Assembly: GCF_009931435.1 (NCBI RefSeq) | Contig: NZ_CP043414.1 | Reading direction: 5' to 3' (one strand) | Origin: Escherichia coli | GTDB taxonomy: Bacteria > Pseudomonadota > Gammaproteobacteria > Enterobacterales > Enterobacteriaceae | DNA: 64,000 nt | Part shown: positions 1 through 64,000 of the stretch, in pieces | Numbering within the stretch: the first letter of the stretch is position 1 | How the letters are laid out: each line of letters begins with the position of its first letter | The notes under the pieces: model-generated | What the model was told of the DNA's origin: nothing | Database searches by the model: none | The model's input: only the letters and a program-made list of their open reading frames with translations | Program-made: the position numbers and the translations under genes

Positions 1-359
1 GCGATCTGCGTTTCCTGCTGCAAGAAGTGCTGGAAAAACAGATGACCGCGCGTGGTTACATGGTTGGTCCGAATGGCCCGGTTAATCTGCAAATCATCGT
101 TAGCCAACTGTATGCTGACGTGTCCCAGGGCAACGTGCGCTATAACATCGCCACCAAAGCGGATATCGCTATCATCGCTACCGCGCAGAATGGCAACAAA
201 ATGACCAAAAACTATCGTGCCAGCTACAACGTTGAAGGTGCGTTCCAGGCCTCCAACAAAAATATCGCCGATGCGGTTAACAGTGTGCTGACCGATACCA
301 TCGCTGATATGTCTCAGGACACCAGCATCCACGAATTCATCAAGCAGAACGCGCGTTAA
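1..359 (+). CDS. yajG: Lipoprotein YajG, C-terminal part (5' end lies outside the window)
   Basis: Track ORF 27..359 stays open in frame back to position 1 (DLRFLLQEVLEKQMTARGYMVGPNG...); matches the recalled YajG C-terminus. Confidence 0.85.
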   Translation, partial: DLRFLLQEVLEKQMTARGYMVGPNGPVNLQIIVSQLYADVSQGNVRYNIATKADIAIIATAQNGNKMTKNYRASYNVEGAFQASNKNIADAVNSVLTDTIADMSQDTSIHEFIKQNAR

Positions 360-402
360 TTTCTGCCCTCTGGCCCGGTGCAAGCCGGGCCTGTAGACGC
401 CC

Positions 403-1878
403 ATGTCCAGTCAATATTTACGTATTTTTCAACAGCCACGTTCAGCCATATTGCTGATTCTGGGTTTTGCTTCCGGGCTACCGCTCGCCCTGACATCCGG
501 CACCTTACAGGCCTGGATGACGGTCGAGAATATCGATCTTAAAACCATTGGTTTCTTCTCTCTGGTAGGCCAGGCTTACGTTTTTAAATTCCTCTGGTCA
601 CCGCTGATGGATCGCTACACGCCCCCATTTTTCGGGCGGCGGCGCGGTTGGTTGCTCGCCACACAAATCCTGTTATTAGTCGCCATTGCGGCGATGGGTT
701 TTCTCGAACCAGGCACCCAGCTCCGCTGGATGGCGGCACTGGCGGTGGTGATCGCTTTTTGCTCTGCCTCCCAGGATATTGTCTTCGATGCGTGGAAAAC
801 CGATGTGCTCCCGGCAGAAGAGCGTGGTGCGGGCGCGGCAATCAGCGTGCTGGGTTACCGTTTAGGGATGCTGGTTTCCGGCGGCTTAGCCCTGTGGCTG
901 GCAGATAAATGGCTGGGCTGGCAGGGCATGTACTGGTTGATGGCGGCGCTGTTGATCCCCTGTATTATCGCGACGTTACTTGCACCAGAACCAACCGACA
1001 CCGTTCCTGTGCCCAAAACGCTGGAACAAGCGGTTGTTGCACCTCTGCGCGATTTCTTTGGTCGCAATAATGCCTGGCTTATTTTGCTTCTTATCGTGCT
1101 GTATAAGCTGGGCGACGCATTCGCCATGAGCCTGACAACCACGTTTTTGATTCGCGGCGTCGGGTTTGATGCAGGTGAAGTAGGCGTGGTTAACAAAACG
1201 CTTGGCTTACTGGCGACCATTGTTGGCGCATTGTACGGTGGGATTTTGATGCAGCGCCTGTCACTGTTCCGGGCGCTGCTGATTTTCGGTATTTTACAAG
1301 GTGCGTCTAACGCCGGTTACTGGCTGCTGTCGATTACTGATAAGCATCTCTACAGCATGGGCGCAGCCGTCTTTTTCGAAAACCTCTGTGGCGGGATGGG
1401 TACATCAGCCTTTGTCGCGCTGTTAATGACGCTGTGTAATAAGTCATTTTCCGCTACTCAATTTGCCCTGCTCTCAGCGCTTTCTGCTGTAGGGCGAGTT
1501 TATGTCGGCCCCGTGGCGGGTTGGTTTGTTGAAGCACACGGCTGGTCGACATTCTATCTGTTCTCCGTCGCCGCTGCCGTACCAGGGCTTTTTTTGCTGC
1601 TGGTTTGTCGCCAGACGCTTGAATATACACGAGTAAATGACAACTTTATCTCCCGTACCGAATATCCGGCAGGTTATGCCTTTGCCATGTGGACATTGGC
1701 GGCGGGCGTCAGCCTGTTGGCCGTGTGGTTACTGCTGTTGACGATGGACGCGCTGGATTTGACGCACTTCTCTTTCCTGCCTGCGCTGCTGGAAGTCGGG
1801 GTTTTAGTCGCCCTTTCTGGTGTCGTGCTTGGTGGTTTACTGGATTATCTGGCGCTACGAAAAACGCATCTGACGTAA
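403..1878 (+). CDS. ampG: Muropeptide permease AmpG (MFS)
   Basis: Track ORF, 491 aa, polytopic membrane protein; length and sequence match recalled AmpG. Confidence 0.93.
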   Translation: MSSQYLRIFQQPRSAILLILGFASGLPLALTSGTLQAWMTVENIDLKTIGFFSLVGQAYVFKFLWSPLMDRYTPPFFGRRRGWLLATQILLLVAIAAMGFLEPGTQLRWMAALAVVIAFCSASQDIVFDAWKTDVLPAEERGAGAAISVLGYRLGMLVSGGLALWLADKWLGWQGMYWLMAALLIPCIIATLLAPEPTDTVPVPKTLEQAVVAPLRDFFGRNNAWLILLLIVLYKLGDAFAMSLTTTFLIRGVGFDAGEVGVVNKTLGLLATIVGALYGGILMQRLSLFRALLIFGILQGASNAGYWLLSITDKHLYSMGAAVFFENLCGGMGTSAFVALLMTLCNKSFSATQFALLSALSAVGRVYVGPVAGWFVEAHGWSTFYLFSVAAAVPGLFLLLVCRQTLEYTRVNDNFISRTEYPAGYAFAMWTLAAGVSLLAVWLLLLTMDALDLTHFSFLPALLEVGVLVALSGVVLGGLLDYLALRKTHLT

Positions 1879-1887
1879 TCTGTAAAT

Positions 1888-1938
1888 ATTATTTAGCCGT
1901 AGTAATCACTCGCCGTAATTATTACGGCTAAATAAACA
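1888..1938 (+). terminator. Near-perfect 16-bp-arm palindrome right after the ampG stop; likely transcript-end hairpin
   Basis: atttagccgtagtaat ... attattacggctaaat inverted repeat read in the sequence; no clear T-run follows. Confidence 0.45.
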
Positions 1939-2337
1939 TCAGCATCGCTTATTAATATTTGTTCTTTTGTGCGGCTTAGCGTCTGGAAATTATTGACGCC
2001 ATTTATGAATTCTATTTTTCTTACACGATTCAGCTAATGAGTCTTTATTTTCTCACTACCCAGTTGTCACCTTAATGATAATTATTTGTTAAATAATTGT
2101 TTTATTTTGTATTGGTTATACCAATTGCCCGCCCAAACTCCTTCTGCACTCCCCTTTCGTTATAACGCCCTTTTGCAACAGCTTCTTAAAATCAACTTGA
2201 TATGTTTTGCAACATATGTGACCTAATAGCCAAATCCAAGTAACAGGAATTTAATCATGTTTACAGTAATGTAACCTTCCCGTAAAATGCCCACACACTT
2301 TAAACGCCACCAGATCCCGTGGAATTGAGGTCGTTAA

Positions 2338-3285
<948 letters not shown>

Positions 3286-3294
3286 AGGGGTTGA

Positions 3295-6231
<2,937 letters not shown>

Positions 6232-6242
6232 GAGCGGCGGTT

Positions 6243-7133
6243 ATGATGTTTAAGCAATACCTGCAAGTAACGAAACCAGGCATCATCTTTGGCAACCTGA
6301 TCTCGGTGATTGGGGGATTCCTGCTGGCCTCAAAGGGCAGCATTGATTATCCCCTGTTTATCTACACGCTGGTTGGGGTGTCACTGGTTGTGGCGTCGGG
6401 TTGTGTGTTTAACAACTACATCGACAGGGATATCGACAGAAAGATGGAAAGGACGAAGAATCGGGTGCTGGTTAAGGGCCTGATCTCTCCTGCTGTCTCG
6501 CTGGTGTACGCCACCTTGCTGGGTATTGCTGGCTTTATGCTGCTGTGGTTTGGCGCGAATCCGCTGGCCTGCTGGCTGGGGGTGATGGGCTTTGTGGTTT
6601 ATGTCGGCGTCTACAGCCTGTACATGAAACGCCACTCGGTCTACGGCACGTTGATTGGTTCGCTCTCTGGCGCTGCGCCGCCGGTGATCGGCTACTGTGC
6701 GGTAACCGGCGAGTTCGATAGCGGCGCAGCGATCCTGCTGGCTATCTTCAGCCTGTGGCAGATGCCTCACTCTTATGCCATCGCAATTTTCCGCTTTAAG
6801 GATTATCAGGCGGCAAACATTCCGGTACTGCCAGTGGTGAAAGGCATTTCGGTAGCGAAAAACCACATTACGCTGTATATCATCGCCTTTGCCGTTGCCA
6901 CGCTGATGCTCTCTCTTGGCGGTTACGCTGGGTATAAATATCTGGTGGTCGCCGCGGCGGTTAGCGTCTGGTGGTTAGGTATGGCGCTGCGTGGTTATAA
7001 AGTTGCTGATGATCGAATCTGGGCACGCAAGCTGTTCGGCTTCTCGATCATCGCCATCACTGCCCTCTCGGTAATGATGTCCGTTGATTTTATGGTGCCG
7101 GACTCGCATACGCTGCTGGCTGCTGTGTGGTAA
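6243..7133 (+). CDS. cyoE: Haem O synthase (protohaem IX farnesyltransferase)
   Basis: Start moved to [19 protein letters not shown], giving 296 aa; UbiA-family membrane protein. Confidence 0.92.
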
Positions 7134-7147
7134 CACAACCTCTCTAT

Positions 7148-7176
7148 AAAAAAGGTGCTACGGCACCTTTTTTATT
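7148..7176 (+). terminator. Rho-independent terminator of the cyo operon
   Basis: aaaaaaggtgc-tacg-gcacctttttt hairpin followed by a T-run, just after the cyoE stop. Confidence 0.75.
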
Positions 7177-7187
7177 GTCTGAGAACA

Positions 7188-7219
7188 GAGATACGGCTAA
7201 TAACCGTATCTCTTGACAG
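7188..7219 (+). promoter_or_regulatory. 10-bp perfect inverted repeat abutting a TTGACA -35-like hexamer; candidate promoter/operator of the toxin-antitoxin operon
   Basis: agagatacgg-N7-ccgtatctct immediately followed by ttgaca, then a 17-nt spacer and taaatt; about 100 nt upstream of the antitoxin ATG. Confidence 0.35.
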
Positions 7220-7317
7220 AGTGAGTATATGCACATAAATTAATCATTCGGTTGATAGCCGTATTATGCATGAGATCGACTCCCTACGATTTCATTCAGT
7301 TAATCAAAGAGGTCATA

Positions 7318-7629
7318 ATGCCTGGAAAAACAGTCGCTCTACCCGATATCGATAAAACGCTGAAAAATGCGCGGGTTGAACTCAAAACCAGTCCCGACGC
7401 CAAAAACAAACTTCGTGAAGCTGCGCAAGCCGTTGGGGTAGATTTAAGCGCTTTTATTTTGAGCGCAGCTATGGAACGCGCCGAAAGTGTGCTTGATAAC
7501 CAACGTCGCCGTGAGCTTTCGAATCAAAGCTGGGAACTGATGAACCAACTCATCGCTGAACCTGCTCAACCGACGCTCGCCCTCAAGGCGTTAATGAAAA
7601 GGAAAAACAGCGATGGTCGACAAGCATGA
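7318..7629 (+). CDS. Type II antitoxin, ribbon-helix-helix DUF1778 family (TacA/AtaR-like)
   Basis: 103 aa from the ATG with RBS aaagagg; N-terminal pattern KNARVELKTSPDAKNKLREAAQAVGVDLSAFILSAAMERAESVL is typical of DUF1778 antitoxins; its stop overlaps the start of the GNAT gene. Confidence 0.75.
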   Translation: MPGKTVALPDIDKTLKNARVELKTSPDAKNKLREAAQAVGVDLSAFILSAAMERAESVLDNQRRRELSNQSWELMNQLIAEPAQPTLALKALMKRKNSDGRQA

Positions 7630-8155
7630 AGAGATTACTCTGCCCATAGTCCTCTCCTGTAATTATCAGTCTGATATTACTTATCCTGGGCAAAAACAGT
7701 TTGATTGCGGTAACCCTGTTATCGATAAATTTGTACGCGCATCGCTAAAGAAAAGTGTGCGTAATAGCGACTGTGCTGCTAAAGCACTTATTGACAGACA
7801 AAGTGGTGAACTGATTGGCATCTGTACTTTTACGGCATATTCGCTGGAAAAACAACGCGTTTCTGGCGTCCTTCAGGGTTCACAACCTTCAGAGATTGGT
7901 GTTGTCAGATTAGTCATGTTAGGGGTAGCGCGGAAATATCAAAAGCGGGGCTTTGGTCAGGACCTACTATGTGATTTTTTTGAACATGTAAAAATAATTC
8001 ACCGGGCATTACCAATTAAAGGGGTTTATCTTGATGCTGACCCTGCCGCCATTAACTTTTATACTCGTCTCGGCTTTGTTCAGCTTTCAGCGAGGCCCAA
8101 TGTTTTCGGTGCTGTACCGATGTTTTTAGCGATTCAGCATATTCTCGCGGCTTAG
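7613..8155 (+). CDS. GNAT-family acetyltransferase toxin (TacT/AtaT/ItaT-like, predicted aminoacyl-tRNA acetyltransferase)
   Basis: 180 aa; FDCG motif near the N-terminus and the acetyl-CoA motif RKYQKRGFGQDLL; 17-nt overlap with the upstream antitoxin. Confidence 0.75.
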   Translation: MVDKHEEITLPIVLSCNYQSDITYPGQKQFDCGNPVIDKFVRASLKKSVRNSDCAAKALIDRQSGELIGICTFTAYSLEKQRVSGVLQGSQPSEIGVVRLVMLGVARKYQKRGFGQDLLCDFFEHVKIIHRALPIKGVYLDADPAAINFYTRLGFVQLSARPNVFGAVPMFLAIQHILAA

Positions 8156-8210
8156 ATTATTATCGCCTCCGGCCATGGCAAGTTTTGCCTCAGCCGGGGA
8201 CTGAGCAGCG

Positions 8211-9146
8211 TTACCACTTTTGTTCAATTGCCCCCGCTTTCATCAGGTCCACATCCTTGCCTTTAATGGTTGCCGTTGCGGCAACCATTGTGGTCCTTAT
8301 TGCTGCACAAGATTTTCGTTCAAATTCCGGTTTATAAAGAATAAGCAACGAATTACTGGTAAATGAATCAAGCCGGTAATCTGTAAAGTTAATATCCAGT
8401 CGGTTTAAGCCGAAAGGTGCAAAGCCGACCGTTTGAATAGTTTCCTTACCTGACGGACTCTTGATGTTGTACGTAACACGAAGATTGGCCACTTCGCCTA
8501 ATTTATTGGTTTTGGCAAAGAGGCTATCCATGCAGGAAAAACCTTTATCTAAAAAATTATCCCGCATTCCAGAACGGGTAATCGTGATCACAGGTAACGT
8601 ATCGTCAACCGTTTTTCTGTCAATCATATCTTTTCGACAGGTGGCCATAAAGTCTTCCGGACCAGTATAAATGTGAACACCCTTATCAAGATATTCTTTC
8701 GCTTTACTACAATCCACCTCGACATACTGACCATTGGCGTACATCATGCCCAACCTGGACCATGCTAAATTCACACCGCGTTGCGTAGCCTGATTAAATA
8801 ACGCATACGCTTTGGCATAATCCACCCGCACCTGTTCACCTTCGTAGTAGATATCCCCCAGCGCTAACGGAGCTTCTTCATCACCTTGTTTAGCGGCTAA
8901 CTCGAACCATTTAATGGCTTCCTGAACGTTGGGTTTGGTATCGTAGCGGGGCTGATAATATTCCCAGCCTAACAGGCTTTGCGCGTCGACATCCCCCGAC
9001 TCAGCCATTTTATACAGTGTCCTTATCACATCGGGGGCAGGCTTTTCACTGTATATGCTGTCATACAATTCATGCGCTTTCTCGCTTGCCAGTGAACCTT
9101 GTGAGGCAATTAATAAAATAGCCAATAAACTCTTTTCATTTAACAT
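8211..9146 (-). CDS. Secreted Sel1-like repeat (TPR-like) protein with a C-terminal domain of unknown function
   Basis: 311 aa; N-terminal signal peptide (LLAILLIASQGSLAS); tandem Sel1-type repeats (AIKWFELAAKQGDEEA..LGDIYYEG...AYALFNQATQRG...LGMMYANG); roughly 170-aa C-terminal region without recognisable motifs. Confidence 0.7.
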   Translation of the reverse strand: MLNEKSLLAILLIASQGSLASEKAHELYDSIYSEKPAPDVIRTLYKMAESGDVDAQSLLGWEYYQPRYDTKPNVQEAIKWFELAAKQGDEEAPLALGDIYYEGEQVRVDYAKAYALFNQATQRGVNLAWSRLGMMYANGQYVEVDCSKAKEYLDKGVHIYTGPEDFMATCRKDMIDRKTVDDTLPVITITRSGMRDNFLDKGFSCMDSLFAKTNKLGEVANLRVTYNIKSPSGKETIQTVGFAPFGLNRLDINFTDYRLDSFTSNSLLILYKPEFERKSCAAIRTTMVAATATIKGKDVDLMKAGAIEQKW

Positions 9147-9562
9147 AAATAACCTTTATGCATCCATCACTATATTTTTCAATAAACCTAACCACCAAAC
9201 ATCCACTTCATGAATAAATACACAGCCATAACAACCTCAGGTAATAAGTAAACATTTAAGCTGAAGCAGAATAACCAGCACCTCCAACACCTCTATTTAT
9301 TGCGATAAAATAACACCATCCTTTAATAAAAAATCACACGCTCATCAACAAATCCGAAAATAATATCATTCGTGGCAGGATAAAATCAGGCGAGCTTTTC
9401 ATTTGTTATATTTAACGCACAAAGTATTAATGGCAAGAATACGAGGGAAGCGCATGCCTGACGTAAAAATCACGCTCTTATGTAATATTTACTCATTAAC
9501 ACTCTGTTTACCCAACATGCGCTCCGCACTACACTATGTGGGCAATTTTTTAAGAGGTGGTA

Positions 9563-10927
9563 ATGAACGATTATAAAATGACGCCAGGTGAGCGGCGCGC
9601 GACCTGGGGTTTAGGGACCGTATTTTCATTGCGCATGCTGGGCATGTTTATGGTACTGCCGGTTCTAACTACGTACGGTATGGCACTGCAAGGTGCCAGT
9701 GAAGCATTAATCGGTATTGCCATTGGTATTTATGGCCTGACTCAGGCCGTTTTTCAGATTCCGTTTGGCCTGCTCTCAGACCGTATTGGTCGCAAACCAT
9801 TAATTGTCGGCGGGCTGGCGGTGTTTGCTGCCGGTAGTGTTATCGCTGCGCTTTCCGACTCAATCTGGGGAATTATTCTGGGCCGGGCGTTACAAGGTTC
9901 TGGAGCGATTGCCGCTGCCGTTATGGCGCTACTTTCTGATCTCACGCGCGAACAAAACCGCACCAAAGCGATGGCGTTTATCGGCGTGAGTTTTGGCATT
10001 ACCTTCGCCATTGCGATGGTACTTGGCCCTATCATCACTCACAAACTTGGACTGCACGCGCTGTTCTGGATGATCGCTATTCTGGCAACGACCGGTATTG
10101 CGTTGACCATTTGGGTTGTGCCCAACAGCAGCACGCACGTACTTAATCGTGAGTCCGGAATGGTGAAAGGCAGTTTCAGCAAAGTGCTGGCAGAACCGCG
10201 ACTGCTGAAACTCAACTTCGGCATTATGTGTCTGCACATGCTGCTGATGTCGACGTTTGTTGCCCTGCCCGGACAGTTGGCTGATGCGGGGTTCCCGGCG
10301 GCTGAGCACTGGAAGGTCTATCTGGCGACGATGTTAATCGCCTTTGGCTCGGTTGTGCCTTTCATTATCTACGCGGAAGTTAAGCGCAAAATGAAGCAAG
10401 TCTTTGTCTTCTGCGTCGGGCTGATCGTGGTTGCGGAAATTGTGTTGTGGAACGCACAAACGCAGTTCTGGCAACTGGTGGTCGGCGTGCAGCTTTTCTT
10501 TGTGGCGTTTAATTTGATGGAAGCCCTCCTCCCCTCGCTTATCAGTAAAGAGTCGCCAGCCGGTTACAAAGGTACGGCGATGGGCGTTTACTCCACCAGC
10601 CAGTTTCTTGGCGTGGCCATTGGCGGTTCGCTGGGTGGCTGGATTGACGGCATGTTTGACGGTCAGGGCGTATTTCTCGCTGGCGCAATGCTGGCCGCTG
10701 TGTGGCTGGCTGTCGCCAGTACCATGAAAGAACCGCCGTATGTAAGCAGTTTGCGCATTGAAATCCCATCGGACATTGCCGCAAACGAGGCGTTAAAAGT
10801 GCGTTTGCTGGAAACTGCGGGTGTCAAAGAAGTGTTGATTGCAGAAGAAGAACATTCGGCTTACGTGAAAATCGACAGCAAAGTGACGAATCGCTTTGAA
10901 GTTGAACAGGCAATTCGTCAGGCATAA
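9563..10927 (+). CDS. yajR: MFS transporter YajR
   Basis: Start set at MNDYKMTPGE with RBS aagagg; about 454 aa; matches recalled YajR. Confidence 0.92.
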   Translation: MNDYKMTPGERRATWGLGTVFSLRMLGMFMVLPVLTTYGMALQGASEALIGIAIGIYGLTQAVFQIPFGLLSDRIGRKPLIVGGLAVFAAGSVIAALSDSIWGIILGRALQGSGAIAAAVMALLSDLTREQNRTKAMAFIGVSFGITFAIAMVLGPIITHKLGLHALFWMIAILATTGIALTIWVVPNSSTHVLNRESGMVKGSFSKVLAEPRLLKLNFGIMCLHMLLMSTFVALPGQLADAGFPAAEHWKVYLATMLIAFGSVVPFIIYAEVKRKMKQVFVFCVGLIVVAEIVLWNAQTQFWQLVVGVQLFFVAFNLMEALLPSLISKESPAGYKGTAMGVYSTSQFLGVAIGGSLGGWIDGMFDGQGVFLAGAMLAAVWLAVASTMKEPPYVSSLRIEIPSDIAANEALKVRLLETAGVKEVLIAEEEHSAYVKIDSKVTNRFEVEQAIRQA

Positions 10928-10943
10928 AAAACGAGGCGAATTG

Positions 10944-11029
10944 CCTGTTGCGCTACGCTTTTCAGGCCTACAAAGTTCCTGAGTGACAAATCTTTGTAGG
11001 CCAAATCAGGCGTTCATGCCGCATCTGAC
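10944..11029. repeat. REP-like palindromic units between the convergent yajR and yajQ
   Basis: gcctac...gtaggc inverted units and gatgcggcatgaacgcctga (on the minus strand) resemble the REP consensus. Confidence 0.55.
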
Positions 11030-11054
11030 ATGAACAAAGCGCAGGTTGTCGCGA

Positions 11055-11546
11055 TTAATCGCGGAAGTTTTTGAACTGGAACGGCTGACCCAGATCGCCA
11101 CCACGTACCATCGCCATGACAGCCTGCAAATCATCACGAGATTTGCCCGTCACACGGATCTCATCGCCCTGAATTTGCGCCTGCACTTTCAGTTTGCTGT
11201 CTTTGATCATCTTGACGATTTTCTTCTGGGTCGCGCTTTCAATGCCCTGTTTCAGTTTCGCTTCCACAAACCAGGTTTTACCGCTATGAACGATATTTTC
11301 CGGTACATCCAGCGAACTGCCTTCAATGCCGCGCTTCAGTAGCTTGGCACGCAGAATATCCAGCAACTGATTGACCTGGAAGTCGGACTCGCTCAACACT
11401 TTGATGGTTTTGCTGGCGTCGTTCAGCTCAAATGAGGCTTCAACGTTACGGAAGTCAAAACGGGACTCCACTTCGCGGCTCGCGTTATCGACCGCGTTTC
11501 GTGCTTCCTGAAGATCAACTTCAGAGACAATATCGAAAGATGGCAT
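11055..11546 (-). CDS. yajQ: Nucleotide-binding protein YajQ (UPF0234)
   Basis: Start moved to [11 protein letters not shown], giving 163 aa; matches recalled YajQ. Confidence 0.92.
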
Positions 11547-11713
11547 CTTTTCCTCTCCCTTCATTTTTGATGCGAAGCATAATACCTGCAAAGTTAAATA
11601 ACCGACAGTCCTGCACCAGGACGTATCCCTTAATTGTGCATAGTCGCAACAGCATGCACAATTAAGGGATAGCCTTATTGAACACCCGGAGTGGTTGCGG
11701 GTGAGGAGGAACA

Positions 11714-13178
<1,465 letters not shown>

Positions 13179-13179
13179 T

Positions 13180-13222
13180 GTCAGATGCGGCAAACGTCGC
13201 ATCTGACCAGATGCGACGTCAC
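13180..13222. terminator. Hairpin between the convergent yajL and thiI; possible bidirectional terminator
   Basis: tcagatgcg-gcaaacgtc-gcatctga stem-loop; no strong T-run. Confidence 0.4.
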
Positions 13223-13231
13223 AACCACAAA

Positions 13232-14680
13232 TTACGGACGATACACCTTCACATTGTTAAAGCCCTGCTCGCGCAGATAGAGCGCCTGCAGGCGGCTCAT
13301 CACCCCGCGCTCACACCACAACAGCCAGGTTTTGTTCTGGTCGAGATCGCCAAATTTGGTGCTCAGTTTATAGAACGGCAGAGAAACCACGTCGATACCT
13401 TCAACTCTCAGCGGCTTATCTTCTTGTTCATCAACAGAACGGATATCGAGGATCACGTCGTTCGGGCCGAAGCCGTTGACGGTTTCCACTTCCACCACTT
13501 CCTGCTCGGTCTGCTGAGCGATTTCGCGGATATCAACGTTATTCGCTTCCTCAACCACTTTATCGAGAATGCTGAAGTCGAACTTCTCTTCTTCCGCTTC
13601 AATCTTCGATTTAACCGCTTTCACCGTCGGGCTTTTGGAGATAACACCGCAGTATTCCGGCATGGTGCGGGCAAAATCTTCGGTGCCAATCTGGCGAGCC
13701 AGGTTGATGATGTGCTCTTTGTCGTAAGAGATCAGCGGACGCAGGATCAGCGTATCGGAGACGTTATCAATCAGGCGCAGGTTGGTTAGCGTCTGGCTGG
13801 ACACCTGTCCCAGCGCTTCGCCGGTGACGAGCGCCTGTACGCCGTAACGTTCAGCCACTTTAGACGCGGCACGCACCATCATACGTTTGAGAATTACGCC
13901 CATCTGACCGTCGTCGATTTTCTCGAGAATTTCACCGACGACCGGCTCAAAGTTAATGGCGACAAAACGCACGCGGTGGGAGCTACCAAAACGGTTCCAC
14001 AGATAATGCGCCACCTGACGAACACCAATTTCATGCGCCGCGCCGCCGAGATTAAAGAAGCAGTAATGCACGCGGCAGCCGCGACGCATCAACATATAAC
14101 TGGAAACACCGGAGTCGAAACCACCGGAAATAAGCGACAGCACATCTTCCTGGGTGCCGATTGGGAATCCGCCAATACCTTCGTAACGACCTTTAATCAG
14201 CAGGAGACGATCGTCTTCAACTTCCAGATGGACAGTCACATCCGGATTGGTCAGCTTCACGCGCGCGGATTCAATATGCTGATTTAAACCGCCGCCGACG
14301 TAACGTTCCACATCAATCGAGCTAAACTCATGTTTACCACGGCGCTTCACGCGTACGCAGAAGGTTTTACCTTCCAGCTGATCGCGATACTGAACCAACG
14401 CTTTCTCAAAAATATCGTGCATGTCGGTAAACGGCACGTCTTCGACTTCGAGAATATGGTGGATACCCGGAATACGGGTCAGGGCGTCGCGAATAGCCAG
14501 ACGCTGGCTTTCATCTTTTGCGCGAACTTCGATGTTATCCCAGTGGCGGACGACAGCGAGTGTCTCATCATAGTGCTTTAAAACGTTACGAATGTTCCCG
14601 GTAAGGATTTTTATAAAGCGCAAGCGCACAGATTGGCTTTTGATGGTGATTTCCGGGAACAATTTAATGATAAACTTCAT
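13232..14680 (-). CDS. thiI: tRNA 4-thiouridine synthase / thiazole sulfur carrier
   Basis: Track ORF, 482 aa; PP-loop SGGFDS and C-terminal rhodanese-like region. Confidence 0.95.
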
Positions 14681-14885
14681 GGCGGCAATGGTTCGTTGGC
14701 AAGTCTTAAGCGACTTGTATAGGGAAAAATACAGCAGCCCACACCTGCGGCTGCATCCAGGCGCGGAAGTATACCACTAACATCGCTTTGCTGCGCACAT
14801 CACCTTACCATTGCGCGTTATTTGCTATTTGCCCTGAGTCCGTTACCATGACGGGGCGAAAAATATTGAGAGTCAGACATTCATT

Positions 14886-15128
14886 ATGCCGAAGAAAAAT
14901 GAGGCGCCCGCCAGCTTTGAAAAGGCGCTGAGCGAGCTGGAACAGATTGTAACCCGTCTGGAAAGTGGCGACCTGCCGCTGGAAGAGGCGCTGAACGAGT
15001 TCGAACGTGGCGTGCAGCTGGCACGTCAGGGGCAGGCCAAATTACAACAAGCCGAACAGCGCGTACAAATTCTGCTGTCTGACAATGAAGACGCCTCTTT
15101 AACTCCTTTTACACCGGACAATGAGTAA
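14886..15128 (+). CDS. xseB: Exodeoxyribonuclease VII small subunit
   Basis: Track ORF, 80 aa; matches recalled XseB. Confidence 0.93.
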
Positions 15129-16027
15129 TGGACTTTCCGCAGCAACTCGAAGCCTGCGTTAAGCAGGCCAACCAGGCGCTGAGCCGTTTTATTGCCCCAC
15201 TGCCCTTTCAGAACACTCCCGTGGTCGAAACCATGCAGTATGGCGCATTATTAGGTGGTAAGCGCCTGCGACCGTTCCTGGTTTATGCCACCGGCCATAT
15301 GTTCGGCGTTAGCACAAACACGCTGGACGCACCCGCTGCCGCCGTGGAGTGTATCCACGCGTATTCATTAATTCATGATGATTTACCGGCAATGGATGAT
15401 GACGATCTGCGTCGCGGTTTGCCGACCTGCCATGTGAAGTTTGGCGAAGCAAACGCGATTCTCGCTGGCGACGCTTTACAAACGCTGGCGTTCTCGATTT
15501 TAAGTGATGCCGATATGCCGGAAGTGTCGGATCGCGACAGAATTTCGATGATTTCTGAACTGGCGAGCGCCAGCGGTATTGGCGGAATGTGCGGTGGTCA
15601 GGCATTAGATTTAGATGCGGAAGGCAAACACGTACCTCTGGACGCACTCGAGCGTATTCATCGCCATAAAACCGGCGCATTAATTCGCGCCGCCGTTCGT
15701 CTTGGTGCATTAAGCGCCGGAGATAAAGGACGTCGTGCTCTGCCAATTCTCGACAAGTACGCAGAGAGCATCGGCCTTGCCTTCCAGGTTCAGGATGACA
15801 TCCTGGATGTGGTGGGAGATACTGCAACGTTGGGTAAACGCCAGGGTGCCGACCAGCAACTTGGTAAAAGTACCTACCCTGCACTTCTGGGTCTTGAGCA
15901 AGCCCGGAAGAAAGCCCAGGATCTGATCGACGATGCCCGCCAGTCGCTAAAACAACTGGCTGAACAGTCACTCGATACCTCGGCACTGGAAGCGCTAGCG
16001 GACTACATCATCCAGCGTAATAAATAA
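15128..16027 (+). CDS. ispA: Farnesyl diphosphate synthase
   Basis: Track ORF, 299 aa; two aspartate-rich motifs (IHDDLPAMDDDDLRRG, FQVQDDILD); start overlaps the xseB stop. Confidence 0.95.
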   Translation: MDFPQQLEACVKQANQALSRFIAPLPFQNTPVVETMQYGALLGGKRLRPFLVYATGHMFGVSTNTLDAPAAAVECIHAYSLIHDDLPAMDDDDLRRGLPTCHVKFGEANAILAGDALQTLAFSILSDADMPEVSDRDRISMISELASASGIGGMCGGQALDLDAEGKHVPLDALERIHRHKTGALIRAAVRLGALSAGDKGRRALPILDKYAESIGLAFQVQDDILDVVGDTATLGKRQGADQQLGKSTYPALLGLEQARKKAQDLIDDARQSLKQLAEQSLDTSALEALADYIIQRNK

Positions 16028-16051
16028 ACAATAAGTATTAATAGGCCCCTG

Positions 16052-17914
16052 ATGAGTTTTGATATTGCCAAATACCCGACCCTGGCACTGGTCGACTCCA
16101 CCCAGGAGTTACGACTGTTGCCAAAAGAGAGTTTACCGAAACTCTGCGACGAACTGCGCCGCTATTTACTCGACAGCGTGAGCCGTTCCAGCGGGCACTT
16201 CGCCTCCGGGCTGGGCACGGTCGAGCTGACCGTAGCGCTGCACTACGTCTATAACACCCCGTTTGACCAATTGATTTGGGATGTGGGGCATCAGGCTTAT
16301 CCGCATAAAATTTTGACCGGACGCCGCGACAAAATAGGCACCATCCGTCAAAAAGGCGGCCTGCACCCGTTCCCGTGGCGCGGCGAAAGTGAATATGACG
16401 TGTTAAGCGTCGGGCATTCATCAACCTCTATCAGTGCCGGAATTGGTATTGCGGTTGCTGCCGAGAAAGAAGGCAAAAATCGCCGCACCGTCTGTGTTAT
16501 AGGCGATGGCGCGATTACTGCTGGCATGGCGTTTGAAGCGATGAATCACGCGGGCGACATCCGCCCGGACATGCTGGTTATTCTCAACGACAACGAAATG
16601 TCGATTTCCGAAAATGTTGGCGCGCTCAACAACCATCTGGCGCAGCTGCTTTCCGGCAAGCTTTACTCTTCACTGCGCGAGGGCGGGAAAAAAGTATTCT
16701 CCGGCGTTCCGCCCATTAAAGAGCTGCTCAAACGTACCGAAGAACATATTAAAGGCATGGTAGTACCAGGCACGCTGTTTGAAGAGCTGGGCTTTAACTA
16801 CATCGGCCCGGTTGACGGTCACGATGTGCTGGGGCTTATCACCACGCTTAAGAACATGCGCGACCTGAAAGGCCCGCAGTTCCTGCATATCATGACCAAA
16901 AAAGGTCGTGGTTACGAACCGGCAGAAAAAGATCCAATCACCTTCCACGCCGTGCCTAAATTTGACCCCTCCAGCGGTTGCCTGCCGAAAAGCAGCGGCG
17001 GCCTGCCAAGCTATTCAAAAATTTTTGGCGACTGGTTGTGCGAAACCGCAGCAAAAGACAACAAGCTGATGGCGATTACCCCGGCGATGCGCGAAGGTTC
17101 AGGCATGGTCGAGTTTTCACGTAAATTCCCGGATCGCTACTTCGACGTGGCAATCGCCGAGCAACACGCAGTGACCTTTGCTGCGGGTCTGGCGATTGGT
17201 GGCTACAAACCGATCGTGGCAATTTATTCCACTTTCCTGCAACGTGCCTATGATCAGGTGCTGCATGACGTGGCGATTCAAAAGCTCCCGGTCCTGTTCG
17301 CCATCGACCGCGCGGGCATTGTTGGTGCTGACGGTCAAACCCACCAGGGCGCTTTTGATCTCTCATACCTGCGCTGCATTCCGGAAATGGTCATTATGAC
17401 CCCGAGCGATGAAAACGAATGTCGCCAGATGCTCTATACCGGCTATCACTATAACGATGGCCCGTCAGCGGTGCGCTATCCGCGCGGCAACGCCGTTGGC
17501 GTTGAACTGACGCCACTGGAAAAACTGCCAATTGGCAAAGGCATTGTGAAGCGTCGTGGCGAGAAACTGGCGATCCTCAACTTTGGTACGCTGATGCCGG
17601 AAGCAGCGAAAGTCGCAGAATCGCTGAACGCTACGCTGGTCGATATGCGTTTTGTGAAGCCGCTTGATGAAGCGTTAATTCTGGAAATGGCCGCCAGCCA
17701 CGAGGCGCTGATCACCATTGAAGAAAACGCCATTATGGGCGGCGCAGGCAGCGGCGTGAACGAAGTGCTGATGGCCCATCGTAAACCAGTACCCGTGCTG
17801 AATATTGGCCTGCCGGACTTCTTTATTCCACAAGGAACGCAGGAAGAAATGCGCGCTGAACTCGGCCTCGATGCCGCCGGTATGGAAGCCAAAATCAAAA
17901 CCTGGCTGGCATAA
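16052..17914 (+). CDS. dxs: 1-deoxy-D-xylulose-5-phosphate synthase
   Basis: Track ORF, 620 aa; thiamine-diphosphate motif [18 protein letters not shown]. Confidence 0.96.
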
Positions 17915-17939
17915 TCCCTACTCCACTCCTGCTATGCTT

Positions 17940-18085
17940 AAGAAATTATTCATAGACTCTAAATAATTCGAGTTGCAGGAAGGCGGCAAACGAGTGAAGC
18001 CCCAGGAGCTTACATAAGTAAGTGACTGGGGTGAACGAATGCAGCCGCAGCACATGCAACTTGAAGTATGACGAGTATGGCAGGA
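17940..18085. repeat. ERIC (IRU) element between dxs and yajO
   Basis: Contains gtgaagccccaggagcttacat and aagtaagtgactggggtgaacg, near-identical to the two halves of the ERIC imperfect palindrome (recalled ERIC primer sequences). Confidence 0.7.
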
Positions 18086-18093
18086 GTGGCAGC

Positions 18094-19068
18094 ATGCAAT
18101 ACAACCCCTTAGGAAAAACCGACCTTCGCATTTCCCGACTTTGCCTCGGCTGTATGACCTTTGGTGAGCCGGATCGCGGTAATCACGCATGGACACTGCC
18201 CGAAGAGAGCAGCCGTCCCATCATTAAACGCGCGCTGGAAGGCGGCATAAATTTCTTTGATACCGCCAATAGTTATTCTGACGGCAGCAGCGAAGAGATC
18301 GTCGGTCGTGCACTGCGGGACTTTGCCCGTCGTGAAGACGTGGTCGTTGCAACTAAAGTGTTCCATCACGTTGGTGATTTGCCGGAAGGATTATCCCGTG
18401 CGCAAATTTTGCGCTCTATTGACGACAGCTTGCGACGTCTCGGCATGGATTATGTCGATATCCTGCAAATTCATCGCTGGGATTACAACACGCCGATCGA
18501 AGACACGCTGGAAGCCCTGAACGATGTGGTAAAATCCGGGAAAGCGCGTTATATCGGCGCGTCATCCATGCACGCCTCGCAGTTTGCTCAGGCGCTGGAA
18601 CTGCAAAAACAGCACGGCTGGGCGCAGTTTGTCAGTATGCAGGATCACTACAATCTGATTTATCGCGAAGAAGAACGAGAGATGCTGCCGCTGTGTTATC
18701 AGGAAGGCGTGGCGGTGATTCCGTGGAGTCCGCTGGCGCGGGGACGTCTGACGCGTCCGTGGGGAGAAACCACCGCGCGGCTGGTGTCGGATGAAGTGGG
18801 GAAAAATCTCTACCAAGAAAGCGATGAAAATGACGCGCAGATCGCAGAACGGTTAACAGGCGTCAGTGAAGAACTGGGGGCAACGCGAGCACAAGTCGCG
18901 CTGGCATGGTTGTTGAGCAAACCTGGCATTGCCGCACCAATTATCGGTACATCGCGGGAAGAACAACTTGATGAATTGCTGAACGCGGTGGATATCACCT
19001 TGAAGCCGGAACAGATTGCTGAACTGGAAACGCCGTATAAACCGCATCCGGTCGTAGGATTTAAATAG
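18094..19068 (+). CDS. yajO: Aldo-keto reductase YajO
   Basis: Start moved to MQYNPLGKTDL with RBS caggag, giving 324 aa; the track's upstream start lies inside the ERIC element. Confidence 0.9.
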   Translation: MQYNPLGKTDLRISRLCLGCMTFGEPDRGNHAWTLPEESSRPIIKRALEGGINFFDTANSYSDGSSEEIVGRALRDFARREDVVVATKVFHHVGDLPEGLSRAQILRSIDDSLRRLGMDYVDILQIHRWDYNTPIEDTLEALNDVVKSGKARYIGASSMHASQFAQALELQKQHGWAQFVSMQDHYNLIYREEEREMLPLCYQEGVAVIPWSPLARGRLTRPWGETTARLVSDEVGKNLYQESDENDAQIAERLTGVSEELGATRAQVALAWLLSKPGIAAPIIGTSREEQLDELLNAVDITLKPEQIAELETPYKPHPVVGFK

Positions 19069-19076
19069 GAATCCAG

Positions 19077-19110
19077 GCCTGATGAGACGTGACAAGCGTC
19101 ACATCAGGCA
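19077..19110. repeat. REP-like palindrome between the convergent yajO and pgpA
   Basis: gcctgatgagacgtgacaagcgtcacatcaggc, a nested inverted repeat. Confidence 0.5.
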
Positions 19111-19121
19111 TCGGTGCACAG

Positions 19122-19640
19122 CTACGACAGAATACCCAGCGGCCAGTGATGACCAATAAAGTACAGGATGCCTGCGGAAATCACCCCGGCGACGATATCA
19201 TCTATCATGATCCCCATGCCGCCATGCACATTGCGATCAAACCAGCGGATCGGCCACGGTTTCCACATATCCAGAATACGGAAAATCACAAACCCGGCGG
19301 CGACCCACTGCCAGTCATTGGTCGGCAATGCCATGAGCGTGATCCACATGCCGATAAATTCGTCCCAGACAATGCTGCCGTGATCATGCACGCCCATATC
19401 TTTTGCGGTCTGATGACAAAGATAGACGCCAATACAGATCCCCAGCATGACTACCAGTGAATAGAGCTGCCAGGGCAAAAAGGTCATCAGATACCAGAAC
19501 GGAATCGCCGCCAGCGACCCCATCGTGCCTGGAACAATTGGGCTTAATCCACTACCAAATCCAACAGCAAGCAGATGCCACGGATTACTCAGCTTAAGGC
19601 GACTTTTCGCGACATCTTTATGGCGTGGCAAAATGGTCAT
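19122..19640 (-). CDS. pgpA: Phosphatidylglycerophosphatase A
   Basis: Start moved to [12 protein letters not shown], giving 172 aa; its 5' end overlaps the thiL 3' end by 23 nt. Confidence 0.9.
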
Positions 19641-20595
19641 ATCCTTTCCAGTCAAATGTGACAGGTTCGCCGTCACGAATAAAACAAAGCCCTTCGATAT
19701 CGGCAGTCATTTGCCCGATACAGGTAAACGGTACGCCCAGATGTCCGAGAGCCACATCCAGCGCGCCACGGTTAAGCTCTGGCACAGTGAAACACAACTC
19801 GTAATCTTCACCGCCAGAGAGCGCCCAGCGCAGCGCCTGTTCCGGCTCAACATGGCGAGAAAGCGCATCAGAAAACGGCAGCAATGCCAGGTCAATACGT
19901 GCGCCGCAGTCGCTGGCTTTCACGATATGCCCGAGATCAGAAATCAGACCGTCAGAGAGATCGATAGCTGAATTTGCCAGATCACGCAAAGCCTGTCCCT
20001 GTAAAATACGCGGCGACGGACGGAGATGACGTTTGATCAAGTAGTCCGCATCTTTAGCATCGGCAACCTGCAAACGGTTTTGCAATATCGCCAGCCCGGC
20101 GGCGCTATCGCCCGGTGTACCGGTCACATAGATCCAGTCACCCGGTTTCGCCCCAGAGCGCGTTAAGGCTCGTCCCATCGGAACAAAGCCGTGGATACCC
20201 AACGTCATTGATAATGGCCCACGCGTGGTATCGCCGCCAATAAGTTGCATATCGTAATAATTGAGAAGATCAAACAAACTGTCGCTGAAGGACTCAAGCC
20301 ACGCTTCATCGACGTCCGGTAAGGTTAATGCCAGCGTTAGCCAGGCCGGATCGGCCCCCATCGCTGCCAGATCGCTTAGGTTCACCGCCAGTGCTTTATA
20401 CGCCAGATCCGCAGGATCGATATCAGGGAGGAAATGGTTGCCCGCCACCAGCGTATCAGTGCTGATCGCCAGGGTCTGTTTCTCGGGGATATTGAGAAGT
20501 GCGCAATCGTCGCCAATGCCCAGTTCGACATCAAGACGAGAACTTCTTACACGGTCAAAATAACGGGCAATCAGGGAGAACTCGCCACATGCCAT
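19618..20595 (-). CDS. thiL: Thiamine-monophosphate kinase
   Basis: Track ORF, 325 aa; matches recalled ThiL. Confidence 0.94.
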
Positions 20596-20672
20596 ACGTT
20601 ATGCCTCAGCAGGTAAAAAAGAAAAGGCCGGCGATCGCGGAACGGTCTTCCGTGAATCTACCGGCCTGGATA

Positions 20673-21092
20673 TCACTTTTTGTTAGGGCGAATCACAGGT
20701 GCTGCTTTATCGAGTACGCCGTTGACGAACTTATGGCTGTCTTCTGCGCCGAACGATTTTGCCAGTTCGATCGCTTCGTTAATGGCCACTTTGTATGGCA
20801 CATCGCTACGTTTAGACAGCTCGTACAGCGCAATGCGCAGTACAGCTTTTTCTACCTGGCCCAGTTCTTCCAGCAGGCGGGACAGGTATGGCTTCATCAG
20901 TCCGTCGAGGTATGCGGTGTTAGTCGCCACCCCGGCCAGCAGCTCACGGAAGTACAGGACGTCAACATCTTTTACATCCTGTTCAGCCAGGAACTGGTAT
21001 TCAACATCAGCGATGTCGTTCTGGGACAACTGCCAGGAGTAGAGCGCCTGGACGGCACACTCACGAGCGCGGCGACGAGCAGCAGGTTTCAC
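20673..21092 (-). CDS. nusB: Transcription antitermination factor NusB
   Basis: Track ORF, 139 aa. Confidence 0.95.
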
Positions 21093-21111
21093 GGATTTCC
21101 CCTTACTAATT

Positions 21112-21582
21112 TCAGGCCTTGATGGCTTTCAATACATTAATCATTTCAAGCGCGGTCAGTGCAGCTTCTGCACCTTTGTTGCCAGCTTTGGTGCCAGCAC
21201 GTTCGATCGCTTGTTCAATGCTTTCAGTGGTCAGAACACCAAAAGCAACCGGAATTTCGCTGTCCTGGGCAACATGCGCCAGGCCGTTGCTTGCACCACC
21301 AGCGACATATTCAAAGTGGGCAGTGCCACCACGAATAACCGTACCCAGCGCAATCACCGCGTCATATTTACCGGTTTTAGCCAGTGCACCCGCCGCCAGC
21401 GGCAGCTCATAGGCACCAGGCACCCAAACAACGGTAATGTTTTCATCTTTTACCTGACCGATACGTTTCAGTGCGTCAATTGCACCTTCCAGCAGGCTGT
21501 CATTGATAAAGTTGTTGAAACGCGCGATGGTGATGGCGACGCGAGCGTCCGGGGTAGCAACGTTAGCTTCAATAATGTTCAT
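21112..21582 (-). CDS. ribE: 6,7-dimethyl-8-ribityllumazine synthase
   Basis: Start moved to [17 protein letters not shown], giving 156 aa. Confidence 0.92.
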
Positions 21583-21670
21583 TTTCTTCCTTCGGGTTCG
21601 AGTATGGCCCCGCAGGGGGGCGGATTTTAGCATAATATTTCGTGCGCTGCTTCCCTTTCGAGCCGGGAGA

Positions 21671-22774
21671 TCATGCACCCACTAAATGCAGGCAAACATC
21701 CGGGCCTACATGACGTATCTCTTTGAATTTAAATTGGGGGGCGTCGGCTAATTTCTCAAGTCCTGGCAGCGTGCATAATCCACGGGCGTCGTTGCCTAAT
21801 AGTTTAGGTGCGATATAGACAATCAGCTCATCAACTAAACCAGCCTGTAGCAATGCGCCAGCGAGCGTTGGCCCAGCTTCCACCCAGATGCTATTAATCT
21901 GCTGTTTACCCAGTTGCATCATCAATACAACCAGATCCAGATGACCTTTATGCTCTGGAATCAGCAAGGTTCGCACCGTTTCCGGCCACTCGCGAGAATC
22001 TTCCTGCGTACGCGCGAACCAGGTTTCGCCAGACTGCTGCACAATACGGTGTTCCGGCGTCACGCGATTTTGGCTATCAATCACAATACGTACTGGCTGG
22101 CGGAGATTTTGTTGCGGATAGAGCGCCTGAGTTTGTTCATCCAGTTCAGACCAACGCACCGTTAAGGCTGGATCGTCCGCCATGACTGTTGCGCTGCTGG
22201 TTAAAATGGCATGACTTTGCGCACGCAGACGTTGTACATCGCGTCGCGCCTGAGGAGACGTGATCCACTGGCTCTCACCGCTCGCCATCGCCGTGCGACC
22301 ATCAAGCGACGCGCCAAGTTTTAACTGGATATAAGGAAAGCCGGTGCGCATGCGCTTGAGAAAGCCTTTATTCAATTGCTCGGCTTCACTCATCATCAGG
22401 CCGTGGCTGACGTCAATGCCAGCCTGTTGCAAACGATAAAGTCCACGCCCAGCGACCTGCGGGTTAGGATCCTGCATCGCGGCAACCACGCGCGTGACAC
22501 CCGCAGCAATCAACGCATCGCAACATGGCGGCGTACGACCATGATGGCTACAGGGTTCGAGTGTGACATACGCCGTTGCGCCTTTGGCTTTTTCGCCGGC
22601 CATGCGCAACGCGTGTACCTCGGCATGCGGTTCACCCGCTCGTTGATGGTAACCTTCACCGACAATTTCGCCATCTTTGACAATGACGCACCCGACATTC
22701 GGGTTGGGATGCGTGGTAAAACGTCCTCGTTGCGCCAGCTTTAGCGCCCGCGCCATGTAATACTCGTCCTGCAC
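21671..22774 (-). CDS. ribD: Bifunctional riboflavin biosynthesis deaminase/reductase
   Basis: Track ORF, 367 aa; cytidine-deaminase zinc motif (HAEVHAL ... [11 protein letters not shown]). Confidence 0.95.
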
Positions 22775-22777
22775 GGC

Positions 22778-23263
<486 letters not shown>

Positions 23264-23377
23264 TTACCCTGAACTGACGATACAACAAAGGCGCAACGCT
23301 TTTGAGATAAAGGATCGATGCTTTCGCTGCTTTTACCCTCTACCATTAGGCTAATTGCGACGAGAAAGGGACGACCT

Positions 23378-23917
23378 ATGAATACTAACGTTTTTCGACT
23401 GCTCCTGCTGGGAAGCCTGTTCAGCCTTAGCGCCTGTGTGCAGCAAAGCGAAGTGCGACAGATGAAACACAGCGTCAGCACACTGAACCAGGAGATGACG
23501 CAACTCAATAAAGAAACGGTCAAAATCACTCAGCAAAACAGGCTGAATGCAAAATCCAGCAGTGGGGTTTACCTTCTGCCTGGAGCGAAAACACCAGCAA
23601 GACTGGAAAGCCAGATCGGTACTTTACGTATGTCGCTGGTGAATATTACGCCTGATACAGATGGCACCACCCTGACGCTACGTATTCAGGGCGAGTCGAA
23701 TGATCCCTTGCCCGCATTCAGCGGAACTGTTGAATATGGACAAATTCAGGGAACAATAGACAACTTTCAGGAAATCAATGTGCAGAATCAATTGATTAAC
23801 GCCCCTGCCAGCGTCCTCGCCCCCAGCGATGTTGATATTCCGTTACAGTTAAAGGGTATTTCTGTGGATCAGTTAGGCTTTGTACGTATCCACGACATTC
23901 AACCTGTTATGCAGTAA
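23378..23917 (+). CDS. yajI: Lipoprotein YajI
   Basis: Start moved to MNTNVFRLLLLGSLFSLSAC (lipobox LSAC), giving 179 aa. Confidence 0.88.
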   Translation: MNTNVFRLLLLGSLFSLSACVQQSEVRQMKHSVSTLNQEMTQLNKETVKITQQNRLNAKSSSGVYLLPGAKTPARLESQIGTLRMSLVNITPDTDGTTLTLRIQGESNDPLPAFSGTVEYGQIQGTIDNFQEINVQNQLINAPASVLAPSDVDIPLQLKGISVDQLGFVRIHDIQPVMQ

Positions 23918-24214
23918 ACGTATCGCGGGGCGTTTTGTGCGTCCCGCAACATCTTTCCCCGTCATTTTGTTACTCTGCTTACATCACCCAGATTGATAGT
24001 AAAAGTTTGCAACAAGGGTGAAAGTCAGTACAATCCCCGCCCGAATGTGTGTAAACGTGAACGCAATCGATTACGTAAATGATAGAACTGTGAAACGAAA
24101 CATATTTTTGTGAGCAATGATTTTTATAATAGGCTCCTCTGTATACGAAATATTTAGAAACGCAATTTGCGCCTTTTTCACTCCCGCAAGGGATTTTCAA
24201 ACAGTGGCATACAT

Positions 24215-25099
24215 ATGAAAAAAACATTACTGGCAGCCGGTGCGGTACTGGCGCTCTCTTCGTCTTTTACTGTCAACGCAGCTGAAAACGACAAACCGCA
24301 GTATCTTTCCGACTGGTGGCACCAGAGCGTTAACGTTGTCGGAAGCTATCACACCCGTTTCGGACCGCAGATCCGCAACGATACCTACCTTGAGTACGAA
24401 GCATTCGCTAAAAAAGACTGGTTCGACTTCTATGGGTATGCGGATGCGCCGGTATTCTTCGGCGGTAACTCCGATGCAAAAGGTATCTGGAACCACGGTT
24501 CCCCGCTGTTTATGGAAATCGAACCACGTTTCTCCATCGACAAGCTGACCAATACTGACCTTAGCTTTGGTCCGTTCAAAGAGTGGTACTTCGCGAACAA
24601 CTACATTTACGACATGGGTCGTAATAAAGATGGTCGCCAGAGCACCTGGTACATGGGTCTGGGTACCGATATCGATACTGGCCTGCCGATGAGCCTGTCC
24701 ATGAACGTGTATGCAAAATACCAGTGGCAGAACTATGGCGCAGCGAACGAAAACGAGTGGGACGGTTACCGTTTCAAAATTAAATACTTTGTGCCGATTA
24801 CCGATCTGTGGGGTGGTCAGCTGAGCTACATCGGCTTCACCAACTTCGACTGGGGTTCCGATTTAGGGGATGACAGCGGTAACGCAATCAACGGTATTAA
24901 GACCCGTACCAATAACTCCATCGCTTCCAGCCATATTCTGGCTCTGAACTACGATCACTGGCACTACTCTGTCGTAGCTCGTTACTGGCACGACGGTGGT
25001 CAGTGGAACGACGATGCAGAACTGAACTTCGGCAACGGCAACTTCAACGTTCGCTCTACCGGCTGGGGTGGCTACCTGGTAGTAGGTTACAACTTCTGA
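24215..25099 (+). CDS. tsx: Nucleoside-specific outer-membrane channel Tsx
   Basis: Start moved to [22 protein letters not shown] (signal peptide), giving 294 aa; ends in F, as beta-barrel proteins do. Confidence 0.94.
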
Positions 25100-25104
25100 T
25101 GAAT

Positions 25105-25130
25105 GAAATGCCGGATCTTGTATCCGGCAT
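25105..25130 (+). terminator. Short hairpin immediately after the tsx stop
   Basis: gccggat-cttgt-atccggc followed by attt. Confidence 0.4.
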
Positions 25131-25162
25131 TTCAGATTGTTAACAACGTGCGCTTTGTTCAT

Positions 25163-25260
<98 letters not shown>

Positions 25261-25288
25261 AATTTTGCGTTTGTCATAAAGCTCAAAT

Positions 25289-25317
25289 AACGGATTTTGT
25301 ATCCGTCATTTTTTTAT
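25289..25317 (+). terminator. Rho-independent terminator (plus strand) ending at the yajD stop codon
   Basis: aacggat-tttgt-atccgtc followed by atttttttat. Confidence 0.6.
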
Positions 25318-25664
25318 CACTTCTTCTTATTCATCATCGCTTTTAAATCAGCGAATGGGTTGTACTTCGCTTCACCGACATCTTTCTGCGCATCTTCCCC
25401 TGCGATAACGGTCGTACCATACTGATCCGCTTCGGTATATTTCGAATGCTCATGATCGTGGCAATAGAGACACAACAATTCCCAGTTACTGCCATCTTCC
25501 GGGTTATTAGTATGGTCGTGATCGATATGGTGAACGGTAAGTTCACGCAGATTGGAGTAGACAAACTCGCGGGAGCAGCGTCCACACACCCACGGATAGA
25601 TTTTTAATGCTTTTTCGCGATAGCCGCTTTCTAACCGCGCATAATTTTTTGGGATGATAGCCAT
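25317..25664 (-). CDS. yajD: HNH-nuclease-family protein YajD
   Basis: Track ORF, 115 aa; HNH-type motif (HHIDHDH ... CLYCHDHEH). Confidence 0.92.
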   Translation of the reverse strand: MAIIPKNYARLESGYREKALKIYPWVCGRCSREFVYSNLRELTVHHIDHDHTNNPEDGSNWELLCLYCHDHEHSKYTEADQYGTTVIAGEDAQKDVGEAKYNPFADLKAMMNKKK

Positions 25665-25740
25665 GAGAAGTTACCTGGATGAAATGTAGGGTTAGGCGCA
25701 GTTTCCCAAGATGCGAGGGTTTTCGCAATCACCTTACATC

Positions 25741-25770
25741 AAAAAAAATCCCGATCTTCTGACCGGGATT
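25741..25770 (-). terminator. Rho-independent terminator of secDF
   Basis: Minus-strand hairpin (atcccg...cgggat) followed by a T7 run (a run of A on the plus strand). Confidence 0.7.
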
Positions 25771-25792
25771 TTCAACATCAGCTGAAACTTGA

Positions 25793-26764
25793 TTAAGGCA
25801 GAATTGACGGCTGATCCGCCCCTTCTTTTTCCACTTTCTGCTGCAGCATGTGTTCGCGCTTCATACCCAGTTTCAGAGCCAGCGCCGATGCTACGTAGAT
25901 GGAAGATGCAGTACCGATGGAAACACCGATAAGCATGGTCAGCGAGAAGCCTTCCAGTACCGGACCACCGAAGAGGTACAGCATCAGGATAACCATCAAG
26001 GTAGTACCGGATGTGATCAAGGTACGGTGCAGCGTCTGGGTCAAGGACACGTTAAAGATTTCGTAAGGCGTACCGCGACGGATCTTGCGGAAGTTTTCAC
26101 GAATACGGTCCGATACCACGATACTGTCGTTAAGCGAGTAACCGATAACCGACATCAACGATGCCACAATGGTCAGGTCAATCTCGATATGGAATAACGA
26201 CAAAATACCCAGCGTAATGATAACGTCGTGCGCCAGCGCAATAACAACCCCTGCCGCCAGTCGCCACTCAAAGCGGAAACCAACGTACACGAGGATAGAC
26301 AGCAGCGCTGCCATCAGCGCCATCGCACCGGTTTGCGCAAGGTCTGCCCCCACGCTCGGACCGACGAACTCAATACGCTTCACTGCCGCATTCTGATTGG
26401 TGGATTCGTTAATCACCTTCAGAACCTGGCTGCCCAGCACCTGACCGCCGGTTTCGCCTTCAGCAGGCGGCATACGGACCATGATGTCGTGGCTGCTACC
26501 AAAGTTTTGCAGCATCGGCTCTTCAAAGCCCGCTTTCTGCAATGCATCACGCATCACATCGATTTCAGCCGGTTTTTCGAGCGTAATTTCGATAACCGTA
26601 CCACCGGTGAAATCCAGCCCCCAGTTAAAGCCGCGCACGCCCATAATAACGATAGCGGCGATTAACAGCAGACCAGAGATGCCGAAAGCCCAGTAGTCCC
26701 AGCGCATAAAGTCATAGACTTTACGGCCGTGGTTTAGTTGTTCAACAGTATATTCCTGTGCCAC
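25793..26764 (-). CDS. secF: Protein translocase subunit SecF
   Basis: Start set at the GTG codon with RBS gaggag ([13 protein letters not shown]), giving 323 aa. Confidence 0.92.
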
Positions 26765-26774
26765 ATCGCACTCC

Positions 26775-28622
26775 TCAGATTGACAGCTTCTTGACGCGCT
26801 TGCCGCCATATAGCAGGTTTACGATGGCACGCGTACCGACAATCGCGGTAAACATCGACGTCGCCACACCGATACCGGTAGTAATCGCGAACCCTTTAAT
26901 TGCCCCGGTACCCACTGCGTACAGGATGATGACTTTAATCAGCGTGGTGATGTTCGCATCGAAGATGGAACTGAACGCGCCACGATAACCTTCATCAATT
27001 GCCTGCTGAACAGTACGCCCGTTGCTTAACTCTTCTTTAATACGTTCGTTGATCAGTACGTTCGCATCGACCGCCACCGCAAGGGTTAAGACGATACCCG
27101 CGATACCCGGCATACTCAGCGTTGCGCCTGGCAACAGCGACATAATGCCGACGATCAAGATCAAGTTGGCAATCAGAGCACTGGTCGCAATCAGACCAAA
27201 CTTCTTATAGAAGATGATCATAAACAGAATAGAAACCAGCAGACCGGCAAGGCAAGCCTCCAGCCCCTGTTCAATGTTCTGCATACCCAGAGTCGGGCCA
27301 ATGGTACGTTCTTCAACAATCTGAATTGGCGCGATCAACGCACCGGCACGCAGCAAAAGTGAAAGCTGACGGGCTTCGTTCGGGTTGTTAATACCGGTGA
27401 TACGGAAGCTGTTACCCAGACGAGACTGGATGTTAGCGATGTTAATCACCTCTTCCTGTTTCACCAGAACCGCACGACCGTTAGCATCTTTCTTGCCGCT
27501 GTCTTTGTACTCCACAAACAGGGTCGCCATCGGTTTGCCGATGTTGTCCTTGGTGAAGTTAGACATGATGTTGCCACCAGCGCTATCGAGCGAGATGTTA
27601 ACCTGCGGCTGGTTGTATTCGTCCTGGCTGGAAGTGGAGTCGGTGATATGGTCACCGGTCAGAATTACGCGTTTGTACAGCACAACAGGCTGACCTTCGC
27701 GGGTCTGTTTCACTTCAGAGTCGCCCGGTACGCGTCCAGACGCAGCAGCGGCCTGGTCAACGTTGGTGTTTACCAGACGGAATTCCAACGTTGCCGTTGC
27801 ACCCAGAATCTCTTTCGCTCGTGCGGTGTCCTGGATACCAGGCAGCTCAACAACGATACGGTCAGCACCCTGACGCTGAACCACCGGCTCCGCCACGCCA
27901 AGCTGGTTTACACGGTTACGCAGGATGTTGATGTTCTGTTGCACCGCATATTCACGCGCTTCACTCAGGCGAGCATCGCTCATTACCGCACGCAGCTGGT
28001 TGCTGCCCTGGCTACTAATCACCAGGTCCGGATGACGCTTGCTCAGATACGCAATGGCTTCATCACGAGCTTTAGCATCGCGGAAAGTGATGCTCAGGCC
28101 GTAGTTGTTTTCTTTACGAACGATGGTATACGGGATGCCCTTTTCGCGCAGGTCGCTGCGCAGGCTATCGATGTTTTGTTCCTGGAGTTTGCCAAGCGCG
28201 GTGTCCATATCCACTTCCATCAGGAAGTGAACGCCGCCACGCAGGTCAAGGCCGAGCTTCATCGGCTCAGCGTGAATAGCTGCCAGCCAGCGCGGCGTTG
28301 CCGGGGCAAGGTTAAGCGCCACGACGTATTTGTCACCCATAACGCCCATTAATGCTTCACGAGCGCGCAGTTGGGTGTCAGTGGAGTCGAAGCGCGCAAG
28401 AATAGCGCCCTCTTCCAGTGCCACAGACTTAGCAGTTATTTTTTCTTCTTGTAACGTTTTCTGGACCTGGATCAGCGTTTGCTCACTGGCGGCGACTCCG
28501 CGCGCGCCAGTGATCTGAACAGCCGGATCCTCACCAAACAGGTTGGGAAGTGCATACAGCAGACCGATGACAATCACCACGATCAGCATGACATACTTCC
28601 ACAAAGGATAACGGTTTAACAC
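26775..28622 (-). CDS. secD: Protein translocase subunit SecD
   Basis: Track ORF, 615 aa, GTG start read in the sequence; [11 protein letters not shown]-terminus. Confidence 0.95.
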
Positions 28623-28649
28623 GGCAATTCCCTTAGGGAAAAATTTTAA

Positions 28650-28982
28650 TTACAGCGCCTTCATGGTGCCTTTCGGCAGAACGGCAGCTACGAAGTCACG
28701 TTTAATAACTACTTCAGTGGTGTCATTCAGCGCGATAGCAATGTAGCCGTTTTCCGCTACTTTGGTTACGCGACCGACCAGGCCACCGTTCGTCAGAACT
28801 TCATCACCTTTGGCAATGGAGTCCATCAGCTTTTTGTGTTCTTTGGTGCGCTTCTGCTGTGGACGCAGGATCATGAAATAGAAAATCAGACCGAATACCA
28901 CCAGCATCAAAATCAAAGACATCGGGCTACCTTGCGCCGGTGCACCCGTTGCCGCTACCGCATCAGAAATAAAAAAGCTCAT
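28650..28982 (-). CDS. yajC: Sec translocon accessory subunit YajC
   Basis: Start moved to MSFFISDAVAATGAP, giving 110 aa. Confidence 0.92.
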   Translation of the reverse strand: MSFFISDAVAATGAPAQGSPMSLILMLVVFGLIFYFMILRPQQKRTKEHKKLMDSIAKGDEVLTNGGLVGRVTKVAENGYIAIALNDTTEVVIKRDFVAAVLPKGTMKAL

Positions 28983-29004
28983 TAAATTTCCCTCATTATT
29001 AATA

Positions 29005-30147
<1,143 letters not shown>

Positions 30148-30186
30148 TCAGAAAAACAGTCCAACGTTTAAACCAGCGCCGCGGAA

Positions 30187-31257
30187 TTACTCCCCGACGC
30201 GCTCATTAATTGCCTGCGGATTGTACGTGATAAACATCGCATCACCGTAACTAAAAAAGCGATATTTCTCTTCTACCGCCGCTTTATAGGCGTTCATAGT
30301 GTGTTGATAGCCGGCAAAGGCCGAAACCAGCATAATCAGCGTCGATTCAGGAAGGTGGAAGTTCGTCACCAGCGCATCGACCACTTTGTACTGGAAGCCC
30401 GGATAGATAAAGATTTGGGTATCGTCAAAGAACGGTTCAATGAGATCGTTTTTCGCCGCCTGGGCCGCGCTTTCCAGCGAACGTACCGAGGTGGTGCCAA
30501 CCGCAATCACCCGATTGCCGCGCGCTTTTGCTGCCAGTACCGCGTCTACCACATCCTGCGGCACTTCAGCGTATTCTGAGTGCATGATGTGATCTTCAAT
30601 GGTGTCGACGCGCACCGGCTGGAAAGTACCCGCACCAACGTGCAGAGTTACGAACGCCATCTCCACGCCTTTGGCGCGCAATTTTTCCAGCAAAGGTTCG
30701 TCAAAATGCAGCCCGGCAGTCGGGGCCGCTACCGCGCCCGGTTTTTCACTATAAACTGTTTGATAAAGTTCGCGGTCTGCATCTTCGTCCGGACGGTCGA
30801 TGTACGGCGGCAGCGGCATGTGGCCGATGCTGTTGAGGATATCCAATACTGAACGCTCATCATTAAATTCGACTTCAAACAGTGCGCCGTGGCGAGCGGT
30901 CATTGTTGCGTTGATACTTTCGTCATCGCCCAGCAGCAGCTCTGCGCCCGGTTTTGGCGCTTTCGAGGCGCGAATATGCGCAAGAATGCGTTTGTCGTCG
31001 AGCATACGCTCAACCAGCACTTCAATCTTGCCGCCGCTGGCTTTACGCCCAAACAGGCGCGCCGGGATCACGCGGGTATTATTAAAAACCAGAAGATCGC
31101 CGGGGTTGAGCTTATCGAGTAAATCGGTGAAAGTACCGTGCGTCAGCGCGCCCGTCGGCCCGTCCAGCGACAGTAAACGACAGCTACTGCGTTCAGGCAT
31201 TGGATAGTGGGCAATCAGGGATTCGGGTAATTCAAAGGAGAAATCGGTAACGCGCAT
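30187..31257 (-). CDS. queA: S-adenosylmethionine:tRNA ribosyltransferase-isomerase
   Basis: Track ORF, 356 aa. Confidence 0.95.
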
Positions 31258-31349
31258 GACACTGACTCAGACTAAAATAAGAGGCGGGTAGTCTAGTGCC
31301 GGGGCGCTCTCCCTGCAACCTTTACCCCCCTTTGGATAGAATATAATCG

Positions 31350-31931
31350 ATGAATTTTTTAGCTCACCTGCATCTAGCCCATCTCGCGGAAAGTTCGCTT
31401 TCCGGTAATTTACTGGCTGATTTCGTACGCGGAAATCCTGAAGAAAATTTTCCGCCCGACGTCGTGGCTGGCATTCATATGCATCGCCGTATCGACGTAC
31501 TGACCGATAATCTGCCGGAAGTCCGCGAAGCAAGGGAGTGGTTTCGTCGTGAAACCCGCCGCGTTGCGCCTATTACGCTGGATGTCATGTGGGATCACTT
31601 TCTTTCACGCCACTGGTCGCAGCTATCACCGGACTTTCCGCTACAGGAATTTACCTGTTATGCCCGTGAGCAAGTGATGACTATTCTTCCAGACTCACCG
31701 CCACGCTTTATCAATCTGAACAACTACTTATGGTCTGAGCAATGGCTGGTTCGCTATCGCGATATGGATTTCATCCAGAACGTGTTAAACGGCATGGCAA
31801 GCCGTCGCCCACGTCTGGATGCCCTGCGTGACTCCTGGTACGATTTAGACACCCATTACGACGCCCTGGAAACCCGCTTCTGGCAGTTTTATCCGCGGAT
31901 GATGGCGCAGGCGTCACGCAAGGCGTTATAA
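31350..31931 (+). CDS. acpH: Acyl carrier protein phosphodiesterase
   Basis: Track ORF, 193 aa. Confidence 0.92.
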
Positions 31932-31935
31932 GAGG

Positions 31936-33750
31936 TTAATTCATCCACACCGTAGCCGAAATGGCAGACAAAGCCAGAATCCCGTCCGTCAGTTGCCCAT
32001 GCCCCTCCTTGCGTTGCCATTGCGCGACATTGAGTAACGGCGACGCGGGTAGCACCACTTCACAGGCTTCGCCACGGTTGATAGCCACCAGCACACGCTG
32101 CTGATTCAGCACGCGGACAAATACCACTACGTGATCTTCCGCATATACCACCTGGCAGCCACCACGACGCAGCGCATGGCTTTTCTTACGTAGCGCAATC
32201 ATTCGCTGGTACAGCGCGAATAATGCCGTATCCTGTTTATCCACCTGCCAGGGGAACGGTTTACGGCAAAACGGATCGTTTTTGCCATCCATCCCCACTT
32301 CATCACCGTAATAAATACACGGTATGCCAGGCCAGGTAAGAAGCCAGACCACCGCCAGCGGCAGACGCGCGACATCCCGACCGAGCAGCGTTTTAAATCG
32401 CGCAGTATCGTGGCTGTCGAGCTGATTAAACATGCGCAATTGCTGTTGATGAGAAAGCCCTGCGCGGTAATTATCCATCCAGGCCATACAGGTTTGGGCG
32501 TCAATTTGCTGCGGATCATAAGAGATATCGGTGTTGGCAAGAAATCCCCACAACGGGAATGTGAAGCCGCGATAGTTCATGGCGGCATCTTCCACATCGG
32601 CCTGTAACCATTGCCGTGCATCGCCAAAATGTTCGCCGACTATATACGCTTCCGGTTGGGTTTCTTTCGCGGCTTCGGTGATCCCAGCGACGTGCTGTAA
32701 ATTATTGCGCGCCCCACCCGCTTCTCCCAGCATATGCACCACATCCAGCCGCCAGCCGTCCATATTCCATGGTGCTTTCAGCCAATGGCGGACAATGCTG
32801 TCTTCCCCGCGATAAATTTCATTCACCAGACTTTCCGATTGATAATCCAGCTTCGGCAGGCTGGCATAGCCCAGCCAGTCGAGCGCCGTGCCATCATCGC
32901 TAAATGAGTACCAGTCACGCCAGGGCGATTCGGGGTTGTGACAAGCGCCACCTGTCCCACGATTATGTCGGTCAAACCAGGCATGGGAATCGCCACTGTG
33001 GTTAAACACGCCGTCCAGCACTAGCCGCATTCCCATCTGCTGTGTATTGTTTCGTAAACGCAGCAACGCCCCATCGCCGCCAAACTGCGGATCGACATGG
33101 CGATAATCCTCGGTATCGTATTTGTGTACGCTGGGAGCTTTAAACACCGGATTAAGATACAACGCCGTCACGCCAAGTTTTTTCAGATACGGCAGTTTTT
33201 CGCTGATACCATCCAGATCACCGCCATAGAACGTTGATCCGCCCGCCTGCGCCGTGACCGGCTCATCCCAGTCACGCAAGATGATCTCTTGTCCGGCTGC
33301 GTGATGGTAATAGATATGATCCTGTTCAGCTTCGCGAGGAAGACTACGGGCGAAACGATCAGGAAAGATCTGATAAAAAATCTGATCCGCAGCCCATTGT
33401 GGGCCGATATCCGGGACATCGACGGCAAACTGCTCCAGTCGTGCTGGCGGCATTCGGCTGAAGCCCTGCGGTGTAAACCAACGCTGGCGATCGTGCCACA
33501 ATAATTTGAAGCTATAGCGCCGCCGGGGTTGCCCAATGGAAATATCGATGGCCGCCCGCCATGCCGTGACACCAGGCTGGGGCTGACTGCGCTGCTTATG
33601 CATCGGTACTGACGTTTCTTCGTTATCGTTTTCTGTACGTAGCATAATCCGCTGAGGTGGGTCTTCGCCTGTCAGCCACAGTGTAATGAGTAGTTGATCT
33701 TTGCTTTGTTTAACAAATGGGGGCACCGGCAGGTGCCATGCATTTAACAT
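31936..33750 (-). CDS. malZ: Maltodextrin glucosidase
   Basis: Track ORF begins MM; start set at the second M ([12 protein letters not shown]), giving 604 aa; GH13 alpha-amylase-family motifs. Confidence 0.92.
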
Positions 33751-33863
33751 CATAATTCCCCTGTGATGAAAATCTGATCACCTTGCCATAGCCTAATGCA
33801 GGATCACTCATCATCTGAAGGATATTTGGGGGAGGAGGACGGGGGCGGATAACTTTCGGAATA

Positions 33864-33893
33864 GCCGGATCAGGGCTTGCCTTGATCCGGCTT
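33864..33893 (-). terminator. Hairpin after the proY stop
   Basis: gccggatcag...ttgatccggc inverted repeat. Confidence 0.4.
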
Positions 33894-33907
33894 ACAGAAC
33901 GCAGTGA

Positions 33908-35281
33908 TTAGTGATTTTCAGCCAGCTGACGATCGTGGCGGCGTTTAAACATCCAGCCAATCAACAGCAGAACAATCCACGCGAAACCAACGTACAGCGA
34001 GATACGTGTGTCCGGATGATAACCAATCAATCCGATAATAAAGAGCAGGAAAATCAAACCGCCGATGGTCGTTGCTACCCCACCTGGTACTTTAAATTTC
34101 AGTGCCTTCACTTCTTCTGGCGGCAAACGGCGACGGAAAGCAATTTGCGACAGCAGGATCATAATCCATACCCACACCGTGGCGAAGGTTGCCAGCGAAG
34201 CGATCACCAGGAAGACATTTTCCGGCATGATGTAGTTCAGATATACCGCAAACAATAGCGCGGTAGTCATCACCAGCACCGTGACCCACGGAATACCGCG
34301 ACGCGAGGTTTTGCTGAAAATTTTCGGCGCGCTACCCTGCTCTGCCATGCCGTGAAGCATACGACCTACGCCAAATACGTCACTGTTAATTGCTGACAGC
34401 GAAGCGGTCAGCACAACAAAGTTAAGAATGCTGGCGGCAAAGGTAATGCCCATATGCTGGAACGTCAGCACGAACGGGCTACCGGCAGTGCCAACCTGAT
34501 TCCACGGATAGATAGACATAATGACGAACAGCGTACCGACGTAGAACACCAGAATACGCATCGGCACGGAGTTAATCGCACGCGGAATCGATTTTTCCGG
34601 ATCTTTCGCTTCCCCGGCGGTAATACCGATAATTTCGATCCCGCCGTAAGCAAACATTACCATTTGCAGCGACATCACCATGCCAAGCCAGCCGTTGCTG
34701 AAGAAGCCGCCGTTGCTCCAAAGATTATGGATACCGGTCGGTTGCCCGCCGTTGCCAATCCCCCAGATGATGATGCCGAAACCGGCGACAATCATGATAA
34801 TGATGGTGGCGACTTTAAAGAACGAAAACCAGAACTCAAGCTCACCAAATACTTTCACGCTCATCAGGTTTACGGCGCAAATGATCAGCACCACGCTCAG
34901 TACCCAAATCCAGTGCGGCACCGTCGGGAACCAGACGCCCATATAGATACCGAAAGCGGTCACATCGGCGATGGCGACAATAAGGATTTCAAAGCAGTAG
35001 GTCCAGCCAGTGATATAACCTGCCAGTGGACCGAGGTTTTCCTGCGCATAGCGCGAGAAAGAGCTGGCTGCCGGGTTATGTACCGACATTTCCCCCAGCG
35101 CACGCATAATGATATACGCCGCGATACCACCGATAATATAGGCCAACAACACGCTCGGACCGGCCATTTTGATGGCGTCTGCCGAACCGTAAAACAACCC
35201 GGTGCCAATTGCTGAACCCAGTGCCATAAAGCGTATGTGTCGGGTACTTAGCCCACGCTTTAGCTTGTTCTTACTTTCCAT
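33908..35281 (-). CDS. proY: Proline-specific permease (APC family)
   Basis: Track ORF begins MM; second M used ([10 protein letters not shown]); about 457 aa. Confidence 0.92.
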
Positions 35282-35302
35282 CAATTCCTAACCCATCAAC
35301 AC

Positions 35303-35336
35303 AATAAAAAACCACGGGGCATCGCAGCCCCGTGGT
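35303..35336 (-). terminator. Rho-independent terminator of brnQ
   Basis: ccacggggc-atcgca-gccccgtgg hairpin flanked by an A6 run on the plus strand (T-run on the minus strand). Confidence 0.7.
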
Positions 35337-35356
35337 TAAAACAAATATTCAGTGAT

Positions 35357-36676
35357 TTAGTGAGCGCTGGAGGTCACCTGACGACCTGCCGCGCGATCCC
35401 AAATAATGGCCAGAACCACCATCACCACTGTTGGCATTAACCACGCAAGACCTTGTTCGGCCAGCGGTAAACGCTGCGCCCAGGACGGTAAGATATCGCT
35501 GAATGCAGATGCTTTGATCCCGTCGAGAATACCAAAAAGCAGGCTGATAAACATCGGCGGAGCAATCACGCGGGACGAATTATGCCACCATGAGCGTGTA
35601 AAACTTAATACAACCAGTGCGATACACGGCGGATAAATAGCGGTCAGCACCGGTACGGAGATCTGAATCAGCTGGCTCAAGCCGAGGTTAGACACCACCA
35701 TCGAGAAGCCGCCGAGGATAAACACCAGCGTACGATAGGAGAGCGGTACGTACTGAGCAAAGAATTCTGCACAAGCACAGGTCAGGCCAACCGCCGTGAC
35801 CAGGCAGGCGATAAAGATTAACGCCGCCAGCAGGAAGCTACCGCCGCCGCCAAAGGTGTGCTGAACGTAGGCATGCAGAATAGCCGCACCGTTTGCAGAC
35901 TGATCGACCAGCGACGCGCTGTCTGAACCCAGACGGAACAGCGCCAGGTACAGCAGAGTCAGACCGACACCCGCCATCAGGCCAGCCCAGACAGTATAAC
36001 GGGTCAGCAGACGCGCTTCGGTAACGCCGCGAGAACGCGCCGCATTAACAATAACGATACCAAACACCATCGCGCCCAGCGTATCCATGGTCAGATAGCC
36101 ATTAACGAAGCCGTTAGAAAACGCGGCGTTTTGATAAGCCTCAGTCGCCGTGCTGATAGAGCCCGCTGGCCAGACAATTGCCGCAACAGACAGGATGACC
36201 AGCGCGATAATTTTCAGCGGTGCCAGGAAGTTACCGACGGTATCCAGCAGTTTGCCCGGATAGAGCGAAACCAGAATAACGATAGCGAAATAGACCAGGC
36301 TGTAGATAAACAGCGGCAGCGCGGAGTCACCCGTCAGGGGCGCAATGCCCACTTCAAAGGAGACGGTGGCTGTACGCGGCGTGGCGAACAACGGCCCTAC
36401 AGCCAGGTAGCAAACCGTTGCCAGCAGTACGCCAGCGACTTTACCAATTGGCGTGCTGAGGCTGTCAACACCGCCGCCAACTTTCGCCAGCGCCACCACC
36501 GTTAATACCGGCAGGCCAACGGCAGTAATGAGGAAGCCGAATGCCGCAGTCCAGACGTGTTCGCCTGCCTGCAAGCCGACCATTGGAGGGAAAATGATGT
36601 TACCTGCGCCGACGAACAACGCAAATGTCATAAAGCCCAGAGCGATGATATCGCGCGATCTTAATTGATGGGTCAT
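35357..36676 (-). CDS. brnQ: Branched-chain amino acid transport system II carrier
   Basis: Track ORF, 439 aa, polytopic membrane protein. Confidence 0.94.
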
Positions 36677-37029
36677 AAATCATACTGCCTGTGGATGTGG
36701 TGTTGTAACGTTAAATTTTTGTGCCAATCCCTGGGGATGATACAGCGGTATATTTAAACAATTTTAGCGGGAAATACTCCCAACCAGGCGCGGCGAAGAA
36801 TAGTTTTTCGATTTACCGCGTGAATGCAGTCAGTATGACAGCACCTGAAGCGCAATTTAAACGCTTATAACGTTTTAAAGCAAGAAGGGATCTAAAAACC
36901 AGAGGTATATAGCGATAAGAAATCACCAACCAGTATAAAACACTATTTCCGTGAAAAAGACATGGCTAATCATGCGAACAAAAAATCACCAACCGTTGTA
37001 AAATCTAACGCCCGTATTTTGACTGCAAA

Positions 37030-37056
37030 GAAAATAAGCCAGCATCAGCTGGCTTA
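37030..37056 (-). terminator. Hairpin after the phoR stop
   Basis: gccagc-atca-gctggc stem followed by a T-rich stretch on the minus strand. Confidence 0.45.
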
Positions 37057-37082
37057 TGGCAATAAAAGATGACAAAGGCGGA

Positions 37083-38378
37083 TTATTCGCTGTTTTTGGC
37101 AATTAAACGTTCCGGGATAACAAAACTGAAACGCGTACCTTTTCCCACCGCACTCTCAATATGCAGGCGACTTTCGTGATGATTCACCGCATGTTTCACG
37201 ATCGCTAACCCTAATCCGCTACCGCCAGTTTGTCGGGAACGTGCTTTATCAACGCGATAAAAACGCTCGGTCAGGCGCGGAATATGCTCCGGTGCGATGC
37301 CCGGTCCATTATCTTCAACGCTAAATTCGGCACCGTGCGGCACTCGCTGCCAGCGTACGGTGATATGCGTACCTTCCGGCGTATGATTCACGGCGTTATA
37401 AACCAGGTTCGAAATCGCGCTGCGAAGTTGGTCTTCGTTGCCAGACACCTTGAGGTCGTTATCTATTTCAAAGGTAAATGTCTGTTTCTGCTGGCTCAGA
37501 GTCTGGGCCTCACGCTCAACGACCCGCAGCATCATCGGCACATCAACCTTTTCATTAAGCAACTGCGTTGGCGCGGCTTCTATTTTTGACAGCGTCAGTA
37601 ACTGCTTCACCAGCCCTTCCATCCGCTGGGTCTGCTCGCGCATGGTGTGCAACGCTTTTTCACGTACCGCACCTTGCAGTGGTTGCTCATCCATCATCTC
37701 CAGGTAACCCTGTAACACTGTCAATGGCGTACGCAACTCATGGCTCACGTTGGCAAAAAAGTTACGCCGCGCCCCTTCCAGTTGATGCATTTGCGTGACA
37801 TCACGCGCCACCATCAGCAACTGTTTGTGGGTATAAGGCATGACGCGAATTTCCAGATGCCGCCCGGTATTGAGCACCAGATTGAGCGGGCGAGAAAAAT
37901 CACGCGTTTTCAGATATTGCGTAAACTCCGGATAACGAAGCAGATTAAGGATGTTCTGCCCGTTATCTTCCGGCCAGCGCAAACCAAGAATTTGTTGCGC
38001 CAGACCATTACACCAGAAAATACCGCCCTCTTCCGTGGTCAGCACCACCGCATCAGGCAGCGACTCCGCGCCGCTACGAAAGCGTTTAATCAGATTGCCC
38101 AGTTCGCGGCGACGTTTTTTATTACGCAGCTGCATCTGGTGTAAGCCGTATAGCAGCGGTTCCCAGCTACCACGCCCCGGAGGCGGGGTCATACTGCGAT
38201 CCACCCACAGCCACCATGAAAGGCGCAACAAATTCCAAAAATGCCAGATAAGCAGTCCTGTTACCGATGCCAGCAAAAACCAAGGCAGGTAACCAAAAAA
38301 TGCACCCAGGATGAAAGCCGGGAGGCAGCAAAGTAGCAGCTCCAGCACCAGCCTTTTCCACGACAGCCGTTCCAGCAC
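37083..38378 (-). CDS. phoR: Phosphate regulon sensor histidine kinase
   Basis: Track ORF, 431 aa; H-box [11 protein letters not shown]. Confidence 0.96.
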
Positions 38379-38435
38379 GTAAGATACTCCAGTTAAGAAA
38401 TCATAAGCCCTGCTCTGCGTCCGATGAGCAAGGCG

Positions 38436-39125
38436 TTAAAAGCGGGTTGAAAAACGATATCCTGTACCGCGTACGGTCTGCACCATGCGGTCATGTCCGC
38501 CGGGCTCCAGTGCCTTACGCAGGCGACGAATGTGAACATCGACCGTGCGGTCTTCCACATATACGTTGGTTCCCCAGACGTGGTTTAACAGCTGCTCGCG
38601 GCTGTACACGCGCTCGGGATGCGTCATAAAAAAGTGCAGCAGTTTAAATTCTGTCGGCCCCATCTCCAGCGGTTCTTCGCCCGCCATCACCCGGTGAGAT
38701 GTCGGGTCGAGACTGAGCCCCTGCATCTCGATCACCTCTTCCACCGCCATTGGCGAAATACGGCGCATTACCGCTTTGATTCGCGCCACCAGTTCCTTCG
38801 GCGAAAACGGCTTGGTGATATAGTCATCCGCACCGGTTTCAAGGCCGCGCACGCGATCTTCTTCTTCCCCTCTGGCGGTCAGCATCACCACTGGAATATC
38901 TCGGGTCATCGATTCGCGCTTGAGGTGTTTGATGAACTGGATACCGGAGCCGCCAGGTAACATCCAGTCAAGGAGAATTAAATCCGGCCAGGGTTCATTC
39001 AGTTGATTCACAGCACTGTCATAATCTTCCGCTTCGACCGGCTGAAAGCCATTTTGTTCGAGCACGAAGCAGACCATTTCGCGAATTGGAGCTTCATCTT
39101 CTACGACCAGAATACGTCTCGCCAT
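38436..39125 (-). CDS. phoB: Phosphate regulon response regulator
   Basis: Track ORF, 229 aa; receiver domain plus winged-helix output domain. Confidence 0.96.
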
Positions 39126-39178
39126 GATTTGCCCTGTTGTAATAAATAGGTTGCGATCATTAATGCGACGTCATTATG

Positions 39179-39205
39179 CGTCAGATTTATGACAGATTTA
39201 TGAAA
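39179..39205 (-). promoter_or_regulatory. Pho box in the phoB promoter
   Basis: Minus strand reads CTTTTCATAAATCTGTCATAAATCTGAC, with a CATAAT -10 downstream of it. Confidence 0.85.
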
Positions 39206-39314
39206 AGCACGTCGCACATATCTTCAGGTAGTTGATTTCCGTGGCGCAGAAAAAAGCAAATGGCACATCTGTTTGGGTATAATCGCGCCCATGCTTTTTC
39301 GCCAGGGAATCGTT

Positions 39315-40517
39315 ATGCGCATCCTTCACACCTCAGACTGGCATCTCGGCCAGAACTTCTACAGTAAAAGCCGCGAAGCTGAACACCAGGCCTTTCTTGA
39401 CTGGCTGCTGGAAACAGCGCAAACCCATCAGGTGGATGCGATTATTGTTGCCGGTGATGTTTTCGATACCGGATCACCACCCAGTTACGCCCGCACGTTA
39501 TACAACCGTTTTGTTGTCAATTTACAGCAAACGGGCTGTCATCTGGTGGTACTGGCAGGAAACCATGACTCGGTCGCCACGCTGAATGAATCGCGCGATA
39601 TCATGGCGTTCCTCAATACTACCGTGGTCGCCAGCGCCGGACATGCGCCACAAATCTTGCCTCGTCGCGACGGGACGCCAGGCGCAGTGCTGTGCCCCAT
39701 TCCTTTTTTACGCCCGCGTGACATTATTACCAGCCAGGCGGGGCTTAACGGTATTGAAAAACAACAACATTTGCTGGCGGCTATTACCGATTATTACCAA
39801 CAACATTATGCCGATGCCTGCAAACTGCGCGGCGATCAGCCTCTGCCCATCATCGCCACGGGGCATTTAACGACCGTTGGTGCCAGCAAAAGTGACGCCG
39901 TGCGTGACATTTATATTGGCACGCTGGACGCCTTCCCGGCACAAAACTTTCCGCCAGTCGACTACATCGCGCTCGGGCATATTCACCGCGCACAGATTAT
40001 TGGCGGCATGGAACATGTTCGCTATTGCGGTTCCCCCATTCCACTGAGTTTTGATGAATGCGGAAAAAGTAAATATGTCCATCTGGTGACATTTTCAAAC
40101 GGCAAATTAGAGAGCGTGGAAAACCTGAGCGTGCCGATAACGCAACCAATGGCGGTACTGAAAGGCGATCTGGCGTCGATTACCGAACAGCTGGAACAGT
40201 GGCGCGATGTATCACAGGAACCACCTGTCTGGCTGGATATCGAAATCACTACTGATGAGTATCTGCATGATATTCAGCGCAAAATCCAGGCATTAACTGA
40301 ATCACTGCCTGTCGAAGTATTGCTGGTACGCCGCAGCCGTGAACAGCGCGAGCGTGTGTTAGCCAGCCAACAGCGTGAAACCCTCAGCGAACTCAGCGTC
40401 GAAGAGGTGTTTAATCGTCGTCTCGCACTGGAAGAACTGGATGAATCACAGCAGCAACGTCTGCAACATCTTTTCACCACGACGCTGCAGACCCTCGCCG
40501 GAGAACACGAAGCATGA
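39315..40517 (+). CDS. sbcD: Nuclease SbcCD subunit D (Mre11-like)
   Basis: Start moved to [13 protein letters not shown], giving 400 aa; metallophosphoesterase motifs. Confidence 0.93.
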
Positions 40518-43500
40518 AAATTCTCAGCCTGCGCCTGAAAAACCTGAACTCGTTAAAAGGCGAATGGAAGATTGATTTCACCCGCGAGCCGTTCGCCAGC
40601 AATGGGCTGTTTGCGATTACCGGCCCAACCGGCGCGGGGAAAACCACCCTGCTGGATGCCATTTGCCTGGCGCTGTATCACGAAACTCCGCGCCTTTCTA
40701 ACGTTTCACAATCGCAAAATGATCTAATGACCCGCGATACCGCCGAATGTCTGGCGGAAGTGGAGTTTGAAGTCAAAGGTGAAGCGTACCGTGCCTTCTG
40801 GAGCCAGAATCGGGCGCGTAACCAGCCAGACGGTAATTTGCAGGTGCCGCGCGTAGAGCTGGCGCGCTGTACCGATGGCAAAATTCTCGCTGACAAAGTG
40901 AAAGATAAGCTGGAACTGACGGCGACGTTAACCGGACTGGATTATGGGCGTTTCACCCGTTCGATGCTGCTTTCGCAGGGGCAATTTGCTGCCTTCCTGA
41001 ATGCCAAACCAAAAGAACGCGCGGAATTGCTCGAGGAATTAACCGGCACCGAAATCTACGGGCAAATCTCTGCGATGGTCTTTGAGCAGCACAAATCGGC
41101 CCGCACTGAGCTGGAGAAACTGCAAGCGCAGGCCAGCGGCGTTGCGTTATTAGCGCCAGAACAGCTGCAATCGCTGACAGAAAGTTTGCAGGTACTCACT
41201 GTCGAAGAGAAACAGTTACTCGCCGCGCAGCAGCAAGAACAACAATCGCTAAACTGGTTAACGCGTCTGGACGAATTGCAGCAAGAAGCCAGCCGACGTC
41301 AGCAGGCATTGCAACAGGCGTTAGCCGAAGAAGAAAAAGCGCAACCTCAACTGGCGGCGCTCAGCCTGGCACAACCGGCGCGAAATCTTCGTCCGCACTG
41401 GGAACGCATCGCAGAACACACTGCGGCACTGGCGCATACTCGCCAGCAGATTGAAGAAGTAAATACTCGCTTACAGCGCACAATGGCGCTTCGTGCGAGC
41501 ATTCGCCACCACGCGGCGAAGCAGTCTGCAGAATTACAGCAGCAGCAACAAAGCCTGAATGCCTGGTTACAGGAACACGACCGCTTCCGTCAGTGGAACA
41601 ACGAACTGGCGGGTTGGCGTGCGCAATTCTCTCAACAAACCAGCGAACGCGAGCATCTGCGGCAGTGGCAGCAACAGTTAACCCATGCAGAGCAAAAACT
41701 TAATTCACTTCCGGCGATCTCGTTGACGTTAAGCGCCGATGAAGTTGCTAGCGCCCAGGCGCAACATGCTGAGCAACGCACGCTGCGTCAGCGCCTGGTC
41801 GCGCTGCATGGACAGATTGTTCCCCAACAAAAACGCCTGGCGCAATTACAGATCGCTATCCAGAATGTCACGCAAGAACAGACGCAACGTAACGCCGCAC
41901 TTAACGAAATGCGCCAGCGTTATAAAGAAAAAACGCAACAACTTGCCGATGTGAAAACCATTTGCGAGCAGGAAGCTCGTATCAAAACGCTGGAAGTTCA
42001 ACGTGCGCAGTTACAGGCGGGTCAGCCTTGCCCACTTTGTGGTTCCACCAGCCACCCGGCGGTCGAGGCGTATCAGGCGCTGGAACCGGGCGTTAATCAG
42101 GCCCGGCTATTAACGCTGGAAAACGAAGTGAAAAAGCTCGGTGAAGAAGGTGCGCCGCTACGTGGGCAACTGGACGCCTTAACGAAGCAGCTTCAGCGTG
42201 ATGAAAACGAAGCGCAAAGCCTCCGACAAGATGAGCAAGCACTTACTCAACAATGGCAAGCTGTCACGGCCAGCCTCAATATCACCTTGCAGCCACAGGA
42301 CGATATTCAACCGTGGCTGGATGCACAAGATGAGCACGAGCGCCAGCTGCGGATACTCAGCCAACGGCATGAATTACAAGGGCAGATTGCTGCGCATAAT
42401 CAACAAATTATCCAGTATCAACAGCAAATTGAACAACGCCAGCAGCAACTCTCTGCGGCATTAGCGAGTTACGCGCTGGCATTGCCACAGGAAAATGAAG
42501 AAGAGAGCTGGTTAGCGACACGTCAGCAAGAAGCGCAGAGCTGGCAACTGCGTCAGAACGAATTAACTACGCTGCAAAACCGTATTCAGCAACTGACGCC
42601 GATTCTGGATACGTTACCGCAAGGTGATGAGTTATCGCACAGCGAAGAAACAGTGGCAATGGAAAACTGGCGGCAAATTCATGAACAATGTCTCGCGTTA
42701 CAAAGCCAGCAGCAGACGTTACAGCAACAGGATGTTCTGGCGGCGCAAAGTCTGCAAAAAGCCCAGGCGCAGTTTGACACCGCGCTACAGGCCAGTGTCT
42801 TTGACGATCAACAGGCGTTCCTTGCGGCGCTAATGGATGAACAAACACTAACCCAACTGGAACAGCTCAAGCAGAATCTGGAAAACCAGCGCCGTCAGGC
42901 GCAAACGCTGGTCACTCAGACAGCTGAAACGCTGGCACAGCATCAGCAACACCGACCTGACGGCCTGGATCTCAGTGTGACGGTGGAGCAGATTCAGCAA
43001 GAGTTAGCGCAAACTCACCAAAAGTTGCGTGAAAACACCACGAGTCAGGGCGAGATTCGTCAACAGCTGAAACAGGATGCGGAAAACCGTCAGCAACAAC
43101 AAACCTTAATGCAGCAAATTGCTCAAATGACGCAGCAGGTTGAGGACTGGGGATATCTTAATTCGCTAATAGGTTCCAAAGAGGGCGATAAATTCCGCAA
43201 GTTTGCCCAGGGGCTGACGCTGGATAATTTAGTCCATCTCGCTAATCAGCAACTTACCCGGTTACACGGGCGCTATCTGTTACAGCGCAAAGCCAGCGAG
43301 GCGCTGGAAGTCGAGGTTGTTGATACCTGGCAGGCAGATGCGGTACGCGATACCCGTACCCTTTCCGGTGGCGAGAGTTTCCTCGTCAGTCTGGCGCTGG
43401 CGCTGGCGCTTTCGGATCTGGTCAGCCATAAAACGCGTATTGACTCGCTGTTCCTTGATGAAGGTTTTGGCACGCTGGATAGCGAAACGCTGGATACCGC

Positions 43501-43657
43501 CCTTGATGCCCTGGATGCCCTGAACGCCAGCGGCAAAACCATCGGTGTGATTAGCCACGTTGAAGCGATGAAAGAGCGTATTCCGGTGCAGATCAAAGTG
43601 AAAAAGATCAACGGACTGGGATACAGCAAACTGGAAAGTGCGTTTGCAGTGAAATAA
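40514..43657 (+). CDS. sbcC: Nuclease SbcCD subunit C (Rad50-like SMC ATPase)
   Basis: Track ORF, 1047 aa; Walker [11 protein letters not shown]-rich coiled coil, CPLCG zinc hook, C-terminal signature LSGGE; 4-nt overlap with sbcD. Confidence 0.96.
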
Positions 43658-43782
43658 CTATTCAGCAGGATAATGAATACAGAGGGGCGAATTATCTCTT
43701 GGCCTCACTGGTCGTTATCCTGCAAGCTATCACTTTATTGGCTACGGTGATTGGTAGCCGTTCTGGTGGTTGTGATGGTGGT

Positions 43783-44967
43783 ATGAAAAAAGTTATTTTA
43801 TCTTTGGCTCTGGGCACGTTTGGTTTGGGAATGGCCGAATTTGGCATTATGGGCGTGCTTACGGAGCTGGCACATAACGTAGGTATTTCGATTCCTGCCG
43901 CCGGACATATGATCTCGTATTATGCGCTGGGGGTGGTGGTCGGTGCACCAATCATCGCACTCTTTTCCAGCCGCTACTCGCTCAAACATATCTTGTTGTT
44001 TCTGGTGGCGTTGTGCGTCATTGGCAACGCCATGTTCACGCTCTCTTCGTCTTACCTGATGCTCGCCATTGGTCGGCTGGTTTCCGGCTTTCCGCATGGC
44101 GCTTTTTTTGGCGTCGGGGCGATTGTGTTATCGAAAATTATCAAACCCGGCAAAGTCACCGCCGCCGTGGCGGGGATGGTTTCGGGGATGACAGTTGCCA
44201 ATTTGCTGGGCATTCCGCTGGGGACGTATTTAAGTCAGGAGTTTAGCTGGCGTTACACCTTTTTATTGATCTCTGTGTTTAATATCGCGGTGATGGCATC
44301 GGTCTATTTTTGGGTGCCGGATATTCGCGACGAGGCGAAAGGAAAGCTGCGCGAACAATTTCACTTTTTGCGCAGCCCGGCCCCGTGGTTAATTTTCGCT
44401 GCCACGATGTTTGGCAACGCGGGTGTATTTGCCTGGTTCAGCTACGTAAAGCCATACATGATGTTTATTTCCGGTTTTTCGGAAACGGCGATGACCTTTA
44501 TTATGATGTTAGTTGGGCTGGGGATGGTGTTGGGGAATGTGCTAAGTGGCCGGATTTCAGGACGTTATTCACCACTACGCATTGCGGCAGTGACTGATTT
44601 CATTATTGTGCTGGCATTGCTGATGCTCTTTTTCTTCGGCGGCATGAAAACAACGTCGCTTATTTTTGCTTTTATTTGTTGCGCGGGATTATTTGCCCTC
44701 TCTGCACCGCTGCAAATATTGTTACTGCAAAATGCCAAAGGTGGAGAATTATTAGGTGCCGCAGGTGGGCAAATAGCGTTTAACCTCGGTAGCGCCGTCG
44801 GCGCATATTGCGGAGGTATGATGCTGACGCTGGGGCTGACTTATAATTACGTGGCGCTGCCTGCCGCCCTGCTTTCGTTTGCTGCGATGTCGTCGTTGCT
44901 GCTGTATGGTCGCTATAAGCGCCAGCAAGCGGCGGATAGTCCGGTGCTGGCGAAACCAGTGGGGTAG
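43783..44967 (+). CDS. araJ: MFS transporter AraJ
   Basis: Start moved to MKKVILSLALGTFGLG, giving 394 aa. Confidence 0.9.
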   Translation: MKKVILSLALGTFGLGMAEFGIMGVLTELAHNVGISIPAAGHMISYYALGVVVGAPIIALFSSRYSLKHILLFLVALCVIGNAMFTLSSSYLMLAIGRLVSGFPHGAFFGVGAIVLSKIIKPGKVTAAVAGMVSGMTVANLLGIPLGTYLSQEFSWRYTFLLISVFNIAVMASVYFWVPDIRDEAKGKLREQFHFLRSPAPWLIFAATMFGNAGVFAWFSYVKPYMMFISGFSETAMTFIMMLVGLGMVLGNVLSGRISGRYSPLRIAAVTDFIIVLALLMLFFFGGMKTTSLIFAFICCAGLFALSAPLQILLLQNAKGGELLGAAGGQIAFNLGSAVGAYCGGMMLTLGLTYNYVALPAALLSFAAMSSLLLYGRYKRQQAADSPVLAKPVG

Positions 44968-44993
44968 ATTGCAGCCACGGTGCACGTTGCTTA

Positions 44994-45079
44994 TTGCCGG
45001 ATGCGGCGTGAACACCTTATCCGGCCTACGGCTGCTCATTTTGTAGGCCTGATAAGACGCGGCAAGCGTCGCATCAGGC
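44994..45079. repeat. Pair of REP elements (BIME-like) after araJ
   Basis: gccggatgcggcgtgaacaccttatccggcctac and gtaggcctgataagacgcggcaagcgtcgcatcaggc. Confidence 0.8.
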
Positions 45080-45104
45080 ATGATGCACCAATTGCCTGGT
45101 TTTT

Positions 45105-46013
45105 TTACTCTTGTGGCCATAACCACGCAGCGCCGCGTACGCCGCTGGAATCACCATGTTTCGCCTTACGCACCGGCGTTTCACATTCGCCGCCGAAGAC
45201 AAATTGTTTAATCAACTGCGGAACCGTTTGATATAAACGATCTACATTGCTCATCCCGCCCCCCAACACAATCACATCCGGATCGAGAATATTCACTACG
45301 TGTGCCAGCGATTTTGCCAGCCGCAGCTCGTAGCGACGCAATGCCAGTTCCGCTACCGGATCGCTTTCTTCTACCAAGCGGATAATTTCACTGCCTTTCA
45401 GCGCATGTCCGCTCAAACGATGATAATCCGTCGCGAATCCCGTGCCCGAAATAAAGGTTTCAATACAACCTTGTTTACCGCAATAACAAGGGACTTCCTC
45501 GCGATAACGCAGTTCATCTTCGTCCATCCACGGTAGCGGATTGTGTCCCCACTCGCCTGCCGTGCCATTGCCGCCGATATGCGCTCGACCATTGAACGCT
45601 ACGCCCGCGCCGCATCCCGTGCCGATAATCACGGCAAATACCGTCTGCGCTCCCGCTGCTGCGCCATCTACCGCTTCCGAGACCGCCAGACAGTTGGCGT
45701 CATTTGCCAACCGCACTTCCCGTTGCAACCGCGCGCTTAAATCTTTATCAAATGGCTGACCGTTAAGCCAGGTTGAATTGGCATTTTTCACCACGCCAGT
45801 GTAAGGCGAAATCGAGCCTGGAATGCCCATGCCTACCGTTCCGCGCTGCCCTGTCGCCTGCTCCGCCATATCAACCAACGTGGCGATCGTTTCGATGGTC
45901 TGATGGTAATCATCACGCGGTGTGGGCAGACGATGACGATACAACTGCTCCCCTGCATCGCCCAGTGCAATCACTTCAGTTTTAGTGCCGCCTAAATCGA
46001 TACCTATACGCAC
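45105..46013 (-). CDS. mak: Fructokinase / manno(fructo)kinase (ROK family)
   Basis: Start set at the in-frame GTG ([14 protein letters not shown]), giving 302 aa, which matches the recalled Mak length. Confidence 0.85.
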
Positions 46014-46137
46014 GGTACTCTCCTTATTTTTTTCAATATCAATAGCGTAGAGACGGACAACCGGATTGGCAATGCAAGGCCGCCGACAATTCGTTATCAT
46101 GCCCGCTAAATTTAACGACAAGGCCGTGGAAATTATC

Positions 46138-47049
46138 ATGCTGTGGTTCAAAAATTTAATGGTTTACCGTCTTAGCCGCGAGATTTCGCTGCGTGCAGAA
46201 GAGATGGAAAAACAGCTAGCCTCGATGGCATTTACCCCATGCGGCAGCCAGGACATGGCGAAGATGGGCTGGGTTCCTCCGATGGGATCGCACAGCGATG
46301 CGTTAACGCACGTTGCCAATGGTCAAATTGTTATCTGCGCGCGCAAAGAAGAAAAAATCCTCCCGTCTCCGGTGATTAAACAGGCGCTGGAAGCAAAAAT
46401 CGCCAAGCTGGAAGCGGAACAGGCGCGCAAGCTGAAGAAAACCGAAAAAGATTCGCTGAAAGATGAAGTGCTGCACTCTCTTCTGCCGCGCGCTTTCAGC
46501 CGTTTCAGCCAAACCATGATGTGGATCGATACGGTAAACGGTTTGATTATGGTGGACTGCGCCAGTGCCAAAAAAGCAGAAGATACGCTGGCATTACTGC
46601 GTAAAAGCCTGGGGTCGTTACCGGTTGTACCATTGAGCATGGAAAACCCGATTGAACTGACGCTGACCGAATGGGTACGCTCTGGTAGTGCGGCACAAGG
46701 CTTCCAGCTGCTTGATGAAGCCGAACTGAAATCGTTGCTGGAAGATGGCGGCGTGATCCGCGCGAAGAAACAAGATTTGACCAGCGAAGAAATCACCAAC
46801 CACATTGAAGCAGGAAAAGTGGTGACTAAACTGGCGCTCGACTGGCAGCAGCGCATTCAGTTTGTGATGTGCGACGATGGTTCACTCAAGCGTCTGAAGT
46901 TCTGCGACGAGCTGCGCGATCAAAACGAAGATATCGACCGTGAAGATTTTGCCCAACGTTTTGATGCCGATTTCATCCTGATGACCGGTGAACTGGCAGC
47001 ATTAATCCAAAACCTGATCGAAGGATTAGGTGGCGAAGCACAACGTTAA
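46138..47049 (+). CDS. rdgC: Recombination-associated protein RdgC
   Basis: Start moved to [12 protein letters not shown], giving 303 aa. Confidence 0.93.
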
Positions 47050-47068
47050 TTGCTGATTTGCCTTTAAT

Positions 47069-47106
47069 GCCGGATGCGACGCCTGCGGCGTCTTATCCGG
47101 CGTACG
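47069..47106. repeat. REP element after rdgC
   Basis: gccggatgcgacgcctgcggcgtcttatccggcgtacg. Confidence 0.75.
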
Positions 47107-47126
47107 AATCCACACCAGGCATATAA

Positions 47127-47582
47127 TCATTCGCTACGGCGGGCAATAATTTTTAGCGCAGCAATATTATGCGTTTTACGCCGTAACTGATCCAACCGTC
47201 TCATCCCTATTCGCCTGTCAGCGGCACGCAGAATATTCACTAACCCCCATTTATCGCTGGTACATTGTTTCGTTAACAGCTCCGCTTTTGGGGTATCAAT
47301 ATATTCACGCAATAAATCAGAAATTGAACAAATATCCGTCAGATAAGGATACCAGCAAGTTTCACCATGAAAATTACGCACTCCACCATTGCCTGCCATA
47401 AAGTCTTTTGGGTAATCCCAGATCACGTCTTTATCCAACGTGATCCAATAACGCGGTAAATCGGAGCTTCCACCATTTTGGCTGCGCATGGGATAACGGG
47501 TACAGTGAATTTGCAGGTTGATCGTTGGCGTCAGTAAGTCATAAATCTCCCTCTGTAACTTGCTCCAGGGGCGTTGTGTCAT
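47127..47582 (-). CDS. Hypothetical 151-aa protein, second gene of the accessory operon (no signal peptide)
   Basis: Track ORF; its ATG overlaps the stop of the upstream 762-aa ORF by 4 nt (ATGA); no motif recognised with certainty. Confidence 0.6.
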   Translation of the reverse strand: MTQRPWSKLQREIYDLLTPTINLQIHCTRYPMRSQNGGSSDLPRYWITLDKDVIWDYPKDFMAGNGGVRNFHGETCWYPYLTDICSISDLLREYIDTPKAELLTKQCTSDKWGLVNILRAADRRIGMRRLDQLRRKTHNIAALKIIARRSE

Positions 47583-49867
47583 TGTTTTTCCTCAAGCCGG
47601 TTACGCGCTTCACTGCGAATTTGCCGCGTTGCCCCGGTTTTCACTAAATGACGTAACTGCGAAAGATCGGGCTGATCAACAAATAAGATTAATGATGCAT
47701 CCTCCTTTAACCACGCCGTTTTCACATCGGCAGCCAACTGTGGATTATTAATAGCCAGCGCCCGATCCTGTGACTCAGTCAATGTCGTTAACAAAGAGGC
47801 TGGGGTATGTACATTGCGCAACGCCGTCTGCCGCAAATGATCATTGTGACTTTTCAGCAATCCGCACCACCATTCATCATCTGATTTATCTTTTATCGTA
47901 TCCAGCTCCGCAAAAATATCGCTTTCCTCATGATTCCAGCGGTGTAATCCCCTTTCACTTTGTCTACGGGTGCTATTTTTCATACTGACAACAGACAACG
48001 CCCAGTCGGAGTTAAAACGATACTGTTGATCGAGTTTGTTGATAATTCCGGAGGGTAAATCTTCATTATCAAATAGCTGGTTTCGCATCCGATAGCGGTA
48101 TTCAGCAGGTAAATAAACCAGTAAATCGATGGCATTATTAAACATCTCTTCGTCAATAATACCATTATCAATCAGCGCCAGCTGTACTTCGTAGGCTTGC
48201 TCTTGATCTTCTTGCCGTTTACTCATCATTAATTTTAAGGTGTGTTGCCATAATTGTTTCTTATACTCCAGAGGTAATAATTTATCGCGTGCCAGCTCAT
48301 ACCAGATGCTGGGAATGTCATGCTGATTCAGTAGATAACTAATCACTTCCTTCGAGGTCAGATAACGCATGCCGTCACGTAAGTTGTGCACATCTTCTTT
48401 TGCCAAAGTCAGTTGACGCGACTCCGGCAAAGCGACCAATAACGCCTTCACGATATTTTTATTTTCTTTATTATCCAGATACATTTGTTCTGCGATACGT
48501 TCAACATCCTCTGTCCTCAGGGTCGCTGACAGTTGGGTGATTTTTAGTTCAGTAAGCGTCCGGGCTAATGCTTGACGAACTTTCAGCGATTTATCTTTAC
48601 TCAACAACACCGCTTGTTGTGCGGTTAAATCGGTTCCGGTAATTCTTTCGCGTAACTCCGGAGCTTCGCTATTTATCAATTCATCGACCACTGCAGTTGG
48701 AACCAGCCAGGCGTAATCGTAATGGCTGATTAATGTCTTGCGCACACTGAGAAAAGGGCTTTGACTTAACGACACAACAATATCAGGAGAAAGATTATCC
48801 TGTCTGGCCTGCTCCAGCTGTACGCTCTCGACGGGTACAGACATTAATTTTTTATTCACTTCGGCGGATATATTGCTGTTTTTAACCAGTCCTCTGGCAA
48901 CAGCTTCATCTTTAATTATTTCGTCGGTAAGCAAATGCATCTGTTGAGCGGGCCAGGACTGCGCCATCGATTCACGCGTCTGGTCATCGGGGTGCTGTAA
49001 CAGTTGCAGCATAACGGCGGTTGACAAACGCTCTATATGAGTCAGAAAACGTGCCACCAGTGGATCTTCATGCTTTATTTTATCCGCAAGGAAATTATCG
49101 AGTTTCCCCGTTTCAATCCATTTTAATTTCTCATTAATTTCAGGAGCAGCTTTATCTCGAAAAAGAGGTAAACCCTGAACGATATTGTCTACGACGCTAT
49201 CATAGTCAGGATACGCATTGGAAATATTATCGGTTTCGATTTCACTATGATCATAAAGATTAGGCGTCACCAGTGAATAAACTTTTTGAATATTCTCGTC
49301 CCAGTTATATTCTTCACCGCTTTCATCTTCATTGATATAAAACTCAGCTTTAATGACCTCAAATTGCGTTGCTTTATCGGAAACAATAATGCCTCGCGCG
49401 CTAATTCCTTTCATCACTTCAAAGTTGTGATCATTATAATCAGCATAAACCAAACCTTTCGCTGTCATCTGCCCTTTGACATACGCGAAATCATGATTAA
49501 TAAAGTTGTCGACAATAACATTACCTAATACAATCAGATGACCATTACCTGACAGATAATCATCATAATCGCCGGAAATCGTTAAATTACCGTTCACCAC
49601 CAATTTATTTTGATTGCTGAAGTTAGCGGGTAATGATAGGTCACCATTATGATAATACCAACGGATATTATCTTTCAGCATATAAGCAGCTTCCATACTA
49701 TCGTTGGTTGCCGCTTTAACCACGTTGCGCTCATCTGCCGTCATAAGATGAAAGTCAGAGGTGATAAGGTCCTCGCTACTGATCCACTCTGTGGCACATG
49801 CATTGCCAGTCATAAAAAACACGACCATACAGATGACCAATATATTAATTCTATTCATAATCTTCAC
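47579..49867 (-). CDS. Hypothetical 762-aa secreted protein (signal peptide; Gly/Asn-rich N-terminal region; helical-repeat C-terminal region)
   Basis: Track ORF; N-terminus MKIMNRINILVICMVVFFMTGNACA is a Sec-type signal; no catalytic motif recognised. Confidence 0.65.
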   Translation of the reverse strand: MKIMNRINILVICMVVFFMTGNACATEWISSEDLITSDFHLMTADERNVVKAATNDSMEAAYMLKDNIRWYYHNGDLSLPANFSNQNKLVVNGNLTISGDYDDYLSGNGHLIVLGNVIVDNFINHDFAYVKGQMTAKGLVYADYNDHNFEVMKGISARGIIVSDKATQFEVIKAEFYINEDESGEEYNWDENIQKVYSLVTPNLYDHSEIETDNISNAYPDYDSVVDNIVQGLPLFRDKAAPEINEKLKWIETGKLDNFLADKIKHEDPLVARFLTHIERLSTAVMLQLLQHPDDQTRESMAQSWPAQQMHLLTDEIIKDEAVARGLVKNSNISAEVNKKLMSVPVESVQLEQARQDNLSPDIVVSLSQSPFLSVRKTLISHYDYAWLVPTAVVDELINSEAPELRERITGTDLTAQQAVLLSKDKSLKVRQALARTLTELKITQLSATLRTEDVERIAEQMYLDNKENKNIVKALLVALPESRQLTLAKEDVHNLRDGMRYLTSKEVISYLLNQHDIPSIWYELARDKLLPLEYKKQLWQHTLKLMMSKRQEDQEQAYEVQLALIDNGIIDEEMFNNAIDLLVYLPAEYRYRMRNQLFDNEDLPSGIINKLDQQYRFNSDWALSVVSMKNSTRRQSERGLHRWNHEESDIFAELDTIKDKSDDEWWCGLLKSHNDHLRQTALRNVHTPASLLTTLTESQDRALAINNPQLAADVKTAWLKEDASLILFVDQPDLSQLRHLVKTGATRQIRSEARNRLEEKQ

Positions 49868-49965
49868 TGATATTTATATCAACCTTGATGAATTATGAAT
49901 ATATCGGAAATCGAAAAAATCGCAGCAAAGGAAATATTATTATGGGTTAAAGAGAAGATATTTCA

Positions 49966-49995
49966 GAAAAATGCCCTCCCGTTCATGGGGAAGGC
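49966..49995 (-). terminator. Probable terminator of ppnP
   Basis: Minus-strand hairpin (gccttcccc-atgaac-gggagggc) followed by attttt. Confidence 0.5.
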
Positions 49996-50001
49996 GAGGA
50001 A

Positions 50002-50286
50002 TTACAGATAGCGGCACAGATAAGAGGTGGGTTCGGCAACTTGCAGATGAAACTCGCTGTGACCGGGAACATTAAACACCGAACCGGCTTCATACACTTG
50101 CCAGTCGGTCGCGTCAGGCAGTAACACATTCAGCGCACCACTGATTACCGTCATCTCTTCAGGCTCAGCGGTGCTGAAGGTGTATTCGCCTTCAACCATA
50201 ACACCCACGCTGGCGCGACCAGTGCTGCTGCTGGAAAAGCCGATCGATTTCACTTTGCCGGAAAAGTACTCATTACTTTGAAGCAT
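50002..50286 (-). CDS. ppnP: Pyrimidine/purine nucleoside phosphorylase PpnP (YaiE)
   Basis: Track ORF, 94 aa. Confidence 0.92.
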
Positions 50287-50357
50287 AAACTGGCCCTGTC
50301 TGGTAGTTGAACATCTACTTCACTATAGGGGCCAGAGGCGCTGGCTGTCACGCAAAA

Positions 50358-51035
50358 TTACACCAGTAATTCCGCAGCTAGCCTTGCAATCAATACGTTA
50401 GAGAGCAAGACAGGAACATCGAGCTGTTTTTGCAGTAAATCGCGATGACGCTGGTTAAATCCCAAACAATCCAGCATGATGACATCTGCGCCTTTTGCCA
50501 GTAATTCTTTCCCGGCATCAATGATTTTTTGTTCCGAATCATGAATGGGGTTACCCAATGAAAATACTGGCGGTTTCTGCAAAATTTGCCATTTTTGCGC
50601 CTGAACGGTCAGTAGCTCTTCAACCGGTACGATAACCCCCACCTGATGATCTTCAACAATAGATGAAACCAGCGGTGGCAATATTCGCGACGGCTCAAGA
50701 AAGATCGTATTACGCGCGGTCATACTCCTAATGTTTGCCGTACTCATTAATATAATGACGTCGTAACCCTGATTATCGAGCACTTCAACCACACCTTGCA
50801 GGTCTCGCTCCACTTTGCGACGCGAAACATGGGCCAGCTGGTTGTCATTTAATAATGTGAGAATTGTGTCTTCGCCTGCTTCTGGCGCGTACTCCGCCAT
50901 CACTTCTTCGCGGCTTAACTTCCCCAGCAGGCTATGATGGGAAATATTATCTTCGTCAATGTATTCTGTCAGGAGCGGCAAAACTTCCTGCATAGGTACA
51001 ATGCCGATGGTCAGGATCGCCAACGACGCACTCAT
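50358..51035 (-). CDS. aroM: Protein AroM
   Basis: Track ORF, 225 aa. Confidence 0.9.
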
Positions 51036-51292
51036 TGTTCTTCCACCTTACTTTTATTTCGTCGTTAATTACCGGGCAAGCGCTAAGCACCACTGCCGAC
51101 ACTTACCTGTGCTACAAATGACAAAAAGCGTAGCAGCAGACCTGCACGGCATAATGTAAAGATTCCAAATGATTCCAGTAATGGATTGTTATTGTTTAAT
51201 ATTCTAATTATTTGAAAAACATGAATTGTGAAAAATGTGACGCAGATCCCTTGTGGTGGCACTCAGAATCCCTTCCGAGCAGTCTGATGCGG

Positions 51293-51493
<201 letters not shown>

Positions 51494-51533
51494 TTATTTC
51501 ACGGGATGAACGTTAAGTATAGGCGCTCGAAAA

Positions 51534-52058
51534 TCAACAATTGCTCGTCTGTGCCAGGGCGCTGCGAATTTCAGAAATCACCTGGCTGGGTTCGTTTGTT
51601 GCGTCGATGATAATATGCGCAACTTCGCGATATAGCGCATCGCGTTCTTCCAGCACTTCCTGAACTTCTTCGCTCAGCGGTTTCCCCGTTAAGGTTGGCC
51701 GTAAATCTTCTTCCGGTGCAGCTTGCAGTCGGTTAACCAGGACTGATACTGGCGCACACAAATAAACCACGATCCCGTTATTTTGCATAAAGTGACGATT
51801 AAATTCCGTCAGGATAATGCCGCCGCCCGTGGCGATAACGGTGGATGGCGCAGTTACCGCTTCCAACGCCGCCGTTTCTCTGGCGCGGAATCCCGCCCAC
51901 TCTTCCCTTTCGACGATCTCCGCGACCGTCATATTGAGCTGTGATTGCAACCACTGGTCGGTATCGACAAATCGACGGTTAAGCGAATCGGCAAGGGCCA
52001 TTCCGACCGTTGTTTTACCACAGCCCCGAGGCCCGATCAGAAAAAGAGGTTGTGTCAT
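51534..52058 (-). CDS. aroL: Shikimate kinase II
   Basis: Track ORF, 174 aa; Walker [10 protein letters not shown]. Confidence 0.95.
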
Positions 52059-52124
52059 CGTGGGTTTTCCCCAATAGGTCGCAATGCGGCGAAAGCCGGT
52101 GTCATGAGAATAGCGATCATACCA

Positions 52125-52137
52125 TCAAACTAGTACA
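52125..52137 (-). promoter_or_regulatory. Possible TrpR operator half-site upstream of aroL
   Basis: AACTAGTAC core read in the sequence; aroL is a known TrpR/TyrR target (established knowledge). Confidence 0.3.
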
Positions 52138-52222
52138 ATTTCGATTGTAAAGAAAAAATTCCACTTAAAGTGAAAATTTTAATACATCCCTTACTATACC
52201 AATAAATTTTCAAGAATGAAGT

Positions 52223-52240
52223 GTAAATAATAAATTACAT
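52223..52240 (-). promoter_or_regulatory. TyrR box upstream of aroL
   Basis: TGTAAATAATAAATTACA fits the TGTAAA-N6-TTTACA consensus. Confidence 0.6.
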
Positions 52241-52699
52241 TCAGCCACGACTACGTTGCACTTCCAGCCACCACTTCTCCAGCTCCGCGGCAAAGGCCTG
52301 GCGGTCACGTTGTGAAAGGCTATCTGGTCCCCCGGTCTGGATCCCACTGGCGCGTAAGGTATCCATAAAATCGCGCATCGTCAGGCGCTCACGAATGGTC
52401 GCTGGTGTGTAACGTTCGCCGCGTGGATTAAGCGCCGCAGCGCCTTTCTCGATGACTTCAGCAGCCAAAGGAATATCTGCGGTGATCACCAAATCGCCAG
52501 CTTCACACTGCCGGACAATTTCGTTATCGGCAACGTCGAAACCTGCCGCGACGCGCAGCGTTCGAATAAATCGCGAAGGCGGTACGCGTAAACTCTGGTT
52601 TGCTACCAGTACCAGCGGCATCTGCATACGTTCAGCCGCGCGATACAAAATCTCTTTAATTACATTGGGACACGCGTCGGCATCCACCCAAATTGTCAT
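52241..52699 (-). CDS. yaiI: UPF0178 protein YaiI
   Basis: Start moved to [13 protein letters not shown], giving 152 aa. Confidence 0.88.
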
Positions 52700-52818
52700 A
52701 AAGTCATCCTTTGTTGGGTAATTCTCTATTGTGTCGCGCTTTTGCCTTCCGGCATAGTTCTGTTTATGCTTCTGCCAGCGATTATCAAAACAATGAATTT
52801 CACGGCAGGAGTGAGGCA

Positions 52819-53628
52819 ATGGAAAAGAAAATCGGTTTTATTGGCTGCGGCAATATGGGAAAAGCCATTCTCGGCGGTCTGATTGCCAGCGGTCAGGTGC
52901 TTCCAGGGCAAATCTGGGTATATACCCCCTCCCCGGATAAAGTCGCCGCCCTGCATGACCAGTTCGGCATCAACGCCGCAGAATCGGCGCAAGAAGTGGC
53001 GCAAATCGCCGACATCATTTTCGCCGCCGTTAAACCAGGCATCATGATTAAAGTGCTTAGCGAAATCACCTCCAGCCTGAATAAAGACTCTCTGGTCGTT
53101 TCTATTGCTGCGGGTGTCACGCTCGACCAGCTTGCCCGCGCGCTGGGCCATGACCGGAAAATTATCCGCGCCATGCCGAACACTCCCGCACTGGTTAATG
53201 CCGGGATGACCTCCGTAACGCCAAACGCGCTGGTAACCCCAGAAGATACCGCTGATGTGCTGAATATTTTCCGCTGCTTTGGCGAAGCGGAAGTAATTGC
53301 CGAGCCGATGATCCACCCGGTGGTCGGTGTGAGCGGTTCTTCGCCAGCCTACGTCTTTATGTTTATCGAGGCGATGGCCGACGCCGCCGTGCTGGGCGGG
53401 ATGCCACGCGCCCAGGCGTATAAATTTGCCGCTCAGGCGGTAATGGGTTCCGCAAAAATGGTGCTGGAAACGGGAGAACATCCGGGGGCACTGAAAGATA
53501 TGGTCTGCTCACCGGGAGGCACCACCATTGAGGCGGTACGCGTACTGGAAGAGAAAGGCTTCCGTGCCGCAGTGATCGAAGCGATGACGAAGTGTATGGA
53601 AAAATCAGAAAAACTCAGCAAATCCTGA
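52819..53628 (+). CDS. proC: Pyrroline-5-carboxylate reductase
   Basis: Start moved to [14 protein letters not shown] (Rossmann motif), giving 269 aa. Confidence 0.94.
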
Positions 53629-53644
53629 TGACTTTCGCCGGACG

Positions 53645-54760
53645 TCAGGCCGCCACTTCGGTGCGGTTACGTCCGGCTTTCTTTGCTTTGTAGAGCGCCA
53701 AATCTGCCGATTTCAACCACTCCCGATAGTGACTCATTTGTGGATTCAGCGGCGCGACACCCACACTAATCCGTAACATCACCTGCGGTGTATTCGGCAA
53801 ACGTAACGTATTTAGCCCTTCATGTACCCGTAACATGGCGGTAATGGCGCTCTCAGCTGGCGTACCGGACATGATCACCGCAAACTCATCGCCACCAAAC
53901 CGACCAATCACATCGCTACCGCGCAGGGTAATTTGTAATTGTCGGGTAAGCGCCACAATCGCTTCATCGCCCACATCATGGCCCCAGGTATCGTTGATGC
54001 TCTTGAAATGGTCGATATCGATAATCAGTAACGTCGCATCGCGGTTATGCCGCCGACAGTTATCAAATTCATTGCGTAACATAGTTTCCCAATGACGTCG
54101 GTTATACACGCCCGTCATACCGTCGCGGGTACTCATGACCTGCAATCGGCGTTTATGTTCCGCCAGTTTAGTCGCCGTCTGGTAGCTGACCCAACCAAAC
54201 AGCAGAGGATAAATGACGATAATGGGAAGGGAGAGCCACCATTCCAGCGGCGCACTATTGAACGACACGGTGATACCCGTCAGTTCGAGGGTGACAAGGC
54301 AGGAAACCACCATCAACACCAGACCCGCGACAAACAGACGGGGGCCGCCTGCCCCCATCAAATTCAGACACATAATCATCAACATCGCGGTGGAAGGCAG
54401 CACGTTTACGCCCATTACGCCTACCCACATTCCCGCTAATACTGCATCGGTTTTTAAGTTATAAATTTCCCGGCTAAGCGGATCGACAGCCCTACTCGCA
54501 ATCTGCCAGGCTAAATGCGGCCAGACGAACGCCCAGCCGACCAACACCAGCCACCACCAGCCCGGCGGCGGGTGCGAAACCAGCGTTGAAGCAATCGGTA
54601 AGAACATGCCAGCCAGGCCAACCGCGCGGGGTAGTCTGACGCGACGGGCGAAGCGCAGCCCGGACCGCTGATGTTCGTTTTGAGGAGTTAAAGGAGGTTC
54701 CTCCCCATGCGCCGCCGCTTTTTTGAAAAAGTTTTCATCATTCATTATTTTTGGGAACAT
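53645..54760 (-). CDS. dgcC: Diguanylate cyclase (AdrA/DgcC)
   Basis: Track ORF, 371 aa; N-terminal membrane (MASE2-like) region and GGDEF motif RFGGDEF. Confidence 0.93.
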   Translation of the reverse strand: MFPKIMNDENFFKKAAAHGEEPPLTPQNEHQRSGLRFARRVRLPRAVGLAGMFLPIASTLVSHPPPGWWWLVLVGWAFVWPHLAWQIASRAVDPLSREIYNLKTDAVLAGMWVGVMGVNVLPSTAMLMIMCLNLMGAGGPRLFVAGLVLMVVSCLVTLELTGITVSFNSAPLEWWLSLPIIVIYPLLFGWVSYQTATKLAEHKRRLQVMSTRDGMTGVYNRRHWETMLRNEFDNCRRHNRDATLLIIDIDHFKSINDTWGHDVGDEAIVALTRQLQITLRGSDVIGRFGGDEFAVIMSGTPAESAITAMLRVHEGLNTLRLPNTPQVMLRISVGVAPLNPQMSHYREWLKSADLALYKAKKAGRNRTEVAA

Positions 54761-54861
54761 TCAGAAACAATTTTCCCAAATTATAGAGACGGGGCTAAAG
54801 GCAGAAGTATGAAATTTCGGGTGAGCCATTTTCGTAGCTCACCCGTTAGCACTATCAGGTA

Positions 54862-55182
54862 TCAGGCGGCTTTCTTGAGGCAGGCGCTCATAAACTTATT
54901 ACGATCATCACCTTTCAGAGATTGTTGCGTTGCTTGATTATTACATTCGCGCATCTTTTGCTGCTGTGGCGTCAAACTTTTTTCACCAGGCGCAGACTTG
55001 CTGTTCTTCAGGCAATCACTCATGTAGGTCTTACGAGCATCCCCTTTCAACGCCTGCGCCGTCGCCTGCTGATTACAGGAGGTCATACGCTGTTGTTGCG
55101 GGGTTAAGGTTCTCTCGGCAGCGCCGACGGTGGTTAAAAAAACCAGTCCGAAAAGCAAGGTAACCAGTAATGTTATTTTCAT
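54862..55182 (-). CDS. psiF: Phosphate-starvation-inducible protein PsiF
   Basis: Start moved to MKITLLVTLLFGLVFL (signal peptide), giving 106 aa; internal duplicated motif. Confidence 0.9.
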   Translation of the reverse strand: MKITLLVTLLFGLVFLTTVGAAERTLTPQQQRMTSCNQQATAQALKGDARKTYMSDCLKNSKSAPGEKSLTPQQQKMRECNNQATQQSLKGDDRNKFMSACLKKAA

Positions 55183-55300
55183 AGCACCATCCCTCTTCAT
55201 GTTTTAACCATGAGCGTTTGCGCCCGTGATCTGCCATTAAGTCTGGTTGCTAACCGCAAAAAAACCACCCGGCAGCGAAATTTCACCGCCGGGCGAGGTT

Positions 55301-56716
55301 TTATTTCAGCCCCAGGGCGGCTTTCATGGTGTAGAAGAGATCGGTCTGGTCGGTCAGTCCAACGACATTGGCGGCATGTGGGCCATACGCCGCAATACGC
55401 AGCTGACTACCGGTATGTTCTTGTGAATCCTCTTCGGAGTTCCCGTAACTCATCACCATCACTGCGCCATCTTTGGTATTTAGCGCCTGGGTGAGGCCCG
55501 GCGCTTTGGTGTCCGGCGCGACAATCTGGCTGGCGTGGGCGTGATCAGCGGTGACTATGACCAGCGTGTTGCCATCCTTTTTAGCGAATTCCAGCGCCCG
55601 TTGTACGGCTTCGTCGAGATCGACCGTCTCGCCAATTTGCCCACAAGGATTCGCCGCGTGATCCTGTTTATCGATTGATGCACCTTCAACTTGCAGGAAA
55701 AAGCCTTTCTCATTTTTACTCAACAATTCAATGGCTTTATCAGTCATCTGCGCCAGGGTCGGTACGCTGTCATTACGTTGCGGATTAGGCGTACAGGTAA
55801 CTGCGGGCTTGTCGATATTGCCGTGGTACGTTGCTTTCGGTCCTTGCCAGCGCACTGGCATATTGCCGTCAGCAAACAGTCCTAGCAGGGGTTTTTGCTG
55901 GTTCGCTTCCGTCACCGCATTCAGTGAGGCAGCATCGCTCACCAACTGATAACCACGCGCCTGCGCCTGTTCACGCAGCGTTTTTCCCTGCCATTCACCG
56001 GCGGTTGCCGTTTCCGCAAAGGTTTTTGCGCCGCCGCCAAGCGTAACATCGGCACGGGCGTTAAGCAGCTGTTCGGTAATCGATCCTTTTCCGCCTTTTT
56101 CCAGCGCGTTACGCGGACATTTTTCACTGGTCGCGCTCGGACCGTAGCATTTGCGCGAAGTCACATGCGCCACCAACGCGGCGGGAGTGGCATCCTGCAA
56201 CTCTGCGGTAGAAACGTTACCGGTCGCCAGCCCTGCGGCTTTTGCCATTTCCAGAATCGTTGGGTGATCTTTTTCATGAATATCGACACCCAATGCGCCG
56301 TTATAGGTTTTGACACCGGTTGACCAGGCAGTTGCTGATGCAGCCGAGTCGGTAACGTAGTCCGGTTTGCCGGTTTTTTTATTCAGCGCATAGTGAGTGT
56401 ATTGCCCGGTAAGCGGTAAGGCATCAATACCTTTAAAAAAGCCGCCCGCACCTTCGGCATAATTACGTGCGGCAGTAATTTCCGAATCCCCCATCCCATC
56501 GCCAATCAGCAAAATAATATTTTTTGCAGGCTTATCGCTAAGAGAATCACGCAGAGCGGCGCTCTGATCACCCGTTAAGCGGCGAGCACCGCCGGGTGCA
56601 GTAATATCGCCCTGAGCAGCCCGGTTTTCCAGAATAGGCATTTCTGGTGTCCGGGCTTTTGTCACAGGGGTAAACAGTAACGGTAAGAGTGCCAGTGCAA
56701 TAGTGCTTTGTTTCAC
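55301..56716 (-). CDS. phoA: Alkaline phosphatase
   Basis: Start set at the GTG ([21 protein letters not shown]), giving 471 aa; active-site region DSAASATAW. Confidence 0.95.
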
Positions 56717-56776
56717 TTTATTTTCTCCATGTACAAATACATTAAAAAATAAAAACAAAGCGACTATAAGTCTCAG

Positions 56777-56796
56777 CCGTGACAGCTTTATGACAG
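56777..56796 (-). promoter_or_regulatory. Pho box in the phoA promoter
   Basis: Minus strand reads CTGTCATAAAGCTGTCACGG, followed by TATAGT. Confidence 0.85.
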
Positions 56797-56816
56797 CTGT
56801 TGAAAAGATTACCTTT

Positions 56817-57077
56817 TTACTGACGAGGATGCTTCAATAACTTCTTTACATAATCGCGCAGCAGCTCCGTATCGTCGTCAGGAATGCTGGCATCGGGCTT
56901 TACCTCGTAAAGTGCCCCCTCAACCTGATCAATCAACCGCTGTTGGTCATTTTGCGCCATATTACGAAGCATTGCAGTGACGATAATCTCCAGTGCTTCT
57001 ACCTGCGCGCACAGTTCTTTCGACTCTTCTTCTTTTTGGGCAAGCTTAAATAACAACTCAGCAATGAGATTTTTCAT
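56817..57077 (-). CDS. iraP: Anti-adapter protein IraP
   Basis: Track ORF, 86 aa. Confidence 0.92.
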
Positions 57078-57539
57078 GTCTGTATTTCCTTATCCAAAGT
57101 ATGGAGAAGTTAACATTATGCTTCACAACTTCATAGTGTCTGGAGGTAGTATTTTTATGACGAATGAAATACTTTGCGCAAATATTTTTTCCATATTTAT
57201 CAGCGAAACGTTTCTCTTATTTAAATAAGTAACCATACAAAGTATAGGTTTTTAATTATCAACCTTTATTATAAGTAAAAGTTATGAAATATATTCTCTT
57301 TGCTAACTTATAATTAAGAGAAAAAAACTCACTGCATGGCCATTTAAACCAGGAATAAATTAGCTTCCCGTTCATCATTTTTGTGATCTTGCGCACATCT
57401 TTGAGATAACGCACTTTCTTCACCAGTACGTTGCACACTTTGTCAGTAGAAGATTGCAACATTCTGTCAGAAGGCCGCGAATCCCCCGTTTTGTCGTGGT
57501 AATGTATGCACTTTGTGTTAGACGGGATAGGTTTTCAAG

Positions 57540-58634
57540 ATGGAAAAACTGCGGGTAGGAATCGTTTTTGGTGGTAAATCAGCGGAACATGAAGTGTCTT
57601 TGCAATCGGCAAAAAACATTGTCGATGCCATTGATAAAAGTCGCTTCGACGTTGTGCTGCTGGGCATTGATAAACAAGGGCAATGGCACGTCAGCGATGC
57701 CAACAATTATCTGCTAAATGCAGACGATCCTGCCCATATTGCGTTGCGCCCTTCGGCGACCAGTCTTGCGCAGGTGCCTGGTAAACATGAGCATCAGCTT
57801 ATCGACGCACAAAACGGTCAGCCATTGCCGACGGTGGATGTCATTTTCCCGATTGTTCACGGTACGCTAGGCGAAGATGGTTCCTTGCAGGGAATGCTGC
57901 GGGTCGCCAATTTACCGTTTGTGGGTTCTGATGTTTTGGCGTCAGCGGCCTGTATGGATAAAGATGTCACCAAACGTCTGCTACGCGATGCCGGGCTGAA
58001 CATTGCGCCATTTATTACCCTGACACGCACCAATCGTCAAAACATCAGTTTTGCCGAAGTGAAGTCAAAACTGGGGTTACCGCTGTTTGTAAAACCCGCT
58101 AACCAAGGCTCTTCTGTTGGTGTCAGCAAAGTAACCAGTGAAGAAGAGTACGCAATTGCCGTCGATCTGGCGTTCGAGTTCGATCATAAAGTGATCGTTG
58201 AGCAAGGGATCAAAGGTCGTGAGATCGAATGCGCGGTTCTGGGCAACGACAATCCGCAAGCCAGTACCTGTGGCGAGATCGTACTAACCAGCGATTTCTA
58301 TGCCTACGACACCAAGTACATTGACGAAGATGGCGCGAAAGTGGTGGTTCCGGCAGCCATTACGCCTGAAATTAACGATAAGATCCGGGCAATTGCCGTT
58401 CAGGCTTATCAAACGTTGGGTTGCGCAGGCATGGCGCGTGTAGACGTGTTTTTAACCCCAGAGAACGAAGTGGTAATCAACGAGATCAACACACTGCCAG
58501 GCTTCACCAACATCAGTATGTATCCGAAGCTGTGGCAAGCCAGCGGTTTGGGTTACACCGACCTGATCACACGTCTGATCGAGTTGGCGCTGGAGCGTCA
58601 CGCTGCGGATAACGCATTGAAAACCACAATGTAA
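57540..58634 (+). CDS. ddlA: D-alanine--D-alanine ligase A
   Basis: Track ORF, 364 aa. Confidence 0.95.
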
Positions 58635-58640
58635 TTTTTA

Positions 58641-58670
58641 AATGCCCAATAACTGTTATTGGGCATTTAA
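58641..58670 (+). terminator. Hairpin after the ddlA stop
   Basis: atgcccaataa-c-tgttattgggcat palindrome followed by ttaa. Confidence 0.5.
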
Positions 58671-58682
58671 GACTGTAAGATT

Positions 58683-58771
58683 GCCTGATGCGCTTTGCTT
58701 ATCAGGCCTACAAGATAATTGCAATATACTGATTTTGTAGGCAGGATAAGGCGTTCGCGCCGCATCCGGCA
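58683..58771. repeat. Pair of REP elements (BIME-like) after ddlA
   Basis: gcctgatgcgctttgcttatcaggcctac and gtaggcaggataaggcgttcgcgccgcatccggca. Confidence 0.8.
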
Positions 58772-58801
58772 AAAACAACGAGCACTTTGTCAGCCCCCAG
58801 A

Positions 58802-58834
58802 ACGCCCAATCCTCTGTTATTGGGCGTTTTCAGT
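58802..58834 (+). terminator. Hairpin plus T-run (plus strand) that spans the yaiZ stop codon
   Basis: cgcccaat-cctctgtt-attgggcg followed by ttttcagttt. Confidence 0.4.
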
Positions 58835-59029
58835 TTCTTCATCGCGACGACGAATAATCAGCCCCGCGAGCCAGAAACTAATCACCCACGTCACCAGACC
58901 AACGGCATAGGTCTGCCAACCTTTTGCTTCAAATCCCAGTAACCCCACCACGCCATTAAGAATGAATATCAGGCCAATGGCGAACGCATAGTAGTGCCAG
59001 TCACGGCGAATTTTTACAGGCAGACTCAT
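58817..59029 (-). CDS. yaiZ: Small inner-membrane protein YaiZ
   Basis: Start moved to MSLPVKIRRDWHYYAF, giving 70 aa, two predicted TM helices. Confidence 0.85.
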   Translation of the reverse strand: MSLPVKIRRDWHYYAFAIGLIFILNGVVGLLGFEAKGWQTYAVGLVTWVISFWLAGLIIRRRDEETENAQ

Positions 59030-59288
59030 GGCAGCTCCGTTAACGAAAAATAACATCTTCGCATAATCGATAACTTACGTCTGTGGGGTAGACAGCATTT
59101 CCCGTATCGTTAAAAAATTTAACTTAAAGTTACCTTTTTGTGACTCGTGACAAATATTCCCGCTTCGGGAATATTCCCAACATCAATTTACCATGATTCT
59201 GATATTGACAATCTTAATGACCTGTCAGACTTGCCATAAGCCGCTGGTATGACACCAGAAGAGAAGCAGATGACTTCCGGAGGTTTTT

Positions 59289-59597
59289 ATGGCTGATTTC
59301 ACCCTGTCAAAATCGCTGTTTAGCGGAAAATATCGCAATGCCTCTTCTACGCCTGGCAACATTGCCTATGCGTTGTTTGTGCTGTTTTGCTTTTGGGCTG
59401 GGGCGCAATTGCTGAACCTGTTAGTGCATGCGCCCGGCGTCTATGAGCGTTTAATGCAGGCTCAGGAAACAGGCCGCCCACGGGTGGAAATTGGTTTAGG
59501 TGTCGGTACCATTTTCGGGCTGATCCCATTTTTAATTGGCTGCTTCATTTTTGCATTAGTGGCGCTATGGCTGCACTGGCGACATCGCCGCCAGTAA
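59289..59597 (+). CDS. yaiY: Inner-membrane protein YaiY
   Basis: Track ORF, 102 aa. Confidence 0.88.
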
Positions 59598-59654
59598 GAG
59601 TAGGTTGTCAGATGCGGCCTAAAATGCCTTATCTGGCCTGGCGTTCCCTTTTGC

Positions 59655-60749
59655 TTACTGTTTCATACAACGCGCCCGCCGTTCGTCTACGCGCTTCGCA
59701 AACCAGGCCGTAGTCAGATTGCGGGTAATTTTCGGGCTTTCCAGTTGGATGCCGGGCAACATTTCGCGGGGTAGTGATCTACCCGTTTTCGCTTCGGCAA
59801 GTTGATAAACTTTCTTGTACAGCGCCGTCTCCTCAAAAGAGAAGCTGTCCCCTTTCTCTAACTGACGGCGAATTTCGCTGTCGCTCATCCCCAGTTTGCC
59901 TGCCAGTTTGCGCGTTGCCAGCTCTGTTTTCCCAGGTTCTTTACTGTCGTAACGAATTAAATCACCGTCCAGCGCCAGCTTCATGCCAGTGGCCTTACTG
60001 ACCGCGTTCTGAAAAGCGGCATTACGGCTGGCGTACCAGCCAGCGTTAAAATCGGCAAAACGGTATATCGGCGCGCTATAACTGGCGGGATAATTCAGTA
60101 AATGGTAAGTACCGAACCACAATCCGCCGCGGCGACTGAAGACTTCCTGACGGACTGTACCGTCCATTTTCCACGGATACCCTTTGGTATGCTGTTCGGC
60201 AAACGCAATGCTGACCTGCATCGGTCCACCGGTACGTACCGGATTAAGCGAACCAAACAGCGTCTGCCCCATTGGCACCATGCTGATCAAATCGTCAAAA
60301 ATCGCGCTTAATTGCTTTTCTGTACGCACAGAATCTAACCGCTCACTATAACTTTTGCCGTTTGGCGATTTGATTTTTAGCGCGGTATGAACCAGAAAAG
60401 CTGGGATGTACATCCGTTCGGCACGACGGTCAATCTCTTGCCAGGCGATCTTGCTTAAGCCTGGAACGGCCGGATCTGCCTGATAATTTGACTCCTGCTG
60501 CGCCACCGCCAGCACCGAGCAGACGTTTTCCAGCGTCGGTGCCAGCCCCTGACTTTCAAACGTGGTGGCAAGATCTTTCGCCCAGGCATCGCGGTCTTTC
60601 ACACTCGCGGGCATCTTCTGCCGCACGACGCTCGCCACATCTATCGCTTTTTCGCCCTTTTTCAACGGTTGCGGAGCCTGACTACTACACCCTGCTAAAA
60701 CCAGAACCGCCAATAACGAAAGCGAAGATAGATGATTGACGCGCGACAT
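59655..60749 (-). CDS. yaiW: Lipoprotein YaiW
   Basis: Track ORF, 364 aa; lipobox LAGCSS. Confidence 0.9.
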   Translation of the reverse strand: MSRVNHLSSLSLLAVLVLAGCSSQAPQPLKKGEKAIDVASVVRQKMPASVKDRDAWAKDLATTFESQGLAPTLENVCSVLAVAQQESNYQADPAVPGLSKIAWQEIDRRAERMYIPAFLVHTALKIKSPNGKSYSERLDSVRTEKQLSAIFDDLISMVPMGQTLFGSLNPVRTGGPMQVSIAFAEQHTKGYPWKMDGTVRQEVFSRRGGLWFGTYHLLNYPASYSAPIYRFADFNAGWYASRNAAFQNAVSKATGMKLALDGDLIRYDSKEPGKTELATRKLAGKLGMSDSEIRRQLEKGDSFSFEETALYKKVYQLAEAKTGRSLPREMLPGIQLESPKITRNLTTAWFAKRVDERRARCMKQ

Positions 60750-60761
60750 TACTTCTCCTTT

Positions 60762-61982
60762 TTAACTCAAGGTATGGGTTACTTCCTGAATTTTGTCACC
60801 ATCCAGCTCATGTTCAAAGCTGCGCAGACGTTTGTAGATAGACATCAACTCAACCAGCGTGGTCCATGAGTTAATCAGGTACTGAAAAGCACCGCGAACC
60901 TGACCAAAAACGTTGGTAATCTGCGTCATCAGGCCGAGCGTAATCGTACCGGCAACAATCGACGGAAACAGCAAGAACAAACCGAAAACGTTATCGACCT
61001 GCAAATAGAGAATGCGGGCGATGTTGAAATACATATAGTGAAAATAGAGGCGGAAATAGTTTTTCCGCACGGCGCTAAACAGCTCGCGTACCGTAGGCGG
61101 CGTCGCGCGCGATGCATCGTCTTCACCATAAACCAACTCTTTACGGTAGGCAGCCTCTACACGCTGATTTTTAAACTCCAGTCCCGGCAGTTTGATCCCT
61201 ACCACTGCCAGCAATCCGGTCCCCATCAACGACCATACGATAGCAGCAATCACCAGACCATACGGAATATGCCCGACAATCGGCAGCTCCGGCACATGCG
61301 CAGAGAGCGTTACCAGTACCGGCAGGAAGGCGATCAACGTCATGATAGCGTTGATAAAACTGACGCCCATATTCTCAAGCGTTGAAGCAAAACGCATGGT
61401 GTCTTCCTGCACACGCTGGGCGGCACCTTCGATATGACGCAGTTGTTGCCAGTTCGCCATGTAATATTCGTTCATCGCCGTACGCCAGCGGAACACGTAG
61501 TGACTGACAAAGAAGTTGTTCAGCACACTGATCACCACCGCGATCAGCGCAATCCCCAGAAAGACGCCCACTTCGCGGTAAAATTGTTCGATAGTGACTT
61601 TATGCGGCGAACTTAGCGCAGTTTGAATCAGATCATAAAACGGCGCATACCAGGCGTTGACGGCAACTCCAACTTCTACCAAAAACCAGGTGACGAAGAT
61701 AATCAACGCAGTACCGAGTATTGACCAGTATTGCCAACGATGCGGGCTATAAATAAACCAGAACAGTGCAAAAAGCCCTACGCAAACAATGTAGTAAGCG
61801 TAAAAAATCAGGAAATCTAACGACCAGAAACGCGCGGCGCTAATTGGGATCTGCCCGGAAGCTCCGGTGATGCGCGCCACCCAGTCCCCCCCACCGGCTT
61901 GCCAGAAGATAACGGCAATCAATGCCCAAACAAAGGCCGAGAGAAAAAACGTTCCCGGCTTTGGGAAAAAAGACTTAAACAT
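60762..61982 (-). CDS. sbmA: Peptide antibiotic / microcin transporter SbmA
   Basis: Track ORF begins MHMFKS; start set at [14 protein letters not shown], giving 406 aa. Confidence 0.92.
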
Positions 61983-62333
61983 ATGCACTCCTGCTAACTT
62001 CTTATCGTTTTAACAACTGCTGTGTATTAACCGCATGACCGCTACAAAGAATCAGCCAAATGAAACCGCCCATTGTGACCCATAGCAAGGCGCATAGTTC
62101 GCCAGCCTGACCATAAGAATTGTTTCGACGGATTTCACAAACCAAAGATTGTTTACATTAGCGGATTAACACGCGCAGGATCACAAATGCAGGCATTGGT
62201 GAGCAGGAAAAAGATCGTGTTTTCGCGCCGTTACGTTTTTAACACTATTATTGCACTAATTCGCCCTTTGCAATCCATCAATGAGTAGTATAAATACGCT
62301 CAGTTACCTTCATTCAATCTATGGACACCACCG

Positions 62334-63491
62334 TTGAAACGTAGTCTGCTTTTTTCTGCCGTGCTTTGTGCGGCGTTATTGACCCCCGTCCATGCGGCGC
62401 AGCCGATCACTGAACCGGAGTTCGCCTCTGATATTGTCGATCGTTATGCCGATCATATTTTTTATGGCAGTGGTGCCACGGGGATGGCGCTGGTTGTTAT
62501 CGACGGTAACCAGCGCGTCTTTCGCAGTTATGGCGAAACGCGCCCGGGTAATAACGTTCGCCCGCAGCTGGATTCGGTCGTGCGTATTGCTTCGCTCACC
62601 AAGCTAATGACCAGTGAGTTGCTGGTGAAATTGCTCGACCAGGGGACCGTGAAGTTAAACGATCCGCTAAGTAAATATGCTCCACCAGGCGCACGTGTGC
62701 CGACTTACAATGGCACGCCTATTACCCTGGTGAATCTGGCAACCCATACCAGTGCCCTGCCCCGTGAACAGCCGGGAGGTGCGGCACATCGTCCAGTGTT
62801 TGTCTGGCCAACGCGCGAGCAACGCTGGAAATACCTTTCTACGGCGAAGCTGAAAGCCGCGCCAGGCAGTCAGGCGGCATACTCTAACCTTGCGTTCGAC
62901 CTGCTGGCAGATGCACTGGCGAATGCTTCTGGCAAGCCTTATACCCAGTTGTTTGAAGAGCAGATTACCCGTCCGTTGGGGATGAAAGACACGACCTATA
63001 CTCCATCGCCGGATCAGTGCCGACGTTTAATGGTTGCTGAGCGCGGTGCCAGTCCATGCAATAACACGCTGGCGGCAATTGGCAGTGGCGGCGTCTATTC
63101 CACGCCTGGCGATATGATGCGCTGGATGCAGCAGTATTTGTCATCTGATTTTTATCAGCGCAGTAATCAGGCGGATCGTATGCAGACGTTGATTTATCAG
63201 CGCGCGCAGTTTACGAAAGTGATTGGCATGGATGTCCCCGGCAAAGCGGATGCACTTGGTTTAGGCTGGGTATATATGGCCCCGAAAGAGGGTCGTCCGG
63301 GGATTATTCAGAAGACAGGTGGTGGTGGCGGTTTCATTACCTATATGGCGATGATCCCGCAGAAGAATATTGGCGCATTTGTGGTGGTCACTCGTTCGCC
63401 ATTGACGCGCTTTAAAAATATGAGCGATGGCATCAATGACCTGGTGACAGAACTGAGCGGGAATAAACCGTTGGTCATCCCCGCGTCCTGA
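62334..63491 (+). CDS. ampH: Penicillin-binding protein AmpH (class C beta-lactamase fold)
   Basis: Track ORF, 385 aa; signal peptide and serine motif SLTK. Confidence 0.94.
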   Translation: MKRSLLFSAVLCAALLTPVHAAQPITEPEFASDIVDRYADHIFYGSGATGMALVVIDGNQRVFRSYGETRPGNNVRPQLDSVVRIASLTKLMTSELLVKLLDQGTVKLNDPLSKYAPPGARVPTYNGTPITLVNLATHTSALPREQPGGAAHRPVFVWPTREQRWKYLSTAKLKAAPGSQAAYSNLAFDLLADALANASGKPYTQLFEEQITRPLGMKDTTYTPSPDQCRRLMVAERGASPCNNTLAAIGSGGVYSTPGDMMRWMQQYLSSDFYQRSNQADRMQTLIYQRAQFTKVIGMDVPGKADALGLGWVYMAPKEGRPGIIQKTGGGGGFITYMAMIPQKNIGAFVVVTRSPLTRFKNMSDGINDLVTELSGNKPLVIPAS

Positions 63492-64000
63492 TTAATACTC
63501 TGAAGGCAAACGGTTGATAGCAACCAGTTTGCCTTTATTCATTTCGATATAGCCGCCTTTACGTAAAGCAGCGAGAACTTCTGCGACGACAGAACGCGAT
63601 ATGCGTGTACGTTGATGGATATAATTCATCACACCAATACGTGAGCGTAATTCTTCATTCCAGTCAATCATTGATAATAACGTTGCGCGGATTTGTTCGT
63701 AGGAATTATGTCCAATGAGCTGCACATCGCGTAATTCCAGAATTCTATTTTGCCAGGCTAACCAGTAAAAAGCGTCTCGCCAGAGTTGATTTTGTTCAAT
63801 AAGCGTAATGGTTTGTTTGGCTGGCAGATGATATCCCGTACAATTTCCTTCTGATATTAATTTGTATGGTATATCGTTTTTCATCAACCCATCAGCCAGC
63901 CCCATAATAAAAGGTGCCAGGGTAATACCGATAAGTACGTTTTCTTCTCTACGCAGAGATATAATGCCTTCTAAAATAACGAAAGTATCTTCGCTATTGA
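63492..64000 (-). CDS. yaiV: Crp/Fnr-like putative regulator YaiV, 3' part (start lies outside the window)
   Basis: Track ORF 63492..63905; my hand translation shows the frame stays open to the window edge (...SEDTFVILEGIISLRREENVLIGITLAPFIM-GLADGL...); C-terminal HTH RISRSVVAEVLAALRKGGYI. Confidence 0.7.
   Translation of the reverse strand, partial: NSEDTFVILEGIISLRREENVLIGITLAPFIMGLADGLMKNDIPYKLISEGNCTGYHLPAKQTITLIEQNQLWRDAFYWLAWQNRILELRDVQLIGHNSYEQIRATLLSMIDWNEELRSRIGVMNYIHQRTRISRSVVAEVLAALRKGGYIEMNKGKLVAINRLPSEY

Follow-up and report, generated by a model that had tools for sequence, protein, structure and literature searches.

The window, by which we mean the whole 64,000-nt stretch of Escherichia coli DNA analysed here, carries ampG and the beginning of the cyo operon on either side of a long spacer. 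The open reading frame at 403-1878 encodes AmpG (NCBIfam equivalog, E 2.7e-295) and that at 2338-3285 encodes CyoA (NCBIfam equivalog, E 2.3e-206); cyoB comes next after cyoA, from position 3307. The interval 1939-2337 corresponds to the ampG-cyoA gap without the hairpin that follows ampG. A preliminary description of this DNA had reported about 400 bp of AT-rich sequence between ampG and cyoA, and this was confirmed. G+C content was 36.1% in 1939-2337 and 35.5% in the whole gap, compared with 50.8% in the window and 52.6% in the two flanking genes, and just 1.2% of 399-bp segments across the 64 kb were equally AT-rich. Within 50 kb of the K-12 neighbourhood, the 459-bp gap was the longest among approximately 42 intergenic gaps, with the runner-up at 406 bp. 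The elements located in the spacer are listed in Table 1.

The hairpin downstream of ampG had a folding energy of -24.5 kcal/mol (z -5.7), and none of 200 shuffled sequences was equally stable. Its inner palindrome, CCGTAATTATTACGG, was conserved at the DNA level. A scan of the region for canonical intrinsic terminators found none. The hairpin is probably the 3' end of the ampG transcript or a stabiliser of it.

Table 1. Features of the ampG-cyoA spacer in window coordinates; negative numbers are relative to the cyoA start site.
Feature	Position	Strand	Description
ampG-cyoA intergenic region	1879-2337		459 bp, 35.5% G+C
ampG 3' hairpin	1889-1934	+	18-bp stem; no U-tract on either strand; starts 11 nt past the ampG stop
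Cra (FruR)-type box, GCTGAATCGTGTAA	2021-2034	-	1 mismatch to RSTGAAWCSNTHHW (13 defined positions); -274 to -261
Distal ArcA-P site, 'cyoA3'	2064-2106	+	Four direct repeats 11 bp apart; -231 to -189
Fur-like sequence	2071-2089	+	13/19 to GATAATGATAATCATTATC; overlaps the distal ArcA site
PdhR box, AATTGGTataACCAATa	2110-2126	-	13/14 to AATTGGTnnnACCAATT; -185 to -169
Conserved block, TTTCGTTATAACG	2156-2168		-139 to -127; contains the palindrome CGTTATAACG
CRP-like site, TGTGACCTAATAGCCA	2217-2232	+	Centred at -70.5; left half well conserved, right half weak
Proximal ArcA-P site, 'cyoA1'	2257-2288	-	Three direct repeats over -35/-10; -38 to -7
Sigma-70 promoter cyoAp	2260-2288	+	-35 TTTACA 2260-2265; 17-bp spacer; -10 TAAAAT 2283-2288
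Transcription start site (A)	2295	+	K-12 TSS-seq position mapped onto the window
5' leader	2295-2337	+	43 nt; hairpin CCAC 2307-2310 / GTGG 2319-2322; Shine-Dalgarno GAGG 2327-2330

The cyoA promoter, start site and leader

TTTACA-17-TAAAAT was the sole promoter-like match within 1800-2450, agreeing with the consensus at 10 of 12 positions, and its -10 hexamer ends 7 nt from the start site. In K-12, TSS-seq assigned 245 reads to a cyoA start at U00096.2 450877, which gives a leader of 43 nt (Kim 2012). The 51-nt sequence upstream of this K-12 start was identical to window positions 2245-2295, which places +1 at 2295. The K-12 coordinates of Park 2013 imply the same +1, and in Klebsiella pneumoniae the cyoA start falls at the homologous base (Kim 2012). 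A sigma-70 ChIP peak was reported in K-12 at 450871, with a value of 2629 in aerobic and 49 in anaerobic culture (Myers 2013); this aerobic-specific peak lies at the position homologous to cyoAp. Comparison with the mapped cyo promoter, a check proposed in the preliminary description, found the K-12 start site and both promoter hexamers intact in the window.

In nearly all of the Enterobacterales loci sampled, including those of Serratia, Pectobacterium and Photorhabdus, the distance from the -10 context CGTAAAATGCC to the ATG was 53-59 nt; it was 70 nt in two loci whose leader is longer. The leader was nearly invariant in Enterobacteriaceae and showed no substitutions relative to K-12. In Erwiniaceae and Yersiniaceae, the leader stem CCAC/GTGG was exchanged for GACAA/TTGTC. 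Both sides of the stem had changed in two of five pairs, and 78% of cells were paired compared with 62% in shuffles; these compensatory changes are essentially one evolutionary event. The leader hairpin could be a site of post-transcriptional control.

ArcA sites

Three ArcA ChIP-seq regions have been reported upstream of cyo in K-12, where deletion of arcA led to a 65-fold derepression of the operon (Park 2013). That study predicted ArcA sites in two of these regions, 'cyoA1' at -38 to -7 and 'cyoA3' at -231 to -189, and no box in the middle region, 'cyoA2'; the strongest peak lay over 'cyoA3'. The box-bearing sites of both regions were intact in the window. Boxes were scored with an 18-bp matrix built from 113 published boxes (Park 2013), both cyo boxes being excluded. 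The highest scores in the 64 kb, 19.0 bits at 2075-2092 and 18.2 bits at 2086-2103, both fell in the distal site, whose repeats lie at -229, -218, -207 and -196, a spacing of exactly 11 bp. With the same independent matrix the proximal site scored 13.3 bits; its sequence was the same in K-12, and column identity in Enterobacteriaceae was approximately 94%. Two sites could thus be located for ArcA, whose control of cyo the preliminary description had stated and left unplaced.

The gap contained 6.5 boxes of at least 12 bits per kb, compared with 0.06 per kb in the rest of the window. A box of this strength, as far from the ATG as the distal site is, was found in most Enterobacteriaceae and in many Erwiniaceae. 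Half-sites showed a mild enrichment, with 40 in the spacer compared with 31.5 ± 4.9 in composition-matched shuffles (approximately 1.8 SD), and AT-richness accounts for most of the single-repeat ArcA matches. As a yardstick for the ArcA regulon we used at least two TGTTA-type direct repeats 11 bp apart and a score above the published mean of approximately 15 bits; a repeat box of the kind that marks direct ArcA-P targets was present in the cyoA spacer.

This arrangement is similar to that of icdA, sdhC and the three-site cydAB region (PMC3798270), which also carry TGTTA-type direct repeats 11 bp apart. Promoters of this type and cyo are alike in having one ArcA site over the core promoter and several ArcA-bound regions per spacer. 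In contrast to these promoters, the strongest ArcA site of cyo lies approximately 200 bp upstream of the start, where it adjoins the PdhR operator, and no box could be recognised in the middle ChIP region.

PdhR and Cra boxes

The preliminary description had mentioned 'other factors' acting at cyo. Two regulators that it did not name, PdhR and Cra, were found to have clear boxes in the spacer.

No other site like the PdhR box occurred in the 64 kb. Its GGTnnnACC core was intact, with no change relative to K-12, and the box is the one recovered for cyoA by genomic SELEX (PMC7660256 Table 1). It was kept in most Enterobacteriaceae, the exceptions being the loci of Klebsiella oxytoca, K. indica and a small number of others. 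The box that characterises the PdhR regulon was thus found at cyoA. The GntR-type palindrome AATTGGTnnnACCAATT is shared with the operators of pdhR-aceEF-lpd and ndh; at cyoA the box lies 169-185 bp above the single start site that has been mapped.

Matches as good as the Cra-type box numbered 13 in the 128 kb scanned. Columns 2024-2034 were approximately 99% identical in 34 Enterobacteriaceae, and nearly all Enterobacteriaceae loci carried a Cra-type box with zero or one mismatch at a fixed distance. The spacer thus contains a Cra-type box with a single mismatch, and Cra has been reported to regulate cyoABCDE (PMC5888115). We infer that Cra may act at this putative box.

CRP, Fur and other regulators

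Scans for CRP and Fur sites, also suggested in the preliminary description, did return matches, and these were weak. The CRP-like site agreed with TGTGAnnnnnnTCACA at 7 of 10 positions, which is chance level by score alone. Class I CRP sites were taken as TGTGAnnnnnnTCACA centred near -61.5, -71.5 or -82.5. The TGTGAC half-site was almost invariant in Enterobacteriaceae, and in species with an 11-bp insert the CRP-like site was found one helical turn further upstream. Genomic SELEX for CRP did not have cyoA among the recovered targets; a CRP ChIP-exo supplement lists cyoABCDE, without interpretable site information. The TGTGAC half-site centred at -70.5 could plausibly serve CRP as a class I site.

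The Fur-like sequence (13/19) scored no better than chance; 28 sites across the window matched the consensus equally well, and published studies disagree on Fur binding at cyoA. In consensus scans of the spacer, sites for HprR, CusR, GadE, OxyR, NsrR, IscR and NarL matched poorly or no better than chance. The published YedW/HprR site has been reported inside the operon rather than in the ampG-cyoA spacer. Two MarA/SoxS-type boxes with two mismatches each were seen; MarA was rejected because a cyoA control fragment was unbound by MarA in vitro.

FNR dependence

FNR had likewise been listed in the preliminary description as a regulator of cyo. The dependence of expression stands, as cyoABCDE expression is FNR-dependent across several datasets; a direct site is improbable. 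One ChIP-chip peak-finding algorithm, CMARRT, called an FNR peak near U00096.2 451133 (approximately window position 2039), which would be consistent with direct repression of cyoABCDE by FNR bound in the spacer. However, this peak was found by none of three ChIP-seq peak callers and has no reported matrix site. The best match to the FNR box TTGATnnnnATCAA in the spacer was 7/10, a score that 702 other sites in the window reach and that is at chance level; no box of the kind expected at an FNR target was found in the spacer. In Table S13 of Myers 2013, cyoABCDE is ArcA-regulated and shows an FNR-dependent change in expression, yet has no FNR ChIP-seq peak. Direct repression by FNR is therefore improbable. 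The lack of both an FNR box and a published FNR ChIP-seq peak suggests that FNR control of cyo is probably indirect, through ArcA.

Conservation of the spacer

A scan for CyoA relatives covered 80 Enterobacterales and Aeromonas loci, 75 of which had ampG upstream of cyoA. In these 75 loci the gap was mostly 390-680 bp long with 32-46% G+C, and its G+C content was 5-22 points (mostly 13-20) below that of its own flanking genes. Photorhabdus and a related MAG (L071-L075, L081) had an ampG-cyoA gap of approximately 1350-1425 bp, with an insertion between the genes.

Alignment of 34 Enterobacteriaceae gaps gave a mean column identity of 62%, with conservation concentrated in islands. Column identity was 94% in the promoter and leader (2257-2334) and 94% in the PdhR core. 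The Cra core ACGATTCAGC was near 100% identical, and the ArcA repeats TGTTAAAT and TTGT also formed islands near 100%. Further conserved islands were TGTGAC, GTAACA and TTTCGTTATAACG. Alignment-independent motif searches gave the same picture.

The K-12 spacer (NC_000913.3 451611-452069) shares its flanking genes and its 459-bp length with the window, as well as the start site, the -35 and -10 hexamers, the ArcA sites, the PdhR box core and the Cra-type box. The two sequences differ at 19 single bases (4.1%) and are identical from -67 to the start codon. The last 110 bp were free of differences, as were the Cra box, the PdhR core and the strong ArcA repeats. Sites were touched by four differences: the weakest repeat of the distal ArcA site had two, and a base that flanks the PdhR box and position 2158 in the conserved block had one each.

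Escherichia, Citrobacter and Salmonella were without one 11-12-bp 'CTGACAC' unit that is common to most other Enterobacteriaceae. The indel sits between the -35 hexamer and the TGTGAC block (window approximately 2228-2256; compare L006, L008 and L018). The distance from the PdhR box to the ATG was 227 nt without the unit and 238-239 nt with it. Absence of the unit therefore brings all upstream operators one helical turn closer to the promoter, and helical phase is kept.

A small RNA, riboswitch or small protein gene hidden in the spacer beyond the promoter could be proposed from its unusual length, from a 46-codon open reading frame at 2086-2226 and from the extreme conservation of a leader with a small, compensated hairpin. 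This is very improbable. The open reading frame has no family match, runs to 62 codons in K-12 and is not conserved, and the longest open reading frames in the gaps of relatives lie at other positions and in other frames. Rfam gave no family match at E ≤ 1 (1700-2600, both strands), and the leader fold was no more stable than that of shuffled sequence. RefSeq gives ampG and cyoA as the flanks of the gap and no annotation between them, both in K-12 and in the closest genome, and the K-12 TSS table of Kim 2012 has the cyoA start alone between its entries for cyoB and ampG. Foreign or degenerate DNA outside the core promoter, such as a mobile-element remnant or an H-NS-silenced stretch, would agree with a G+C content 15 points under the window mean and with the many matches to generic AT-rich consensus patterns of IHF, Fis and Lrp, but is effectively excluded by the gene order, spacer length and AT-richness conserved over 75 Enterobacterales loci, by discrete conserved islands that coincide with known operators, and by the near-universal presence of the spacer in E. 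coli (an 801-bp segment spanning the gap matched in 5424 of 5426 complete genomes at 97-99% identity, one copy per genome).

Regulation of cyoABCDE from the spacer

We conclude, with a probability of approximately 0.95, that the spacer is the cis-regulatory region of cyoABCDE, the cytochrome bo3 ubiquinol oxidase operon, in this E. coli strain. The preliminary description had read it as a cyoA control region, and this reading is supported by its collinearity with the K-12 spacer and by the mapped cyoA start site and promoter that it holds. The control region is already known, being the K-12 cyoAp region with strain-level substitutions. The cyo control region of this strain is intact and canonical, and regulation of the aerobic oxidase should therefore match that in K-12. 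What we add is a map of the sites in window coordinates, which may be useful to annotators, the correction on FNR and some small loose ends.

The locus identity, promoter, start site, and ArcA and PdhR sites are established by the present analysis or by the cited K-12 data. A single sigma-70 promoter would direct transcription from 2295 with a 43-nt leader, and operators for metabolic regulators would occupy approximately 280 bp upstream. With the quinone pool in its reduced state, phosphorylated ArcA would bind both the three-repeat site over the -35 and -10 hexamers and the four-repeat site at -231 to -189. Bound at -38 to -7, ArcA-P would be expected to block RNA polymerase. A third ArcA region, without a box, would lie near -123, between the proximal and distal sites. 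PdhR would bind its near-perfect palindrome next to the distal ArcA site; pyruvate releases PdhR. CRP may act as a class I activator from -70.5.

The distal ArcA and PdhR sites, 170-230 bp above the only mapped start, are unusually far upstream for simple repression. Looping, oligomerisation or a second promoter are candidate modes of action for these sites. The distal cluster of ArcA, PdhR and Cra sites may act from approximately 170-275 bp upstream, possibly by oligomerisation or by looping to the proximal site. In a more specific form of this model, the Cra box, the four ArcA repeats and the PdhR box (-274 to -169) would form a single helically phased repression complex, looped or oligomerised, with the proximal ArcA site. 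Such a complex would fit three observations: the site clusters are separated by exactly one 11-12-bp 'CTGACAC' unit more in some Enterobacteriaceae than in others, the box-less ArcA ChIP region adjoins the conserved TTYGTTATAACG block, and the leader hairpin, which could add post-transcriptional control, is kept by compensatory changes. We consider it a tentative and rather unlikely arrangement, and the literature checked contained no description of a phased repression complex or of leader control for cyo.

Conserved elements of the central and upstream spacer

With the spacer read as the cyoABCDE control region, the conserved block at 2156-2168, the phase-preserving indel and the leader hairpin offer small leads for respiratory gene regulation. 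Most Enterobacteriaceae loci, among them those of Escherichia, Citrobacter, Salmonella, Enterobacter and Kluyvera, carried the block with zero to two mismatches and at a constant distance. It lies approximately 10 bp from the centre of the box-less ArcA ChIP peak 'cyoA2'. In K-12 the base at 2158 is T, which creates the ArcA half-site-like TTGTTAT within the block.

Between this block and TGTGAC, a direct repeat, TTTTGCAACA, was seen at 2171-2180 and 2204-2213. The two copies are 33 bp, or three helical turns, apart, and the reverse complement TGTTGC is a common variant of the ArcA half-site. Upstream of the Cra box, moderately conserved blocks were observed at 1957-1973 (ATTTGTTCTTTTGTGCG) and 1985-1996 (GGAAATTATTG).

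What the first reader, a model, noticed from the sequence alone, without database searches (positions are those of the whole stretch)
7177..9556. Insertion of about 2.4 kb between cyoE and yajR carrying a toxin-antitoxin pair and a secreted Sel1-repeat protein
The cyo operon terminator (7148-7176) and the yajR start (9563) are separated by about 2.4 kb holding three ORFs that are not part of the conserved backbone: a DUF1778-like antitoxin, a GNAT toxin, and a convergent signal-peptide Sel1-repeat protein. Hand-counted samples give roughly 42% G+C, below the flanking core. I recall cyoE and yajR as adjacent in K-12. There is no integrase, transposase or tRNA, so the insertion mechanism is unclear. 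The three-gene arrangement could be a toxin-antitoxin module plus cargo, or a single functional unit such as a defence or stress module; that is inference.
Basis: partly seen in the sequence, partly recalled or inferred. Interest (0 to 1): 0.78.

Follow-up and report, generated by a model that had tools for sequence, protein, structure and literature searches.

The report
ItaRT toxin-antitoxin islet with exported Sel1 protein
The 2.4-kb stretch between cyoE and yajR is a real accessory islet found in about a quarter of E. coli; it carries the already characterised ItaR-ItaT toxin-antitoxin pair and, next to it, an uncharacterised exported Sel1-repeat protein, so most of it is known biology.

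Summary
Window 7177-9556 contains three intact genes that K-12 lacks, at 43.1% G+C against 52.5% in the flanks, with no integrase, transposase or tRNA.

The toxin-antitoxin pair is ItaR-ItaT. The toxin is 175/180 identical to the crystallised E. coli HS ItaT (PDB 7BYY), which acetylates Ile-tRNA(Ile) and stalls translation. This part is already known.

The two modules are separable: sel1 occurs without itaRT, and ItaRT-like pairs occur without sel1. Nothing matches known defence systems.

"Empty" is the deep ancestral state: about 64 of 80 Enterobacterales species have yajR within about 120-420 bp of cyoE. The islet sits at the same site in 1,366 of 5,426 complete E. coli genomes, in other Escherichia lineages, and in Pseudocitrobacter and Superficieibacter. 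The window copy is a reduced form of a four-gene island.

It is perfectly linked to its own allele of the yajR promoter. This points to spread by homologous recombination in the conserved flanks.

Ordinary overall; interest is low.

The parts
7146..7176 (+). cyo operon intrinsic terminator; left boundary of the variable segment
   Evidence: Perfect 13-nt inverted repeat followed by a T-run (I8). Homology to the empty K-12-like allele ends at 7176.
7177..7317 (+). itaRT promoter and putative operator region. Palindromes at 7187-7213 (core ATACGGCTAATAACCGTAT, 7191-7209) and 7246-7264. -35 TTGACA at 7213-7218, -10 TAAATT at 7236-7241, RBS AAGAGG at 7307-7312.
   Evidence: (I4, I11). Both palindromes are conserved in BL21, Superficieibacter and Pseudocitrobacter. 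Autorepression by the ItaR-ItaT complex is published (PMC6125619). That these palindromes are the operators is my inference.
7318..7629 (+). itaR: DUF1778/TacA-type ribbon-helix-helix antitoxin, 103 aa
   Evidence: Matches KacA (5ZGN, E 3.5e-11) and AtaR (6AJM, E 8.6e-9). Annotated as DUF1778/TacA-family antitoxin in RefSeq. 97% amino-acid identity to the BL21 copy.
7613..8155 (+). itaT: GNAT aminoacyl-tRNA acetyltransferase toxin, 180 aa
   Evidence: 175/180 identical to PDB 7BYY, E 1.3e-115. Tyr150 is present, the residue whose Y150A mutant was built in the ItaT paper, and so is an RGFGQ motif. Activity is published in PMC6125619, PMC7367177 and PMC9177977.
8167..8199 (.). G+C-rich hairpin between the convergent itaT and sel1 stop codons; likely a bidirectional terminator
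   Evidence: Fold energy -24.3 kcal/mol, z -2.26 against shuffles. Its function is inferred.
8211..9146 (-). sel1: predicted exported protein, 311 aa. Signal peptide about residues 1-20, Sel1 repeats about 37-178, beta-sandwich 185-311.
9147..9478 (-). AT-rich sel1 upstream region (the 9147-9562 spacer is 35.8% G+C). From about 9190 onward it is homologous to the region upstream of the longer paralogue Sel1L in the four-gene island.
   Evidence: Relative to locus L099, a 1.59-kb Sel1L ORF is missing between window positions ~9092 and ~9190. This region is the most variable part between alleles, 72% identity to BL21.
9479..9562 (+). yajR promoter region, the allele linked to the islet
   Evidence: 76-96% identical among occupied alleles, including one from Superficieibacter, but only 64-67% identical to the K-12-type empty allele. 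This allele occurs in exactly the 1,372 E. coli genomes that match the islet.

Best explanation
This is a small accessory islet in the cyoE-yajR spacer, a spot that takes different cargo in different Enterobacteriaceae. It holds two independent modules.

Module 1 is itaRT, a type II toxin-antitoxin operon. ItaT uses acetyl-CoA to acetylate the alpha-amino group of charged Ile-tRNA(Ile), and to a lesser degree Val- and Met-tRNA. The blocked aminoacyl-tRNA cannot be used for elongation, so ribosomes stall at Ile codons. ItaR binds and neutralises ItaT, and the complex represses the operon's own promoter. I infer that repression acts through the two palindromes that flank that promoter.

Module 2 is a single-gene unit for a Sec-exported protein made of Sel1 repeats and a disulfide-containing beta-sandwich. 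Its most likely role is a periplasmic or secreted protein-binding adaptor. Its partner is unknown.

The window copy is a reduced form of a four-gene island (itaR, itaT, Sel1, Sel1L). The Sel1L ORF has been deleted, which leaves sel1 behind the old Sel1L promoter region.

The islet has no mobility genes. It most likely spreads and is replaced as a whole allele of the intergenic region, by homologous recombination in the conserved cyoE and yajR flanks. The toxin-antitoxin pair plausibly slows loss of the segment.

Shown here or in the literature: gene identities, ItaT chemistry, distribution, haplotype linkage. Inferred: operator assignment, export, adaptor role, recombination route, stabilising role.
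For: Identity of ItaT and ItaR. Published function: PMC6125619, PMC7367177 and PMC9177977. Tyr150 is present and the two genes overlap.

The palindromes flanking the promoter are conserved across three genera.

Sel1 architecture and fold. C146, C170, C205 and C280 are invariant, which fits an oxidising compartment. sel1 has dN/dS 0.20-0.39 with dN 10-40 times that of the flanking genes.

The modules are separable. sel1 occurs without itaRT in E. albertii, Pseudocitrobacter L009 and Escherichia sp. E4930. ItaRT-like pairs at 77% identity sit on a Citrobacter phage-plasmid without sel1.

The four-gene form is in L099 and L032. The Sel1L deletion junction is shown.

Empty is ancestral, and the site is a hotspot that holds five other unrelated inserts.

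Recombination route. K-12-like and BL21 flanks are about 99% identical right up to the junctions, while the ~85 bp before yajR differ by about 35%. A Superficieibacter strain with the islet is 98.6% and 96.7% identical in cyo and yajR to a conspecific strain that carries a 6.8-kb sugar cluster at the same site, yet its yajR promoter is 85% identical to the window and only 65-74% to its congeners. The islet-type promoter is found only in the 1,372 genomes that match the islet. The one genome among them that lacks the genes (O157:H7 TR01) shows a clean deletion scar that keeps the first palindrome.
Against: No experiment was done on this allele, which differs from the studied HS protein at 5 of 180 residues.

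The operator assignment is by sequence only.

Export of the Sel1 protein rests on inspection of the N-terminus and low model confidence there; no signal-peptide predictor was available.

The direction of change within E. coli is not resolved. The promoter comparison rests on about 85 bp. E. fergusonii, S. enterica subsp. enterica and most Escherichia species were not returned by the capped genome scan.

itaRT and sel1 are together in essentially all E. coli carriers (1,366 of 1,372) and in three genera. This is also what a functional link would predict.

A stabilising role for chromosomal toxin-antitoxin pairs is a general idea that has not been shown for ItaRT; PMC6125619 states that its role is unknown.
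Confidence: 0.75

Rival explanations
1. The three genes form one functional unit, for example an anti-phage or stress module in which the exported Sel1 protein senses or triggers and ItaT executes.
For: The three genes are together in 1,366 of the 1,372 E. coli genomes that match the islet. The same order, cyoE-itaR-itaT-sel1, is seen in Escherichia, Pseudocitrobacter and, with a decayed itaT, Superficieibacter.
Against: The genes are convergent transcription units separated by a hairpin. sel1 occurs without itaRT in E. albertii, Escherichia sp. E4930 and Pseudocitrobacter L009. An ItaRT-like pair sits alone among tail genes of a Citrobacter phage-plasmid. ItaRT works as a two-gene toxin-antitoxin system when cloned alone (PMC6125619). 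There are no PADLOC hits. The two modules diverge very differently between the same genomes: itaRT is 97% identical at the protein level, Sel1 85%.
Confidence: 0.07
2. The islet is ancestral to E. coli, and the K-12-type empty site is a derived loss. On this view the reader saw a K-12 deletion rather than an insertion in this lineage.
For: The islet or its larger form is present in E. albertii, several cryptic Escherichia lineages and several E. coli lineages: strains commonly assigned to phylogroups A, B1 and F (BL21, O104:H4, O103, O111, CE10; phylogroup assignments are my own knowledge). Synonymous divergence of itaR between genera (dS 0.55-0.67) is close to that of cyoE (0.69-0.84). The islet-linked yajR promoter carries the family-wide motif CGCACTACACTATG, whereas K-12 carries a variant otherwise seen in Citrobacter.
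Against: A true deletion of the islet leaves a recognisable scar, and that scar is seen in only 1 of 5,426 genomes. The roughly 4,050 other empty genomes have a different allele with no trace of islet sequence. That allele is colinear with the uninterrupted spacers of Citrobacter and many other genera. The sel1 allele tree disagrees with the core genes: window versus E. albertii has dS 0.17 against 0.26-0.28 for the core. This points to exchange between lineages rather than simple vertical descent followed by loss.
Confidence: 0.3
3. The Sel1 protein is an orphan periplasmic immunity protein against a cell-envelope toxin delivered by competitors (T6SS or contact-dependent), not a host-interaction or general adaptor protein.
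Against: No effector or T6SS gene lies next to it in any context examined. The top fold matches are general Sel1 proteins. The match to PA5086 covered only 133 residues of the full-length model, consistent with the Sel1-repeat part alone. Nothing was tested functionally.
Confidence: 0.15

Closest known systems
ItaR-ItaT of E. coli HS / BL21(DE3) (GNAT/DUF1778 type II toxin-antitoxin; PDB 7BYY; PMC6125619)
   Same: Same genes. ItaT is 175/180 identical and ItaR is 97% identical to the BL21 copy. Same overlapping two-gene operon and the same chromosomal site as in BL21.
   Different: Five substitutions in ItaT, including G115 where the HS protein has D; this gives the window allele an RGFGQ motif. 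The published work does not describe the cyoE-yajR location or the Sel1 neighbour: neither gene name occurs in the paper.
AtaRT, KacAT and TacAT (other GNAT/DUF1778 toxin-antitoxin systems)
   Same: Same family and mechanism class: acetylation of aminoacyl-tRNA, and a ribbon-helix-helix antitoxin that neutralises the toxin.
   Different: Only distant sequence similarity (E 1e-5 to 1e-9). Different preferred tRNAs; ItaT stalls ribosomes mainly at Ile codons (PMC9177977).
Bacterial Sel1-like repeat proteins (EsiB/c5321, HcpC, LpnE)
IrmA (c1275) of uropathogenic E. coli, a secreted FNIII-like protein reported to bind IL-2, IL-4 and IL-10 (PDB 5EK5; PMC4807369)
   Different: 14% identity. A profile of the domain finds no PDB sequence even at E 10, and none of the family's 33 hits has a solved-structure counterpart. 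IrmA is a stand-alone, domain-swapped dimer, whereas here the domain is fused to Sel1 repeats. Cytokine binding was not tested.

Membership tests
GNAT/DUF1778 type II toxin-antitoxin (ItaRT) | Two-gene operon with the antitoxin gene first, adjacent to or overlapping the toxin gene | tested here: met
   itaR 7318-7629 and itaT 7613-8155, 17-nt overlap, same strand.
GNAT/DUF1778 type II toxin-antitoxin (ItaRT) | Toxin is a GNAT acetyltransferase of the TacT/AtaT/ItaT group and has the Tyr150 residue | tested here: met
   E 1.3e-115 and 175/180 identity to 7BYY; weaker matches to KacT, AtaT and TacT. Tyr150 and an RGFGQ motif are present. The paper built a Y150A mutant.
GNAT/DUF1778 type II toxin-antitoxin (ItaRT) | Antitoxin of the DUF1778/TacA ribbon-helix-helix type | tested here: met
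   KacA E 3.5e-11 and AtaR E 8.6e-9 over residues 14-96. Pfam TacA1 is recorded for the orthologue in L006.
GNAT/DUF1778 type II toxin-antitoxin (ItaRT) | Toxin arrests growth, and the antitoxin neutralises it and represses the operon | not testable with these tools
   Shown experimentally for the 97%-identical HS proteins (PMC6125619). Here only the palindromes around the promoter are seen.
Sel1-like repeat proteins | Tandem Sel1 (PF08238) repeats forming an alpha/alpha solenoid | tested here: met
IrmA-like proteins | FNIII-like beta-sandwich fold | tested here: met
IrmA-like proteins | Detectable sequence homology to IrmA | tested here: not met
   The domain profile finds no PDB chain at E up to 10. 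The 33 hits among 1.84 billion proteins are Sel1-fused proteins or fragments of them.
IrmA-like proteins | Secreted, domain-swapped dimer that binds cytokines | not testable with these tools
   Needs protein biochemistry; these properties are described for IrmA in PMC4807369.
Classical genomic island or integrative element | Integrase or transposase, a tRNA or att target, and flanking direct repeats | tested here: not met
   No such ORF, no tRNA, and no terminal direct or inverted repeats at the junctions. Only the low G+C fits.
Known anti-phage defence systems (PADLOC) | Proteins match a defence-system model | tested here: not met
   No hit for ItaR or ItaT. The Sel1 protein gives only a spurious 40-residue match (E 3.3e-4).
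Sel1-type T6SS immunity proteins | Encoded next to a cognate effector or T6SS gene | tested here: not met

The most novel reading that the evidence does not exclude
The exported protein combining Sel1 repeats with an IrmA-like beta-sandwich, and its longer paralogue Sel1L, define a very small and unstudied family. It has 33 clusters among 1.84 billion representative proteins. The family could be a new class of secreted ligand-binding factor, directed at host immune molecules or at competitors, that is kept in Escherichia as a fast-evolving polymorphism with alleles shared across species. The adjacent ItaRT would act as its retention module.
Probability: 0.12. Interest if true: 0.5.

Novelty: already known. 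Interest (0 to 1): 0.22.

Why it matters
The practical value is mostly in annotation. The GNAT/DUF1778 pair at this site should be named ItaRT. Its chromosomal home can now be described as a cyoE-yajR islet present in about 25% of complete E. coli genomes, including BL21, which matters to anyone using BL21 as a toxin-free host.

Two smaller points may interest specialists. First, this spacer is a cassette-exchange hotspot where whole intergenic alleles, cargo plus yajR promoter, are swapped within and between genera without any mobility gene. Second, the neighbouring exported Sel1/beta-sandwich protein is intact, evolves fast under purifying selection, has never been studied, and has the cytokine-binding protein IrmA as its nearest structural relative.

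Neither point overturns current views.

Tried and rejected
Target-site duplications or terminal inverted repeats at the islet ends: none found. Three short matches between 9311-9414 and the ancestral spacer (D4, D10, D11) are weak, lie in AT-rich DNA and are absent from the BL21 allele, so I treat them as chance.

tRNA and Rfam scans: nothing above threshold. One STnc50 match at E 0.73 merely overlaps the terminator.

NCBIfam, PADLOC and PHROGs gave no match reaching a curated cut-off or pointing to a function for the Sel1 protein, the 325-aa E. albertii ORF or Sel1L.

A sequence-level link between the C-terminal domain and IrmA was not found.

Genomic contexts of four distant family members showed no shared neighbour.

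Literature searches for the locus tags and for cyoE/yajR together with toxin-antitoxin found no description of the Sel1 gene or of the hotspot.

I first thought the K-12 empty site might be a simple deletion of the islet. I rejected this for the common allele, because a true deletion scar looks different and occurs in one genome only.

Information on other Escherichia lineages therefore came from exact-protein look-ups.
Full report

Yes. ORF listing shows a 103-aa ORF at 7318-7629, a 180-aa ORF at 7613-8155 that overlaps it by 17 nt, and a convergent 311-aa ORF at 8211-9146 on the minus strand. They lie between cyoE (ends 7133) and yajR (ATG 9563).

The cyo terminator is a perfect 13-nt inverted repeat at 7146-7175 followed by a T-run. 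G+C is 0.431 for 7177-9556, against 0.525 for the cyo operon and for yajR. Third-position G+C is 0.37-0.45 in the three genes, against 0.59-0.68 in the flanking genes. There is no tRNA, no Rfam family above threshold, and no integrase or transposase ORF.

A K-12-like strain has cyoE and yajR 148 bp apart.

**2. What the genes are**

The 180-aa protein is ItaT. It matches PDB 7BYY over its full length at E 1.3e-115 with 175/180 identical residues. It has Tyr150, the residue changed in the published Y150A mutant, and an RGFGQ motif.

The 103-aa protein matches the DUF1778 antitoxins KacA (E 3.5e-11) and AtaR (E 8.6e-9). Its size and the gene overlap fit the published description of itaR: an 11.4-kDa product, two partially overlapping genes, and a "virtually identical" pair in BL21(DE3) (PMC6125619). 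The BL21 copy sits at this same site.

Published work shows the following:
- It stalls ribosomes at Ile codons.
- ItaR neutralises it, and peptidyl-tRNA hydrolase counteracts it.
- The ItaR-ItaT complex represses the operon.

These points come from PMC6125619, PMC7367177 and PMC9177977.

Upstream of itaR is a promoter-like site, TTGACA at 7213 and TAAATT ending at 7241. Two related palindromes bracket it, at 7187-7213 and 7246-7264. Both are conserved in BL21, Pseudocitrobacter and Superficieibacter. I infer that they are the ItaR operators.

The 311-aa protein has three Pfam Sel1 repeats in residues 54-155 and no Pfam hit for its C-terminal half. The N-terminus, MLNEKSLLAILLIASQGSLA/SEK, looks like a Sec signal peptide and is the only low-confidence part of the AlphaFold2 model (pLDDT 84.6, pTM 0.81).

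No sequence relationship to IrmA is detectable. A profile of the domain finds no PDB chain even at E 10. Across 1.84 billion representative proteins it finds only 33 hits. Those examined are proteins in which the domain follows Sel1 repeats, or short fragments. Four cysteines are invariant in the family.

NCBIfam, PADLOC and PHROGs add nothing about function. No paper in the library mentions the gene.

**3. Distribution and polarity**

Among 5,426 complete E. coli genomes, 1,366 carry the whole block at this site and the rest have the short spacer. The window's own allele is rare: 17 genomes at 99% identity or more. The common allele, found in BL21, O104:H4, O103 and O111 strains, is about 89% identical.

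The window as a whole is 96-98% identical to K-12-like and BL21 sequence over 30 kb. It therefore comes from a divergent E. coli lineage.

A scan of species-representative genomes with CyoE returned 80 Enterobacterales loci. In about 64 of them yajR starts within about 120-420 bp of cyoE; this holds from Citrobacter to Pectobacterium. The empty spacer is therefore the deep ancestral state, and the islet is an insertion in that sense.

The same spot holds unrelated cargo in other taxa:
- Superficieibacter electus: a ~7-kb sugar-utilisation cluster.
- Salmonella arizonae: a 1.6-kb insert.
- Citrobacter sp. wls619: a 1-kb insert.
- Enterobacter sp. Bisph1: a 5.9-kb insert.
- A Leclercia MAG: a 0.8-kb insert.

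It is an insertion hotspot.

**4. The islet is old, modular and decaying**

Full-length Sel1 homologues are essentially confined to Escherichia (80-88% identity), plus 58-60% homologues and 37% paralogues of about 480 aa. Their contexts are as follows:

| Lineage (locus) | Arrangement |
|---|---|
| E. albertii (L004, L005) | cyoE, then a 325-aa exported ORF, then sel1, then yajR; no itaRT |
| Escherichia sp. E4385-like (L099) | Four genes: itaR, itaT, sel1, Sel1L |
| Escherichia sp. E4930 (L098) | sel1 and Sel1L only |
| E. coli variant (L100) | sel1 plus amidohydrolase and LysR remnants |
| Pseudocitrobacter MAG (L032) | Four-gene form; ItaT 89% and ItaR 86% identical to the window |
| Second Pseudocitrobacter (L009) | No itaRT; a split copy of the 325-aa ORF between the two Sel1 genes |
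| Superficieibacter-like MAG (L006) | itaR, a truncated itaT ending in a REP element, sel1 and Sel1L |

Relative to the four-gene form, the window lacks the 1.59-kb Sel1L ORF. Window positions from about 9190 to 9562 are homologous to the region upstream of Sel1L, so sel1 now sits behind the old Sel1L promoter region. BL21 and E. albertii share this junction.

The two modules evolve differently. Window versus BL21:

| Gene | dS | dN |
|---|---|---|
| cyoE | 0.12 | 0 |
| yajR | 0.23 | 0.002 |
| itaR | 0.04 | 0.013 |
| itaT | 0.10 | 0.012 |
| sel1 | 0.41 | 0.083 (dN/dS 0.20) |

The window's sel1 is also closer to the E. albertii allele (dS 0.17) than the core genes are (dS 0.26-0.28). So sel1 is functional and fast-evolving, and its alleles do not follow the core tree.

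**5. How it moves**

There are no terminal repeats or duplications at the junctions. K-12-like and BL21 flanks are about 99% identical right up to the junctions. The ~85 bp before the yajR start, however, form two sharply different alleles.

The islet-linked alleles from the window, BL21, E. albertii and the Superficieibacter MAG are 76-96% identical to one another. They are only 64-67% identical to the K-12-type allele. The K-12-type allele is instead closest to Citrobacter empty spacers, at 75-76%.

The Superficieibacter MAG is 98.6% (cyo) and 96.7% (yajR) identical to strain 1612_C1, which carries a sugar cluster at the site. Yet its promoter segment resembles the Escherichia islet allele (85%) more than its congeners (65-74%).

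In E. coli the islet-type left end and promoter occur in exactly the 1,372 genomes that match the islet. The single exception that lacks the genes is O157:H7 TR01. It has a clean deletion scar that joins the first palindrome directly to the islet-type promoter. A typical O157:H7 strain has the K-12-type allele. No trace of K-12's distinctive spacer sequence exists in the window.

Together these results indicate that the whole intergenic region, cargo plus yajR promoter, is exchanged as an allele by homologous recombination in cyoE and yajR. They also indicate that the common empty allele is not a recent deletion of the islet. Whether the root of E. coli was empty or occupied remains open.

**6. 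One unit or two?**

Two. The genes are convergent, with a stable hairpin between them. Each module is found without the other. An ItaT homologue at 77% identity sits with its antitoxin among tail genes of a Citrobacter phage-plasmid, with no Sel1 gene nearby. ItaRT works as a two-gene system when cloned alone. PADLOC finds nothing.

Their constant association within E. coli follows from being carried on one haplotype.

**7. Verdict**

The finding is accurate but largely ordinary. It describes a known toxin-antitoxin system in a small, old, recombination-exchanged islet. The only unexplored element is the exported Sel1/beta-sandwich protein, whose function I cannot determine. The most likely role is a periplasmic or secreted protein-binding adaptor; an orphan immunity protein is an alternative.

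Noticed in passing
L028 (Leclercia adecarboxylata MAG), 243-575 bp after cyoE: A 0.8-kb insert at the same cyoE-yajR spot. It holds a 110-aa Gly/Ser/Ala-rich ORF that begins MKELSLNEMQYISGG, a double-glycine leader typical of microcins and class II bacteriocins.
   Followed up: no
L017 and L018 (Superficieibacter electus and Superficieibacter sp. 1612_C1), 0-7 kb after cyoE: A ~7-kb sugar-utilisation cluster occupies the same spacer. By my reading of the translated ORFs it encodes a 593-aa isomerase-like protein, a 140-aa mutarotase-like protein, a LacI-type regulator, a sugar transporter and a 447-aa hydrolase-like protein. A conspecific MAG (L006) has the itaR/Sel1 islet there instead.
   Followed up: partly
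L019 (Salmonella enterica subsp. arizonae CCUG 6322T), L016 (Citrobacter sp. wls619) and L035 (Enterobacter sp. Bisph1), just after cyoE: Three more unrelated low-G+C inserts at the same site. One is 1.6 kb with a 374-aa unknown ORF. One is 1 kb with two paralogous ~113-aa ORFs. One is 5.9 kb with a 307-aa ORF, which I read as chitinase-like, and two predicted membrane proteins.
   Followed up: no
L004 5048-6025 (E. albertii) and L009 5001-5978 (Pseudocitrobacter): A 325-aa exported protein with no Pfam domain takes the place of itaRT in E. albertii. In Pseudocitrobacter it is split into 145-aa and 144-aa ORFs between the two Sel1 genes. Its homologues are hypothetical proteins scattered through Enterobacteriaceae. 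One E. coli genome in 5,426 carries it.
   Followed up: partly
L102 (E. coli O157:H7 strain TR01), positions 466-510: A unique deletion scar: about 34 bp of the islet's left end, including the first palindrome, joined to the islet-type yajR promoter. Found in 1 of 5,426 genomes. Other O157:H7 strains have the K-12-type spacer.
   Followed up: yes
L006 (reverse complement) about 4260-4295, and L009 between cyoE and sel1: REP-like palindromic elements (GTCGTAGGYCRGATAAGGC...GCCGCCATC) sit exactly where itaT is truncated in L006 and where itaRT is absent in L009.
   Followed up: no
window 25001-25500: This 500-bp stretch is only 86.6% identical to both K-12-like and BL21 sequence, while its neighbours are 95-99% identical. 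By the K-12-like annotation it covers the 3' end of tsx and the tsx-yajD spacer.
   Followed up: no
window 9311-9345 and 9399-9414: Short degenerate matches (74-82% over 16-23 nt) to the cyoE stop/terminator lead-in (7131-7153) and to the spacer and start of the yajR promoter (9465-9491), in the same order. They lie in AT-rich DNA and are absent from the BL21 allele, so they are probably chance.
   Followed up: partly
E. coli records H8 (NZ_CM129867.1) and H35 (NZ_CP076272.1): Single genomes with an IS1 or an IS3 element inserted inside the islet. The IS3 splits the Sel1 gene.
   Followed up: no
L100 4443-6134 (E. coli variant, GCA_015332265.1): In this allele the place of itaRT is taken by about 1.7 kb. 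It holds a 315-aa ORF that I read as a truncated amidohydrolase and a 111-aa ORF that I read as a LysR-type fragment.
   Followed up: no

Follow-up and report, generated by a model that had tools for sequence, protein, structure and literature searches.

An operator at its own promoter is the ordinary, expected arrangement for a module of the TacA family of toxin–antitoxin systems. In Klebsiella pneumoniae, the KacA4KacT2 heterohexamer was crystallised on the duplex AAATGTACGGTTATTAACCGTACATGA (Qian et al. 2019, PMC6698736, PDB 5ZGN), where two ribbon-helix-helix (RHH) dimers per heterohexamer read both arms, base contacts are made by KacA R8, D10, and R12, and R12 contacts the G flanking the core (GTACGG). 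De-repression at a high toxin:antitoxin ratio (conditional cooperativity) was shown for KacAT and has also been described for AtaR–AtaT of E. coli O157:H7. AtaR–AtaT forms an A4T2 heterohexamer on a palindromic operator (PDB 6GTS, 6AJM; Jurenas et al. 2019, Yashiro et al. 2019, per PMC8138530 and PMC6698736), and its antitoxin alone binds weakly while the complex binds tightly (PMC8138530, PMC6698736). In Salmonella enterica, split-probe EMSA established that the TacA–TacT complex binds two separate promoter sites (VanDrisse et al. 2017, PMC5449658).

For ItaR–ItaT of E. coli, promoter autoregulation has already been published. Wilcox et al. 2018 (PMC6125619) reported that a 172-bp fragment upstream of itaR (-183 to -11) gave ~40-fold reporter expression in the host strain E. 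coli HB101, and that co-expression of ItaR and ItaT returned the reporter to background whether the toxin was active or inactive, i.e., repression proceeded without any need for ItaT activity, whereas ItaR alone was without effect on the promoter. In the same study ItaR was not found to be acetylated, in contrast to TacA, which TacT acetylates, altering its DNA binding. The publication mentions no palindrome, operator, inverted repeat, footprint, or EMSA, and we found no mapped ItaR operator in the searchable literature. The exact sites have apparently not been mapped before, and what is added here is these predicted sites and their conservation across the family.

The itaRT module and its genomic context

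The module lies in a 64-kb stretch of E. coli DNA (hereafter "the window"), in which itaR (7318–7629, + strand) encodes a 103-aa TacA/DUF1778 RHH antitoxin (PF08681, E 1e-17; RefSeq start). The next gene, itaT (7613–8155, + strand), overlaps it by 17 nt and encodes a 180-aa GNAT aminoacyl-tRNA acetyltransferase toxin, recognised by its Pfam GNAT domains and by a match to PDB 7BYY (175/180 residues identical, E 1e-115); one of the five differences from 7BYY matches G115D, a mutation engineered for crystallisation (PMC7367177). This pair is the characterised E. coli ItaR–ItaT toxin–antitoxin system of Wilcox et al. 2018, who used the allele of strain HS, in which itaRT occupies the same cyoE-adjacent locus, between cyoE and yajR, and which is 95.5% identical to the window over the regulatory region. 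Overall, itaRT is carried by 1371/5426 complete E. coli genomes, about a quarter, including strains HS and BL21, and among 1372 places matching the region in this genome collection, one was on a plasmid and not the chromosome.

Translation of itaR starts at an ATG at 7318, and a Shine-Dalgarno sequence, AAGAGG, can be read from the sequence at 7307–7312 (+ strand) and is conserved in Pseudocitrobacter. A database entry from E. coli IAI39 (125 aa, 100% identical) instead begins itaR at a TTG at 7252 (window 7252–7629), inside the second palindrome described below. Between the two, the RefSeq ATG at 7318 with AAGAGG at 7307–7312 is far more plausible as the itaR start than the TTG.

The module is part of an island of ~2.3 kb, from about 7177 to 9486 between cyoE and yajR, which comparison with K-12 shows to be absent from that strain and which takes the place of about 28 bp between the cyoE terminator and yajR. 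Its left flank is the conserved chromosomal cyoABCDE operon, of which cyoE (heme o synthase; 6243–7133, + strand, based on the ORF list and on RefSeq annotation mapped from a 99.8%-identical strain) is the last gene. The island contains itaR, itaT, and a Sel1-repeat gene, and neither the ORF list nor Pfam revealed any integrase, transposase, or recombinase gene within it. The Sel1-repeat gene (8211–9146, - strand; 311 aa) is intact in the window and annotated as a pseudogene with an internal stop in the 99.8%-identical strain E200086, while the Pseudocitrobacter locus (L003) carries two tandem Sel1-repeat homologues of 59% and 42% identity.

An intrinsic terminator follows cyoE at 7146–7175 (+ strand), with 13-bp arms ATAAAAAAGGTGC/GCACCTTTTTTAT, a GC core (GGTGC/GCACC), a T-run, and a predicted RNA fold of -17.2 kcal/mol (z -7.6). 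The same hairpin exists at the K-12 empty site, which places the terminator outside the island. Our promoter and terminator scan did not call this hairpin, likely because its A-run and T-run pair within the 13-bp stem and leave no T-tail; the missed call is a limitation of the tool and has no biological meaning. The terminator downstream of cyoE is built on another stem in Pseudocitrobacter (CCCGC...GCGGG versus GGTGC...GCACC in the window; L003 2317–2380 versus window 7134–7190), yet the sequence that comes after it, TTTTTTATTGTCTG, is the same in both, and the left junction of the island is therefore located within or at the end of the terminator T-run in both genera.

Two palindromes bracket the predicted itaRT promoter

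Upstream of itaR, a predicted operator that we designate O1 spans 7187–7213 as a 27-bp palindrome with a conserved core, ATACGG-CTAATAA-CCGTAT, at 7191–7209. O1 is a perfect 10-bp inverted repeat, with arms AGAGATACGG (7187–7196) and CCGTATCTCT (7204–7213) on either side of the spacer CTAATAA (7197–7203). The promoter scan placed a -35 hexamer, TTGACA, at 7213–7218 and a -10 hexamer, TAAATT, at 7236–7241 (both + strand, with a 17-nt spacer); this predicted itaRT promoter matches the sigma-70 consensus at 10/12 positions, is the sole such match in the intergenic region, and predicts a transcript start at about 7247–7249. O1 adjoins the -35 hexamer with a 1-bp overlap, the last T of CCGTATCTCT being the first base of TTGACA. 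A first-pass annotation of this DNA had described, at 7188–7219, a perfect 10-bp inverted repeat with a seven-base centre, fused to TTGACA and continued by a 17-nt spacer and TAAATT. The repeat, the fusion, the spacer, and the -10 hexamer were all borne out, with the qualification that the repeat starts one base earlier, at 7187, and that 7219 falls just past the -35 hexamer (7218). The candidate operator that the annotation placed at the promoter is supported, but it had considered a single one, overlooking a second site at 7246–7264.

This second predicted operator, O2 (7246–7264; ATTCGG-TTGATAG-CCGTAT), was recognised from a repeat search, from the layout of the kacAT promoter, and from the comparison of related loci. 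The repeat search found it as ATTCGGTTGATAGCCGTAT, 55 bp from ATACGGCTAATAACCGTAT at 7191–7209. O2 begins 5 nt past the -10 hexamer and lies across the predicted transcript start, and O1 and O2 together enclose the promoter, as the corresponding sites do in 13 other loci. If the published reporter coordinates are numbered from the itaR ATG, the fragment used by Wilcox et al. corresponds to 7135–7307 and contains both O1 and O2; a count from a transcription start near 7248 would leave the -10 hexamer out, and such a fragment could not give promoter activity.

We then evaluated how unusual these palindromes are. A perfect 10-bp-arm inverted repeat is not by itself rare in this genome: about 12 distinct ones occur in the window, mostly terminators, versus 0.7 expected under a first-order Markov model. 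The core motif TACGG-N7-CCGTA is another matter: O1 matches it at 10/10 positions and O2 at 9/10, the only other match with ≤1 mismatch in the window is at one unrelated position, and two matches within 100 bp were seen in 0/300 simulated windows. Chance can produce neither a second related palindrome 55 bp away nor conservation in 24 related loci.

The two sites differ in their variation among E. coli alleles. Aligning four E. coli alleles with Pseudocitrobacter showed no change in the O1 core, ATACGG/CCGTAT. O2 varies in its left arm: the majority allele, that of HS, has ATACGG, the window has ATTCGG (T at 7248), and FDAARGOS_1268 has ACACGG. That a single O2 half-site has changed twice independently suggests that repression is looser or otherwise modified in minority lineages, and the mismatches may mean that O2 is weakened in these alleles. 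Such natural variation in O2, including the T at 7248 here, could alter basal expression.

Resemblance to KacAT and other described modules

The KacAT operator shares with O1 (AGAGATACGGCTAATAACCGTATCTCT) the TACGG/CCGTA core, a 7-bp AT-rich centre, and a 27-bp span. Like ItaRT, KacAT has a TacA-family RHH antitoxin with an aligned R-x-D/E-x-R/K beta-strand. The native kacAT promoter reads TTGAGT, 17 nt, TATATT, aaatg, and TACGGAAAATAACCGTA, so that its single operator takes the position of O2, starting 5 nt after the -10 hexamer and spanning the transcript start. Three close relatives share this one-site arrangement with KacAT, in contrast to ItaRT, where O1 is an extra site adjoining the -35 hexamer. 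Operator binding has been demonstrated for KacAT, whereas for ItaRT it is predicted from sequence.

KacA and AtaR are the PDB matches of ItaR, which is 36% identical to KacA. Within ItaR, the beta-strand KNARVELKTS is nearly unchanged in 21 orthologues of 56–96% identity, and R19, E21, and K23, which are invariant in all 21, align with the DNA-contacting KacA residues R8, D10, and R12. With this overall identity and with K23/E21 in place of R12/D10, the details of the contacts may differ from those of KacA. The base flanking the core is A in E. coli ItaRT (ATACGG) and G in KacAT, and ItaR has K23 where KacA has R12; however, both A and G occur at this base across the ItaRT subfamily, and the pairing is therefore not a strict code.

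The other described modules resemble ItaRT in different respects. AtaR matches ItaR only at E 9e-9, and AtaRT is likened to ItaRT by the behaviour of its repressor, not by operator sequence: weak binding by the antitoxin and tight binding by the complex agree with an ItaR that does not repress alone and does so together with ItaT. TacAT is likened by the number of sites, again not by sequence, and its dual-site promoter is a family precedent for the ItaRT layout; since the Salmonella complex binds two sites, a two-site promoter is not new to the wider family.

The palindrome core is conserved across related loci

To assess conservation, we scanned species-representative genomes for ItaR relatives and obtained 24 loci, from Pseudocitrobacter, Edaphovirga, Phytobacter, Rahnella, Buttiauxella, Chimaeribacter, Trabulsiella, Serratia, Kluyvera, Xenorhabdus, Superficieibacter, and three Nitrospirae MAGs. 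The core was present in 24/24 loci within 320 bp upstream of the antitoxin gene, and matches at ≥9/10 positions numbered 36 in these 7.68 kb of upstream sequence versus 1 in the remaining 116.6 kb. The cyoE/Sel1 neighbourhood was shared only by the Pseudocitrobacter locus, the other 23/24 being in unrelated contexts without cyoE, yajR, or Sel1 flanks.

Besides the window, 13 loci carried two sites, 54–60 bp apart with a mode of 57. Their common layout is an O1 core, 4–5 nt, TTGAC, about 17 nt of non-conserved sequence, TAnnnT (mostly TAGATT), and 4–10 nt (5–7 nt in 11/13 loci) before the O2 core. A real two-operator promoter should show just this combination of constrained hexamers and operators with spacers free to drift, and the pattern reads as a classical phylogenetic footprint. 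Nine Xenorhabdus loci have an O1-type site only, followed 5 nt on by TTGCA or TTGCT, and the Nitrospirae loci have a single site within the -35/-10 spacer. O1 thus appears, from these alignments, to be an additional upstream operator characterising the ItaRT subfamily. In eight of the Xenorhabdus loci (L013 and L016–L022) the O1-type site lies about 130 bp upstream of the antitoxin gene, and a GTACAAT after a -10-like TATCTT in Xenorhabdus may be a decayed O2 half-site.

Conservation does not extend over the full length of the arms. The window has C at position 7210, in the right outer arm of O1, where HS has G and fS58a has A, so that the perfect 10-bp symmetry is specific to the minority allele of the window; carriers ≥99% identical to it over 7177–7330 number 10/1368. 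Between loci, outer arms vary in both sequence and length, and symmetry at the four positions beyond the core was kept in 25, 19, 21, and 16 of 38 cases, counts that come from non-independent loci and are above the 25% expected by chance, with symmetry decaying thereafter. With 7210 varying among E. coli alleles and the outer arms differing between loci, the 10-bp arm was rejected as the functional unit. The sequence comparison indicates that the conserved unit is the 6-bp arms ATACGG/CCGTAT, and that the outer 4 bp are variable already within E. coli. The proposal that the 10-bp repeat is an operator accordingly holds for its 6-bp-arm core and not for the outer 4 bp, and because these are not conserved, the arm length, part of what had drawn attention to the repeat, looks fortuitous.

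Predicted mode of repression

Four features of a KacAT/AtaRT-type operator are found together at this locus: the core, a position at the module's own promoter as defined by predicted hexamers, an RHH antitoxin with the reading residues, and co-occurrence of site and module independent of genomic context. By analogy with KacAT, we consider it highly likely that O1 and O2 are the operator palindromes of the itaRT promoter, each bound by one ItaR4–ItaT2 complex and flanking the core promoter. O1 would very probably be one of two sites by which the complex shuts off its own promoter. The suggestion of the first-pass annotation that the repeat is an autoregulatory operator overlapping the module's own promoter is therefore supported by the match to the KacAT core, by the presence of the core in 24/24 loci, and by the repression of the fragment by ItaR–ItaT (PMC6125619). 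Where it credited autoregulation to the antitoxin, the published data uphold repression by the ItaR–ItaT complex but not by ItaR alone, and the repressor is likely the complex.

Following the KacA4KacT2–DNA structure, each palindrome would be occupied by one ItaR4–ItaT2 heterohexamer, whose two RHH dimers would insert their beta-strands (ItaR R19, E21, and K23) into two major-groove half-sites. With a KacAT-like footprint of 27 bp, O1 would be covered over about -61 to -35 and O2 over about -6 to +20, such that both complexes would adjoin the ends of the core promoter and RNA polymerase would be excluded. ItaR alone would be expected to bind weakly, and the requirement for the toxin fits the AtaRT/KacAT picture of a weakly binding antitoxin and a tightly binding hexamer. 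Excess free ItaT would, if ItaRT follows AtaRT and KacAT, release the complex and de-repress the promoter through conditional cooperativity. DNA looping between O1 and O2 is not favoured: the modal distance of 57 bp amounts to about 5.4 helical turns, which would place the sites on roughly opposite faces, and the spacing is fully explained by each site adjoining a promoter hexamer.

Alternative explanations

One alternative is that only O2 is a working operator, with O1 as a non-functional or accessory duplicate. KacAT and its three close relatives manage with a single site at the O2 position, and the published KacAT structure and model need just one palindrome. Yet O1 is the better conserved of the two sites, its core being perfect in four of four E. 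coli alleles while O2 varies; it is held 4–5 nt from the -35 hexamer in 13 other loci and is the sole site in nine Xenorhabdus loci. Together with the two promoter sites bound by Salmonella TacAT, and above all because O1 is the better conserved site, this makes the O2-only explanation improbable. Even less probable, to the point of being nearly negligible, is that the palindrome is bound by some other, host-encoded regulator: the site travels with the toxin–antitoxin module across Enterobacterales and into Nitrospirae MAGs, it matches the operator of a homologous antitoxin (KacA), and the ItaR–ItaT complex alone was sufficient for repression of the reporter in E. coli HB101 (PMC6125619).

The first-pass annotation had itself offered two further possibilities, a terminator-like hairpin and a leftover of the insertion boundary, both of which fail. 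In RNA form, whether in a transcript reading through from cyoE or in an antisense one, O1 would indeed fold stably (+ strand -14.5 kcal/mol, z -4.1; - strand -17.1 kcal/mol, z -5.8), but neither strand provides the U-tract of a terminator, the stem being followed by TGACAGAG on the + strand and GTTCTCAG on the - strand; the scan made no call here, and the true cyoE terminator is a separate element 12 bp upstream of O1, at 7146–7175. Moreover, the equally conserved O2 folds no better than shuffled sequences (z -0.3), indicating that conservation acts on a DNA motif, not on a hairpin, and O1 lies upstream of the -35 hexamer and thus outside the itaRT transcript. A search of Rfam at a permissive threshold returned only sub-threshold chance matches, none near a gathering score. 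A role of O1 as a terminator or other RNA hairpin is hence very hard to credit. The same can be said of O1 as a relic of island insertion, i.e., a terminal inverted repeat or attachment site at the cyoE–yajR junction. It does start only about 11 bp in from the island's left edge, but no copy of its arms is found near the right boundary (9400–9500), nor elsewhere beyond chance, the island has no integrase or transposase gene, and in the 23/24 loci that have no cyoE, yajR, or Sel1 flanks the distance between site and promoter is still constant.

Implications

Taking O1 and O2 as paired operators of ItaR–ItaT, the locus provides a testable map of how a persistence-type toxin of E. coli would stay off, consisting of two 27-bp sites and a predicted promoter and transcript start. 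The core TACGG-N7-CCGTA, common to ItaR and KacA despite their limited identity and reaching into Nitrospirae MAGs, is a useful signature by which TacA-family operators can be annotated. None of these findings alters the general view of type II toxin–antitoxin autoregulation.

A further reading, which we regard as rather unlikely, is that the two-operator bracket of the 14 loci, window included, is an innovation of the ItaRT subfamily that acts as one unit, with hexamers bridged, for example, by ItaT–ItaT contacts, or else that paralogous modules cross-regulate each other. If the bracket did act as one unit, repression and release would depend on the toxin:antitoxin ratio in ways beyond the reach of a single-site KacAT promoter. 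As for cross-regulation, paralogous modules in one genome, e.g., the two Rahnella rivi loci, may regulate each other because core and reading residues are invariant; in that case insulation would come from the parts that vary, namely the outer arms and the N-terminal tail of ItaR. The shared core also raises the question of cross-talk between co-resident modules more generally. The two Rahnella rivi modules (L006 and L008), both ItaRT-like, have the same operator core and different outer arms (CACCATACGG versus TCGGATACGG), and form a natural setting in which to look for cross-talk or insulation between operators.

Finally, the itaR leader contains a direct repeat, TCATTCGGTTGAT/TCATTCAGTTAAT, at 7244–7256 and 7292–7304 in the window. 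One copy, at 7244–7256, forms the left half of O2; the other is found in the 5' UTR just upstream of the Shine-Dalgarno sequence. GATTTCATTCAG is conserved in Pseudocitrobacter, and it could be a vestigial half-site or a UTR element.

Follow-up and report, generated by a model that had tools for sequence, protein, structure and literature searches.

The closest described system is ItaR-ItaT of Escherichia coli HS, in which expression of the toxin ItaT alone causes growth arrest and shuts down protein synthesis within minutes, a toxicity that is lost in the Y150A mutant and neutralised by co-expression of ItaR (PMC6125619). The two HS proteins co-purify as a tight complex, and this complex, not ItaR alone, represses a 172-bp upstream promoter fragment approximately 40-fold; repression of the operon is independent of acetyltransferase activity, and ItaT does not acetylate ItaR (PMC6125619). 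The HS toxin acetylates the alpha-amine of Ile-tRNAIle in vitro, with Val- and Met-tRNA also acetylated in vivo and in vitro, and the measured order of targets places Ile-tRNAIle first, followed by Val- and Met-tRNA (PMC6125619, PMC7367177, PMC9177977); the published specificity is not uniform, being confined to Ile in vitro and broader under overexpression in vivo. Because ribosome profiling with ItaT revealed pausing at Ile codons, more strongly at AUU and AUC than at AUA, the physiological hit is elongator Ile-tRNAIle, and overexpression of Pth counteracts the toxicity (PMC9177977). The crystal structure 7BYY represents HS ItaT carrying the engineered inactivating mutation G115D, and the roles of individual ItaT residues were assigned by Zhang et al. 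2020, including a hydrophobic pocket of V36, I37, F40 and M102 which underlies the preference for Ile, Val and Met (PMC7367177). Our search of the literature from 2021 onward on ItaT and ItaR returned nothing relevant, with unrelated word matches only.

The window, a stretch of 64,000 nucleotides of E. coli DNA (contig NZ_CP043414.1), contains a co-oriented bicistron with the antitoxin gene first, within a small region whose features are collected in Table 1. The 103-aa and 180-aa reading frames share 17 nt (7613–7629), as a sequence-only reading of this stretch had described, and its suggestion of the translational coupling typical of type II toxin-antitoxin pairs is supported. Shine-Dalgarno-like sequences precede both start codons (AAAGAGG at 7306–7312 ahead of the itaR ATG and AAGGA at 7599–7603 ahead of the itaT ATG). 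RefSeq annotates the same two coding sequences in an E. coli genome of 99.5% identity, with proteins (WP_001353405.1 and WP_000227787.1) that match the window pair at every residue. A longer antitoxin reading frame of 125 aa with a TTG start (7252–7629) was considered and rejected, since its start would fall inside the candidate operator O2; the ATG at 7318 is also preferred by the agreement of the Shine-Dalgarno sequence, the RefSeq coding sequence and the published 11.4-kDa size.

Table 1. Features of the itaRT region, in coordinates of the 64,000-nt window.
Feature	Coordinates	Strand	Description
cyoE terminator hairpin	7146–7175		
Low-GC insertion	7177..9484		approximately 2.3 kb, flanked by the cyoE terminator and the yajR promoter region; carries itaR, itaT and the Sel1-repeat gene
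Candidate ItaR operator O1	7191..7209		ATACGGCTAATAACCGTAT; ATACGG-N7-CCGTAT, a perfect palindrome; 3 bp separate it from the downstream -35 hexamer
Sigma-70-type itaRT promoter	7213..7241	+	TTGACA-17 nt-TAAATT; 10/12 consensus matches
Candidate ItaR operator O2	7246..7264		ATTCGGTTGATAGCCGTAT; ATTCGG-N7-CCGTAT, one mismatch from a palindrome
itaR	7318..7629	+	ATG start; 103 aa, 11.4 kDa; ribbon-helix-helix (RHH) DNA-binding N-terminus and toxin-binding C-terminus
itaT	7613..8155	+	ATG start; 180 aa, 20 kDa; GNAT toxin, aminoacyl-tRNA alpha-amine N-acetyltransferase
Sel1-repeat gene	8211..9146	-	311 aa; convergent with itaRT, in the same insertion

The profile searches that had been named as a check on the family assignments upheld both of them. 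Residues 19–96 of the 103-aa protein matched the Pfam family TacA1 (PF08681, E = 1.3e-17), which corresponds to the DUF1778-type RHH antitoxin of the earlier reading, and the 180-aa protein matched the GNAT families Acetyltransf_7, Acetyltransf_10 and Acetyltransf_1 (E values of 1.6e-07 to 8e-06, the lowest being that of Acetyltransf_7). The two motifs reported for the toxin were located at residues 30–33 (FDCG) and 107–119 (the acetyl-CoA loop RKYQKRGFGQDLL, which provides the Q/RxxGxG/A motif through Q110, G113 and G115). The GNAT fold, the acetyl-CoA loop and the catalytic tyrosine (Y150) are all present in ItaT, for which a 97%-identical protein has a solved structure. The antitoxin aligned end to end with KacA (5ZGN) and AtaR (6AJM), and by our mapping from that alignment R19 and K23 of ItaR correspond to the DNA-contact residues R8 and R12 of KacA. 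An Rfam search over 6900–9700 at E values up to 0.1 identified no RNA family.

In a sequence search of the PDB, the window toxin was identical to 7BYY at 175 of 180 residues (E = 1.3e-115), and the remaining best matches were likewise GNAT toxins, namely the KacT, AtaT and TacT entries. One of the differences from 7BYY, at residue 115, might be mistaken for natural variation in the active site; it was discarded as such, being the engineered inactivating G115D mutation (PMC7367177), and the window has the wild-type G115. Comparison with the HS chromosome gave 176/180 identical residues (97.8%) for wild-type ItaT, the substitutions from HS to the window being Q131R, A151T, T161R and A164V, and 100/103 (97.1%) for ItaR, where A6V, T7A and V11I all lie N-terminal to the RHH domain. 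The HS gene order, cyoE-itaR-itaT-convergent Sel1/TPR gene-yajR, is also that of the window, and the order cyoE-itaR-itaT-Sel1 gene-yajR was found in addition in the 99.5%-identical E. coli genome. Because both proteins are nearly identical to those of HS and the chromosomal site is the same, the pair is itaRT itself, an already characterised E. coli system, rather than a mere relative of TacT, AtaT and ItaT. The sequence-only reading had assigned the toxin to the tRNA-acetylating family, an assignment that the identity to HS ItaT supports, and had cited ItaT correctly as a family member, but it did not recognise that the locus itself is ItaT.

The best explanation of the locus, and one in which we have high confidence, is that itaRT, a type II toxin-antitoxin operon of E. 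coli, is present here as an intact allele, with functions that would carry over from the HS allele. Toxicity, neutralisation, enzymology and autorepression belong to that allele, which is 98% identical, and are transferred to the window allele through near-identity, conserved residues and chromosomal position. All ItaT residues to which a role has been assigned are kept relative to HS: G115 of the acetyl-CoA loop and the general acid Y150; V36, I37, F40 and M102 of the aminoacyl-side-chain pocket; H125, I129, A132, L133, K136, N51 and D53 of the dimer interface; and the basic, tRNA-facing K39, R42, K46, K47, R50, K80 and R82. Among them are those for which mutagenesis has shown importance, namely G115, Y150, the four pocket residues, L133 and the basic patch. 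The same functional residues are conserved in the ItaT-like toxins of Citrobacter, Serratia and Rahnella (63–77% identical), whereas in that alignment the columns 131, 151, 161 and 164 vary. Relative to HS, dN/dS was 0.10 for itaT and 0.29 for itaR, with dS values (0.10 and 0.04, respectively) that do not exceed the 0.12 measured for the adjacent housekeeping gene cyoE. Low dN/dS combined with such dS values indicates purifying selection on what would be working genes.

Among the alternatives, an attenuated or inactive allele, in which at least one of Q131R, A151T, T161R and A164V weakens dimerisation or catalysis and leaves a harmless remnant, fares best and is nonetheless improbable. Residue 151 adjoins the catalytic Y150, and residue 131 lies in the dimer-interface helix between I129 and A132, both of which would be plausible places for such an effect. 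However, the two reading frames are full length, the antitoxin and promoter are kept intact, the dN/dS of itaT is 0.10, all four positions vary freely among homologues of four genera, an identical protein is present in RefSeq, and approximately 100 complete genomes carry the toxin-antitoxin region at 99% nucleotide identity or above. A quantitative change in activity through A151T or Q131R is unlikely, and a measurable difference in the activity of the minor allele R131/T151/R161/V164 is less likely than the operator reading given below. It is even harder to credit that an active toxin has shifted its aminoacyl-tRNA preference relative to HS ItaT: GNAT toxins of similar fold do hit different targets (PMC9177977) and A151T places a substitution close to the active site, but just four of the 180 residues differ, and the V36, I37, F40 and M102 pocket and the tRNA-facing basic residues are identical. 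Least credible, to the point of being negligible, is an ordinary small-molecule or protein acetyltransferase (RimI-like or antibiotic-modifying) with no toxin function, for which the generic RefSeq name and the uninformative NCBIfam results might speak (neither protein scored above a model's cut-off, the toxin giving weak, sub-threshold matches to RimI, MshD and PaiA and the antitoxin weak matches to MobA and RelB), since near-identity to an experimentally demonstrated tRNA-acetylating toxin in effect refutes it, the gene overlaps a DUF1778 antitoxin gene and the best PDB matches are all GNAT toxins.

For the intact itaRT allele, the target can be inferred as well, because its toxin has the same substrate-pocket and catalytic residues as an ItaT with a measured target: the target is predicted to be mainly Ile-tRNAIle, with Val- and Met-tRNA secondary. 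The sequence-only reading, which considered the sequence insufficient to name the target tRNA, was in this respect overcautious. In the mechanism that we propose, a single promoter would drive a bicistronic itaR-itaT mRNA, from which itaR would be translated first and itaT by translational coupling through the 17-nt overlap. Aminoacyl-tRNAs acetylated by the toxin would be unusable in elongation, ribosomes would stall at Ile codons and growth would stop, unless ItaR, by binding ItaT tightly, neutralised the toxin. The ItaR-ItaT complex, and not ItaR alone, would in turn repress the operon, and we infer that it would do so through two TACGG-N7-CCGTA palindromes placed around the promoter.

The promoter lies within the region matching the 172-bp HS fragment for which promoter activity and its repression by ItaR-ItaT were reported (PMC6125619), and the 190 nt upstream of itaR, promoter included, showed only a few scattered differences from HS when aligned. 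Candidate operator O2 covers the expected transcription start, beginning 4 bp beyond the -10 hexamer, and its HS counterpart is a perfect palindrome; the motif of O1 occupies the corresponding position in HS. The 19-bp palindrome pattern occurred twice in the window against 0.05 occurrences expected by chance. Two exact TACGG-N7-CCGTA palindromes were found upstream of the antitoxin gene in each of the ItaT-like loci of Citrobacter freundii, Serratia marcescens and Rahnella, which are hosted by a phage-plasmid, a plasmid and a megaplasmid, respectively, and in all three a TTGACN-17-TAnATT promoter lies between the two palindromes, whose start-to-start spacing is 55 bp in Citrobacter, 61 bp in Serratia and 57 bp in Rahnella, compared with 55 bp in E. 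coli. The rest of the intergenic sequence is unrelated. The dual-palindrome promoter common to four genera is thus a phylogenetic footprint, and the two palindromes are probably ItaR operators. In the Rahnella sequence, an extra match with one mismatch was located approximately 1.3 kb upstream, inside another gene.

In Klebsiella pneumoniae, a KacA4-KacT2 heterohexamer, in which there are two RHH dimers, uses R8 and R12 to bind a palindromic operator of 27 bp that spans the transcription start (PMC6698736). We consider it reasonably probable that the palindromes 55 bp apart in the window are ItaR operators that each take up one complex of ItaR4-ItaT2 type, and that this layout is a conserved hallmark of the ItaT clade, whether the locus is carried by a chromosome, a plasmid or a phage-plasmid. 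One ItaR-ItaT complex per palindrome would explain why the toxin is needed as co-repressor and why ItaR alone does not repress. Wilcox et al. 2018 mention neither palindromes nor operators (PMC6125619), and the layout described here is a modest addition to a known system in which the ItaR operators were previously undefined.

Further observations were made on the ItaT-like pairs of other genera. The C. freundii pair (77% amino acid identity) was located at 2466–3546 of the locus extracted from plasmid NZ_CP145667.1, flanked by baseplate and tail genes in a circular element of 97 kb with the appearance of a phage-plasmid, and the Serratia copy adjoins repB. In Citrobacter and Serratia, approximately 185–246 nt separate the dual-palindrome promoter from the downstream start annotated for the antitoxin, and the long leader in between contains a short reading frame that is unrelated.

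Strain BHUCD02 has an empty cyoE-yajR site, from which the window diverged right after the T-run of the cyoE terminator and to which it regained recognisable similarity at 9485. The boundaries of the insertion given in Table 1 are approximate; the insertion is absent, and the site empty, in K-12-like E. coli. The GC content of the insertion (43%, against 51% in the flanks) suggests a horizontal origin. No integrase gene was seen among the reading frames of the insertion, and no direct repeat was obvious at its two junction sequences. Among 5426 complete E. coli genomes, 1371 (about a quarter) carried the toxin-antitoxin region at a nucleotide identity of at least 95%, and 103 of these 1371 genomes were at least 99% identical to the window allele. 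The region is present twice in one E. coli genome, with one copy on a replicon labelled 'plasmid', and three E. coli 'plasmid' records of more than 1 Mb in the plasmid collection also carry the locus; those three records are probably mislabelled chromosomal sequence.

The promoter-proximal sequence of yajR (approximately 9485–9555) differs strongly from its empty-site version, and dS relative to HS was 0.23 for yajR (9563–10927) and 0.12 for cyoE (6243–7133) with almost no amino acid change, values that are high within a species. These dS values suggest either a lineage remote from HS for the window or recombination in the surroundings of the insertion.

The third gene of the insertion encodes a 311-aa protein with a hydrophobic, signal-peptide-like N-terminus and three Pfam Sel1 repeats, which is matched by Sel1-repeat proteins of the PDB (for example 4BWR, E = 9e-45); its C-terminal half (approximately residues 160–311) had no Pfam match. 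The protein showed 84% amino acid identity with its HS allele (dS 0.42, dN/dS 0.20), compared with 97–98% for the toxin-antitoxin proteins. Across the whole 2.4 kb most E. coli carriers were only 80–90% identical, and for this reason two deep alleles of the Sel1-repeat gene appear to circulate. The gene adjoins itaRT in HS too and is absent beside the ItaT-like pairs of Citrobacter, Serratia and Rahnella. The possibility that it is a functional third component was set aside, as it travels with itaRT in E. coli and is missing beside the plasmid-borne pairs. In PADLOC, neither ItaR nor ItaT matched a defence system and the match of the Sel1 protein was negligible; a catalogued anti-phage role for ItaR-ItaT is not supported because the pair had no match.

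The significance of the locus lies mainly in its correct annotation. RefSeq gives one protein only the label 'GNAT family N-acetyltransferase' and the other 'DUF1778 domain-containing protein' or 'TacA family antitoxin'; in fact these are the experimentally characterised ItaT and ItaR, and recognition of the pair as ItaRT gives the target (Ile-tRNAIle) and the mechanism directly. Small leads for those who work on GNAT toxins are the presence of the pair in approximately 25% of complete E. coli genomes, the defined low-GC insertion and the clade-wide dual-palindrome promoter.

Among known systems, the window locus corresponds to the published ItaR-ItaT, of which it is a minor allele; the system is already known, which makes the present identification correct but not new. 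It shares with the HS system (7BYY; Wilcox et al. 2018, PMC6125619; Zhang et al. 2020, PMC7367177) the 17-nt overlap, the protein lengths of 103 and 180 aa, the cyoE-yajR site, a nearly identical promoter region and all mutagenesis-tested residues, and differs from it by four substitutions in ItaT and three in ItaR, one mismatch in O2 and a divergent Sel1 allele (84% amino acid identity). KacA-KacT of K. pneumoniae (5ZGN/5XUN) and AtaR-AtaT of E. coli O157:H7 (6AJM/6GTS) likewise combine a DUF1778 RHH antitoxin with a GNAT toxin, have the FDCG and Q/RxxGxG motifs and the catalytic tyrosine, align with the antitoxin over its whole length including the DNA-contacting arginine, and are autoregulated via palindromic operators, for which the palindromes in the window are the candidate counterparts. 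They are nevertheless distant (phmmer E values of 1e-05 to 1e-06 for the toxin and 1e-08 to 1e-11 for the antitoxin), KacT and AtaT belong to different clades of the GNAT-toxin tree from ItaT (PMC9177977), and AtaT prefers Gly and Met aminoacyl-tRNAs whereas ItaT prefers Ile. TacA-TacT of Salmonella enterica (5FVJ/7AK8) is of the same family and chemistry as ItaRT, and Pth detoxifies both; TacT, however, is specific for Gly-tRNAGly in vivo and acetylates its own antitoxin, whereas ItaT leaves ItaR unacetylated (PMC6125619).

What the first reader, a model, noticed from the sequence alone, without database searches (positions are those of the whole stretch)
8211..9146. Secreted Sel1-repeat protein with an uncharacterised C-terminal domain, convergent with the toxin gene
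Signal peptide followed by several Sel1-like repeats (AAKQGDEEA..LGDIYYEG..; ATQRG...LGMMYANG) and a roughly 170-aa C-terminal region without recognisable motifs. Sel1-repeat proteins usually act as adaptors. It sits in the same AT-rich insertion, its 3' end only about 55 bp from the toxin stop, and the AT-rich 9147-9556 stretch upstream is the likely promoter region.
Basis: partly seen in the sequence, partly recalled or inferred. Interest (0 to 1): 0.55.

Follow-up and report, generated by a model that had tools for sequence, protein, structure and literature searches.

The report
Exported Sel1-repeat protein with IrmA-like domain
This is a real but uncharacterised accessory gene, carried by about a quarter of E. 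coli strains including BL21, for an exported protein that joins a short Sel1-repeat scaffold to a C-terminal domain resembling the E. coli cytokine-binding protein IrmA, and its place next to the ItaRT toxin-antitoxin pair looks like a coincidence of location.

Summary
The ORF at 8211-9146 (-) is real: 311 aa, annotated in RefSeq as 'tetratricopeptide repeat protein', dN/dS 0.20. It has a signal peptide (A-x-A-type site after A20), three Pfam Sel1 repeats (aa 54-155) and four cysteines that are invariant across the family.

The neighbouring toxin is the published ItaT (PDB 7BYY). In E. coli the three genes come and go together (about 1,368 of 5,426 genomes). Elsewhere, Sel1+IrmA-like genes occupy the same yajR-cyoE gap without any toxin-antitoxin pair: E. 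albertii, two cryptic Escherichia lineages, Pseudocitrobacter, Citrobacter and Salmonella. The sel1 gene is also far more diverged than itaRT (dS 0.41 vs 0.10).

Verdict: an exported two-module binding protein, unrelated to ItaRT, ligand unknown. I found no paper on it. It is a new variant of a known kind, of modest interest.

The parts
8211..9146 (-). Whole gene for the 311-aa Sel1-repeat plus IrmA-like-domain protein. The stop codon is 8211-8213.
   Evidence: ORF list. RefSeq CDS at the same place in a 99.5%-identical genome. dN/dS 0.20.
9087..9146 (-). Codons 1-20: predicted Sec signal peptide, with cleavage expected after SLA20. There is no cysteine in the signal peptide, so no lipobox.
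   Evidence: Sequence. Invariant A20 and small -3 residue in 14 relatives. Hydrophobicity. Inferred, no predictor was run.
8682..9038 (-). Codons 37-155: Sel1-like repeat solenoid. It has three Pfam-recognised repeats (aa 54-155) preceded by one helix pair.
8592..8681 (-). Codons 156-185: linker with a capping helix (aa 166-178) carrying C170. C170 is likely disulfide-bonded to C146 in the last repeat.
   Evidence: AF2 secondary structure. C146 and C170 are invariant. The bond itself is inferred.
8214..8591 (-). Codons 186-311: C-terminal beta-sandwich, a divergent IrmA-like FNIII domain with the conserved C205/C280 pair.
9147..9483 (-). Island-specific AT-rich (35% GC) 5' region of the gene and its probable promoter. 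It derives from the upstream region of a two-gene Sel1 operon whose long first gene has been deleted.
   Evidence: Island boundary. GC. 92% identity of 9190-9620 to the region upstream of the Sel1-499 gene in Escherichia sp. E4385/E4930. No sigma-70 consensus found on this strand.
8167..8199 (.). GC-rich hairpin in the 55-bp convergent spacer between the sel1 and itaT stop codons. It is a possible bidirectional terminator but lacks a canonical U-tract.
   Evidence: RNA folds of both strands, about -28 kcal/mol, z about -2.4. Not called by the terminator scan.
7174..9483 (.). The whole 2.3-kb insertion between the cyoE terminator and the yajR promoter. K-12 has 28 bp here.
   Evidence: BLAST against the MC4100 empty site. 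Present in 1,366 of 5,426 complete E. coli genomes.
7318..7629 (+). Neighbour, not part of the system: itaR, the RHH/TacA-type antitoxin.
   Evidence: RefSeq 'TacA family antitoxin / DUF1778'. Wilcox 2018, PMC6125619.
7613..8155 (+). Neighbour, not part of the system: itaT, the GNAT toxin that acetylates Ile-tRNAIle.
   Evidence: E 1.3e-115 over 180/180 aa to PDB 7BYY. PMC6125619 and PMC7367177.

Best explanation
The gene encodes a Sec-exported, disulfide-stabilised binding protein built from two modules.

Anatomy:
- After removal of a 20-aa signal peptide, the mature protein is about 33 kDa.
- The first module is a short, acidic Sel1-like-repeat solenoid: three canonical repeats plus a capping helix, probably stapled by C146-C170.
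- The second module is a basic beta-sandwich of about 125 aa. It is a distant relative of the E. coli secreted protein IrmA and keeps IrmA's unusual intradomain disulfide (C205-C280).

Mechanism (inferred): each module offers a protein-binding surface, so the protein most likely works outside the cytoplasm as an adaptor or decoy that captures a ligand. The two closest characterised proteins are EsiB, which binds secretory IgA, and IrmA, which binds IL-2, IL-4 and IL-10. By analogy, the most likely ligand class is a host or other extracellular protein, which would make this a colonisation or immune-modulation accessory factor.

History: the gene is the last survivor of an operon of paralogous Sel1+IrmA-like genes that resides in the yajR-cyoE gap of Enterobacteriaceae. 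In this lineage the long upstream paralogue was deleted, leaving the operon's promoter region fused to this gene.

Relation to ItaRT: the gene is not a component of the adjacent toxin-antitoxin module, which is a separately acquired cassette.

What is shown: the ORF, the repeats, the predicted fold, the IrmA resemblance, the distribution and the independent history. What is inferred: export, the disulfides, the binding role and the ligand class.
For: Gene and purifying selection.

Sel1 repeats and solenoid.

Signal peptide and four invariant cysteines, the only four in the protein.

C-terminal fold and IrmA relationship:
- AF2 pLDDT 82.5-86.7.
- HHalign E 7.7e-4 with both cysteines on IrmA Cys21/Cys80. 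The score of 27.9 compares with a shuffle mean of 12.4, sd 2.6, max 21.7.
- Pfam IrmA hits 2 of 20 family members at E<=0.001 and 5 of 20 at E<=0.1.
- IrmA's disulfide and presence in culture supernatant are described in PMC4807369.

Family architecture: always signal peptide + Sel1 repeats + this domain.

Independence from ItaRT:
- TA-less loci.
- Convergent orientation.
- dS 0.41 for sel1 against 0.10 for itaT, and the identity profile.

Operon remnant.

Accessory character:
- Present in 25% of E. coli.
- IS insertions.
- Recurrent truncated alleles.
- Low GC.
Against: - No experiment of any kind bears on this protein or its relatives, and I found no paper on it.
- The window protein itself does not hit Pfam IrmA even at E<=10.
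- My own IrmA HMM gives no significant hit to the family.
- HHalign probability is only 25%, so homology to IrmA is probable rather than proven. Convergence on a common FNIII-like fold remains possible.
- The C-terminal domain is basic (pI 8.9) whereas IrmA is acidic (pI 4.7), so the ligand need not be similar.
- A signal peptide delivers a protein to the periplasm only. Nothing here shows passage across the outer membrane.
- The gene is intact in the laboratory strain BL21 and in environmental isolates. That does not argue for a host-specific role.
- No conserved partner gene was found that could hint at a pathway.
Confidence: 0.55

Rival explanations
1. Periplasmic protective or immunity protein. 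The Sel1-repeat module would bind and neutralise an incoming toxin in the periplasm, such as a type VI secretion lipase/phospholipase or a bacteriocin. This is how the tandem Sel1-repeat immunity proteins PA5086-PA5088 act against PldB in Pseudomonas. The arrays of one to three paralogues at yajR-cyoE would then be orphan immunity genes.
For: - Periplasmic targeting is predicted.
- Tandem paralogue arrays occur in Salmonella, Citrobacter, Pseudocitrobacter and cryptic Escherichia.
- The locus shows presence/absence polymorphism, deep allelic divergence and frequent decay.
- That PA5086-8 are PldB immunity proteins is from my own knowledge and was not checked here.
Against: - No effector gene, T6SS gene or bacteriocin gene is adjacent in any of the roughly 15 loci examined.
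- The family-defining IrmA-like domain has no counterpart in known Sel1 immunity proteins.
Confidence: 0.17
2. Housekeeping-type envelope adaptor. The protein would be a periplasmic scaffold that helps assemble or regulate an envelope machine, in the manner of the Sel1/TPR proteins MotX, AlgK or PilF. The conserved position next to cyoABCDE and yajR might suggest a link to cytochrome bo3 or the YajR transporter.
For: - The chromosomal position between yajR and cyoE is kept across at least five genera.
Against: - The gene is absent from 75% of E. coli, including K-12, with no replacement.
- It is often truncated or IS-disrupted.
- Relatives in Providencia, Affinibrenneria and Achromobacter sit at unrelated loci.
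- The similarity to AlgK, MotX and COA7 is generic to the repeat fold and far below family cut-offs.
- The shared position is equally explained by an insertion hot spot plus vertical inheritance.
Confidence: 0.1
3. Accessory third component of the ItaRT toxin-antitoxin module. The protein would sense envelope stress or phage attack and feed into toxin activation.
For: - Within E. coli the three genes are almost perfectly co-inherited: sel1 in 1,369 genomes and itaRT in 1,368 of 5,426.
- The genes lie only 55 bp apart.
Against: - The transcription is convergent.
- The product is predicted to be exported, whereas ItaT and ItaR are cytoplasmic.
- Many homologues have no TA neighbour, and one has an orphan antitoxin.
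- The two halves of the island have different evolutionary histories.
- ItaRT works as a two-gene module when cloned alone (PMC6125619).
- There is no meaningful match to anti-phage defence models.
Confidence: 0.03
4. Decaying remnant with no current function. After loss of the long upstream paralogue, the short gene would be drifting toward a pseudogene.
For: - The operon partner has been deleted.
- Truncated 248-aa, 198-aa and Shigella sonnei split forms are common.
- IS insertions occur in the gene.
- No consensus promoter was found.
Against: - dN/dS is 0.20 overall and 0.11-0.25 in every segment, across dS 0.41.
- The reading frame is intact at about 311 aa in E. coli, E. albertii and cryptic clades.
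- All four cysteines and the core motifs are invariant.
Confidence: 0.1

Closest known systems
IrmA (interleukin receptor mimic protein A; CFT073 c1275; Pfam PF18673; PDB 5EK5)
   Same: - Both have an FNIII-like beta-sandwich.
- The two conserved cysteines align with IrmA's unusual Cys21-Cys80 disulfide.
- Both are signal-peptide-bearing proteins of Enterobacteriaceae.
   Different: - IrmA is a stand-alone protein of about 130 aa encoded downstream of agn43-yeeR on mobile islands. Here the domain is fused behind Sel1 repeats at a fixed chromosomal spot.
- Identity is only about 18%, with no Pfam hit for this protein.
- This domain is basic and IrmA is acidic.
- IrmA's domain-swapped dimer and cytokine binding are untested here.
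EsiB / c5321 (E. coli secretory-IgA-binding Sel1-repeat protein; PDB 4BWR)
   Same: - It is also an E. coli Sel1-repeat protein.
   Different: - EsiB is about 470-490 aa of repeats only, with no beta-sandwich domain. This protein has three or four repeats.
- Identity is 23%, and the genes are at different loci.
- EsiB's IgA-binding role is from my own knowledge and was not checked here.
Helicobacter cysteine-rich proteins HcpB/HcpC (PDB 1KLX, 1OUV)
   Same: - They are secreted Sel1-repeat proteins with disulfide-stapled helices.
   Different: - Hcp proteins carry a disulfide in every repeat and have no C-terminal sandwich.
- Here there is a single candidate staple (C146-C170) at the end of the solenoid.
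ItaRT (GNAT/RHH type II toxin-antitoxin of E. coli HS and BL21)
   Same: - It is the physical neighbour in the same 2.3-kb island.
- It is co-inherited with this gene within E. coli.
   Different: - It is an unrelated pair of cytoplasmic proteins and a self-sufficient two-gene module.
- It is absent from most loci of the Sel1+IrmA-like family outside E. coli.
- It is far less diverged than this gene.

Membership tests
Sel1-like repeat (SLR) proteins, Pfam PF08238 | Tandem repeats of 36-44 aa matching the Sel1 profile | tested here: met
   Three repeats at aa 54-89, 95-124 and 131-155, with i-E 5.9e-07, 1.2e-03 and 2.2e-03. E 9e-45 to the SLR protein 4bwr.
Sel1-like repeat (SLR) proteins, Pfam PF08238 | Alpha/alpha solenoid fold | tested here: met
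   [not shown]
IrmA family, Pfam PF18673 | Significant match to the family profile | tested here: not met
   The window protein has no hit even at E<=10. Of 20 relatives, 2 hit at E<=0.001 and 5 at E<=0.1, best 6.9e-05. Profile-profile E is 7.7e-4. My own IrmA HMM gives nothing significant. The protein is therefore a distant relative at best, not a member as Pfam defines the family.
IrmA family, Pfam PF18673 | FNIII-like seven-stranded beta-sandwich | tested here: met
   [not shown]
IrmA family, Pfam PF18673 | Intradomain disulfide Cys21-Cys80 | tested here: inconclusive
   C205 and C280 are invariant and align with IrmA's two cysteines (PMC4807369). The model coordinates could not be read, so the Cys-Cys distance and the bond itself are unverified.
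IrmA family, Pfam PF18673 | Domain-swapped dimer through the C-terminal strand, and binding of IL-2, IL-4 and IL-10 | not testable with these tools
   These features are described in PMC4807369. They need biochemistry or multimer modelling.
IrmA family, Pfam PF18673 | Stand-alone small secreted protein encoded after agn43-yeeR | tested here: not met
   Here the domain is the C-terminal part of a 311-aa fusion at yajR-cyoE. The CFT073 irmA locus was inspected for comparison.
Type II GNAT/RHH toxin-antitoxin module (ItaRT) as a three-gene system | Conserved co-occurrence of the third gene with the TA pair across taxa | tested here: not met
   The genes co-occur within E. coli. TA-less loci are found in E. 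albertii, E4930, MOD1-EC7003, Pseudocitrobacter, Citrobacter and Salmonella.
Type II GNAT/RHH toxin-antitoxin module (ItaRT) as a three-gene system | Co-transcription or shared compartment with the toxin | tested here: not met
   The orientation is convergent, with a hairpin between the stop codons. The product is predicted to be exported, whereas the toxin and antitoxin are cytoplasmic.
Sel1-repeat T6SS immunity proteins (PA5086-type) | Gene adjacent to its cognate effector or to a T6SS cluster | tested here: not met
   No effector or T6SS gene is adjacent in any locus surveyed. The nearest candidate is a PLDc_2 gene three genes away in Achromobacter. Orphan immunity genes would escape this test.
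Known anti-phage defence systems (PADLOC) | Match to a defence-system protein model | tested here: not met
   The only hit is a 40-aa repeat-like match to PtuA (E 3e-4, no stretch passing on its own).

The most novel reading that the evidence does not exclude
The Sel1+IrmA-like proteins at yajR-cyoE form an old, vertically inherited family of exported host-protein binders in Enterobacteriaceae. The IrmA domain of pathogenic E. coli would be an excised, mobilised offshoot of this family. Commensal and laboratory strains such as BL21, and nearly all Salmonella, would then carry unrecognised cytokine- or immunoglobulin-binding immunomodulators. The deep allelic divergence of the gene would reflect host-driven diversification.
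Probability: 0.15. Interest if true: 0.6.

Novelty: new variant of a known kind. Interest (0 to 1): 0.35.

Why it matters
If the reading is right:
- It links two separately studied E. coli vaccine-antigen folds (EsiB-type Sel1 repeats and the IrmA sandwich) in one polypeptide.
- It gives IrmA, so far an orphan fold, a set of distant chromosomal relatives across Enterobacteriaceae, including an apparently core-like Salmonella gene.
- It points to simple binding experiments.
- It removes a false lead. The gene should not be treated as part of the ItaRT toxin-antitoxin system when that module is studied in E. coli HS or BL21.

The practical stakes are modest: one accessory gene of unknown ligand.

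Tried and rejected
- **Sequence libraries for the C-terminus.** Pfam, NCBIfam and a PDB profile search gave nothing for the window protein. Only fold comparison and relatives' Pfam scans revealed IrmA.
- **My own IrmA HMM.** Built from 20 close IrmA sequences, it was too narrow. The best hit to the family was E 0.087 among 108 sequences, and the reciprocal search reached E 0.026. This is not counted as support.
- **Species-genome scan.** The 10-sequence alignment found only two loci, so context came mainly from exact-protein look-ups.
- **Giant repeat proteins.** Proteins of 3,584, 3,144 and 1,492 aa hit the C-terminal profile in several stretches. The first is made of Rib-type 'YPDG..V.V.V' repeats. 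I treat these as compositional or generic beta-sandwich matches, not family members.
- **Defence system and phage origin.** PADLOC and PHROGs gave nothing relevant.
- **Structured RNA in the island.** Rfam gave only a sub-threshold STnc50-like hit (E 0.68) over the cyoE terminator.
- **Promoter scan.** No sigma-70-like site lies on the minus strand upstream of the gene.
- **Literature.** I searched by locus tags, protein accession, 'IrmA'+'Sel1' and 'cyoE'+'yajR'+'Sel1' and found no paper on this gene. For Salmonella, STM0438 appears only in a virulence-gene list. Whether STM0437/0438 are the homologues rests on locus-tag numbering alone.
- **Lipoprotein.** Rejected, because there is no cysteine in the signal peptide.
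Full report
**1. What is in the sequence**

The window is Escherichia chromosome: cyoC, cyoD and cyoE (cyoE ending at 7133, +), then yajR (from about 9557, +), yajQ and panE. Aligning the K-12 MC4100 empty site shows homology ending at 7173, just after the cyoE terminator, and resuming at 9484. A 2,310-bp insertion (7174-9483) therefore replaces 28 bp of K-12.

The island is 43% GC against 51-52% in the flanks. It carries three genes:
- an RHH/TacA antitoxin, 7318-7629 (+);
- a GNAT toxin, 7613-8155 (+);
- the ORF under study, 8211-9146 (-), 311 aa.

RefSeq annotates exactly these three genes in a 99.5%-identical E. coli genome. The third is named 'tetratricopeptide repeat protein'.

**2. The neighbours are the published ItaRT module**

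The GNAT protein matches PDB 7BYY over all 180 residues (E 1.3e-115). The ItaT papers place itaRT in E. coli HS and BL21(DE3) and show that the two genes alone behave as a toxin-antitoxin pair (PMC6125619, PMC7367177). BL21 carries the same three-gene island with an intact 936-bp Sel1 gene.

**3. Anatomy of the protein**

- **Repeats.** Pfam finds three Sel1 repeats at aa 54-155. The best solved relative by sequence is the E. coli Sel1-repeat protein c5321/EsiB (4bwr, E 9e-45).
- **Signal peptide.** The N-terminus is MLNEK-SLLAILLIA-SQGSLA|SEK. It has a hydrophobic core and a small-x-Ala site whose Ala20 is invariant in 14 relatives. I infer Sec export. No predictor was available, and there is no lipobox.
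- **Cysteines.** The protein has exactly four (146, 170, 205, 280), and all are invariant in the family. That pattern is expected for an oxidised extracytoplasmic protein.
- **Predicted structure.** AlphaFold2 with a 14-sequence alignment gives pLDDT 86.7 and pTM 0.83. It shows helix pairs from aa 37-155, a helix at 166-178 and a beta-sandwich at 187-310.

**4. The C-terminal domain is IrmA-like**

Fold evidence:
- The next hits are ApaG at 8.3 and generic Ig/FNIII domains at 7.6 or below.

Sequence evidence:
- The window protein has no Pfam IrmA match even at E<=10. A profile search of PDB sequences finds nothing.
- HHalign of the domain-family profile against IrmA aligns 84-85 columns: E 0.03 against the single sequence and 7.7e-4 against a 20-sequence IrmA profile.
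- The score of 27.9 was reached by none of 200 column-shuffled controls (mean 12.4, sd 2.6, max 21.7; reversed profile 14.9).
- The alignment puts invariant C205 and C280 on the two IrmA cysteines. IrmA's authors describe these as forming a disulfide unusual for FNIII domains (PMC4807369).
- When the 20 family domains are scanned individually, Pfam IrmA is the only family hit by more than one member: 2 at E<=0.001, 5 at E<=0.1, best 6.9e-05.
- My own narrow IrmA HMM did not reach significance.

I conclude that the domain has the IrmA fold and is probably, but not certainly, a distant homologue. It does not qualify as a Pfam IrmA family member.

**5. The family and where it lives**

An exhaustive profile search of 1.84 billion representative proteins with the C-terminal domain finds only 36 proteins. 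The full-length ones have the same plan of signal peptide, Sel1 repeats and this domain, mostly in forms of 390-600 aa. AFDB and cluster names place them in these genera:
- Escherichia, Salmonella, Citrobacter and Pseudocitrobacter;
- Pectobacterium, Affinibrenneria, Morganella, Proteus and Providencia;
- Achromobacter.

In Enterobacteriaceae the genes sit in the yajR-cyoE gap and are transcribed from the yajR side:

| Organism | Genes between yajR and cyoE | TA pair |
|---|---|---|
| E. coli (this window) | sel1-311 | itaT, itaR |
| Escherichia sp. E4385 | Sel1-499, sel1-311 | itaT, itaR |
| Escherichia sp. E4930 | Sel1-499, sel1-312 | none |
| E. albertii | sel1-311, 325-aa unknown | none |
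| Escherichia sp. MOD1-EC7003 | sel1-313, LysR fragment, M20 hydrolase | none |
| Pseudocitrobacter | Sel1-484, unknown, sel1-308 | none |
| Pseudocitrobacter (MAG) | Sel1-494, sel1-308 | present |
| Enterobacteriaceae MAG | Sel1-478, sel1-308 | orphan antitoxin only |
| Citrobacter | hok, Sel1-481, Sel1-497 | none |
| Salmonella | Sel1-496, Sel1-484, 326-aa, 116-aa, Sel1-496/497 | none |

The last Salmonella gene belongs to a cluster of 2,412 sequences. Outside the Enterobacteriaceae, the Providencia, Affinibrenneria and Achromobacter genes are isolated inserts at other loci, with no conserved partner.

**6. Relation to the toxin-antitoxin pair**

Within E. coli the genes are co-inherited: sel1 in 1,369 genomes, itaRT in 1,368, and the whole island in 1,366 of 5,426. 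Their histories differ, however.
- itaRT is 97-100% identical in every carrier.
- The window's sel1 allele is at least 95% identical in only 18 genomes and about 89% identical in 1,348.
- Nei-Gojobori estimates against strain CH458:

| Gene | dS | dN/dS |
|---|---|---|
| sel1 | 0.41 | 0.20 |
| itaT | 0.10 | 0.10 |
| cyoE | 0.12 | 0 |
| yajR | 0.23 | 0.03 |

- Identity falls to 57-70% over 9100-9483 (signal peptide and upstream region) and snaps back to 97% at the island boundary.
- The window protein in this exact sequence is named 'MULTISPECIES [Escherichia]'. Its 90%-identity cluster also holds sequences from M863, TW15838 and 79.0191. I believe these are cryptic-clade strains, from my own knowledge.

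Together with the convergent orientation, the predicted export and the many TA-less loci, this rejects a functional three-gene system.

**7. Origin of the upstream region**

Window 9190-9620 is 92% identical to the yajR 5' end plus the region upstream of the Sel1-499 gene in E4385 and E4930. Similarity stops about 20 nt before the Sel1-499 start codon. The last 40 nt or so before the window's ATG resemble the short inter-gene junction before sel1-311. The window allele therefore looks like a two-gene operon from which the long paralogue was deleted, leaving the operon's 5' region in front of the short gene.

A GC-rich hairpin (8167-8199) sits between the two stop codons but lacks a U-tract.

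**8. How it most likely works**

What is shown:
- a conserved gene under purifying selection;
- Sel1 repeats;
- a predicted IrmA-type sandwich;
- four invariant cysteines;
- a patchy, decaying, low-GC accessory distribution, with IS3 and IS1 insertions and truncated forms of 248 aa, 198 aa and in Shigella.

What is inferred: the protein is exported by Sec, oxidised to two disulfides, and acts as a two-surface binding adaptor outside the cytoplasm. The closest characterised proteins for each half are EsiB and IrmA, both host-protein binders of extraintestinal E. coli. IrmA's cytokine binding and presence in supernatants are documented in PMC4807369. EsiB's IgA binding is from my own knowledge.

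I therefore rank a host or extracellular-ligand binding role first. I put about 0.85 on the architecture and on independence from ItaRT, and about 0.3 on the host-ligand specifics.

Rivals:
- a periplasmic anti-toxin 'immunity' protein, suggested by the tandem paralogue arrays and the PA5086 precedent, but with no effector gene nearby;
- an envelope-assembly adaptor, suggested by the fixed locus next to cyo, but the gene is dispensable in 75% of strains;
- a decaying remnant, which is contradicted by dN/dS;
- a TA accessory, which is essentially refuted.

Caveats on the IrmA analogy: the domain here is basic (pI 8.9) while IrmA is acidic (pI 4.7). Passage across the outer membrane is not indicated by anything in the sequence.

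**9. Novelty and verdict**

Searches by locus tag, accession and keyword found no paper on this gene, and databases call it only a TPR/Sel1 protein. The new points are:
- the IrmA-like identity of the C-terminal domain;
- the existence of a small Sel1+IrmA-like family anchored at yajR-cyoE;
- its independence from ItaRT.

That makes it a new variant of known kinds (a Sel1-repeat protein with an IrmA-fold domain), not a new class. Interest is modest at 0.35. It is useful for people working on IrmA, EsiB or ItaRT, and it is cheaply testable because BL21 carries the gene.

Noticed in passing
window 7318-8155 (+): The 'toxin gene' next door is the published ItaRT module. The GNAT protein matches PDB 7BYY over 180/180 aa (E 1.3e-115). 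The pair is 97-100% identical in all roughly 1,368 E. coli carriers, much less diverged than the flanking sel1 gene.
   Followed up: yes
window 8211-9483 vs L002: E. coli has two deeply diverged allele classes of the sel1 gene and its upstream region: dS 0.41, and 57-70% identity in 9100-9483. The window's class is rare (18 of 1,369 carriers at >=95% identity). Its 90%-identity protein cluster includes strains M863, TW15838 and 79.0191, which suggests import by recombination or an old polymorphism.
   Followed up: partly
window 9147-9620; L022/L023 2040-2490: The upstream region matches the 5' region of a 499-aa Sel1 paralogue present in Escherichia sp. E4385 and E4930. The long gene appears to have been cleanly deleted in the window lineage.
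   Followed up: yes
L015 5001-11031 (Salmonella enterica); L020 5048-6025 (E. albertii): Salmonella carries a five-gene cluster at yajR-cyoE: three Sel1+IrmA-like paralogues plus unknown proteins of 326 aa and 116 aa with no Pfam, PADLOC or PHROG match. A 325-aa unknown gene occupies the corresponding position in E. albertii, and the 326-aa protein's cluster includes Pseudocitrobacter. One UniRef entry in that cluster names it 'SgcJ/EcaC family oxidoreductase'. These may correspond to LT2 STM0437/STM0438 by locus-tag numbering, which was not verified. STM0438 is listed as a virulence gene in PMC13101500.
   Followed up: partly
window 8167-8199: A GC-rich hairpin (about -22 to -28 kcal/mol, z about -2.4) lies in the 55-bp spacer between the convergent stop codons. 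It has no U-tract on either strand and could be a bidirectional terminator.
   Followed up: partly
hits H22 and H28 (E. coli JCKP02, PCP07083); proteins P0014, P0017, P0242: The sel1 gene is repeatedly inactivated. IS3 and IS1 elements lie under the match in two genomes. Other variants are a 248-aa form ending inside the C-terminal domain (about 230 contigs), a 198-aa form, and fragments in Shigella sonnei.
   Followed up: partly
L004 6927-7544: An Enterobacteriaceae MAG keeps the TacA-type antitoxin next to cyoE, but no GNAT toxin gene is called in the 306-bp gap. This looks like an orphan antitoxin.
   Followed up: no
L008 2204-2359 (Citrobacter): In Citrobacter a hok/gef-type toxin gene occupies the yajR side of the same gap. 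The yajR-cyoE spacer therefore collects different small toxin modules in different genera.
   Followed up: no
window 7142-7209 (-): A sub-threshold Rfam match to the Salmonella sRNA family STnc50 (23.5 bits against a gathering score of 55, E 0.68) overlaps the cyoE terminator hairpin. It is probably just the terminator.
   Followed up: no
proteins P0063, P0075, P0078: Giant repeat proteins (1,492-3,584 aa) hit the C-terminal domain profile in 4-10 stretches. The one inspected is made of Rib-type repeats. These are likely generic beta-sandwich or compositional similarity.
   Followed up: partly
L012 39724-41438 (E. coli CFT073): While locating irmA in CFT073 I saw another 'SEL1-like repeat protein' (378 aa) followed by a 180-aa hypothetical protein on the same pathogenicity island as agn43-yeeR-irmA. 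It was not compared with the family studied here.
   Followed up: no

Follow-up and report, generated by a model that had tools for sequence, protein, structure and literature searches.

The closest described relatives of the element analyzed here are the ERIC/IRU (RU-1) repeats of the Enterobacteriaceae—reportedly described by Sharples and Lloyd in 1990 and by Hulton et al. in 1991—which sequences measure about 127 bp, combine central with terminal inverted repeats, fold into a long hairpin, are intergenic, co-transcribed, and present in multiple copies, and occupy sites that are filled in some strains and empty in others; some copies, moreover, carry an internal insertion of about 70–80 bp. 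Hairpins of the REP/BIME type, for their part, act as 3'-end barriers within operons, as in the stabilizers of the malE-malF type. The ERIC/IRU family is reviewed in PMC2229807, whose Table 1 gives TA termini and a TA target-site duplication as family features; the same article deals with the Correia/NEMIS elements of Neisseria, which are likewise miniature inverted repeats that are co-transcribed, serve as substrates of RNase III, and can create promoters at or near their ends.

The window that we analyzed—64,000 nt of the Escherichia coli contig NZ_CP043414.1, assembly GCF_009931435.1—contains, in the spacer that separates dxs from yajO, two genes of the same orientation, a copy that shares the length, inverted repeats, hairpin fold, and distribution described above for ERIC/IRU and is no different at the family level. 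As a kind, this element is already known, and the same copy is present in E. coli K-12. Two points are specific to it: the copy is nested in the loop of a conserved stem predicted to sequester the yajO Shine-Dalgarno (SD) sequence, and its junctions display a 2-bp AT of ambiguous side and not a clear TA duplication. In its manner of working the locus would resemble the REP/BIME hairpins: a stable intercistronic hairpin stands directly before a processed 3' end that is abundant, and Rho-dependent termination takes place farther on; but the sequence families are unrelated, and the barrier predicted here consists of an ancestral stem plus an inserted repeat. The Correia/NEMIS elements differ in family and host, and also because the -10 region at our locus is a hybrid between the ERIC terminal AGTAT and the flank, and the double-stranded RNA (dsRNA) is a sense:antisense duplex and not the element's own stem. 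An initial annotation, made from the sequence alone, had recognized an ERIC element upstream from yajO; the predicted sequestration of the SD by the flanking arms, the presence of the element in about half of E. coli, and the existence in K-12 of an antisense promoter at the right junction are observations that go beyond that annotation.

Identity, limits, and relatives of the element

On the sense strand of yajO the element is oriented from the reverse complement of ERIC1R toward ERIC2. The two halves of the central palindrome, which the initial annotation had located in the dxs-yajO spacer, adjoin there, with GTGAAGCCCCAGGAGCTTACAT at 17994–18015 and AAGTAAGTGACTGGGGTGAACG at 18016–18037. 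Compared with the 44-mer formed by ERIC1R(rc) and ERIC2—primer sequences that we confirmed verbatim against the published literature—this core has mismatches at 2 of 44 positions, a match found once in the window and never in 100 shuffles. The spacer extends from the dxs stop codon (17912–17914) to the yajO ATG (18094), which landmarks agree with the RefSeq annotation of near-identical genomes; the SD, AGGAG, occupies 18082–18086, so that the ribosome-binding site and the start codon indeed lie just beyond the right end of the element, as had been noted.

The limits of the element can be placed at 17952–18076 because precisely these 125 bp are missing from an empty E. coli allele, with the 2-bp AT at the junctions also permitting 17954–18078. 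In aligned representatives, the filled allele reads TTC-AT-AGACTC...GACGAGT-AT-GGCAGG and the empty one TTC-AT-GGCAGG. If the limits were set at 17953–18077, the termini would read TA...TA; but the filled/empty comparison gives AT, and the empty site, TTCATGG, contains no TA. The extent proposed in the initial annotation, 17940–18085, thus encloses the element, though upon comparison with the empty allele its left limit proved to be 12 nt, and its right limit 7 nt, too far out.

We consider it practically certain that the segment 17952–18078 is a full-length ERIC/IRU repeat, because it aligns well with the family throughout its length, which was the point on which the annotation had let the identification depend. 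The element aligns end to end with the copy located between ybhI and ybhJ, its nearest paralog (92–94.5% identity across 127/127 nt), and with positions 1–129 of the Rfam model V_AS5. The predicted fold, whose calculation the annotation had likewise called for, is a long hairpin with a minimum free energy (MFE) of -58.8 kcal/mol and a z of -6.96. In a blastn search of 5,425 E. coli genomes, the number of places matched by the 127-mer had a median of 10 per genome (range 2–21), and copies in Phytobacter and Kosakonia were 74–78% identical. A consensus fold constructed from ERIC copies of other loci and species contains 36 pairs, of which 5 show compensatory changes.

With respect to V_AS5 (RF02818, Vibrio antisense RNA 5), the likeness consists in an alignment of the whole model with window positions 17952–18075, at 52.5 bits and E = 1.2e-9. 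That score is below the gathering threshold of 96, so that the rule of Rfam excludes the E. coli copy from membership; at gathering thresholds the search of the whole window returned no match, and no ERIC family was encountered. V_AS5 evidently models a Vibrio ERIC-type repeat.

Three open reading frames that cross the element—18022–19068, which is a GTG extension of yajO, along with 17946–18131 and 17918–18196 on the minus strand—were discarded as genes, being missing from the empty alleles and from the annotation. The MG1655 record, for its part, has no feature annotated at its copy of the ERIC. The features discussed in this and the following sections are assembled in Table 1.

Table 1. Positions, in window coordinates, of the features of the dxs-yajO spacer and its surroundings, with the evidence for each.
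Feature	Position	Strand	Evidence and remarks
ERIC/IRU element	17952..18078	+	125-bp insertion plus a 2-bp AT of ambiguous side; empty-site allele, Rfam V_AS5, ybhI-ybhJ copy
ERIC central inverted-repeat core	17994..18037	+	42/44 match to primer-derived consensus; inverted repeat I3 = 18000–18013/18018–18031
ERIC left terminal inverted repeat	17956..17977	+	I1, 22-nt arm, 77% complementary to 18055–18076; pairs kept in multi-copy consensus fold
ERIC right terminal inverted repeat	18055..18076	+	Partner arm of 17956–17977; pairs kept in multi-copy consensus fold
yajO coding sequence, 324 aa	18094..19068	+	Open reading frame and RefSeq annotation of near-identical genomes
Candidate conserved yajO sigma-S promoter	17930..17941	+	TGCTATGCTTAA, part of CTCCTGCTATGCTTAA; predicted start about 17944–17946; alignment and pattern match
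Candidate extended -10 TGgCATAAT (17907–17915), overlapping the dxs stop, then 5' end at 17922	17907..17922	+	Deduced from sequence; cloning primer
Strong K-12 Term-seq RNA 3' end	18094 equivalent (MG1655 438135, minus strand)	+	A of the yajO ATG; the composite hairpin has its foot 2–5 nt before this position
Left (anti-SD) arm of the predicted leader hairpin	17921..17939	+	CTCCTGCT core invariant in 76 spacers; fold, repeat I2, covariation
Right arm of the predicted leader hairpin	18073..18092	+	Contains SD 18082–18086; begins with the last bases of the ERIC; fold and covariation
C-rich, G-poor rut-like tract 3' of the dxs stop	17915..17929	+	C-rich in most aligned species; putative function, from the reported Rho dependence
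Antisense promoter at the ERIC/flank junction	18067..18082	-	TG 18082–18081, -13 C 18080, -10 18079–18074, start 18067; Cappable-seq, ChIP-seq
Antisense RNA of about 212 nt, defined in K-12	17856..18067	-	Transcription start and 3' end; covers antisense ERIC, spacer, and last 58 nt of dxs

Allelic states and the leader hairpin surrounding the element

We took a census of the locus by comparing a 601-nt query across it with 5,426 complete E. coli genomes, an allele being scored as filled when the match covered at least 80% of the query. This figure was reached in 2,843 genomes, the remainder stopping at 79%. A third state, in which a 78-bp insertion is nested in the right half of the ERIC, was recognized by means of a locus-specific query in 123 genomes; so that the 5,426 genomes comprise about 2,720 with the short form—that of K-12—123 with the long form, and about 2,580 empty (approximately 50, 2, and 48%). 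The 127-mer itself was found with at least 99% identity in 2,838 genomes.

Among nine diverse E. coli alleles bearing the element, only two positions inside the ERIC were variable, both bordering the 78-bp insertion; in the same alleles, the flanks varied at 81 of 900 sites and at 70 of 300 third-codon positions (23%; Fisher test versus the ERIC, p = 1e-9). The flanks of the window strain are about 4–5% different from those of K-12, and of some 6,800 sites compared between the two, 259 differ, none of them within 17901–18078; the adjacent position 18079 is G in the window and A in K-12. Relative to the E. albertii copy, the ERIC has 5 differences in 127 positions (3.9%), as against about 10% in the coding flanks. 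One empty allele had a left flank without differences from filled alleles (0/450) and a right flank with a single difference from another filled allele (1/450), and one and the same YajO protein sequence was found accompanying the empty, the short, and the long states. The presence or absence of the element is uncoupled from the flanking haplotype, which circumstance, together with the invariance in the alleles that bear it, indicates that the ERIC is strongly conserved where present and yet has been repeatedly lost, gained, or recombined. A similar conservation of the E. coli ERICs is said to have been found by Wilson and Sharp in 2006.

The dxs-yajO junctions were then compared in 80 species of Enterobacteriaceae. 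In 75 of them the spacer measures 54–85 nt: 72 species fall between 54 and 69 nt, two Atlantibacter have 75 nt, and one MAG has 85 nt. Two species of Phytobacter and one Kosakonia have a spacer of 186–187 nt that contains an ERIC; the spacer of E. albertii attains 257 nt with a long-form ERIC, and that of E. whittamii is empty. Since the spacers are short in nearly all species and those with an ERIC are few, we take the short form as the ancestral one. The 85-nt spacer of the MAG, as a separate observation, resembles an ERIC cut down to its two termini. The ancestral leader presents, in this order, a C-rich tract, the 16-mer CTCCTGCTATGCTTAA, a variable loop, and the sequence AGCAGGAGYG, which contains the SD; across the 76 species whose spacers are without an ERIC the 16-mer is invariant or nearly so, and it is complementary to the downstream AGCAGGAGYG.

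We tested this stem on those 76 spacers. The named pairs were formed in 81.8% of the cells, versus 55% at most when the partners were slid, and the covariation score was 0.113 as against 0.073 in shuffles, which value none of 500 shuffles reached. Compensatory changes—for example, CG to UA, or GC/AU/UA—were present at the three outer pairs (23/76, 24/75, and 25/73), and RNAalifold recovered the same CTCCTGC:SD stem unaided. For the empty E. coli allele, a 16-bp hairpin of -28.1 kcal/mol is predicted, which represents 64% of the ensemble (z = -5.7). In the filled allele (17915–18110), the fold has a 19-bp outer stem, 17921–17939/18073–18092, that surrounds the ERIC (-80.1 kcal/mol, z = -7.3); the MFE structure of this 196-nt RNA has an ensemble frequency of about 2%, and the centroid retains the same helices. 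The same nested architecture appears in the predicted fold of Phytobacter.

Judged from these alignments and folds, the ERIC is inserted in the loop of a covariation-supported stem predicted to pair CTCCTGC with the yajO SD, and in the spacers of Phytobacter and Kosakonia an ERIC has apparently come to occupy this loop a second time. The SD would be sequestered with or without the element, because the conserved flanking arms, and not the ERIC, are what bury it. In a limited literature search we found no published description of a conserved SD-sequestering leader with an ERIC in its loop, nor of the second ERIC in the same loop in Phytobacter and Kosakonia.

Transcription of the two strands in K-12

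All the transcript data that we mapped come from K-12 and not from the window strain. The coordinates were converted as window position = 18094 - (U00096.3 coordinate - 438135), those of U00096.2 being 776 lower in this region; this offset fits the landing of the antisense transcription start site (TSS) on the A located 7 nt past the -10 hexamer.

The locus is transcribed on both strands. As to the sense strand, the forward primer that Adams et al. (bioRxiv 10.1101/2020.07.18.207399) employed for the "entire 5' UTR" of yajO starts at TCCACTCCTGC, window position 17922; consequently, the 5' UTR as cloned begins 8 nt past the dxs stop and includes all of the ERIC. According to the same study, the 3' end at 438135(-) has 38,352 reads, a Rho score of 2.89 ("Yes"), and an intrinsic-terminator score of 1.03 versus a threshold of 3.0; a Rho-termination region is listed at 438058(-); a lacZ fusion to the yajO "5' UTR + ORF" increases more than 2-fold in rhoR66S; and the read-through at the yajO 3' end is augmented by bicyclomycin. 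The cloned 5' UTR, the 3' end, and the attenuation by Rho are in agreement with the cautious suggestion of the initial annotation that the element either belongs to the 5' UTR of yajO or is a structured spacer within the operon transcript. Neither Adams et al. (bioRxiv 10.1101/2020.07.18.207399) nor Huang et al. (PMC7373196) mention the ERIC. Our own terminator scan detected no terminator-like site at the element, and no U tract follows the hairpin. With respect to the origin of the 3' end at yajO +1, an endonucleolytic cleavage is possible instead of the stalling of an exonuclease.

Two candidate sense promoters are given in Table 1. The start at 17922 is deduced indirectly, from the position of the cloning primer. 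The other candidate matches the extended -10 consensus of sigma-S promoters, KCTAYRCTTAA (quoted in PMC5650638), at 11 of 11 positions (17931–17941); 0.2 such matches per window are expected by chance, a frequency at which the match alone is not significant, and the weight of the candidate derives from the conservation of the motif in the 76 species and not from the pattern match. On the basis of that alignment, the invariant GCTATGCTTAA may be a conserved yajO promoter; the sigma-S ChIP peak considered below stops 46 nt short of this motif. The one match of the sigma-70 scan, at 17938–17967 (TTAAGA/AATAAT), was set aside as unsupported; that scan, in requiring a -35 element, missed the extended -10 promoters. 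The supplements of the SMRT-Cappable-seq study and of Peano et al. do not name yajO.

On the opposite strand, the right junction of the element reads TGCTATACT in K-12, an extended -10 with a -13 C; within it is CTATACT, which PMC5650638 quotes as the -10 consensus of sigma-S promoters. The hexamer complements the ERIC terminal AGTAT plus one flanking base, and the TGC complements the SD arm. The available portion of the Cappable-seq data of Ettwiller et al. (PMC4782308), in which all entries close to the locus are on the plus strand, gives a TSS at U00096.2 437386(+), with a score of 38.7, which in MG1655 corresponds to the A 7 nt downstream from TGCTATACT. The sigma-S ChIP-seq peak at 437329–437469, assigned to yajO by Peano et al. 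(PMC4447067), covers positions -57 to +83 of that antisense start. Since this TSS and the antisense Term-seq 3' end at 438373(+) (bioRxiv 10.1101/2020.07.18.207399) together define its limits, the antisense RNA measures about 212 nt. The same extension is occupied by S-43 (U00096.2 437,393–437,579), a p19-captured, RNase III-dependent dsRNA cluster that Huang et al. (PMC7373196) classed as "New AS" and that is the fourth most abundant among their coding-gene clusters: converted to window positions 18060–17874, S-43 is co-extensive with the antisense RNA. The hairpin of the ERIC itself, which we considered as a source of S-43, is an unlikely one because the cluster leaves out the right arm, extends 40 nt into dxs, and matches the antisense RNA.

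The window reads TGCCATACT at the same junction, with G for A at 18079. Among the ERIC-bearing alleles sampled, those of K-12 and O111 have TATACT as the -10, and those of BL21, the window, and the long forms have CATACT, the weaker variant; the antisense RNA may also be made in the window strain. The predicted fold of this RNA is weakly distinctive (z -2.3). A limited literature search yielded no published account of a junction-born antisense promoter behind S-43 and the sigma-S peak.

Proposed explanation and its alternatives

The explanation that we favor, to which we assign a probability of roughly 60%, is that the ERIC is nested in the conserved leader stem, works there as a REP-like extension and 3' barrier, and has given rise to an antisense promoter at its junction. 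With the last bases of the ERIC added, the outer stem would have 19 bp instead of 16. Because the element is predicted to fold on itself, the loop would be kept closed; and since the SD-burying stem is maintained, the yajO SD would be buried both in read-through transcripts from dxs and in those initiated at 17922. Transcripts containing the anti-SD arm would therefore support poor translation of yajO, which would leave the RNA exposed to Rho and lead to attenuation. In K-12, the abundant 3' end at yajO +1 would be the product of exonucleases, which appear to degrade the RNA as far as the composite hairpin's foot. In this capacity, the ERIC would constitute a nested stabilizing extension of an existing stem-loop and a 3' barrier for the dxs-containing RNA, and not an independent switch. 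The sigma-S-type sense transcripts would start inside the loop, at about 17944–17946, and in that way escape the sequestration; according to the predicted fold of those that include the element, the ERIC would then form a hairpin near the 5' end and leave the SD largely free. On the other strand, the right terminus of the ERIC, the flank, and the complement of the SD arm would together form the antisense promoter, whose RNA of about 212 nt would run across the ERIC into the 3' end of dxs, pair with the sense RNA, and be cut by RNase III.

Any regulatory effect of the window copy on yajO or dxs we infer from the foregoing considerations, and the effect on yajO is probably modest since strains thrive without the element; its absence from about 48% of E. 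coli and from most other species points to a contribution that is small or dispensable. A more far-reaching formulation—that the ERIC rewired an undescribed leader through a longer occluding stem, a Rho-linked 3' end at yajO +1, and a sigma-S-bound antisense promoter, and is under strong purifying selection where kept—we put forward tentatively, with slightly less than even confidence.

The principal alternative is that the ERIC is a neutral passenger, a selfish or relic element that landed in the only tolerant spot, the loop, with no measurable effect on dxs or yajO. That about 2,580 of the 5,426 E. coli genomes and 75 of the 80 related species lack the element would be readily understood in those terms, as would the lack of linkage between its state and the flanking haplotype (0/450 and 1/450 flank differences, empty versus filled) and the burial of the SD that the ancestral stem is predicted to achieve without it. 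We nevertheless regard a neutral passenger as unlikely: the near-invariance of the ERIC, with 0 real variable sites versus 23% of the flanking third-codon positions (p = 1e-9), and a divergence from E. albertii of 3.9% where the coding flanks diverge by about 10%, are hard to reconcile with neutrality; moreover, the element alters the length of the stem in the fold and in K-12 supplies the -10 of a promoter.

An explanation centered on the antisense strand would have the sigma-S-bound junction RNA lower the expression of dxs, of yajO, or of both via RNase III, with the ERIC being kept as promoter and structured body. We judge this proposal improbable, even though the Cappable-seq data contain a strong antisense TSS (38.7), the fourth most abundant coding-region dsRNA cluster is located at this locus, the sigma-S ChIP peak is centered on the junction promoter, and the Rfam relative V_AS5 is described as an antisense RNA; for the -10 varies among ERIC-bearing strains (TATACT versus CATACT), so that the conservation of the ERIC does not track the antisense promoter, and the antisense fold, at a z of -2.3, has little that is distinctive.

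The model of the Yersinia type, reviewed for co-transcribed ERICs in PMC2229807, envisages that a ribosome at the yajO ribosome-binding site would open the ERIC hairpin and expose an RNase E site, thereby destabilizing the upstream dxs segment in an orientation-dependent manner. The right end of the ERIC is in fact only 3–5 nt from the SD; but the SD itself is predicted to be buried by the conserved arms, and the 3' end mapped in K-12 is Rho-linked and located downstream from the ERIC and not inside it, so that we assign to this model a quite low probability. Finally, that the ERIC should act as an intrinsic, Rho-independent terminator or attenuator between dxs and yajO is highly improbable, since, despite a very stable hairpin with a strong K-12 3' end shortly after it, there is no U tract, the terminator scan was empty at the ERIC, the published score of 1.03 is below 3.0, the Rho score is 2.89, and bicyclomycin raises the read-through.

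As a repeat, this copy of the ERIC is routine; its value lies in marking a conserved and undescribed leader hairpin that is predicted to control yajO, a gene directly downstream from dxs whose product is an aldo-keto reductase annotated in RefSeq as an alternative DXP synthase. If the more far-reaching formulation is true, the junction antisense promoter would explain two K-12 observations that were published without an explanation, the "New AS" cluster S-43 and the sigma-S ChIP peak assigned to yajO; and the ERIC context offers a plausible account of the K-12 3' end, the attenuation by Rho, the dsRNA cluster, and the sigma-S peak. The polymorphism among empty, short, and long alleles, furthermore, amounts to a natural three-state allelic series extending across thousands of genomes, which series could be used to test whether ERICs do anything.

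The conserved 16-mer of the dxs-yajO spacer

The spacers were compared over the best 80 YajO loci from a collection of species-representative genomes, among them those of E. whittamii and E. albertii; neither E. coli, E. fergusonii, E. marmotae, E. ruysiae, nor Salmonella is in that set, and the comparison between species refers to taxa other than these. In about 76 species, a 16-mer of the spacer (Table) was invariant or nearly so. Pairing with the yajO Shine–Dalgarno sequence requires just the first 8 nt of this element, and the remainder, TATGCTTAA, matches the sigma-S -10 consensus, which resemblance would fit a candidate promoter element. The same TATGCTTAA also opens a tiny reading frame, ATG-CTT-AA..., whose length varies.

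Coordinates of the sequence elements compared.
Feature	Location	Remarks
16-mer CTCCTGCTATGCTTAA	window 17926-17941	also throughout L006-L085 (dxs-yajO junctions of 80 Enterobacteriaceae species)
78-bp insert	L003 638-715 (E. coli 13P477T); also L007 (E. albertii)	window-equivalent insertion point ~18038/18039
ERIC stub	L040 1116-1200 (Enterobacteriaceae MAG UBA3516)	85-nt spacer
Closest paralogous ERIC	L096-L099 401-527	ybhI-ybhJ spacer

The divergent surroundings of the spacer

Between approximately 15500 and 20000, a stretch comprising ispA-dxs-yajO along with the genes immediately beyond, the window diverges from K-12 by 4–10% per 250 nt, whereas at the edges of the comparison the divergence is about 1% or less. 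Within this patch the ERIC and the spacer are identical to those of K-12. A 601-nt query that spans the ERIC and its flanks was matched at an identity of at least 99% by only 18 of the 5,426 E. coli genomes. The patch resembles a segment acquired by recombination or introgression.

In K-12, the Cappable-seq table of Ettwiller et al. (PMC4782308) lists a second antisense transcription start at U00096.2 437489(+), the equivalent of window 17964 (-), which start is weak (score 1.6) and falls within the left end of the ERIC.

Directly 3' of yajO, whose stop codon is at 19068, the stretch 19076-19144 (-) scored weakly against the Rfam model naRNA4 (25 bits, E = 0.28) and contains a palindrome, GCCTGATG...CATCAGGC, of the type typical of REP elements.

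Long, truncated, and paralogous forms of the ERIC

At dxs-yajO, 123 E. coli genomes carry the long form of the element, an ERIC with a structured 78-bp sequence nested in its right half, as does E. albertii; a single substitution separates the inserts of the two species. The 78-mer itself was found in only 649 of the 5,426 E. coli genomes, mostly as a single copy. Of these genomes, 120 have a copy of at least 99% identity, which corresponds to the dxs-yajO locus, and 512 have one of 90–95% identity at another locus.

In the MAG UBA3516, the spacer contains the two ERIC termini alone (CTTACTCGAAGTAAGACGAGTAA), which occupy the same position as the full ERIC of Kosakonia sp. S29; this appears to be an ERIC stub left by internal deletion.

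The end of the closest paralog lies 2 nt from the coding sequence of ybhI. This paralog differs between strains, with identities of 92.1–94.5% to the window ERIC and a core that in one strain reads CCCCAGTCACTTAC. This strain-variable ybhI-ybhJ copy contrasts with the near-invariant one at dxs-yajO.

Follow-up and report, generated by a model that had tools for sequence, protein, structure and literature searches.

The convergent genes acpH and malZ end 4 bp apart, with no terminator between them, in the DNA analyzed here, a 64,000-nucleotide stretch of one strand from Escherichia coli (GCF_009931435.1, NZ_CP043414.1; hereafter the window, with positions counted from its first nucleotide). The junction is real but ordinary, and is routine in E. 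coli. We estimate a probability of about 80% that it represents a tight tail-to-tail junction of two intact, unrelated genes, which would have been formed by loss of DNA, would be read through for lack of a terminator and would have its transcripts ended by Rho. According to this reading, an Escherichia ancestor would have lost the DNA downstream of acpH, comprising a co-directional peroxiredoxin gene and often further genes before malZ, and this loss would have left only 4 bp between the two stops. The resulting spacer would have no sequence function, and RNA polymerase leaving either gene would continue into the antisense strand of the other, where release of the ribosome at the stop codon would leave untranslated RNA that permits Rho termination inside the opposing gene.

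Both genes are intact and their stop codons are 4 bp apart

The acpH coding sequence, which encodes an acyl carrier protein phosphodiesterase of 193 aa, occupies 31350–31931 on the + strand and terminates in the TAA codon at 31929–31931. The malZ coding sequence, which encodes a maltodextrin glucosidase of 605 aa, occupies 31936–33753 on the − strand, and its TAA stop codon (31938–31936) reads TTA on the + strand. Between the two stops lies the spacer GAGG (31932–31935), and the + strand text at the junction is ...AAG GCG TTA TAA GAGG TTA ATT CAT CCA.... The genes were assigned from the ORF list, Pfam, NCBIfam and RefSeq, and the stop codons and spacer were read directly from the sequence. The initial annotation had placed the stops at 31931 and 31936, about 4 bp apart; the sequence and the six-frame ORFs confirm both coordinates exactly and give a gap of exactly 4 bp. 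Thus, even with the stops included, there is no coding overlap between acpH and malZ in the window (gap +4 bp). The two genes are opposite-strand neighbors with facing 3′ ends in the window, in E. coli 2013C-4282, which is the closest complete genome, and in K-12, and the RefSeq annotation shows an identical 4-bp gap in 2013C-4282 and in K-12 MG1655 (malZ end, 424332; acpH, 424337–424918).

Both acpH and malZ are intact and full length. AcpH matches Pfam ACP_PD over residues 1–184 (E = 1e-59) and the NCBIfam equivalog PRK10045 over residues 1–193 of 193, and MalZ matches Pfam Alpha-amylase (E = 3e-82) and the NCBIfam equivalog PRK10785, with residues 1–605 aligned against 1–606 of 607. Because the equivalog models cover AcpH and MalZ end to end, neither stop is an artefact. 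Indeed, the idea that one of the stops is an annotation error, not a real gene end, and that the true spacing is larger is almost certainly wrong and is refuted by three observations: both proteins match their NCBIfam models through to the last residue; AcpH is 193 aa long in most of the Enterobacterales loci listed, including all whose AcpH is at least 62% identical to that of the window; and other genera have ...ISASVWMGH or a similar end aligned with the MalZ C-terminus, ...ISATVWMN. The Escherichia MalZ end (...VWMN) is a single residue shorter than that of Citrobacter (...VWMGH).

The spacer carries no detectable signal

The initial annotation had held that the junction leaves no room for separate terminators, and this stands, as 4 bases are too few and our scans found no terminator near the junction. 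A consensus terminator scan over 31000–34200 on both strands, with an expectation derived from shuffled sequence, revealed no terminator-like site downstream of either stop; its two matches both lie within malZ on the − strand, and 3.1 were expected from the shuffles. A relaxed scan of the 800 nt beyond both stops, for hairpins of −7 kcal/mol or lower followed by 8 nt containing 4 or more U, yielded only loose hairpins with poor U tracts, 120–740 nt away. A hidden terminator near the junction is ruled out by the consensus and relaxed scans.

On each strand, a 221-nt RNA spanning the junction folded no more stably than shuffled sequence (z = +0.79 and −0.46), and no palindrome spanning the junction was found. 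Rfam returned no match over the whole window at the gathering threshold and none at E ≤ 1 over 31200–32700. The shuffled-level folding and the lack of Rfam matches rule out both a structured RNA and an sRNA there. The sole small ORF that spans the spacer, a 43-aa frame on the − strand (31889–32020), is contained wholly within the sequence of the two genes and was rejected as being without support.

Comparison with K-12 revealed no extra purifying selection beside the junction, as measured by the density of substitutions between the window and K-12: acpH has 5 substitutions in its last 150 nt and 5.5% gene-wide, and the corresponding values for malZ are 13 and 6.6%. The sequence of the spacer differs by lineage, being GAGG in the window, AACG in E. 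coli and GGTA in E. albertii, with a length of 4 bp in all three. The spacer is, by these measures, kept in length only and without detectable signal.

Tight convergent junctions are a common class in E. coli

To provide a baseline we used the convergent CDS pairs in six 50-kb stretches spread evenly over the K-12 annotation (300 kb, 47 pairs). The median convergent gap among these 47 pairs is 45 bp. Nine of the 47 (19%, Wilson 95% CI 10–33%) have a gap of 4 bp or less, six of these nine being 4-nt stop-codon overlaps (−4), and in 11 of the 47 the gap is at most 11 bp; no gap of 12–30 bp occurs. The K-12 gaps thus have a two-humped distribution, with a spacer-less class and a class of 31–168 bp that has room for a hairpin, and the empty 12–30 bp range is consistent with a minimum size for hairpin terminators. 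In a 2026 preprint that considered 704 convergent E. coli pairs, 207 with REPs were removed, as were those with zero, negative or over-long distances, and 383 of the 704 were retained. This filter leaves at most ~114 pairs in the zero, negative or over-long group, consistent with the frequency in the K-12 sample.

In the window and its immediate continuation, the convergent gaps are 55, 127, 53, 53, 217, 4, ~137, 77, 16, 182 and 57 bp, and acpH/malZ is the tightest of the 11 convergent pairs in the window. Its gap is small, yet it is a member of a common E. coli class. The second-tightest pair, proC (+) and adrA (−), has 16 bp between its stops (53628–53645), which is also too short for a terminator, and just beyond the end of the window the ampH/iprA gap, as seen in the reference strain, is 0 bp. 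The ddlA/yaiZ intergenic region (58635–58816) is 182 bp long in the window versus 21 bp in 2013C-4282; the additional ~160 bp (about 58669–58800) contains REP-like palindromes and follows a perfect hairpin with 16-bp arms (58638–58670), one arm of which is repeated at 58814–58829.

Transcripts of the two genes overlap in K-12

A complete acpH or malZ mRNA must extend into the opposite gene because the mRNA includes the stop codon and there is no terminator in the next 4 bases. As each transcript enters the antisense strand of the opposite gene, the mRNA 3′ ends are complementary when both genes are transcribed. That each transcript runs into the other gene had been proposed in the initial annotation, and the proposal is supported both by the absence of a terminator and by published K-12 RNA-seq overlap. 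All of the RNA evidence comes from K-12, which is ~95% identical to the window across the region.

Transcript overlap of the malZ-acpH pair has been reported previously in K-12. The ExcludonFinder study (Nucleic Acids Res. 2025, PMC12288877) names malZ-acpH as one of the 165 convergent K-12 pairs whose transcripts overlap, the criterion for listing being overlapping transcription in at least 50% of 58 RNA-seq samples. In K-12 total RNA-seq (PMC7373196, Table S1c), the antisense:sense ratio is ~0.33 for malZ and yajB (acpH) and ~0.04 for the comparison genes brnQ and tgt; these ratios establish transcription of both strands but do not tell the strands apart, because the strand labels conflict with those in Table S1b. 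The labels that conflict between Tables S1b and S1c are those for yajB, queA and phoB. The same study found p19-captured dsRNA reads in both malZ and acpH.

The supplementary data of that study also show weak expression of both genes in K-12. Neither a 3′ end nor a Rho region is entered for acpH or malZ, or at coordinates 4241xx–4246xx, in the curated K-12 Term-seq and bicyclomycin tables (PMC7815308), and the SMRT-Cappable-seq supplement (PMC6131387) has no entry for these genes or coordinates. The low expression of acpH and malZ is the probable reason for the empty 3′-end tables. Mapped 3′ ends inside the coding sequences, the finding that according to the initial annotation would speak against mutual read-through, are therefore not seen in the curated Term-seq tables (PMC7815308), and the empty bicyclomycin table is uninformative at low expression.

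These RNA data bear on a second explanation of the junction, in which acpH and malZ form a functional excludon whose overlap was selected, such that maltodextrins, by inducing malZ, would repress acpH expression (or acpH would act likewise on malZ), by means of transcriptional interference and RNase III cutting of the complementary 3′ ends. The presence of the pair on the published K-12 list is in line with this explanation, as are the p19-captured dsRNA reads from both genes. As a class, excludon pairs show mutually exclusive single-cell expression and higher synteny, and the ExcludonFinder authors regard such convergent overlaps as regulatory (PMC12288877). The spacer and its flanking codons, by contrast, show no extra conservation, and there is no evident functional link between the two proteins, since AcpH acts in the turnover of the ACP prosthetic group and MalZ in maltodextrin hydrolysis.

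Adjacency of acpH and malZ is restricted to few genera among the loci listed

The acpH locus was compared across Enterobacterales by scanning one genome per bacterial or archaeal species with a degenerate DNA pattern for the AcpH N-terminus, which yielded at least 120 loci. Among the matches listed, at least 52 loci from more than 20 Enterobacterales genera carry a co-directional gene for a 200-aa peroxiredoxin 72–260 bp after acpH, and at two further loci the peroxiredoxin gene lies 1.4–1.6 kb from acpH. The product of this gene matches NCBIfam PRK15000 (peroxiredoxin C) over residues 1–200 of 200. The genera that bear it include Citrobacter, Enterobacter, Klebsiella, Serratia, Yersinia, Erwinia, Dickeya and Pectobacterium, as well as Photorhabdus, Xenorhabdus, Edwardsiella, Hafnia, Morganella and others. 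In these other Enterobacterales, malZ is convergent and 0.9–5.3 kb away where it falls within the flank taken, and is otherwise absent from that flank.

The peroxiredoxin gene after acpH is missing, among the matches listed, in Escherichia, Siccibacter and a few others. Only in Escherichia (the window, E. coli and E. albertii) and Siccibacter colletis, among the same matches, is it missing with malZ abutting acpH. In S. colletis the acpH and malZ stops share the palindrome CTAG in a 4-nt overlap (the −4 form), and in Phytobacter massiliensis, where the peroxiredoxin gene is likewise gone, the acpH stop is directly abutted (0 bp) by the end of a different convergent gene. From this comparison, with the peroxiredoxin gene or several kb separating the genes elsewhere and abutting genes only in Escherichia and Siccibacter among the matches listed, the 4-bp junction emerges as a derived state within Escherichia. 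It arose by loss of the intervening DNA up to the stop codons before the sampled Escherichia lineages diverged. The restriction of the adjacency to these two genera among the matches listed argues against a functional excludon.

The window is collinear with E. coli 2013C-4282 and 98.6% identical to it over 50 kb; it is ~95.5% identical to K-12 over the 8-kb neighborhood (brnQ–tgt) and 91–94% identical to E. albertii. These values point to a window lineage that is a somewhat divergent Escherichia, not a typical E. coli. Elsewhere in the window, at ~7318–9146 between cyoE and yajR, the gene calls, which follow the annotation of the closest genome (2013C-4282), comprise a DUF1778 protein and a GNAT acetyltransferase, which resemble a toxin-antitoxin pair, followed by a convergent gene for a TPR protein.

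An islet separates acpH and malZ in one-fifth of E. coli genomes

The junction is uninterrupted in 4294 of 5426 complete E. coli genomes, and the full-length matches that were inspected have equal query and subject spans with no indel. A break in the match at the final acpH codon marks 1128 of the 5426 genomes. The DNA responsible, which lies outside the window, was found in exactly 1128 genomes (~21% of E. coli), always in single copy and always chromosomal; its carriers include O157:H7 and O55:H7 strains. In the two genomes that were opened, O157:H7 F7386 and LHM10-1, this islet is situated between the stops, at the position equivalent to 31932–31935 of the window, and measures 1653 or 1677 bp (9633–11285 in locus L131 and 9633–11309 in locus L132). 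Its G + C content is 33–43%, compared to 53–55% in the flanks. In both genomes it contains a single gene for a hypothetical protein of 481–489 aa, on the malZ strand and 20 bp from the acpH stop, and an 11-bp inverted repeat is present within the 187 bp after malZ.

Empty and occupied alleles have sequence in common up to ...CAAGGCG of acpH and again from the malZ stop on, and the occupied allele continues past the acpH stop with AAC, as found in the K-12 spacer. As the islet is foreign in composition and the site is empty in E. albertii and the window lineage, the simplest history would be insertion of the islet into a pre-existing tight junction.

The islet protein (466–493 aa; e.g. WP_000155944.1) has no relative in Pfam, PADLOC, NCBIfam, PHROG or the PDB. 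Among 120 of its 379 homologues listed, all those with a named source come from Escherichia or Enterobacteriaceae and none is below 88% identity, and a search of 1.84 billion representative proteins recovered its own fragments and one marginal match (E = 8e-4). Its AlphaFold model is unusable, with a mean pLDDT of 35.5. On the strength of these searches we consider the protein an orphan, without a convincing relative outside its own Escherichia/Enterobacteriaceae-labelled family.

The islet also bears on the idea of a functional excludon. Since it separates the pair in 1128 of the 5426 genomes, by 1.65 kb, coupling between malZ and acpH appears to be dispensable.

Composition points to Rho as the probable terminating factor

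RNA past a stop codon is not translated, and it is on untranslated RNA that Rho acts in E. coli. The RNA past the acpH stop, which is antisense to the malZ 3′ end, has a C/G ratio of 1.1–1.9 (78-nt windows) over its first ~420 nt, with a peak of 1.75–1.93 at +121 to +200, compared to a window-wide 95th percentile of 1.72. This composition marks 31932–32350 on the + strand as a candidate zone for Rho loading and termination. The RNA downstream of malZ, which is antisense to acpH, is G-rich, its C/G ratio being mostly 0.6–1.2 with one window of 1.5 at +341. From these data we infer that Rho most likely ends the read-through inside the opposing gene, and that its action should be efficient for acpH transcripts and less so for malZ transcripts. 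Rho is known, in general, to suppress untranslated and antisense transcription in E. coli (PMC6061677, PMC7815308).

Some malZ transcripts may even cross acpH toward queA. Their path on the − strand (31258–31935) consists of antisense acpH (582 nt) and the 92-bp queA-acpH intergenic region, followed by queA, which is on the same strand and 674 nt from the malZ stop; neither scan detected a terminator-like site on this path. Read-through to the queA operon is conceivable because there is no terminator-like site before queA and antisense acpH is a poor Rho substrate. A bolder proposal, that maltodextrin-induced malZ read-through into queA-tgt-yajC-secDF lowers AcpH and raises transcription of the queuosine and Sec genes, and does so only in Escherichia with the 4-bp junction, is in our estimate decidedly improbable. 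Were it correct, malZ-to-queA read-through would be absent from the 21% of E. coli in which the genes are kept apart by the AT-rich islet and its inverted repeat.

Termination might also be driven by collision or assisted by hairpins, with converging RNA polymerases halting each other at an overlapping bidirectional terminator. Such a mechanism, independent of Rho and of canonical terminators, was proposed from SEnd-seq data for many E. coli convergent pairs (bioRxiv 10.1101/2022.10.23.513370). However, it needs a pausing hairpin in the overlap, and at acpH/malZ the folding is no better than shuffled and the junction is spanned by no palindrome. Moreover, with both genes weakly expressed in K-12, head-on encounters between polymerases would be rare. 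We thus regard collision-driven termination as very unlikely here, and Rho termination of the read-through RNA as the favored mechanism.

Discussion

Our analyses favor an ordinary tight junction, which DNA loss would have created and at which Rho would end the read-through transcripts. The most serious competing explanation, the functional excludon, draws on published transcript overlap and dsRNA in K-12; the narrow distribution of the adjacency, its interruption by the islet, the unexceptional conservation of the spacer and the unrelated functions of the two proteins all speak against it. We consider this explanation unlikely overall, and likewise infer that a selected regulatory role for the overlap is unlikely. 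The acpH/malZ pair is one of roughly 100 E. coli pairs spaced too closely for a terminator, whose 3′ transcripts therefore overlap, and as such is already catalogued.

The site nevertheless offers a clean natural example of a locus in three states: with the peroxiredoxin gene in other genera, with the 4-bp junction, and with the 1.65-kb islet in 21% of E. coli. Comparing the three states could test the regulatory cost or benefit of convergent overlap. The most useful by-products of this work are the history of the site through these states and the islet with its orphan gene, both of which lie outside the window.

Several known arrangements at convergent 3′ ends can be compared with the acpH/malZ junction. 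Bidirectional intrinsic terminators and REP elements are likewise located between the 3′ ends of convergent genes. However, they need ~30 bp or more of palindromic intergenic DNA, whereas the acpH/malZ spacer is 4 bp with no hairpin; the G + C-rich palindrome with A and T tracts that characterizes a bidirectional intrinsic terminator is not present between the acpH and malZ stops. The junction is in this respect also unlike other convergent pairs in the window, which have gaps of 53–217 bp with visible hairpins. Known Rho substrates are C-rich and G-poor, as is the RNA downstream of acpH, and the RNA beyond both stops is untranslated antisense. Compared to Rho-dependent termination elsewhere in E. 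coli, the assignment to Rho at acpH/malZ is a putative one, made by composition.

Among the K-12 convergent excludons (PMC12288877), the closest counterpart is the orthologous malZ-acpH pair itself, which is listed there and has the same genes, orientation and 4-bp gap as the window. A conserved regulatory device is nonetheless a poor match for an arrangement that is lineage-restricted and interrupted by an islet in about one-fifth of E. coli. Further counterparts are the K-12 pairs with abutting or overlapping convergent stops, namely zapC/ycbX, yccX/tusE, flk/yfcJ, yicG/ligB, purR/punR and yjfP/ulaR, which form the −4 class, together with the other close pairs ydhK/sodC (at 0) and yicL/nlpA (at +3). 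All of these eight except yicL/nlpA are on the excludon list. The coding sequences at the acpH/malZ junction do not overlap, being spaced at +4 in place of the common −4, and the junction belongs with all eight to the same class of terminator-less junctions.
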